A stretch of 20,000 nt of DNA from an uncultured virus (IMG/VR IMGVR_UViG_3300004686_000002) (Duplodnaviria; Heunggongvirae; Uroviricota; Caudoviricetes). Positions 1-20,000 of this stretch are shown piece after piece. The stretch covers positions 111,626-131,625 of IMG/VR virus record IMGVR_UViG_3300004686_000002; one strand, 5' to 3'. Position numbers and translations under genes: made by a program. Below the pieces are notes generated by a model that worked only from the letters and a program-made list of their open reading frames with translations, was not told the origin of the DNA and made no database searches. The stretch's first letter is position 1. Every line of letters starts with the position of its first letter.

Positions 1-1
1 C

Positions 2-118
2 AGGCTCTTGAACGACGAGAAATATGTGATCAGCTACTACAAGGATAATTGGACTCCTCAAGGAAGTTATAGAGTCTTTGTGATTTACGGAAAAAAGAAG
101 GAAACCTCTAATGAATAA
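2..118 (+). CDS. 3' end of hypothetical protein (partial, runs off window start)
   Basis: Open frame from base 2 (RLLNDEKYVISYYKDNWTPQGSYRVFVIYGKKKETSNE*), stop TAA at 116-118 overlapping the next start. Confidence 0.6.
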   Translation, partial: RLLNDEKYVISYYKDNWTPQGSYRVFVIYGKKKETSNE

Positions 119-845
119 TAACAACCAAACAAAAATACCTCTATCTCCAGAAGAGGCTTATCTTGCTTCTAAGCTTTTTGGCAGAAGCTTGTTCAGTGCT
201 ATACAACTTGCAAAAGAACAGGAAGAGGCCACCCGCAGAATGGAAGGTCTTGGTGGAGGAGACACCTTGAGAATTCCTATTCCTGTAAATACTTTGCACA
301 AAACCAGTGAAGAGGGCGAGGCTTCTCCTGGGTTGATAGGAAGAGCAATCAGATTCAACAGAAACCCAATTCGCTCTGTGTTTGGTGGTGAGGCAGGCTT
401 TCACGAAGCCAGGAGAGAATACTTTCAGCAACAGAAGATGCAGATACAGCGTGAACTTCAGGATGCGCAAAAAGAATATCTCCAAACACTTCAAAAGATT
501 AAGCAGGGTGAATTAGAAACCCCTAACGTGGATGCATTCTGCAATGGATTGGCTGCAGAAGCGACCATCAGTGAAATTCTTCCTAAAACTGCAGGTAATA
601 CTGCAGAAGATGTAGAAATAAGCGATCACAGCCTAAAGAGACTTCTTGGTAAAGGCCTAGGTATCTTGAAAAAGCCTGTTGACCCTGTTATTGATTTAGG
701 TGCCACAGGATTAATAGGTACAGGCGCAGGTAGTGCTTATCTTACTTATGTTATTAAGAAGAAGCTTAGAGAGAAAAATCACGCTGAGGATTATATCTCT
801 AACATTCCTACCAGAGTAGAATTAGAACCTTACAACATAGGATGA
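111..845 (+). CDS. Hypothetical phage protein, possibly virion-associated (coiled coil plus Gly-rich hydrophobic C-terminal helix)
   Basis: 244-aa ORF, overlaps both neighbours (ATGA junction with next gene); no recognisable catalytic motif. Confidence 0.7.
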   Translation: MNNNNQTKIPLSPEEAYLASKLFGRSLFSAIQLAKEQEEATRRMEGLGGGDTLRIPIPVNTLHKTSEEGEASPGLIGRAIRFNRNPIRSVFGGEAGFHEARREYFQQQKMQIQRELQDAQKEYLQTLQKIKQGELETPNVDAFCNGLAAEATISEILPKTAGNTAEDVEISDHSLKRLLGKGLGILKKPVDPVIDLGATGLIGTGAGSAYLTYVIKKKLREKNHAEDYISNIPTRVELEPYNIG

Positions 846-1330
846 AAATAGACTGGAGCGAATTTGAAAGAGGATTTTCCGATATGGAAAAAGAGGGAGG
901 TTTTTTAACCAACCTCTTAACCTCCCGTGTGAGTAAAATATTAGATAATATTGCACCCAGACCTAATCCAGGAATAGCTCCACTGCTTCCACAAATGCAG
1001 GGAAAGTTGAATTTAAACTTAGGCCCTGAAAAAACCATTTTTAATACTCCAGCTAACGAAGTGCACAGCATAGGCTCTCCTGTTAAAGGGCAAGAAAAGT
1101 TAGCAGGACTCATAGATCCTCATGTGCTTAGAAGTGTATTAACAGCAAAAGCCGTTAAAGGTGCGGTAAATACCATTGCGGGTCCAGACGCACCAGAAAC
1201 TTCTGAGGTACCTGAAAAAAAGGTTATTTTAGAAACTAAATATCCTGAAATGAAAAAACTTCTTGAAGATGAGAAGACTAAAGCATATCTTGAATCCTTA
1301 CTCACAGAGGATTTGAACAATGCAAGCTAA
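842..1330 (+). CDS. Hypothetical phage protein
   Basis: 162-aa ORF translationally coupled to upstream gene (ATGA at 842-845). Confidence 0.7.
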   Translation: MKIDWSEFERGFSDMEKEGGFLTNLLTSRVSKILDNIAPRPNPGIAPLLPQMQGKLNLNLGPEKTIFNTPANEVHSIGSPVKGQEKLAGLIDPHVLRSVLTAKAVKGAVNTIAGPDAPETSEVPEKKVILETKYPEMKKLLEDEKTKAYLESLLTEDLNNAS

Positions 1331-1532
1331 ACAAATCTATATTCCGTCTTTAAAAATAAAAGGAACATACCTAGAAGAAATCGGCGGAGAAAAAGAAAAA
1401 GTGACCTACCCTGGTAAGCCTATAGAGGTAGAGTTAACAGCAGAAGATTTCTTATCAGAAGAAGATTATCACAGTGCCTGGATAATAATAACAAGAGCAG
1501 TGCAAAAAAAGCTTTCAAATGGAGTTTCCTAA
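1320..1532 (+). CDS. Small hypothetical protein directly upstream of RpoB fragment 1
   Basis: 70-aa ORF filling the gap, with short overlaps at both ends. Confidence 0.6.
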   Translation: MQAKQIYIPSLKIKGTYLEEIGGEKEKVTYPGKPIEVELTAEDFLSEEDYHSAWIIITRAVQKKLSNGVS

Positions 1533-2172
1533 AAATACCAGAGATTTTTTTGATCCGCATGCACTGAATAAGCTTATTCAGAAACATGTGCTAGAAGGTT
1601 TTAAGTCTAAGTTAGGGCAGATAGAAACAAACGACCACAAGTTAGAGGTAGAGAACATAGAGATACACCCAAAGCCATTCTCTATAGAGGACCAGAAAAA
1701 GGCTATCTTAGAAAAGCGTGATCTTACTTACCCAATAAAGGGAGATGTGCACTTGGTGGATAAACGCACAGGTCAGCGGGTAGAATCCAAACATATTACC
1801 ATTGCGAATATTCCTTTTGTCACAGACAGGAATACGGTTGTGTATAACGGCAGTGAGTATGAGCCTATTCATCAGCAGAGATTGCTTCCTGGGGTTTACT
1901 CCAGGATTCGCCAAAGCGGAGAAGCAGAAGCTCACATCAATCCGGCCCCTAGAACAGGAATGGGCGGAAGAATATTATTTTATCCAGACAAACAACTTTT
2001 TGTTTTGATGCTTCAGAACACGCAAATAAAGCTTTATGGTGTGATGAGAGATCTCGGCGTGTCTGATAGCCAAATGCAAGCCGCCTGGGGAAATGAGATT
2101 TATTTAGCCAATAAGAAAATGTACACAGGCGACGAAATAGACAAGTTGTACAATAAAATATTTTTAAGTTAA
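1519..2172 (+). CDS. rpoB: Phage RNA polymerase beta subunit, N-terminal fragment (protrusion and lobe)
   Basis: [34 protein letters not shown] matches RpoB [46 protein letters not shown] matches ILRALxYTTEQI; only 217 aa. Confidence 0.85.
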   Translation: [217 protein letters not shown]

Positions 2173-2175
2173 AAT

Positions 2176-2208
2176 TTGCAACCCTACCGTGTCAGAGGTA
2201 TATATTAA
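2176..2208 (+). promoter_or_regulatory. Putative promoter TTGCAA ... GTATATATTAA
   Basis: TTGCAA at 2176-2181, 17 nt spacer, TATATA(TT); the 11-mer GTATATATTAA recurs at 3199-3209. Confidence 0.5.
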
Positions 2209-2226
2209 GAGGAGGTGAACACACAC

Positions 2227-2448
2227 ATGAATAAAAACGCATACGAAATCAGATTAGACATTCTTATGGACGCTCACAGGTATTGTACTGAATTATTTCA
2301 GCACAAAGCCTCTGCGTTTATGGCGGCAGCTGAGAAAGACAATAAGGTTGTTTCACCAGAAGCAATTGAAAAGCTATATCCATCAAAAAAGGAAATCATC
2401 AGCACTGCAGAAATGTTTTATGAGTTTGTGGGAGGCAGCCACAAATAA
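2227..2448 (+). CDS. Conserved small phage hypothetical protein (YEIRLDIL ... YPSxxEIIxxAExFYEFV type)
   Basis: AGGAGG at 2209-2214 upstream of ATG 2227; motif pattern resembles a small-protein family I recall from large myophages. Confidence 0.7.
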   Translation: MNKNAYEIRLDILMDAHRYCTELFQHKASAFMAAAEKDNKVVSPEAIEKLYPSKKEIISTAEMFYEFVGGSHK

Positions 2449-2481
2449 AATATTGCATACTAACAAACAATAAGTAATAAT

Positions 2482-2565
2482 AACTATCAGCAATGGAGAA
2501 ACCTTATGTTTCTCTGGATTAGTAATCCTAGTCTGTTGCAAGGGCATAATCCATTGTTGATAGTT
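2482..2565 (+). ncRNA. Candidate structured RNA or 5' leader (multibranch fold)
   Basis: 16-bp closing stem AACTATCAGCAATGGA (2482-2497) / TCCATTGTTGATAGTT (2550-2565) with one G-U, enclosing GAAAC-CTTAT-GTTTC and TGGATTAG-TAATC-CTAGTCTG hairpins. Confidence 0.45.
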
Positions 2566-2594
2566 CAACCAAAAACAAACAACAATTAAAAATT

Positions 2595-3110
2595 ATGGCT
2601 ACCACATATTCAGTTCGTAAAAACGCTTCTGGCGTTACAGCCGACAATCAGATCGGTGGACTCATCACTTCTCGCTACGAGAAGGCTAGCATGGCCTTCG
2701 GCACTATTCCTGCCGGAAGCTACAATTGCGGCGACACCATCAGCTTTGATGATGTTGACAGCCGTTATATCGTTGAGGCTCACGTCACGGCCCACCTCGG
2801 TGGCGGTGTGATCGCTCTTGATGTTGTTCCTGGAACGGATCTCACCGCAGGTCCTCTCGCGCTCAACATTGGTACAGGAGCCACGGGCGCTGGTACAGGC
2901 GGAACGGGAACTTATTCCAACAACAACCCTGGTCCTTTGCTCAGCTATGTAATTTATTACATCCGCGGTAACGGCACCCAAGGTTCAGCCGGATCCACGA
3001 ATCCTAACGTTGGTGGTTCTGCTGGTGATCTCCTTCAGGTCACCGTGTCCGCTAGTGCAATTGTTACCAAGGATTCTGTTTCTAACACAGAAACAGGCCC
3101 TACTGTCTAA
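2595..3110 (+). CDS. Gly/Thr/Ser-rich probable virion structural protein (decoration or fibre-like)
   Basis: 171 aa, small-residue beta-rich composition, visibly higher GC than flanks, own leader and strong terminator. Confidence 0.6.
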   Translation: MATTYSVRKNASGVTADNQIGGLITSRYEKASMAFGTIPAGSYNCGDTISFDDVDSRYIVEAHVTAHLGGGVIALDVVPGTDLTAGPLALNIGTGATGAGTGGTGTYSNNNPGPLLSYVIYYIRGNGTQGSAGSTNPNVGGSAGDLLQVTVSASAIVTKDSVSNTETGPTV

Positions 3111-3125
3111 TCTTTAGACCAGTTA

Positions 3126-3168
3126 AAAAAGAATGGGGGTGTGGAGAAATCCACACCCTTATTTTTTT
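3126..3168 (+). terminator. Rho-independent terminator
   Basis: GGGTGTGGA-GAAA-TCCACACCC hairpin followed by TTATTTTTTT, A-run upstream. Confidence 0.85.
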
Positions 3169-3179
3169 ATAAAAAGCAC

Positions 3180-3209
3180 TTGCGCGTAGCTAGAGATCGT
3201 ATATATTAA
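3180..3209 (+). promoter_or_regulatory. Putative promoter TTGCGC ... GTATATATTAA
   Basis: Directly after the terminator; same 11-mer as 2198-2208. Confidence 0.5.
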
Positions 3210-3244
3210 TTCTCGTCAGTAACACTTAAACAAATAATAAACAC

Positions 3245-3391
3245 ATGGAAGAATCAAAAGAATCCCAAGTATTTCGTCTTGTTCAAGAGCTTGAACAAAC
3301 CAGGAAAAATAAAAAAGCCGAGATGCAGGCTTATAACGAAGACATCAAAAGAATCAACGCCGAGATAAAAGAATTATTAACCAAGGAATAA
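3245..3391 (+). CDS. Small coiled-coil protein (48 aa, absent from ORF track)
   Basis: MEESKESQVFRLVQELEQTRKNKKAEMQAYNEDIKRINAEIKELLTKE*, ends 1 nt before the next ATG. Confidence 0.65.
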   Translation: MEESKESQVFRLVQELEQTRKNKKAEMQAYNEDIKRINAEIKELLTKE

Positions 3392-3392
3392 T

Positions 3393-3674
3393 ATGAGCGC
3401 ACAAGATGAACAAAGAGGCACAGTAGAACTTCCCGCAGTGGTAAGTACAGAAACAGACAAGCATATCTCTATGCTCCTGATAGAGGACGGTCTAGCTCAA
3501 GTTGAAGATCAGCTCAATGGGCTAGAATCAGGAATTGCCGAAGTCACAGAAGCAAATAAGCAGCTAACAGAAAGAATGAATATGCTACAAAGCCGAAAGA
3601 TCGCAGCTACGGCCCAAAAAAACCTATTATTCGAATTGCAGAAAAAGATTACTGAGTTGTCGGCTGCTCAGTAA
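3393..3674 (+). CDS. Hypothetical coiled-coil protein
   Basis: 93-aa ORF with heptad pattern; AAGGA upstream. Confidence 0.7.
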   Translation: MSAQDEQRGTVELPAVVSTETDKHISMLLIEDGLAQVEDQLNGLESGIAEVTEANKQLTERMNMLQSRKIAATAQKNLLFELQKKITELSAAQ

Positions 3675-3682
3675 ATAACTAT

Positions 3683-4036
3683 ATGTCAGAGGCTCCTAAT
3701 AATTTTATTATATTGTTAGGAGCCTCTGCATGGTTGGCTTATATTCTATTGGTTTGGTTTAGAACAAATGCGTTTGCCGAGTATATAAATCTTTTCAAGC
3801 TTTCTAAATATTTTAAAGTAGGCAAATATTATGAATTGGTAGAAAACGGCTATCCGGATGGATACGTTCAATTTTTAAAGGAATATTATCACGACTCTTT
3901 CCTGGTTCGTTTAGTTACATGTCCTATTTGTTTTGGATTTTGGTTAGGTTTAGATATTGCTTTGGTATTTAATATTAACTTTTTAGTTATACCTATAGGC
4001 TTGTTTTTATATGGCTGTTTAAATAGAATTATTTGA
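3683..4036 (+). CDS. Membrane protein with CxxC motif, DUF1360-like
   Basis: Hydrophobic helices and LVTCPICFGFW motif. Confidence 0.6.
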   Translation: MSEAPNNFIILLGASAWLAYILLVWFRTNAFAEYINLFKLSKYFKVGKYYELVENGYPDGYVQFLKEYYHDSFLVRLVTCPICFGFWLGLDIALVFNINFLVIPIGLFLYGCLNRII

Positions 4037-4037
4037 T

Positions 4038-5615
4038 ATGGCCGGATTAGAAATAAATACATCTAGTGTAATACTAGGCTCACCAGATACTTTAGGAGTT
4101 CCTCAATACACGGCGCAATATCAGCCAGGATATTTTAGTATTTCTAATGAGTCTGTTGTAGTTACTCAGTTAGCATTAACAAATGCATTAGACTTAGTTG
4201 TAAACAGCCCAAGTTTATTAAGTGTTGGTCAGATTGTAGAGGCTTATGGCATTCAGCCCAATACAACAATAACTCAGATCTATGGAAATACCATAACTCT
4301 TAGCGCGCATCTCACACATAATATTTCTAGTGGCACTAGTCTTATATTGGGCACAATAACCCCGCCAGATAACTGCGCATTACCCGCACTTAGCGCTCCT
4401 CTATTAGACTTAGGCAGCCCTATCACACCTATGGATAGGGCCTGCAGTTTTGCATTTCCAAACGTAAATCTTGTAACGCCTGTTTATAACGCTCCGAATA
4501 TTGCTGCTCTCGCCTGTCAAACAGTTCAGGTAAAAGGAAACATAGTGCAGACTGGGGCAGCAGACGGGCAAATAACTGTTACTAGCTCTGGCAACGCCCC
4601 TGATTGCGGTATTTTATTGGGAGGAAATATTCACGTTACTGCGTGTGAAAATTTTAAAATTGATTCTAATGTAAAGCTCACAGGCAGTGCGCAAGGAAGT
4701 TTAACATTCGGAAGTGTTTCTAGCGCTCCTGACTGCGGAGCCCAGCTTACAGGGAATATATTCGTTCCTCAGGCTTGCGAGGTTATTTTTGTCGAAAAAG
4801 GAAATATTAATTTTCCCCCTAATATGGCGGGATCTGCGTTTAATATTTACAACAAACAGTCACTCACGGCAACAACAGGGCCTACAGGCGGAGGCGGTGG
4901 TCCTCCATGCACAATAAGCTATGATTTAGACCTTCATGTTAATGCCTGTGAAGCAATTAAAATAAATCCTATATTCAACCCTCCCTCGGCTTTCTCGGGA
5001 TCCACTTTCCTGGTTAAACCAAAAGCCATAACAGGTCCAACGAGCTCCACAGGCCCAACAGCTTCTATATCTTCTGCTAGTTACGCTCAACAACAAGAAG
5101 AAAATTGTTCGGTGGATTTAAAACTGGATCTTGTGACTAACTTTTGTGAAGCTTACAAAGTATTTGGAACAGTTACCACATCAGGGATGGCACAAGGAAA
5201 CGTAAAACTGTCCTCCTCTGGGAATAAAGGGCAATGCCAGCTTATATTAGATGGTAATATAGAGGTACCAGAAATTCTATTTGATAGCGACGTACAGACT
5301 CACGGGTTACCTTGGAGTGTTGATGTTCTGCGAGTACCAAGCGCGGCAGGTGCTACGCATACTCCTCCTCACTATCAACTAAAAGCAGACTTTAAGCTAG
5401 GAGATAAGTTGTCATCTGTTCTTAGTGGCTGTTGGTTACCTATATCTGTTTGCGTTCTCGGAGTAACAAGGGATATTTATGTTTGGGTGGTTGGATACCG
5501 CGGAGATAAACGATGCCCAGGCCCCACTTGCTGCTTACTGCCATCTAATCCAAACGACGGTCGTAGTCCTATCGAAATATATAGTGGCTGGTATAACGGG
5601 TATGCTCCTGCGTAA
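4038..5615 (+). CDS. Large Cys-repeat protein, probable virion (tail/baseplate/fibre) component
   Basis: 525 aa; internal repeats PDCGILLGGNIHVTACE / PDCGAQLTGNIFVPQACE / PPCTISYDLDLHVNACE / NCSVDLKLDLVTNFCE. Confidence 0.6.
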   Translation: MAGLEINTSSVILGSPDTLGVPQYTAQYQPGYFSISNESVVVTQLALTNALDLVVNSPSLLSVGQIVEAYGIQPNTTITQIYGNTITLSAHLTHNISSGTSLILGTITPPDNCALPALSAPLLDLGSPITPMDRACSFAFPNVNLVTPVYNAPNIAALACQTVQVKGNIVQTGAADGQITVTSSGNAPDCGILLGGNIHVTACENFKIDSNVKLTGSAQGSLTFGSVSSAPDCGAQLTGNIFVPQACEVIFVEKGNINFPPNMAGSAFNIYNKQSLTATTGPTGGGGGPPCTISYDLDLHVNACEAIKINPIFNPPSAFSGSTFLVKPKAITGPTSSTGPTASISSASYAQQQEENCSVDLKLDLVTNFCEAYKVFGTVTTSGMAQGNVKLSSSGNKGQCQLILDGNIEVPEILFDSDVQTHGLPWSVDVLRVPSAAGATHTPPHYQLKADFKLGDKLSSVLSGCWLPISVCVLGVTRDIYVWVVGYRGDKRCPGPTCCLLPSNPNDGRSPIEIYSGWYNGYAPA

Positions 5616-5619
5616 ATTT

Positions 5620-6312
5620 TCAGCTTTCTGGAACCTCAACAACAGAGTTCAAGAAAGTCTGATGATCTATCCAAATTTTTTTACCAGAAGAGTCCTCTAC
5701 TAATCTATAGAGCTTACCGTCTTCTCCTTTTCTGCAGTTTTTAACAAAAAAGTTTACCACGCCTATTGTTTCGGCTTCTACTGTTTGAATAGGGTCCATT
5801 AGTCCAAACTGACTCTCATTAACACTTCTGGAGCTATCAGGAATGCTCTCTGTGCTTCCTATGCCGCCCTCACCCATCTTGCTGACTTTGTGGGCAAGCA
5901 TATATTGCTCCATAGGATTTACACCCTCGATGTTTTGGCTCAGGGCGTTACCCACAAAAACACTCTTTATTTGAGGAGTAAAAAAGCCGCTATGCAGCCA
6001 GGATAGATTTCTTTTTTGTCTGAGCTTCATCTTTGCTTTCATTTGTATCTTACCCGCATCGTGCTCTATGTGCTCTTTGACATAATCCTCCGCACCTAAA
6101 AATTTTGAATACGCCAGGTTATCTCTATCATCGGGATGTACTTCTCTGCTATAAACCTTTAAAAGCTTACTCGTTGTCTGCAGTAATACCGCGGGATTTA
6201 TGTGGTTAACAGACATACCAAGGGTTTTCCCCATAACACCCACGTCTAGTCGAATGTTTCCAAAGTATTCTTTTATTTTTTGTGCCTTCTCGGCCTTAGT
6301 CATCGTATTCAT
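5620..6312 (-). CDS. rpoB: Phage RNA polymerase beta subunit, middle fragment (fork / rifampicin-binding region)
   Basis: DDRDNL matches [35 protein letters not shown] matches [54 protein letters not shown] matches [25 protein letters not shown]. Confidence 0.9.
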   Translation of the reverse strand: [230 protein letters not shown]

Positions 6313-6427
6313 CTGAATTATTATATCTTGTAAATTAAAACCTACAATCAGAATTGCTAAGTAAAGATATTCTTTGACGAACGTAAAATATGTATTAATA
6401 TATTATTAGTGTGCTAAATAAAACTAT

Positions 6428-6616
6428 ATGAATTTTGAATTCAACTACGACCCTGAGTCAGAGGAGATATCTATCACTTATGACAATTCGATAACCCTCA
6501 GGGCATACCAACAAAACGGTAAAATAATTTTTGTTAACTTTGATAGAGTAGACGACCCGGACATAGAAGACCTTTTAAAAAACGTTTGCAAAAACACATA
6601 CAGTCTGCTTACTTAG
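6428..6616 (+). CDS. Small acidic hypothetical protein
   Basis: 62-aa ORF after AT-rich divergent intergenic region with TTGACG at 6374. Confidence 0.6.
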   Translation: MNFEFNYDPESEEISITYDNSITLRAYQQNGKIIFVNFDRVDDPDIEDLLKNVCKNTYSLLT

Positions 6617-6620
6617 TCTA

Positions 6621-7064
6621 ATGGCTAAAAGCACTAACACACAGAATAGATTATCTTGGGATGAGTATGGTATGCTTCTCGCATACGCGGCAGCCCTCAG
6701 ATCAGAAGATCCATACAAAAAGGTAGGAGCAGCTGCCCTGCGCAATGATTATAGTGTTGCAGGTACTGGTTATAATGGAGTACCGAAAGGGGTGGATATT
6801 TCCTGGGAAGATAGAGAAGAGCGCAGAAAATATGTGTGTCACGCAGAATTGAATTGTTTAAGATACACAAAGCCTTCAGAAGTACATACTATCTACACCA
6901 CACTGTCCCCTTGCTCAGACTGTATTAAAACAATAGGAGCATTCGGTATTAAAAGAATTTTCTTCTCAGAAATTTACGACAGAGATAAATCTTGCTTTGA
7001 AATTGCTGATGTATTTGGTATAGCTATACAACACTTTCCATTTAACCCACAAATAATTTTTTAA
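6621..7064 (+). CDS. dCMP deaminase (deoxycytidylate deaminase)
   Basis: RSEDPYKKVGA, TGYNG, HAELN and PCSDC zinc-deaminase motifs. Confidence 0.92.
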   Translation: MAKSTNTQNRLSWDEYGMLLAYAAALRSEDPYKKVGAAALRNDYSVAGTGYNGVPKGVDISWEDREERRKYVCHAELNCLRYTKPSEVHTIYTTLSPCSDCIKTIGAFGIKRIFFSEIYDRDKSCFEIADVFGIAIQHFPFNPQIIF

Positions 7065-7070
7065 ATCTTG

Positions 7071-7099
7071 TTGACAATACTATGAAGCCGAAAGATAGT
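7071..7099 (+). promoter_or_regulatory. Sigma70-like promoter TTGACA-N17-GATAGT
   Basis: Perfect -35 with 17-nt spacing; overlaps the start of the 7082 ORF. Confidence 0.45.
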
Positions 7100-7252
7100 G
7101 ATGATGAGTTTTATAACCCCTCTCACAAAAAAGAAAATGATGGGGGGAATAAAAAAAGTGAGTTTGTTAAAAAAATAAGAAAATATCAAAAATCTATAGA
7201 ACCTGACGAATATGACGAATACTACGAACACAGAGACGACACAAGAGACTGA
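7082..7252 (+). CDS. Small charged hypothetical protein (56 aa, absent from ORF track)
   Basis: MKPKDSDDEFYNPSHKKEND...YDEYYEHRDDTRD*; fills gap but overlaps the next ORF by 41 nt. Confidence 0.4.
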   Translation: MKPKDSDDEFYNPSHKKENDGGNKKSEFVKKIRKYQKSIEPDEYDEYYEHRDDTRD

Positions 7253-7439
7253 TACTTGTAAAAATTGCAAGTACTGGTTTAAAGTTCAAAATGAAGCAGC
7301 TGAGACAGAAGGTGCTTTAATTTTTGGAAGGTGCAAAAGAAATCCTCCCCTTTTTGTACAAAAGGATGATACTACTTATACAGGATTCCCCATGATTGTG
7401 GACCACGAATGGTGCGGAGAATTTATCCCTAAGCAATAA
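7212..7439 (+). CDS. Small Cys-rich (putative Zn-binding) phage protein
   Basis: CKNCKYW ... GRCKRNPP ... FP ... WCGEF pattern. Confidence 0.75.
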   Translation: MTNTTNTETTQETDTCKNCKYWFKVQNEAAETEGALIFGRCKRNPPLFVQKDDTTYTGFPMIVDHEWCGEFIPKQ

Positions 7440-7447
7440 ACACATAT

Positions 7448-7993
7448 ATGAAGAAACCAACAAATAACAAACCTAGAGTAAAAGCAAAAAACCAAAAGCT
7501 GGTATCTCGTGCAGTGAAAGAAGCGGGATTCAAAAATATTAAAGAGGCCAAGGAAGTGATGGCAAAGCAGAAAGAGCAGATTTCTGCTGATACCGCGGTA
7601 GAGCAAGCAAATCTGGAATTGATCATTCCCGAAGGAGCGAACTATCAATTTATCAAGAATGAAGTCGAAAACCTCAAGAATGAAGGAGCTCCTTTTGCGT
7701 ATATCACAGAGCGTGTTAAGTATCTTGTTTGGAAGACCAGAGCCTCAGAGATTGAAGCAGAAAAGAACAAAACCCAAAAATGCATTTGCGGACGTAATCA
7801 ATGCCGCGAGGGGCAAGAAAATAATTATATTGAACACGTTGGAAGTCCCAATGAAATCACAAAGGCAACCACCGGAAGAATTCCAATTAATATTGGAGAT
7901 GCCTTTATCATTTCTAATCAGGAAGTAGACCAAAATCTTATTCAGGAGTTTAAGGAGATCTTTGGCCCTATCTTTAAAGTCCTGAAAGTTTGA
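7448..7993 (+). CDS. Hypothetical protein
   Basis: 181-aa ORF, basic N-terminus, CICGRNQC motif. Confidence 0.7.
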   Translation: MKKPTNNKPRVKAKNQKLVSRAVKEAGFKNIKEAKEVMAKQKEQISADTAVEQANLELIIPEGANYQFIKNEVENLKNEGAPFAYITERVKYLVWKTRASEIEAEKNKTQKCICGRNQCREGQENNYIEHVGSPNEITKATTGRIPINIGDAFIISNQEVDQNLIQEFKEIFGPIFKVLKV

Positions 7994-8008
7994 ATAAACA
8001 GTCACGAT

Positions 8009-8089
8009 ATGTCAGAACTGTTTGCATTTGGGCTAGCAGGATTCCTGATAGTCATGTGCTACAAAGTCTGGAAAATATTCGATAAATAA
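8009..8089 (+). CDS. Putative 26-aa single-TM peptide
   Basis: MSELFAFGLAGFLIVMCYKVWKIFDK*, lies just before a terminator. Confidence 0.4.
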   Translation: MSELFAFGLAGFLIVMCYKVWKIFDK

Positions 8090-8110
8090 AATTCGGGGTT
8101 GGTGGTTAGA

Positions 8111-8154
8111 AGTTATAGGTCGGGGCAATCGTAGCCCCGGCCTATAATTTTTTT
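8111..8154 (+). terminator. Rho-independent terminator
   Basis: 16-bp stem AGTTATAGGTCGGGGC / GCCCCGGCCTATAATT running into a T tract. Confidence 0.85.
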
Positions 8155-8212
8155 GTTTAATAATGAACTAAAAGCTTTTAAACTTTAATGAACCCCTAAC
8201 CATAGATAATTA

Positions 8213-9226
8213 ATGTTTATTTTTATAGTAACCCTGTCCGCCCTTTTTATTGCTGGCTGTGCAGCCTTCTTTTCCATTAAAGGAATAACTCTTCTTTTTG
8301 CTGGCAGTGCACTATCTGTGGGTGTAATGGCCTCGTCCTTAGAGATAGGCAAACTTGTTGCCGCGAGTTTTCTACATAGGCAATGGAGCAAGATCTCTCT
8401 ATCTCTAAAAATATATCTTTGCTTGGCTGTGAGTATACTGATGATGATTACATCTCTGGGAATATTTGGTTTTTTAACCAGGGCCTATGAGGAGCATAGA
8501 GGTGTGGCCGTTGGTTACGAAAATGAGCTAAAGGGCTACGATGTTCAGGTAAAAATATTGCAAGACGAGCTTTCTGCCGGGCAGATCAGAATAGAAAGCT
8601 TAAACGCCCTTAGAAAGGACCAGGAGGCCCGTGTAACTGCTGCAGGTAAATACAAGGCCCCTAGAGAGCAGGCATATAAAGCCATAGCAGATGCAGATAA
8701 AGAAATAGCAGAAAAAGAAACCAAGACTTCTGAATTACGCAAAAAGATAGGAGAGCTAGAAATTAAAAAAACAGAAACATCTTCTGCAATAAATACAAAG
8801 ACAGATGTTGGCACCTTTACATTTGTAGCAAAGGCGTTGAATACTGATGTAGATACAGCGGTAAAATGGTTTATTCTCTCACTGGTTTTTGTGTTTGATC
8901 CACTGGCGGTTTCTCTAATTTTGGCCCTTAATCAATTGGTAGAAGAAAGGGAGAAAATCAAAAAAAGTGAAAATGTTTGCTACAGAGAGCCTATAGAGAG
9001 AGAGGTAGAAAAAAGTGAAGATCTAAATGAAGATGTTGTTATGGAAGAAATCCATACAGCTCCAGTAGAACCTGAAGCTACTCAGTCTCCAAAAGTTGAA
9101 GAGCCAGCTCTCCAACCCGTCGTGAGTCCAGAAGTTTCAGAAATCCCGGAAACCATTCAATTAAATGAACACACACCGCAGAAAATACTTGTAGGAAAAA
9201 ATAATTCGATTATAACTATTAAATAA
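8213..9226 (+). CDS. Membrane protein with long coiled coil (three N-terminal TM helices, coiled coil, one TM, acidic Pro-rich tail)
   Basis: Hydropathy pattern; AAFFSIKG, LEIGKLV and VFVFDPLAV motifs resemble a family common in large phages. Confidence 0.75.
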   Translation: MFIFIVTLSALFIAGCAAFFSIKGITLLFAGSALSVGVMASSLEIGKLVAASFLHRQWSKISLSLKIYLCLAVSILMMITSLGIFGFLTRAYEEHRGVAVGYENELKGYDVQVKILQDELSAGQIRIESLNALRKDQEARVTAAGKYKAPREQAYKAIADADKEIAEKETKTSELRKKIGELEIKKTETSSAINTKTDVGTFTFVAKALNTDVDTAVKWFILSLVFVFDPLAVSLILALNQLVEEREKIKKSENVCYREPIEREVEKSEDLNEDVVMEEIHTAPVEPEATQSPKVEEPALQPVVSPEVSEIPETIQLNEHTPQKILVGKNNSIITIK

Positions 9227-9227
9227 C

Positions 9228-9311
9228 GCCTGAGTCCCTTAGTGGCCAATAGGATCGGTTTTGTAAACCGACGCGCAAGCTTCGTGAGTTCGAATCTCAC
9301 CTCAGGCTCCA
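9228..9311 (+). tRNA. trnT: tRNA-Thr (anticodon TGT) with long variable arm, CCA encoded
   Basis: Acceptor GCCTGAG/CTCAGGC, D stem CCT/AGG, anticodon arm TCGGT-TTTGTAA-ACCGA, 12-nt variable region, T arm GTGAG-TTCGAAT-CTCAC, discriminator T, CCA. Confidence 0.9.
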
Positions 9312-9320
9312 ATTTTTAAT

Positions 9321-10091
9321 ATGCGACTATTCGATTGCTTTCTATATAACGGGGAAGAAAAAATGTTAACCTTTAGGTTGCATGAGTTAAACGAAGTAGT
9401 GGATTACTTTGTAATTGTAGAGGCAGACACTGGGTTTTCTGGAAGCAAAAAGCCAATTAGGTTCAATATAGATAACTTTAAGTCTTTTGAAGAAAAAATA
9501 ATTTATAGGCCTTACACGTTCCCTCCTACCTCTAACGCCTGGGAAAATGAAGCAAAGCAGCGAACATATTTAGCTAGCGGTTTAAATCAATTAACACCAA
9601 ATAAAGCAGACTTGGTAATGCTGTCTGATGTTGATGAAATACCTGACACAACAGTATTAAAGCAGATTAAATCTTCAGGCATGGTAGGAGCTTTGGCCTT
9701 TTATCATAATTTTTATTATTATAATTATAAATGTAGAAATATTAATAAATGGGCAGGTACAGTCATAACCAGCATAAATACCTTCAATACCCATTTTAAT
9801 AATAACTTTGAGATTGTTAGAAATAGCAGATGGTCTATATCTAAAATAGGACAACCTGGAGATTACAAGTCAGGAGGTTGGCATTTCTCGTATTTTGGAG
9901 ATGAGAATTATATAATAGATAAAATAAAGAACTTCTCACATCAGGAATACAACAACTCTAAATATACAGATCCAGAAACAATTAAAAAGTTAATCAAAGA
10001 AGGAAAAGATTTATTTTTTAGAGACGAGCAGAAATACGAGTTTATTGAGAACGGCGATTATTTGCCGAAAAATATAAGCTTGCTGGATTAA
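9321..10091 (+). CDS. Glycosyltransferase family 17 (MGAT3-like beta-1,4-GlcNAc transferase)
   Basis: FDCFLYNGE..L..RLHELNEVVDYFVIVEA..FSG, SDVDEIP, GGWHFSYFG, KIKNFSHQE. Confidence 0.88.
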   Translation: MRLFDCFLYNGEEKMLTFRLHELNEVVDYFVIVEADTGFSGSKKPIRFNIDNFKSFEEKIIYRPYTFPPTSNAWENEAKQRTYLASGLNQLTPNKADLVMLSDVDEIPDTTVLKQIKSSGMVGALAFYHNFYYYNYKCRNINKWAGTVITSINTFNTHFNNNFEIVRNSRWSISKIGQPGDYKSGGWHFSYFGDENYIIDKIKNFSHQEYNNSKYTDPETIKKLIKEGKDLFFRDEQKYEFIENGDYLPKNISLLD

Positions 10092-10108
10092 TTTTTAACT
10101 GCAGAAAT

Positions 10109-11488
10109 ATGATTACTGTTTTTTATCATATGTTTTGCGTGAATAATGCAATTGATTTGTTTAATCAAACTTTAAAAAAAATTAAAAGCAGTGGCTTATA
10201 CGACGAACTAGATCAAATTTACTTAAGTTTAAACGGCCCCAATACAGAGCTATATCGCCAGGCTTTAAACATACATGATTCAAAAATTAACGTAATAGAA
10301 TTCAATTATAACTATCACGGAGAGTTTAATACTTTAAATTTTATATCAGACTTCTGTAAATTTAACGAAGGCAAAATTCTATATCTACACAGTAAGGGAG
10401 TTACACACCCCTTGCATAATCCTGTTAATCACTGGAGAGAGTATATGGAATACTTTGTCATAGAAAATTTTAAAGATTGTTTAGATGGTTTGCAAAAAAA
10501 CGACACCGTTGGAGTTAATTTACAAGAAGATCCAAAAAAGCACTACTCTGGAAATATGTGGTGGGCAAACGCCAGCCACATTAGAAAATTACCCAAAATA
10601 GAAAATTATCGTGACAGGCTCTATTGTGAGTTTTGGTTGCTTGATACTTCTTTTAACACACCATTAAATTTATACTCCTCAAATAAAAATCACTATATAG
10701 ATATTTTTCCTAGAGACGAATATTTAGGAAAGCTTAAAAAAAACAATATCTTAAACCGTAAAGTATTTTCACACACCGGATATATAGGTGACATAATTGC
10801 TTTTCTGCCCATTTTTAAAAATTTAGAAGGAACCACCATACAAATAAAAGATGGTCCTTCGGGGTTTGAACCGATGGCTGGCAATAAATATGACTCTATA
10901 AAGCCATTGCTAGAGTCTCAAGATATTGAAGTTTATTTCGGTGAGAATGAGCTAGCTGTAGACTATGATGTACATCCATGGAGAGAATGCTACCAGCCAG
11001 GAATTACTTTAATAGATGCGCAAGCCAGATACTTAAACGTAGTCTGTAGAGCATCAGGTAAATTTATAGTTAATGAGCCTTGGTTAAATGTACCAAAAGA
11101 TCCAAATACAAAAGGTAGAGTGATATTCAATAGAACTACTAGGTATAGAAATGATAATTTTAAATGGGTTGAGGTATTTAATTATTTTGGAGATAAGGCA
11201 TTATTCGTTGGCACAGAAGCAGAGCACTCTGAATTTTGTGAAGCTTATGGCAATATAGAATATTATATAACAAAAGATTGCTATCATGTAGCCAGGGCAA
11301 TAGCGGGAGCAGACTTTTTTGTAGGAAATCAATCTAGTGCTTGTTGGATTGCTATGGGGTTATTTAAACCTTTACTGCAAGAAGTTTTCGAAGAACACCC
11401 TAATAGCCAAATAAATTACCCAGGAGCATATTATCCTGCTAACGGTAAAATTGATTTTAATATATTAGATAACTATAATTTAAATTAA
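10109..11488 (+). CDS. Two-domain putative glycosyltransferase (LYLHSKG domain fused to GT9/heptosyltransferase-like domain)
   Basis: N-domain LYLHSKGVT..W..YMEYF, HYSGNMWWA; C-domain HTGYIGDII and ARAIAGADFFVGNQSS. Confidence 0.65.
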   Translation: MITVFYHMFCVNNAIDLFNQTLKKIKSSGLYDELDQIYLSLNGPNTELYRQALNIHDSKINVIEFNYNYHGEFNTLNFISDFCKFNEGKILYLHSKGVTHPLHNPVNHWREYMEYFVIENFKDCLDGLQKNDTVGVNLQEDPKKHYSGNMWWANASHIRKLPKIENYRDRLYCEFWLLDTSFNTPLNLYSSNKNHYIDIFPRDEYLGKLKKNNILNRKVFSHTGYIGDIIAFLPIFKNLEGTTIQIKDGPSGFEPMAGNKYDSIKPLLESQDIEVYFGENELAVDYDVHPWRECYQPGITLIDAQARYLNVVCRASGKFIVNEPWLNVPKDPNTKGRVIFNRTTRYRNDNFKWVEVFNYFGDKALFVGTEAEHSEFCEAYGNIEYYITKDCYHVARAIAGADFFVGNQSSACWIAMGLFKPLLQEVFEEHPNSQINYPGAYYPANGKIDFNILDNYNLN

Positions 11489-11550
11489 TAGAATATTGCC
11501 TTAAATATAACAGCCTTGTTTATATATGCCTATGTTTAGTATAATTGGTA

Positions 11551-12216
11551 ATGAACAATCCGGGCGAAATCACTTGGAATAGTTGGAAATTGTTTTGCGC
11601 CATAACAGGCAGAGAGAAGCTTTGGGGTGCAAAAATAGGGAGATTACTCACCCAAGAAGGAGTTCTTCCTACAGGGTTAGTTTTAGATGTAGGAACGGGT
11701 ACCGGCGAGTTTTTAGACTCGCTCAAGAACTATACTCATAATGTAATAGGTATTGATATAGAAGATTACAGAGTATTAAAAACATTTAAATTTCAGAAAG
11801 TAGGTGTAGAGAAATATAAAGGCATAGCCCCTAATGTAGTTATATATAAACAAGTTTTTCATTTAATCTCTTCTCCTTTCCACATAGCTGAAAAATATCC
11901 GAAAGCTACCATAGTGATTATGCAGATGCCTTTTGAGGAAATTCACGGCTCTGCAAATCCTTTAGAAGACACTAATCAAAATAGAATAAAATTTAACAGA
12001 TTAGGCTATGCTACAGAGATATACACAATAACTCTAAGATTTAAATTACCAGAAGAAAAATACAAGGAGTTTATTCTTTCTGGATATATGTCCAACCTAT
12101 CAAAGATGGATTTATCTCAAAGATTAGAAGTTTGGGAAGCCCTGAAAAACGACTATAAAGGAATATACAGAGATAAGTTGGAGATACTCATAGCCTATCC
12201 TCAAAGCGAGTTGTAA
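11551..12216 (+). CDS. Class I SAM-dependent methyltransferase
   Basis: VLDVGTGTG motif I, VIGIDI motif II; ATG 11551 preferred over TTG 11545. Confidence 0.8.
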   Translation: MNNPGEITWNSWKLFCAITGREKLWGAKIGRLLTQEGVLPTGLVLDVGTGTGEFLDSLKNYTHNVIGIDIEDYRVLKTFKFQKVGVEKYKGIAPNVVIYKQVFHLISSPFHIAEKYPKATIVIMQMPFEEIHGSANPLEDTNQNRIKFNRLGYATEIYTITLRFKLPEEKYKEFILSGYMSNLSKMDLSQRLEVWEALKNDYKGIYRDKLEILIAYPQSEL

Positions 12217-12222
12217 CGGCTA

Positions 12223-12435
12223 TTATGTAAGTTTCTCAAGGTCTTTAACGTCTCTTTCCGCTCTAAGTTTAAGCTCGTTCAGTTCTTTTTTATAGCTCTC
12301 GATTAAAGCTTTATTTTTTTTACTAAACGGACGTTTTGCGGTATCAGACAATACTTTAACTTTATTTTTTAAGTCCTCTAGCCTGGAATATATCCAGTCT
12401 AAATCCTCTTCTATTAATTTCATCTTGTCGCTCAT
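12223..12435 (-). CDS. Small coiled-coil hypothetical protein
   Basis: 70-aa ORF, last gene of the minus-strand run. Confidence 0.65.
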   Translation of the reverse strand: MSDKMKLIEEDLDWIYSRLEDLKNKVKVLSDTAKRPFSKKNKALIESYKKELNELKLRAERDVKDLEKLT

Positions 12436-12437
12436 AC

Positions 12438-12848
12438 TTAAATCCAGGAAGCATATGTCATTCCTTTTGGTTTAGGTTCTAGTCGATAGTCTATAAATAA
12501 CTCATCACCCACAGTTATATTCTTTTGAGCCACCACCAATCTCTCCTCTAGCTTCCATAAGCAGTTAGGATTTCGACTATGATTTATATATGAAAACTTA
12601 CTCCAGCTATCGCTAGTTATGCAGTTTTCGCTGTCTATCATAACATATAGATTTTTACGCTTTTTATCTTCGCAAAGATCGGAGTACTTGAGGTGATACC
12701 AGCTAGCTGGAAACAGATTATAGTTTACAATAATCTCACCTATCTCAAAGTCTTTCGCCGCGAATAAGCCGTAGCCTTCTGTGAATGACGCTTTTACTTT
12801 TGTGTTTGGAGCATCATCGTTATTTATAATTATGTCTAATTTTAACAT
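12438..12848 (-). CDS. SET-domain protein (putative lysine methyltransferase)
   Basis: GYGLFAAKDFEIGEII, YINHSRNPNC and GDELFIDY motifs; no Cys-rich post-SET. Confidence 0.88.
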   Translation of the reverse strand: MLKLDIIINNDDAPNTKVKASFTEGYGLFAAKDFEIGEIIVNYNLFPASWYHLKYSDLCEDKKRKNLYVMIDSENCITSDSWSKFSYINHSRNPNCLWKLEERLVVAQKNITVGDELFIDYRLEPKPKGMTYASWI

Positions 12849-12850
12849 GA

Positions 12851-13465
12851 TTAAAGCGTGGGTTGATTAGATAATATTTTAGCCAATACCGTCATCTTAT
12901 GCTCACCGTTGCCGGGCACATGCACCACAGCTGAAGAAGCGCAGAAGTCAGATTCGTAAGCATTGAAAAGTGACTTTGGTGCAACACCTATCCTGTTTTG
13001 CAAATCCATAAAATTTTCTTTTTCTAGTTTCATAAACGCTGCTTGCTCCCACCAGCAGTGATCTATAAATTCTCTTTGCTCCCACATTGCATCTAGCAAT
13101 ATTTTATTTTCATTACAATTACGCCAAAGCATAACCCCACAATTAAATCCGTTATCATCTCTAGATAAAACTATATCTTTATTTTCATGAATAAAATCTA
13201 ATATTGATTTTTTAAAATTGTAAAAAACCGCATCTGCATCAATCCACATAACCCATTCACAAGGCAGTTCAAAAGCTTTTTTAATGCTTTTTATTTTATA
13301 CCAAGAGGGGGGCCTTTCCAAATTTTCTAAAATTTCTGTTTGAAATATTAAGTTGTGCTGTTCAGCATATCTTTTATTTCTTTCAAAAGTGAAATTCGAC
13401 ACCCACTGAAAATTTTTGGTGGTTAAGCTGCAAACTATTAACTTTATTTTTTCTTCAGTAGTCAT
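12851..13465 (-). CDS. Glycosyltransferase family 34 (GMA12/MNN10-like)
   Basis: NKRYAEQH, SWYKI, WVMWIDADA, FNCGVMLWRN, WWEQAA, VHVPG. Confidence 0.85.
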   Translation of the reverse strand: MTTEEKIKLIVCSLTTKNFQWVSNFTFERNKRYAEQHNLIFQTEILENLERPPSWYKIKSIKKAFELPCEWVMWIDADAVFYNFKKSILDFIHENKDIVLSRDDNGFNCGVMLWRNCNENKILLDAMWEQREFIDHCWWEQAAFMKLEKENFMDLQNRIGVAPKSLFNAYESDFCASSAVVHVPGNGEHKMTVLAKILSNQPTL

Positions 13466-13487
13466 TCTATAAATTAATAGCTTGCGA

Positions 13488-13742
13488 CTAAAATGGGGGC
13501 TGATCTTTACCTGTTATTTTCCAGTAGAGATAAGGAATGAATGTTCTATAGTATAAGGATTCCAACCTAGTTCTAGCTCTATTGTACCAGCGGTTTTGTT
13601 TTTCAAGAAAGCGCTCATCATCTATATGCCATTTGATTATAGCGCTGAGCGCTTTCTTCGGGTCTTTATCTAGTTCTTCTGTATAGAGCCAGAGAACCTC
13701 CAGCTCATCTACAATTGCTTCTTTCCATTTATTCTTCGCCAT
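13488..13742 (-). CDS. Hypothetical protein
   Basis: 84-aa ORF in operon with nrdA. Confidence 0.65.
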   Translation of the reverse strand: MAKNKWKEAIVDELEVLWLYTEELDKDPKKALSAIIKWHIDDERFLEKQNRWYNRARTRLESLYYRTFIPYLYWKITGKDQPPF

Positions 13743-13746
13743 AATC

Positions 13747-15393
13747 TTATGCCTCGCAGCTCTTGCAGCTCATAATAGACCTGGCAAGTTTCTGGCTAGG
13801 GTTAGAACTACGCTGATAATAGAATGTCTTGATTCCCTGCTCCCAGCCAAAGATAAGAAGCTCATTAACTTCTTTAGGCTTGGCGGACAGAGGAATCATA
13901 AGATTTAAGCTCTGACCTTGATCTATATACTTCTGCCTATTTGCAGCCTGAATAACAATTTCTCGTTGGCTGATTTCTTCGAAGGTCTTGAATACATCTT
14001 TCTCGTGGTCTGTTAAGAAATCAAGGTTCTGCACACTTCCACCGTCCACAAGAATCTTCTTCCAGGTTTCTTCTGTGTCTTCGCCCTTTTCCTTGAGAAG
14101 CTTTTTAAGATAAGGATTTTTATATGTAAATTTACCTTTGGCCAGATCCTTCACATAGAAGTTACTAACCATAGGCTCTACGCTCTGAGAAACCTGCCCA
14201 AGGATAAAGGAGCTGGAGGTGGTGGGAGCAACCGCAAGAGTTGTACTATTCCTGCGACCATAACCCTCTAACAGCTCTGGCTCACCGAATAATTTGGCCA
14301 ACTCCTGGGTTGCTTCGTCCGCTTCCCTCCGAATAGCTTTCCAAATAGTATTATTGTGTAGCTTAGCCTCCATAGACTCAAAGCTAATCAATTTGCTCTG
14401 AAGATATGAATGCCAGCCCAACACACCCACACCTAATGCTCGCTGACTAATAGCGAACTTTCTAGGGGCCTCCATAAATGCCAGTCCTTCTGTTTTTTCA
14501 ATAAACTCAGACATTACGGCGTCCAGGAAATAAACCAATGTTTTAACTGCATCTGTTTCTTTTATTTCGTCCCAGTGTTCTAAATTGATAGAAGATAGAT
14601 TACACACAAAGCTCTCATCCTTATCTGTGGAGAGCATGATCTCTGTGCAGAGGTTACTTGCCCAGATAGTCTTTCCCTTATCTTTATAGACCTGAGGGGC
14701 GTTATTATTCACGGTATCGCTAAAGAAGATATATGGATATCCGCTCTCGAAACGCTTTTGGATTACCTTTCCCCAAAGCTTACGTTTATCCTTATCTCCA
14801 TCAATCATGCTCTTCATCCATGCATCAGACACAGTAACACCAAAACTCATCTCTTGAATTTCATTACCCTCACTACGAATGCTCAAGAACTCCTCTATGT
14901 CCTCGTGGTCTATAGGAAGATACGCCGCAAAAGAACCTCTACGAACATTACCCTGAGAAATCACATTCATGAGCTTATCAAACATCTCCATGAAATGCAC
15001 AGATCCTGTGGATTCTCCGCCAGAGGAAATTGCTGCACCCCTAGGTCTAACAGCACCAAAATAAGCACTGGTGCCGCCGCCGGCCTTTGTCATCATACCT
15101 ACTTCAGAATGCTTATAAAGAATAGCTTCTATATTGTCGTCTATGAAACTTCCAAAACAACTAATAGGTAGCCCTCTGGCTCTCCCAAAATTACTCCAGA
15201 TAGGAGAGCTCAAGCTAAAGTAACCCTTGTGCATATAGTTTTGAAACTTTACTCCAAATCCCTCTATGCCTAAGATTTCTTCGGCCCTTTGTGAGATATT
15301 CCAAATACGCTCCTCAGGGGTTTCTCCTTCTACCAGATAACCCCGCTCTAAAAACTTCCTAGAATCTTTGTTTAGCCAGTATATGTCGCTCAT
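13747..15393 (-). CDS. nrdA: Ribonucleoside-diphosphate reductase class I alpha subunit (short, no ATP cone)
   Basis: PISCF, GGGTS, QGNVRRG, SNLCTEI, VCNLSS, APTTSSS, KTFYY, C-terminal CKSCEA. Confidence 0.97.
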   Translation of the reverse strand: MSDIYWLNKDSRKFLERGYLVEGETPEERIWNISQRAEEILGIEGFGVKFQNYMHKGYFSLSSPIWSNFGRARGLPISCFGSFIDDNIEAILYKHSEVGMMTKAGGGTSAYFGAVRPRGAAISSGGESTGSVHFMEMFDKLMNVISQGNVRRGSFAAYLPIDHEDIEEFLSIRSEGNEIQEMSFGVTVSDAWMKSMIDGDKDKRKLWGKVIQKRFESGYPYIFFSDTVNNNAPQVYKDKGKTIWASNLCTEIMLSTDKDESFVCNLSSINLEHWDEIKETDAVKTLVYFLDAVMSEFIEKTEGLAFMEAPRKFAISQRALGVGVLGWHSYLQSKLISFESMEAKLHNNTIWKAIRREADEATQELAKLFGEPELLEGYGRRNSTTLAVAPTTSSSFILGQVSQSVEPMVSNFYVKDLAKGKFTYKNPYLKKLLKEKGEDTEETWKKILVDGGSVQNLDFLTDHEKDVFKTFEEISQREIVIQAANRQKYIDQGQSLNLMIPLSAKPKEVNELLIFGWEQGIKTFYYQRSSNPSQKLARSIMSCKSCEA

Positions 15394-15405
15394 CTTGTAT
15401 GTGTT

Positions 15406-16389
15406 TTAAAATAAATCGTCTTCCCCAAAAGACTGGTTCTTTTTTGCATAACCGGTGGGGCGGCTATGAAAGAAGTCTGTGTGGTTTTCTCCCAGTAATT
15501 CTTCTTCAAACCATAATGTATCTTTTAATAAAGCTGAGTCAATATCGAATACTGGTTTAAATCCAATTTGTTTCAGGGACTCATTGATTCTATTTTTGAT
15601 GAACTCTTTTAAGTGTGGTGCAGAAAGGCCAGGCTCTTTAATACCGTTAATCATCCAATCAACAATCTTGGCTTCGGCATTATATGCCTCTCTTGCCTCT
15701 GCACTGATTCTCTCTTCTAACTCATCGTCAAAAAGCTCAGGATACTCTTCTCTGATTGTATTAATAATTCTTGTGCCTACCAGGGCGTGGATATTTTCCT
15801 CATTCCTGGTGTACTTTACCTGCTGATCAGTATCTTTCAATACATTCTTAAATCTTGCAAACCAGTTAATTACATAGAACTGGCTAAATAATGAAACGTT
15901 CTCTACAAACAATGTAAACAGGATCAAGGCATATAAATACTGCTTCTTAGAATCTTTGTAGAACCTATGCGTGTACTTCTTAAGATACTTAACCCTACCC
16001 TGAATCCATTCCAACTTGAGATTCTCCTCGAATACATCTTCTAAGCCCAGAGCAGTAATAAGACGCTCGTAGGCGTTGTTGTGAATCACTTCCACGTTAG
16101 CCATAACATACCCAAGATCAGAAAGAGCAGGATGAGGGAGATTCTCTCCAAGCTTAGCCCAGAAAGTCTTAACAGCCACCTCTATCTGGCCAATAGCGGA
16201 GAGGGTCCTTACAATAATGTCTCTTTCCTGCTGAGTAAGCTTAACTTTAAATTGTTGAATATCTGATTTAAAACTAAATTCTTTATCCGTCCAGAATCCG
16301 TCATGCATTACTTTAATGAAATCATCTGTCCAAGGATAACGATTAGGTTTACGGGCGATCTGTTCTTCGAATATTTTTATGTTTTCCAT
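15406..16389 (-). CDS. nrdB: Ribonucleoside-diphosphate reductase class I beta subunit
   Basis: FWTDKEF, EVIHNNAY, ENVSLFSQF, NEENIH, DFFHSRPTGY; start placed at ATG 16389 because a promoter lies within the longer ORF call. Confidence 0.96.
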   Translation of the reverse strand: MENIKIFEEQIARKPNRYPWTDDFIKVMHDGFWTDKEFSFKSDIQQFKVKLTQQERDIIVRTLSAIGQIEVAVKTFWAKLGENLPHPALSDLGYVMANVEVIHNNAYERLITALGLEDVFEENLKLEWIQGRVKYLKKYTHRFYKDSKKQYLYALILFTLFVENVSLFSQFYVINWFARFKNVLKDTDQQVKYTRNEENIHALVGTRIINTIREEYPELFDDELEERISAEAREAYNAEAKIVDWMINGIKEPGLSAPHLKEFIKNRINESLKQIGFKPVFDIDSALLKDTLWFEEELLGENHTDFFHSRPTGYAKKNQSFGEDDLF

Positions 16390-16416
16390 AGTATAAAGGC
16401 GCGGTTGTGACTTTTT

Positions 16417-16445
16417 AGTATCCCCTATAAAAAGGCTATAGTCAA
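16417..16445 (-). promoter_or_regulatory. Sigma70-like promoter for nrdB-nrdA operon
   Basis: Minus strand TTGACT-N17-GATACT, 27 nt upstream of the nrdB ATG. Confidence 0.6.
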
Positions 16446-16578
16446 TTAAGCTGAGCGTTAAATTTGAAACTATATTTCTTGACACGATTTTCCCGAAATT
16501 TGTTTCGGGAACATACCCTCAGTGAATAGATAAAATTAGTATTTATCTACCTTTAACTGGACATCTTGAATGGATGTC

Positions 16579-17355
16579 TCAGTGTTTTGGATGTACAGGA
16601 GGGTGCGCCTGCTTGTAGGTATCAAATGTCTCTACAACAAACTTACACAGCTCAGAACGTACAATGTCATCTTTGGTAAATTTAGCAGAGAAAATACCCA
16701 TACTCTGGGCAGCATCTGTATCAAATATTTGGGCGCATGTAGAAAATCCTCCCTGTTTATTATGAGGAAGATCGCTCTGGTCTGGGTCAGCACACACAAT
16801 AACTTTACTGAATTTACCTATACGAGTAAGAATAGTTTGAAGTTCGTTAAATGTTAAATTCTGTGCTTCGTCCACAATAACGCATTTGGCTGTCCAGCTA
16901 GAACCACGACAGAAGTTAACAGGCTTATACACAAGCCTTTCTTCTGCACCTAGCTTAGTTCTATCTCCTGCACACAAGAGCTCTTCTAATTTATCTCCGA
17001 ATGGAGTCATATACGCTCCGAGCTTATCATCAATATCTCCAGGAAGCATGCCCAGCTTACTGTCACCACTCTCTACTGCAGCACGGATAAAGATAATCTC
17101 TCCTATCTTCTTCTCGTTCATGAGCTGTAGCGCTGCTCTAACCGCTACTGTGGTTTTACTAGTGCCGGCTGGACCAGTGAGAAATATTACTCTGGTATCC
17201 TTATGGGTGGCTAATGTAATAAATGCTTTCTGCTTCTCTGTCCATGGAAGTTCTCTGATATTAAGAGTCCAGCCTATTTTGTCTCTCTGATATACTTGAG
17301 GGCTCGTGTCTGGCTTTTTCTCCTGGGGAGTCTTCTTCTTTTTGGCTTTTTGCAT
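16579..17355 (-). CDS. phoH: PhoH-family ATPase
   Basis: GPAGTSKT Walker A, RAAVE..KLGMLPGD, RGSSW, IVDEAQN, LTRIG, DPDQSDL, DIVRSEL. Confidence 0.95.
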   Translation of the reverse strand: MQKAKKKKTPQEKKPDTSPQVYQRDKIGWTLNIRELPWTEKQKAFITLATHKDTRVIFLTGPAGTSKTTVAVRAALQLMNEKKIGEIIFIRAAVESGDSKLGMLPGDIDDKLGAYMTPFGDKLEELLCAGDRTKLGAEERLVYKPVNFCRGSSWTAKCVIVDEAQNLTFNELQTILTRIGKFSKVIVCADPDQSDLPHNKQGGFSTCAQIFDTDAAQSMGIFSAKFTKDDIVRSELCKFVVETFDTYKQAHPPVHPKH

Positions 17356-17452
17356 ATTCCATTAGTTCCTTGTACAGAGCTTCACGCGCTTCTGGAGTTA
17401 ATTCTTTATATTTAACGTAATACTTATACAGTAGTGTTTCTTGTATATTCAT
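17261..17452 (-). CDS. Small hypothetical protein
   Basis: 63-aa ORF after TATACT; overlaps the phoH start by 95 nt. Confidence 0.4.
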   Translation of the reverse strand: MNIQETLLYKYYVKYKELTPEAREALYKELMEYAKSQKEEDSPGEKARHEPSSISERQNRLDS

Positions 17453-17504
17453 ACTGTACTCTAGGAATAAAGTATATCAAGAATTAATAAAGGAGTCAGT
17501 AGCT

Positions 17505-17535
17505 AAAAAAAAGAGCCCGCTAAGGCTCTTTTTTT
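17505..17535. terminator. Bidirectional Rho-independent terminator
   Basis: AAAAAAAAGAGCC-CGCTAA-GGCTCTTTTTTT. Confidence 0.85.
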
Positions 17536-17542
17536 ATGTTAT

Positions 17543-17704
17543 TTATTTATTTATAACCTCTAGAACTATCACTTCTGATACTGCACCTACTGTGAATAGG
17601 ATTCCTCCCAGTGTATAGTCTATGTTTTGGATTATAAGATATTCTCCTGCCCCTAAAACTAACAGAGGTAGAGTGATCCAGACATAAATAAGTATGTCTT
17701 TCAT
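17543..17704 (-). CDS. Small two-TM membrane protein (53 aa, absent from ORF track)
   Basis: MKDILIYVWITLPLLVLGAGEYLIIQNIDYTLGGILFTVGAVSEVIVLEVINK*; ATGA overlap with upstream gene, ends at terminator. Confidence 0.65.
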   Translation of the reverse strand: MKDILIYVWITLPLLVLGAGEYLIIQNIDYTLGGILFTVGAVSEVIVLEVINK

Positions 17705-18093
17705 TGCACTCTGGAGTTGGCTTTAGCTCTAATAATTGTGCACTTCAACCCATATACAGCTTCAGCTAAACAAGGATAATACTGATAATTAGGTATCATC
17801 TCTATCTGGTGAACCATATATTCAAGATTGGGTATGTTTATACTCAATGGAGCATAACTCACCTCGCCTGCCCTTAATGGGCAGGTGGGACACAATGGAA
17901 CCATTCCTCCTGGTAATATGGGGGTTTGGACTCTCCCACCACACCCATTCAATGGCGCACTACCCAAGGCGGGAGCAGGAGAAAGTCTATAGCTAGGCTC
18001 TACCCTATTTACGCCGCAACTACTTGTTCTAAACAAGTCATCACCGTAAACACTACCGCAGACCAATACTGCTAACATTATTATTTTTTTCAT
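17701..18093 (-). CDS. Putative exported Cys/Pro-rich protein
   Basis: Signal-peptide-like MKKIIMLAVLVCGSVYG; several Cys including CPTC. Confidence 0.6.
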   Translation of the reverse strand: MKKIIMLAVLVCGSVYGDDLFRTSSCGVNRVEPSYRLSPAPALGSAPLNGCGGRVQTPILPGGMVPLCPTCPLRAGEVSYAPLSINIPNLEYMVHQIEMIPNYQYYPCLAEAVYGLKCTIIRAKANSRVQ

Positions 18094-18109
18094 TGTTTGG
18101 TTAAGGGTT

Positions 18110-18362
18110 ATGAAATAGTGGCTACTACTTCATGGTATTATACCTATATAAAGGTTAAATAACCTAAGGGGGTAGGGGTAACCCCTAGCTAAAAAAAAGA
18201 TATTTTTATTAGTTATGCATCTAGTTTTATTATTAGATATGCATATGTATTTGTTGATTAAGCACTTAGGACGTTGGAAAAGCCCAAAATCCTAAGTGCT
18301 TATTAATCAACTTGTTATATAATCGGGAGTTTCCGGTTATATAAATACTTATTAATCAACAA
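18110..18362. repeat. Cluster of inverted repeats plus a 13-bp direct repeat
   Basis: Six hairpins, the longest GTTGATTAAGCACTTAGGA (18253-18271) / TCCTAAGTGCTT(ATT)AATCAAC (18290-18311); CTTATTAATCAAC at 18299 and 18348. Confidence 0.75.
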
Positions 18363-19488
18363 CTAACTCTTCTCCGGTTTTGTCCCTAAACTTAATGCAG
18401 GTTAAGAACTTCGGAATACCGTCTGGAGTTAATCTTTGATATTTAACTGTGGCGTTCATTCCTACGAGGCTATCTCCGATATTGTAGAGCTTTCTTGTGT
18501 ACTCTACAGAACCCTTCACAGAGCAATCAAACTCTTGACCATTATCATTCTTGCAGCGAAGTATGATACAGCCCTGTCTGTTACCCTTGCCTTCTCTATA
18601 TCCCACAATAGGATATTCACTATCCACGAACTCTTTTCTCTTTAGCAGATAGTTTGTTCTCTTGTGCTGATATATCGCAGAACCATCCCTGATCATTTGA
18701 CCCTCGTATCCGCCCTCTAGATAAAGATCATACAATTCATCTAATTGCTCTCTATCTGCAGCCAGACTAGTGTCCACTCGTTGAATGCAGATATCTTCGG
18801 CTTCTGCCAGATAGCTGATTAACTTTTTAGACCTATCCGCATACGATTCTTTGTTTTTATCTACATAATCATATACATGATATTCGATCTTATCTTTTGC
18901 TCTGGAAATATCCTCTCTTGTGGCTTTTGGCTGTTTTACAAGACTAACTATCTCATTGAAGTCATCCTTGTACAGGTGGTTATAAACCTCCCCGTCAAAC
19001 GCCACGATATTTGGATATTTATTGAACAATGAAGCTAGGGCATCTCTGATATGTTGAAGCGTCATGAATGGCTTCCAGTTACGGCTATATGCTCCGTCTC
19101 TGGTTACAATACATCTCAGACCGTCAAACTTAGGTTGACTATACACAGGCCAGTTTAAACTATCCTGGTAGTCCTTGAAGTCTTTAGCCAGAGTGGGCTT
19201 GATTATATCAGCTACCACGCTATCGACCTCCCCTATGTTTTCTGTATAGCCGGCCTCTTTCTTCAACTGCCACTTAGCCTCTGCCTCTAGTCTTGCTTGC
19301 GCTTCTGGAGTGGTTTGATTGCTGCGCCCTATGTTTTTAGCTTCGCATTGTACTCTATCATTCACAACCATCTTGCCTCCGTCTTTGCCTGATACAGTCC
19401 AATACTTAGATCCTTCTACATGAATGGTCCAGCTTTGAACTGCTCCTGTGACTGTACGTTTATATAGTGTGGGTAACGGTTCACTCAT
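18352..19488 (-). CDS. lig: ATP-dependent DNA ligase with N-terminal WGR-like extension
   Basis: QPKFDGLRC (KxDG), FDGEVY, YHVYD, GYEGQMIR, LLKRK, OB-fold C-terminus; start placed at ATG 19488 just after the upstream stop. Confidence 0.95.
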   Translation of the reverse strand: MSEPLPTLYKRTVTGAVQSWTIHVEGSKYWTVSGKDGGKMVVNDRVQCEAKNIGRSNQTTPEAQARLEAEAKWQLKKEAGYTENIGEVDSVVADIIKPTLAKDFKDYQDSLNWPVYSQPKFDGLRCIVTRDGAYSRNWKPFMTLQHIRDALASLFNKYPNIVAFDGEVYNHLYKDDFNEIVSLVKQPKATREDISRAKDKIEYHVYDYVDKNKESYADRSKKLISYLAEAEDICIQRVDTSLAADREQLDELYDLYLEGGYEGQMIRDGSAIYQHKRTNYLLKRKEFVDSEYPIVGYREGKGNRQGCIILRCKNDNGQEFDCSVKGSVEYTRKLYNIGDSLVGMNATVKYQRLTPDGIPKFLTCIKFRDKTGEELVVD

Positions 19489-19492
19489 TATA

Positions 19493-19708
19493 TTAATAAT
19501 TTGCAGCTTGTTCCGCGGCTCCAAATAGTTGATCCCATTCTTCTCCAGTGATTCCGTTCTTTATGAATTCCCTGTCATCCATATCCAAATGGGGAAACGC
19601 CTCTTGCAATAACGCTCCATTGTTATAACTAGCCAGCTGTTTCTCTGTGATATCTAAGTCTTTTGTTCTAGTGATTCCTGTTAGTGTGGATGTGCGTGTT
19701 ATTTTCAT
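19493..19708 (-). CDS. Conserved small phage hypothetical protein
   Basis: ITRTSTLTG..RTKDLDIT..QEAFPHL..DDREFIKNGITGEEWD pattern. Confidence 0.75.
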   Translation of the reverse strand: MKITRTSTLTGITRTKDLDITEKQLASYNNGALLQEAFPHLDMDDREFIKNGITGEEWDQLFGAAEQAANY

Positions 19709-19710
19709 TT

Positions 19711-19995
19711 TTAGTATTTTCGTTCTTTGAACTCTCTATACCAAGAAGGAACTAAATGATATGAGGAAAGGTCTGGCAAGACTCTCTCTATCATTTGCTC
19801 TAACTCTCTATTTTTATTTTGCAGTTCTACTATCTCTTTAGCTGCGTTTAATTGATTTTCTAAACTTACTTTTAATTGCAGCTTTAATTGCTCAACTTCA
19901 TTATTTTCCATATCTTTTATCGGAGTGTTTAGTGCTCTTCTAACTGCTGGGTCTGTGCTTTCTATTTTAGCAAATCCACCATACCATTCTTCCAT
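19711..19995 (-). CDS. Hypothetical coiled-coil protein (start uncertain at window edge)
   Basis: 94-aa ORF co-oriented with and abutting the downstream gene. Confidence 0.55.
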   Translation of the reverse strand: MEEWYGGFAKIESTDPAVRRALNTPIKDMENNEVEQLKLQLKVSLENQLNAAKEIVELQNKNRELEQMIERVLPDLSSYHLVPSWYREFKERKY

Positions 19996-20000
19996 TGTTA

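Follow-up and report, generated by a model that had tools for sequence, protein, structure and literature searches.

The window, a stretch of 20,000 nucleotides, belongs to a 131.6-kb viral record (G000) of an uncultured freshwater phage, a metagenomic contig that is 67% complete by CheckV, and it holds two genes, b1 and b2, for successive pieces of the beta subunit of an RNA polymerase (RNAP) (Table 1). The two genes are convergent, with six small open reading frames (ORFs) in between. The ATG of b1 is overlapped by the last 14 nt of the ORF upstream of it (1320-1532), which places b1 within a co-directional gene block, a long one that includes nucleotide-metabolism genes. b2 is the sole minus-strand gene inside a long plus-strand block, and its stop lies 4 nt from that of the convergent 525-aa ORF. 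The six intervening ORFs gave no significant Pfam or PHROG family and no hint of RNAP parts, and the ESM Atlas yielded nothing usable on the 525-aa ORF. For five of the six, homologues are found in the same order in relatives, with varying lengths and content; the 48-aa ORF is under the size cut-off of this synteny comparison and hence outside it.

Table 1. Genes and features of the split polymerase (positions in the window, or in the whole record where prefixed G000:C1)
Feature	Position	Strand	Description
b1	1519..2172	+	217 aa, ATG start, own stop; first RNAP beta piece
Six intervening ORFs	2215..5615	+
Intervening ORF 1	2215-2448	+	77 aa
Intervening ORF 2	2595-3110	+	171 aa
Intervening ORF 3	3245-3391	+	48 aa
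Intervening ORF 4	3393-3674	+	93 aa
Intervening ORF 5	3683-4036	+	117 aa
Intervening ORF 6	4038-5615	+	525 aa
b2	5620..6312	-	230 aa, ATG start, own stop; second RNAP beta piece
Divergent intergenic region	6313..6427	.	Candidate location of the b2 promoter
b3	G000:C1:103241-106228	-	995 aa; 6.9 kb upstream of b1, outside the window
Sigma-like gene	G000:C1:68883-69521		212 aa, Sigma70_r3

Residues 51-204 of b1 matched residues ~55-225 of bacterial beta in a phmmer search against PDB chains (best E 2.9e-7), and 45 of the 48 chains among the matches listed were beta. Profile searches gave b1 neither a Pfam nor a PHROG match. An AlphaFold model of the protein (pLDDT 85.6), submitted to Foldseek, retrieved beta chains as well as the isolated beta1-beta2 domain structure of Mtb (E 4e-11 to 2e-8). 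By both phmmer and Foldseek, the N-terminal protrusion/lobe region of RpoB (Rpb2_1, Rpb2_2) is present in b1. Of the protrusion (beta1) the protein comprises the N-terminal half, and the lobe (beta2) is covered over its first half. The sequence similarity of b1 to beta is modest (E 1e-7), and its identity among relatives ranges from 39 to 100%.

b2 supplies the remaining halves of lobe and protrusion, along with the Rif-cluster/fork region (Rpb2_3), a DDRD motif and a divergent ETPE-like motif. It was matched by the Pfam family RNA_pol_Rpb2_3 (27.7 bits, E 3.1e-6, cut-off 21), and in the phmmer search against PDB chains its residues 33-212 aligned with residues 370-557 of B. subtilis-type beta and residues 110-201 with 497-587 of E. 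coli beta (best-chain E 5.1e-7), 48 of the 49 matches listed being RNAP beta chains. By these matches b2 carries the fork domain and the Rif-cluster region of RpoB. Its translation reads HPDDRDNL, and QTVEAETIG stands where the TPE motif is usual; the wider family has RTPES at this place, and the diverged loop (QTVEA versus RTPES) could confer an altered or relaxed loop function. The predicted structure of b2 was poor (pLDDT 65, below 50 for residues 123-186), and a fold search with this low-quality model found no match at E <= 1e-3. A sequence-only reading of the window had already taken b1 for the N-terminal piece of RpoB and b2 for the next block, each with a start and a stop of its own, convergent and separated by six unrelated genes, and had placed the end of the second piece near E. 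coli beta residue 620; the searches and the ORF coordinates bear this out, the mapping giving ~616, and the motifs it had listed are visible in the translation.

That reading had further proposed that beta is encoded by at least three genes and that its catalytic part lies elsewhere, and an HMM search across the record did recover the remaining beta and beta' fragments. A third gene, b3, joins two halves in one protein, the catalytic C-terminal one of beta and the N-terminal one of beta', with the Pfam domains Rpb2_6 (residues 96-459, E 3e-54, 185 bits), Rpb1_1 (655-725) and Rpb1_2 (856-928); the record has no second match to Rpb2_6, the hybrid-binding/double-psi barrel domain. Residues 20-278 of b3 correspond to E. 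coli beta 648-905 by the same type of chain mapping, and residues 603-961 to B. subtilis beta' 149-504. D906, D908, G909 and D910 of the Mg-binding NADFDGD-type motif in its Rpb1_2 domain are invariant in all 21 aligned sequences. Some 50 residues separate the end of the beta homology (~553) from the counterpart of beta' ~149, the N-terminal ~150 residues of beta' being those that usually contain a zinc-binding clamp element, a part that may here be either absent or diverged. The C-terminal half of beta' is encoded by a separate gene upstream of the window, whose 620-aa product carries Rpb1_3 and Rpb1_5 and aligns over residues 4-354 with E. coli beta' 572-954, and the record also contains a sigma-like gene. 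No RNAP alpha homologue was found in any of three related genomes. b2 and b3 lie ~11 kb apart on one strand with b1 between them on the other, and b3 and the gene for the beta' C-half adjoin virion genes. Beta is thus encoded by three ORFs with their own starts and stops on two strands, and not as one continuous polypeptide. The sequence-only reading needs correcting where it takes this enzyme to be more fragmented than that of phiKZ: with the C-half of beta and the N-half of beta' fused in the third piece, the large subunits are made up of four polypeptides, as many as in the phiKZ non-virion enzyme.

The three pieces correspond to a single chain in related phages. b1, b2 and b3 are all contained in one annotated CDS in Salmonella phage Arash (gp206, 1525 aa) and Vibrio phage D69 (VPHD69_0261, 1527 aa), and in one ORF of ~1450-1530 aa in most of the best 150 of 1034 metagenomic representatives. 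When aligned with P0048, a single-chain relative of 1451 aa, b1 residues 3-215 covered positions 2-212, b2 residues 2-228 positions 218-444, and b3 residues 7-994 positions 455-1448, a near-perfect tiling in which the summed lengths (217+230+995 = 1442) compare with the 1451 aa of the intact chain. The first break falls inside the lobe, where the Rpb2_2 lobe match of P0023 crosses the b1/b2 junction, and the second after the fork domain. P0019, P0022, P0024, P0030 and P0068 carry InPase or 2H-SAK domains as inserts at the b1/b2 junction, and P0086 has an intein just inside the start of b3; relatives thus accommodate whole extra domains or inteins at or close to the two junctions, which suggests that breaks there are survivable. 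Residues ~250-383 of E. coli beta have no counterpart in this phage in the b1 and b2 alignments, and the first break maps to the site of a lobe insertion specific to the E. coli lineage. Proteins of other clades have their ends at these two junctions as well: six b1b2 proteins terminate 3-22 residues past the end of b2 and at least nine b2b3 proteins begin 17-38 residues ahead of b2, although contig ends may have cut short some of the metagenomic proteins that were scored as split.

The same tiling bears on the idea that trans-splicing introns or split inteins rejoin b1, b2 and b3 into a continuous beta chain, for which there are precedents both outside and within the family: cyanobacterial DnaE is joined from opposite-strand genes by split inteins, the family of the present proteins abounds in inteins, with Intein_splicing plus LAGLIDADG_3 inserts in fused relatives, and the close stand-alone b2 relatives P0003, P0006 and P0007 have a Cys...GN|S insert. 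The pieces themselves, however, leave no space for intein halves, with ~2 (b1) and 1 (b2) unaligned residues at the first junction and ~2 and 6 at the second, and neither b1 nor b2 has an intein Pfam match. Each piece moreover has its own ATG and stop, an Rfam search of the window returned one tRNA and no group I or II intron, and the DNA contigs described below show no joints, though DNA is silent on RNA. We therefore regard rejoining as very improbable, the tiling bringing it close to refuted.

The layout recurs among relatives. b2 was intact and of constant length in 22 of 22 related loci (one of them cut at its end), and b1 was found in all 14 loci that could be reached, on the strand opposite b2 and 3.5-7.2 kb off; the other 8 loci end no more than 5.7 kb beyond b2. 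Wherever gene order was mapped (11 loci), it was kept around b1 and b2, and b2 stood alone on the opposite strand in every case. Among six related records searched whole, four have b3 as a separate open frame of 989-1012 aa; the frame is 998 aa long in G001 and G002, and in G003 b3 is cut by the record ends. Two complete genomes, G004 and G005, share the order b2(+), b1(-), b3(+), as does the distant G006, whose b1 is 39% identical. The long subunit was not found as a single ORF here or in any checked relative of the clade.

These comparisons weigh against two further explanations. One, that the record is misassembled or chimeric and that the true genome has one gene, draws on the source being a metagenomic contig of incomplete length; against it, separate assemblies from many samples show the same layout, a 204-kb genome that carries terminal repeats among them, contigs from other sequencing runs span 786-1802 and 4279-6290 and so bridge the local junctions with no joints and 0 differences, and each piece starts and stops at homologous ends. 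An artefact is accordingly extremely improbable. The other holds that b1 and b2 are decaying remnants and that the phage uses the host RNAP, or b3 and the beta' C-half alone, and one could cite for it the missing Pfam match of b1, the divergent ETPE-like motif of b2 and the scattering of the pieces. But both ORFs are intact and of constant length in all relatives found, down to 39-54% identity, and both are under strong purifying selection: against four relatives pN was 0.06-0.30 and pS 0.79-0.94 (saturated). The DDRD and GxGG motifs are among the conserved columns. An intact full-length rpoB, of which the pieces might be decaying copies, is absent from this record and from three near-complete or complete relatives, each of which has one Rpb2_6 and one b1 match. 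b3 without protrusion, lobe and fork would also lack contacts to downstream DNA and to the RNA-DNA hybrid that all known multisubunit RNAPs make. Decay, too, is highly improbable.

In a tree of the b2 region, a quick, midpoint-rooted one built on 230 residues, 91 of 128 rows were b1b2b3 single-protein forms, 22 of the 150 representatives having been left out for an interrupted or partial b2. The stand-alone b2 clade of the window phage (5 rows) was monophyletic (SH-aLRT 100) and branched on a long stem from within the b1b2b3 forms. As b1-b2-b3 is normally one gene in phages of the Arash/D69 type, the split is derived, and not an ancestral fragmented state. Since the layout recurs in every checkable relative and the pieces are under strong purifying selection, the three-gene layout is an old, derived double gene fission and neither decay nor misassembly.

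Taken together, it is probable that this phage encodes one multisubunit bacterial-type RNAP of the Arash/D69 kind, whose long gene was broken at two points into the reshuffled b1, b2 and b3, and whose pieces would assemble in trans. Polymerases of this kind normally have a chain of ~1450-1530 aa, comprising beta and the Mg-binding N-half of beta', accompanied by a beta' C-half of ~600 aa. In the lineage of the window phage the long gene has been split twice, and order and strand have been reshuffled as well; the three products would each be translated separately and would form an active enzyme by joining non-covalently with the beta' C-half and a sigma-like factor of the phage. The locus would then be a natural case of an essential enzyme gene that fragmented without being lost. 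Split RNAP subunits are already known from phages, archaea and cyanobacteria, and the variant described here is new.

A regulatory role of the fission is a separate matter, and it turns in part on the b2 promoter, which would have to lie within the divergent intergenic region. The b2 ATG is preceded, at a distance of 7 nt, by a TATAAT hexamer, and in an alignment of 11 upstream regions most relatives keep TAnnAT at that spacing; we treat this candidate promoter as a lead only. If b1, b2, and b3 together with the beta' C-half were in different transcription units, RNAP might be active only when all are on, or sub-assemblies might have distinct roles. The three conserved transcription contexts and the conserved TAnnAT are consistent with such regulation, but simple inheritance predicts the conserved gene order equally well, a generic sigma-70 scan of positions 1-7500 found no more sites than expected by chance (13 versus 17.5), and no RNA run contains the stretch; we consider such a role unlikely. 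Quite doubtful is a more elaborate version, according to which the fission was non-neutral, b1, b2 and b3 sit in three differently timed units that control when the complete polymerase forms, the b2 promoter is possibly leaderless, b2 as the Rif-pocket/fork piece is limiting and regulatory, and other clades used the two break points independently since these separate functional modules that are exchangeable or separately dosed. If it were true, assembly of the whole polymerase might, for example, be confined to a late stage, for virion packaging.

Among known systems, the polymerases of Arash and D69 are homologous to the present one over their whole length (23-32% identity, b3 E down to 2e-144) and share with it the order of beta and beta' segments, a separate gene for the beta' C-half, a sigma-like factor and a single RNAP set; they differ in having b1-b2-b3 as one CDS, whereas in this phage the three are separate genes in a changed order, spread over both strands. 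Mass spectrometry detected gp206, gp216 and the sigma factor gp10 in virions of Arash (PMC10585845), which shows that the fused homologue really exists as an expressed enzyme; the accessible text of that paper annotates gp206 plainly as beta and makes no mention of a fusion to beta'. The mReC (multimeric-RNAP-encoding Caudovirales) are likewise metagenomic tailed phages, some of them aquatic, with bacterial-like beta and beta' matched by cellular HMMs, and the parts of that report available to us describe no beta-beta' fusion or three-way split (Weinheimer and Aylward 2020, PMC7481178).

We also considered the phiKZ/AR9 lineage, with which this phage has in common beta/beta'-like enzymes lacking alpha and omega, in several pieces scattered over the genome. 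The position of the beta' split is similar as well: in phiKZ/AR9, too, it follows the catalytic barrel and is close to the site used in cyanobacteria, in the text available of PMC7598289. Membership was rejected: no phiKZ or AR9 chain was among the PDB matches listed for b1, b2, b3 and the 620-aa protein, with the lists for the last two stopping at 60, and no phiKZ-like phage was among the 30 records listed of 39 matched or in the organism-name tally. This phage further differs in having one enzyme set and not two, a fusion of the beta C-half to the beta' N-half, a fragmentation derived from a fused gene, and a Sigma70_r3 protein, phiKZ-like phages being without a sigma factor as far as PMC7824862, in the portion available, describes them.

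The cyanobacterial and plastid gamma/beta' (RpoC1/RpoC2) and the archaeal B'/B'' are comparable in that an essential large subunit is made as separate polypeptides that assemble, and the 620-aa protein starts within ~20 residues of the start of cyanobacterial RpoC2 (its residues 26-342 aligning with 13-349 of 8syi_Z). Those splits, however, involve two adjacent, collinear genes, and the beta of this phage three that are neither adjacent nor collinear. Work by Severinov and co-workers in the 1990s reportedly showed that E. coli beta cut in the dispensable lobe region or at other surface sites still assembles and is active in vitro; that complementation between fragments was engineered, whereas the split described here is natural and fixed.

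Both genes for pieces of the RNA polymerase (RNAP) beta subunit in the window, b1 and b2, proved to be as the sequence-only reading had described them, in coordinates, strands and possession of their own start and stop codons, and their assignment as parts of RpoB was borne out by the Pfam match of b2, by beta alignments of both and by structural matches of the b1 model. b2 matched its Pfam family at 27.7 bits (cut-off, 21), its residues 33-212 aligned with bacterial beta chains of the PDB (best E 5.1e-7), and residues 110-201 corresponded to E. coli beta 497-587 in these chains. b1 had no Pfam or PHROG match and matched bacterial beta at ~55-225 (best E 2.9e-7); searched with Foldseek, its AlphaFold model (pLDDT 85.6) retrieved RNAP beta chains and the isolated M. 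tuberculosis beta1-beta2 domain (E 4e-11 to 2e-8). The b2 model (pLDDT 65) gave nothing at E ≤ 1e-3 in Foldseek, its best match being an RNAP beta chain at 4.8e-3. The two genes are convergent and, as also claimed, six ORFs lie between them (one of 48 aa included), none with a recognisable family in Pfam or PHROG; an ESM Atlas search with the 525-aa ORF among them gave no lead. The observation of a split beta is thereby confirmed, and its earlier interpretation is supported, with corrections.

Coordinates of the RNAP genes and of other features of the window
Feature	Position	Strand	Length	Matches
b1	window 1519-2172	+	217 aa	aligns to N-terminal region of bacterial beta
b2	window 5620-6312	-	230 aa	Pfam RNA_pol_Rpb2_3
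b3	G000:C1:103241-106228	-	995 aa	Rpb2_6, Rpb1_1, Rpb1_2
beta' C-half	G000:C1:100230-102092	-	620 aa	Rpb1_3, Rpb1_5
tRNA-Thr (anticodon TGT)	window 9228-9311	+		Rfam and ARAGORN agree
glycosyltransferase family 17	window 9321-10091	+		E 4e-31
SET domain	window 12438-12848	-		E 2e-14
GMA12/MNN10-type galactosyltransferase	window 12851-13465	-		E 1e-14

The catalytic part of beta, which had been expected to be encoded elsewhere, was located by an Rpb2_6 profile search of the whole 131,625-bp record (67% complete by CheckV), whose final 20 kb (G000:C1:111626-131625) make up the window. Exactly one match was obtained, in a 995-aa ORF (b3) 6.9 kb upstream of b1. Within b3, Rpb2_6 (residues 96-459) precedes Rpb1_1 and Rpb1_2 (655-928), residues 20-278 align with E. 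coli beta 648-905 and residues 603-961 with B. subtilis beta' 149-504, and the metal-binding aspartates of DxDGD are invariant in the b3 alignment; this domain order, these matches and this motif identify b3, as judged by homology, as a fusion in which the catalytic C-terminal half of beta is followed by the catalytic N-terminal half of beta'. Just ~50 residues (~553-603) separate the end of the beta homology from beta' residue ~149, and the zinc-binding clamp element, found in the first ~150 residues of bacterial beta', seems missing or unrecognisable in b3. The protein carrying the beta' C-half matches E. coli beta' 572-954 and starts within ~20 residues of the start of cyanobacterial RpoC2. 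In each of three related near-complete or complete genomes there was a single Rpb2_6 match, and an alpha homologue was found in none of the three.

Misassembly and pseudogene decay of b1 and b2 could both be excluded for practical purposes by the recurrence of the layout, the open frames, the selection on the genes and independent contigs. b2 homologues occurred at 22 IMG/VR loci (69-100% identity), with b1 on the opposite strand, 3.5-7.2 kb off, at 14 of them, the remaining eight ending ≤5.7 kb past b2. Gene order near b1 and b2 was kept at all 11 loci mapped, b2 always being the sole opposite-orientation gene within a long co-directional block that holds b1 and the dCMP deaminase gene. Six related records were searched whole: b3 was a single open frame of 989-1012 aa, holding neither b1 nor b2, in five of them, and was cut by the record ends in the sixth (G003). 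In G004 and G005 (both 100% by CheckV, the latter bearing terminal repeats) as well as in the distant G006 (b1 39%, b3 55% identical), the order was b2(+), b1(-), b3(+), the mirror image of the layout here. Contigs from other sequencing runs bridge window 786-1802 and 4279-6290, with no differences and no joints. That b1 and b2 might be decaying copies, an option raised by the sequence-only reading, was not upheld: the frames are conserved and, compared with four relatives, non-synonymous differences amount to 0.06-0.30 per site against 0.79-0.94 for synonymous ones, reported as pN and pS only since dS is saturated and dN/dS not computable. As to how the layout arose, inverted repeats flanking b2 that would hint at site-specific inversion were absent from window 1-8000, which held just short AT-rich pairs.

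We then compared the pieces with P0048, an insert-free single-chain relative of 1451 aa. They tile it in full: b1 3-215 corresponds to 2-212, b2 2-228 to 218-444 and b3 7-994 to 455-1448, with no residues lost and none gained at either break. Split inteins are excluded by this tiling, since nothing is added at the breaks, and Rfam found no intron in the window; given these results and the start and stop codons of each piece, any mechanism rejoining b1, b2 and b3 is very unlikely.

Single-chain proteins such as P0048 are common in the family. An exhaustive HMMER search with b2 yielded 1034 cluster representatives at E ≤ 1e-3 and 819 at E ≤ 1e-10, so that this little-studied family is a large one, with no fewer than 819 clusters at 50% identity; among the best 150 of the 1034, most were single proteins of 1450-2900 aa with b1-b2-b3 in order, the additional length coming from inteins (Intein_splicing and LAGLIDADG_3) and inserted domains (InPase, 2H-SAK). 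A tblastn search of deposited phages found all parts in four cultured phages (Salmonella phage Arash and Vibrio phages D69, D181 and D148), and one annotated CDS holds all three parts in Arash (gp206, 1525 aa) and D69 (VPHD69_0261, 1527 aa). In the default form of the family, a single chain joins beta to half of beta'. Many single-chain relatives (P0017, P0030, P0068, P0086 and many more) carry one to four large inserts in b3, recurrently at about residues 139, 324, 362, 462, 773 and 911; where checked, these held Intein_splicing and LAGLIDADG_3, and the family looks unusually intein-rich. Three stand-alone b2 homologues (P0003, P0006 and P0007, 46-70% identity) have a 140-340 aa insert after a GGIG/GGIK/GGIP motif in the Rif-cluster region, with Cys first, GN last and Ser following, an intein-like signature; Pfam found no intein domain in these proteins. 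Locus searches for distant relatives returned none with P0008 as query and one with P0004.

A quickly built maximum-likelihood tree for the b2 region (128 rows, midpoint rooted, SH-aLRT support only), which left out 22 representatives with interrupted or partial b2 and included five added rows (the window, the related loci L022 and L039, Arash and D69), placed the window-type stand-alone b2 in a five-row clade (support 100, long stem) among 91 single-ORF rows. From this nesting, the split of b1-b2-b3 is derived. Elsewhere in the tree, proteins of one well-supported clade (P0019, P0022, P0024, P0038, P0054 and P0067) end 3-22 residues past the end of b2, and members of other clades (P0017, P0025, P0029, P0032, P0037, P0089, P0100, P0111 and P0148) start 17-38 residues before b2 and continue into b3; some could be truncated gene calls, their ends nonetheless clustering at the junctions and not falling randomly.

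The first break lies inside the lobe, for in P0023 the b1/b2 junction is covered by Rpb2_2, the Pfam domain of the lobe. About 130 E. coli beta residues at this site, which we take to be the E. coli lobe insertion, have no counterpart in b1 or b2. The second break separates the fork from the hybrid-binding domain, at ~E. coli beta 616-629, in agreement with the residue of roughly 620 first proposed for the end of b2, and P0086 has an intein just within the start of b3. Exactly at the b1/b2 junction, the polymerase lobe houses an inorganic pyrophosphatase (InPase, PF18823) in P0019, P0022 and P0024 and a 2H phosphoesterase (2H-SAK, PF22547) in P0030 and P0068; an RNA polymerase with a built-in pyrophosphatase is curious on its own account. 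With insertions or inteins of relatives at or near both breaks, both points are thus surface-permissive, the simplest reason why the breaks were tolerated.

Given the geometry of the genes, b1 and b2 can only be transcribed separately, as had been proposed. There is a 14-nt overlap between the start of b1 and the upstream ORF, so b1 is probably translated within an operon. Upstream of b2 lies a 115-nt divergent region in which a TATAAT ends 7 nt before the ATG; this hexamer (TATAAT/TAnTAT, window 6313-6330) is present as TAnnAT at the same spacing in most of 11 aligned relatives (L012-L039), no Shine-Dalgarno-like sequence lies between it and the start codon, and the b2 message may be leaderless. 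Counts of promoter-like (13 found, 17.5 expected) and terminator-like sites (8 found, 6.4 expected) were not informative, and with such terminator numbers a hairpin followed by a T run in sense direction inside the b2 coding region (window 5985-5999, minus strand) is probably due to chance. Among the runs listed as matching window 1400-6400 there were DNA runs and no RNA runs; DNA runs containing the stretch were labelled freshwater metagenomes.

Co-folding of b1, b3(1-545) and b2 with alignments made in this work scored 0.89, 0.90 and 0.89, compared with 0.80 for a control in which b3 was replaced (b1 and b2 kept) and 0.00 for two controls in which b2 was replaced, an outcome that under the rule of the tool speaks neither for binding nor against it. 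We propose that b1, b2, b3 and the beta' C-half would assemble non-covalently into one enzyme, which the phage sigma-like factor would direct, and we regard assembly in trans as quite probable. Arash gp206, gp216 and the sigma gp10 are abundant in virions (PMC10585845), and by analogy this enzyme may also be packaged.

Split RNAP subunits occur in archaea, cyanobacteria, plastids and phiKZ-like phages; these splits are ancient, and whether fusion or fission produced them is debated. The enzyme described here would work like the split-subunit RNAPs of phiKZ/AR9, cyanobacteria and plastids, and archaea. For phiKZ/AR9 phages, split large subunits are established (PMC7598289, PMC7824862). A multisubunit phage RNAP in pieces, as first read, stood up, with three beta genes found. 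The enzyme is not of the phiKZ type: there is no phiKZ or AR9 sequence among the matches listed, one set of subunits is present and not two, and a sigma-like gene accompanies it. Instead, the enzyme belongs with the Arash/D69-type enzymes and probably with the metagenomic 'mReC' phages (PMC7481178). Neither a beta-beta' N-half fusion nor a three-way reordered split is described in the consulted parts of PMC7598289, PMC7824862, PMC10585845 and PMC7481178, and a search of the literature outside subscription journals and supplements found no description of a three-way split or of this fusion in the phage lineage.

Split RNAP subunits as such being already known, the three-way, reordered beta split of this clade is a new variant, and it is a clear, datable case in which an essential polymerase gene of a barely studied phage RNAP family was split twice and rearranged. 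The direction of evolution is clear here: within one clade a single chain was broken twice and its pieces shuffled, with selection retained. The breaks also mark two places where evolution itself has tried out cutting beta, within the lobe, into which relatives insert whole enzymes, and after the fork domain; these natural cut sites bear on the folding and assembly of large subunits without alpha and could guide split-polymerase design. For annotation, b1 has no family match in this clade and b3 would receive a "beta" label only.

The source genome belongs to a large tailed phage; a 182-kb record (L011) holds a 100%-identical stretch. The record encodes terminase, RecA-like, DnaB-like, primase-like and PolA-like proteins and a sigma70_r3 protein, and the window encodes RNR, PhoH, dCMP deaminase and an ATP-dependent ligase. 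An 879-aa protein encoded by a single ORF (G000:C1:17271-19910, L002) weakly matches the uracil-DNA-glycosylase superfamily and also DNA_pol_A, the latter under the Pfam cut-off. Adjacent ThiF-family (E1-like) and prokaryotic JAB genes (G000:C1:10876-11911; L002:10876-11911), a ubiquitin-like conjugation/deconjugation pair, adjoin an RNase H-like/exonuclease gene. The glycosyltransferase family 17, SET and GMA12/MNN10-type genes belong to families commoner in eukaryotes and their viruses, here found in a tailed phage.
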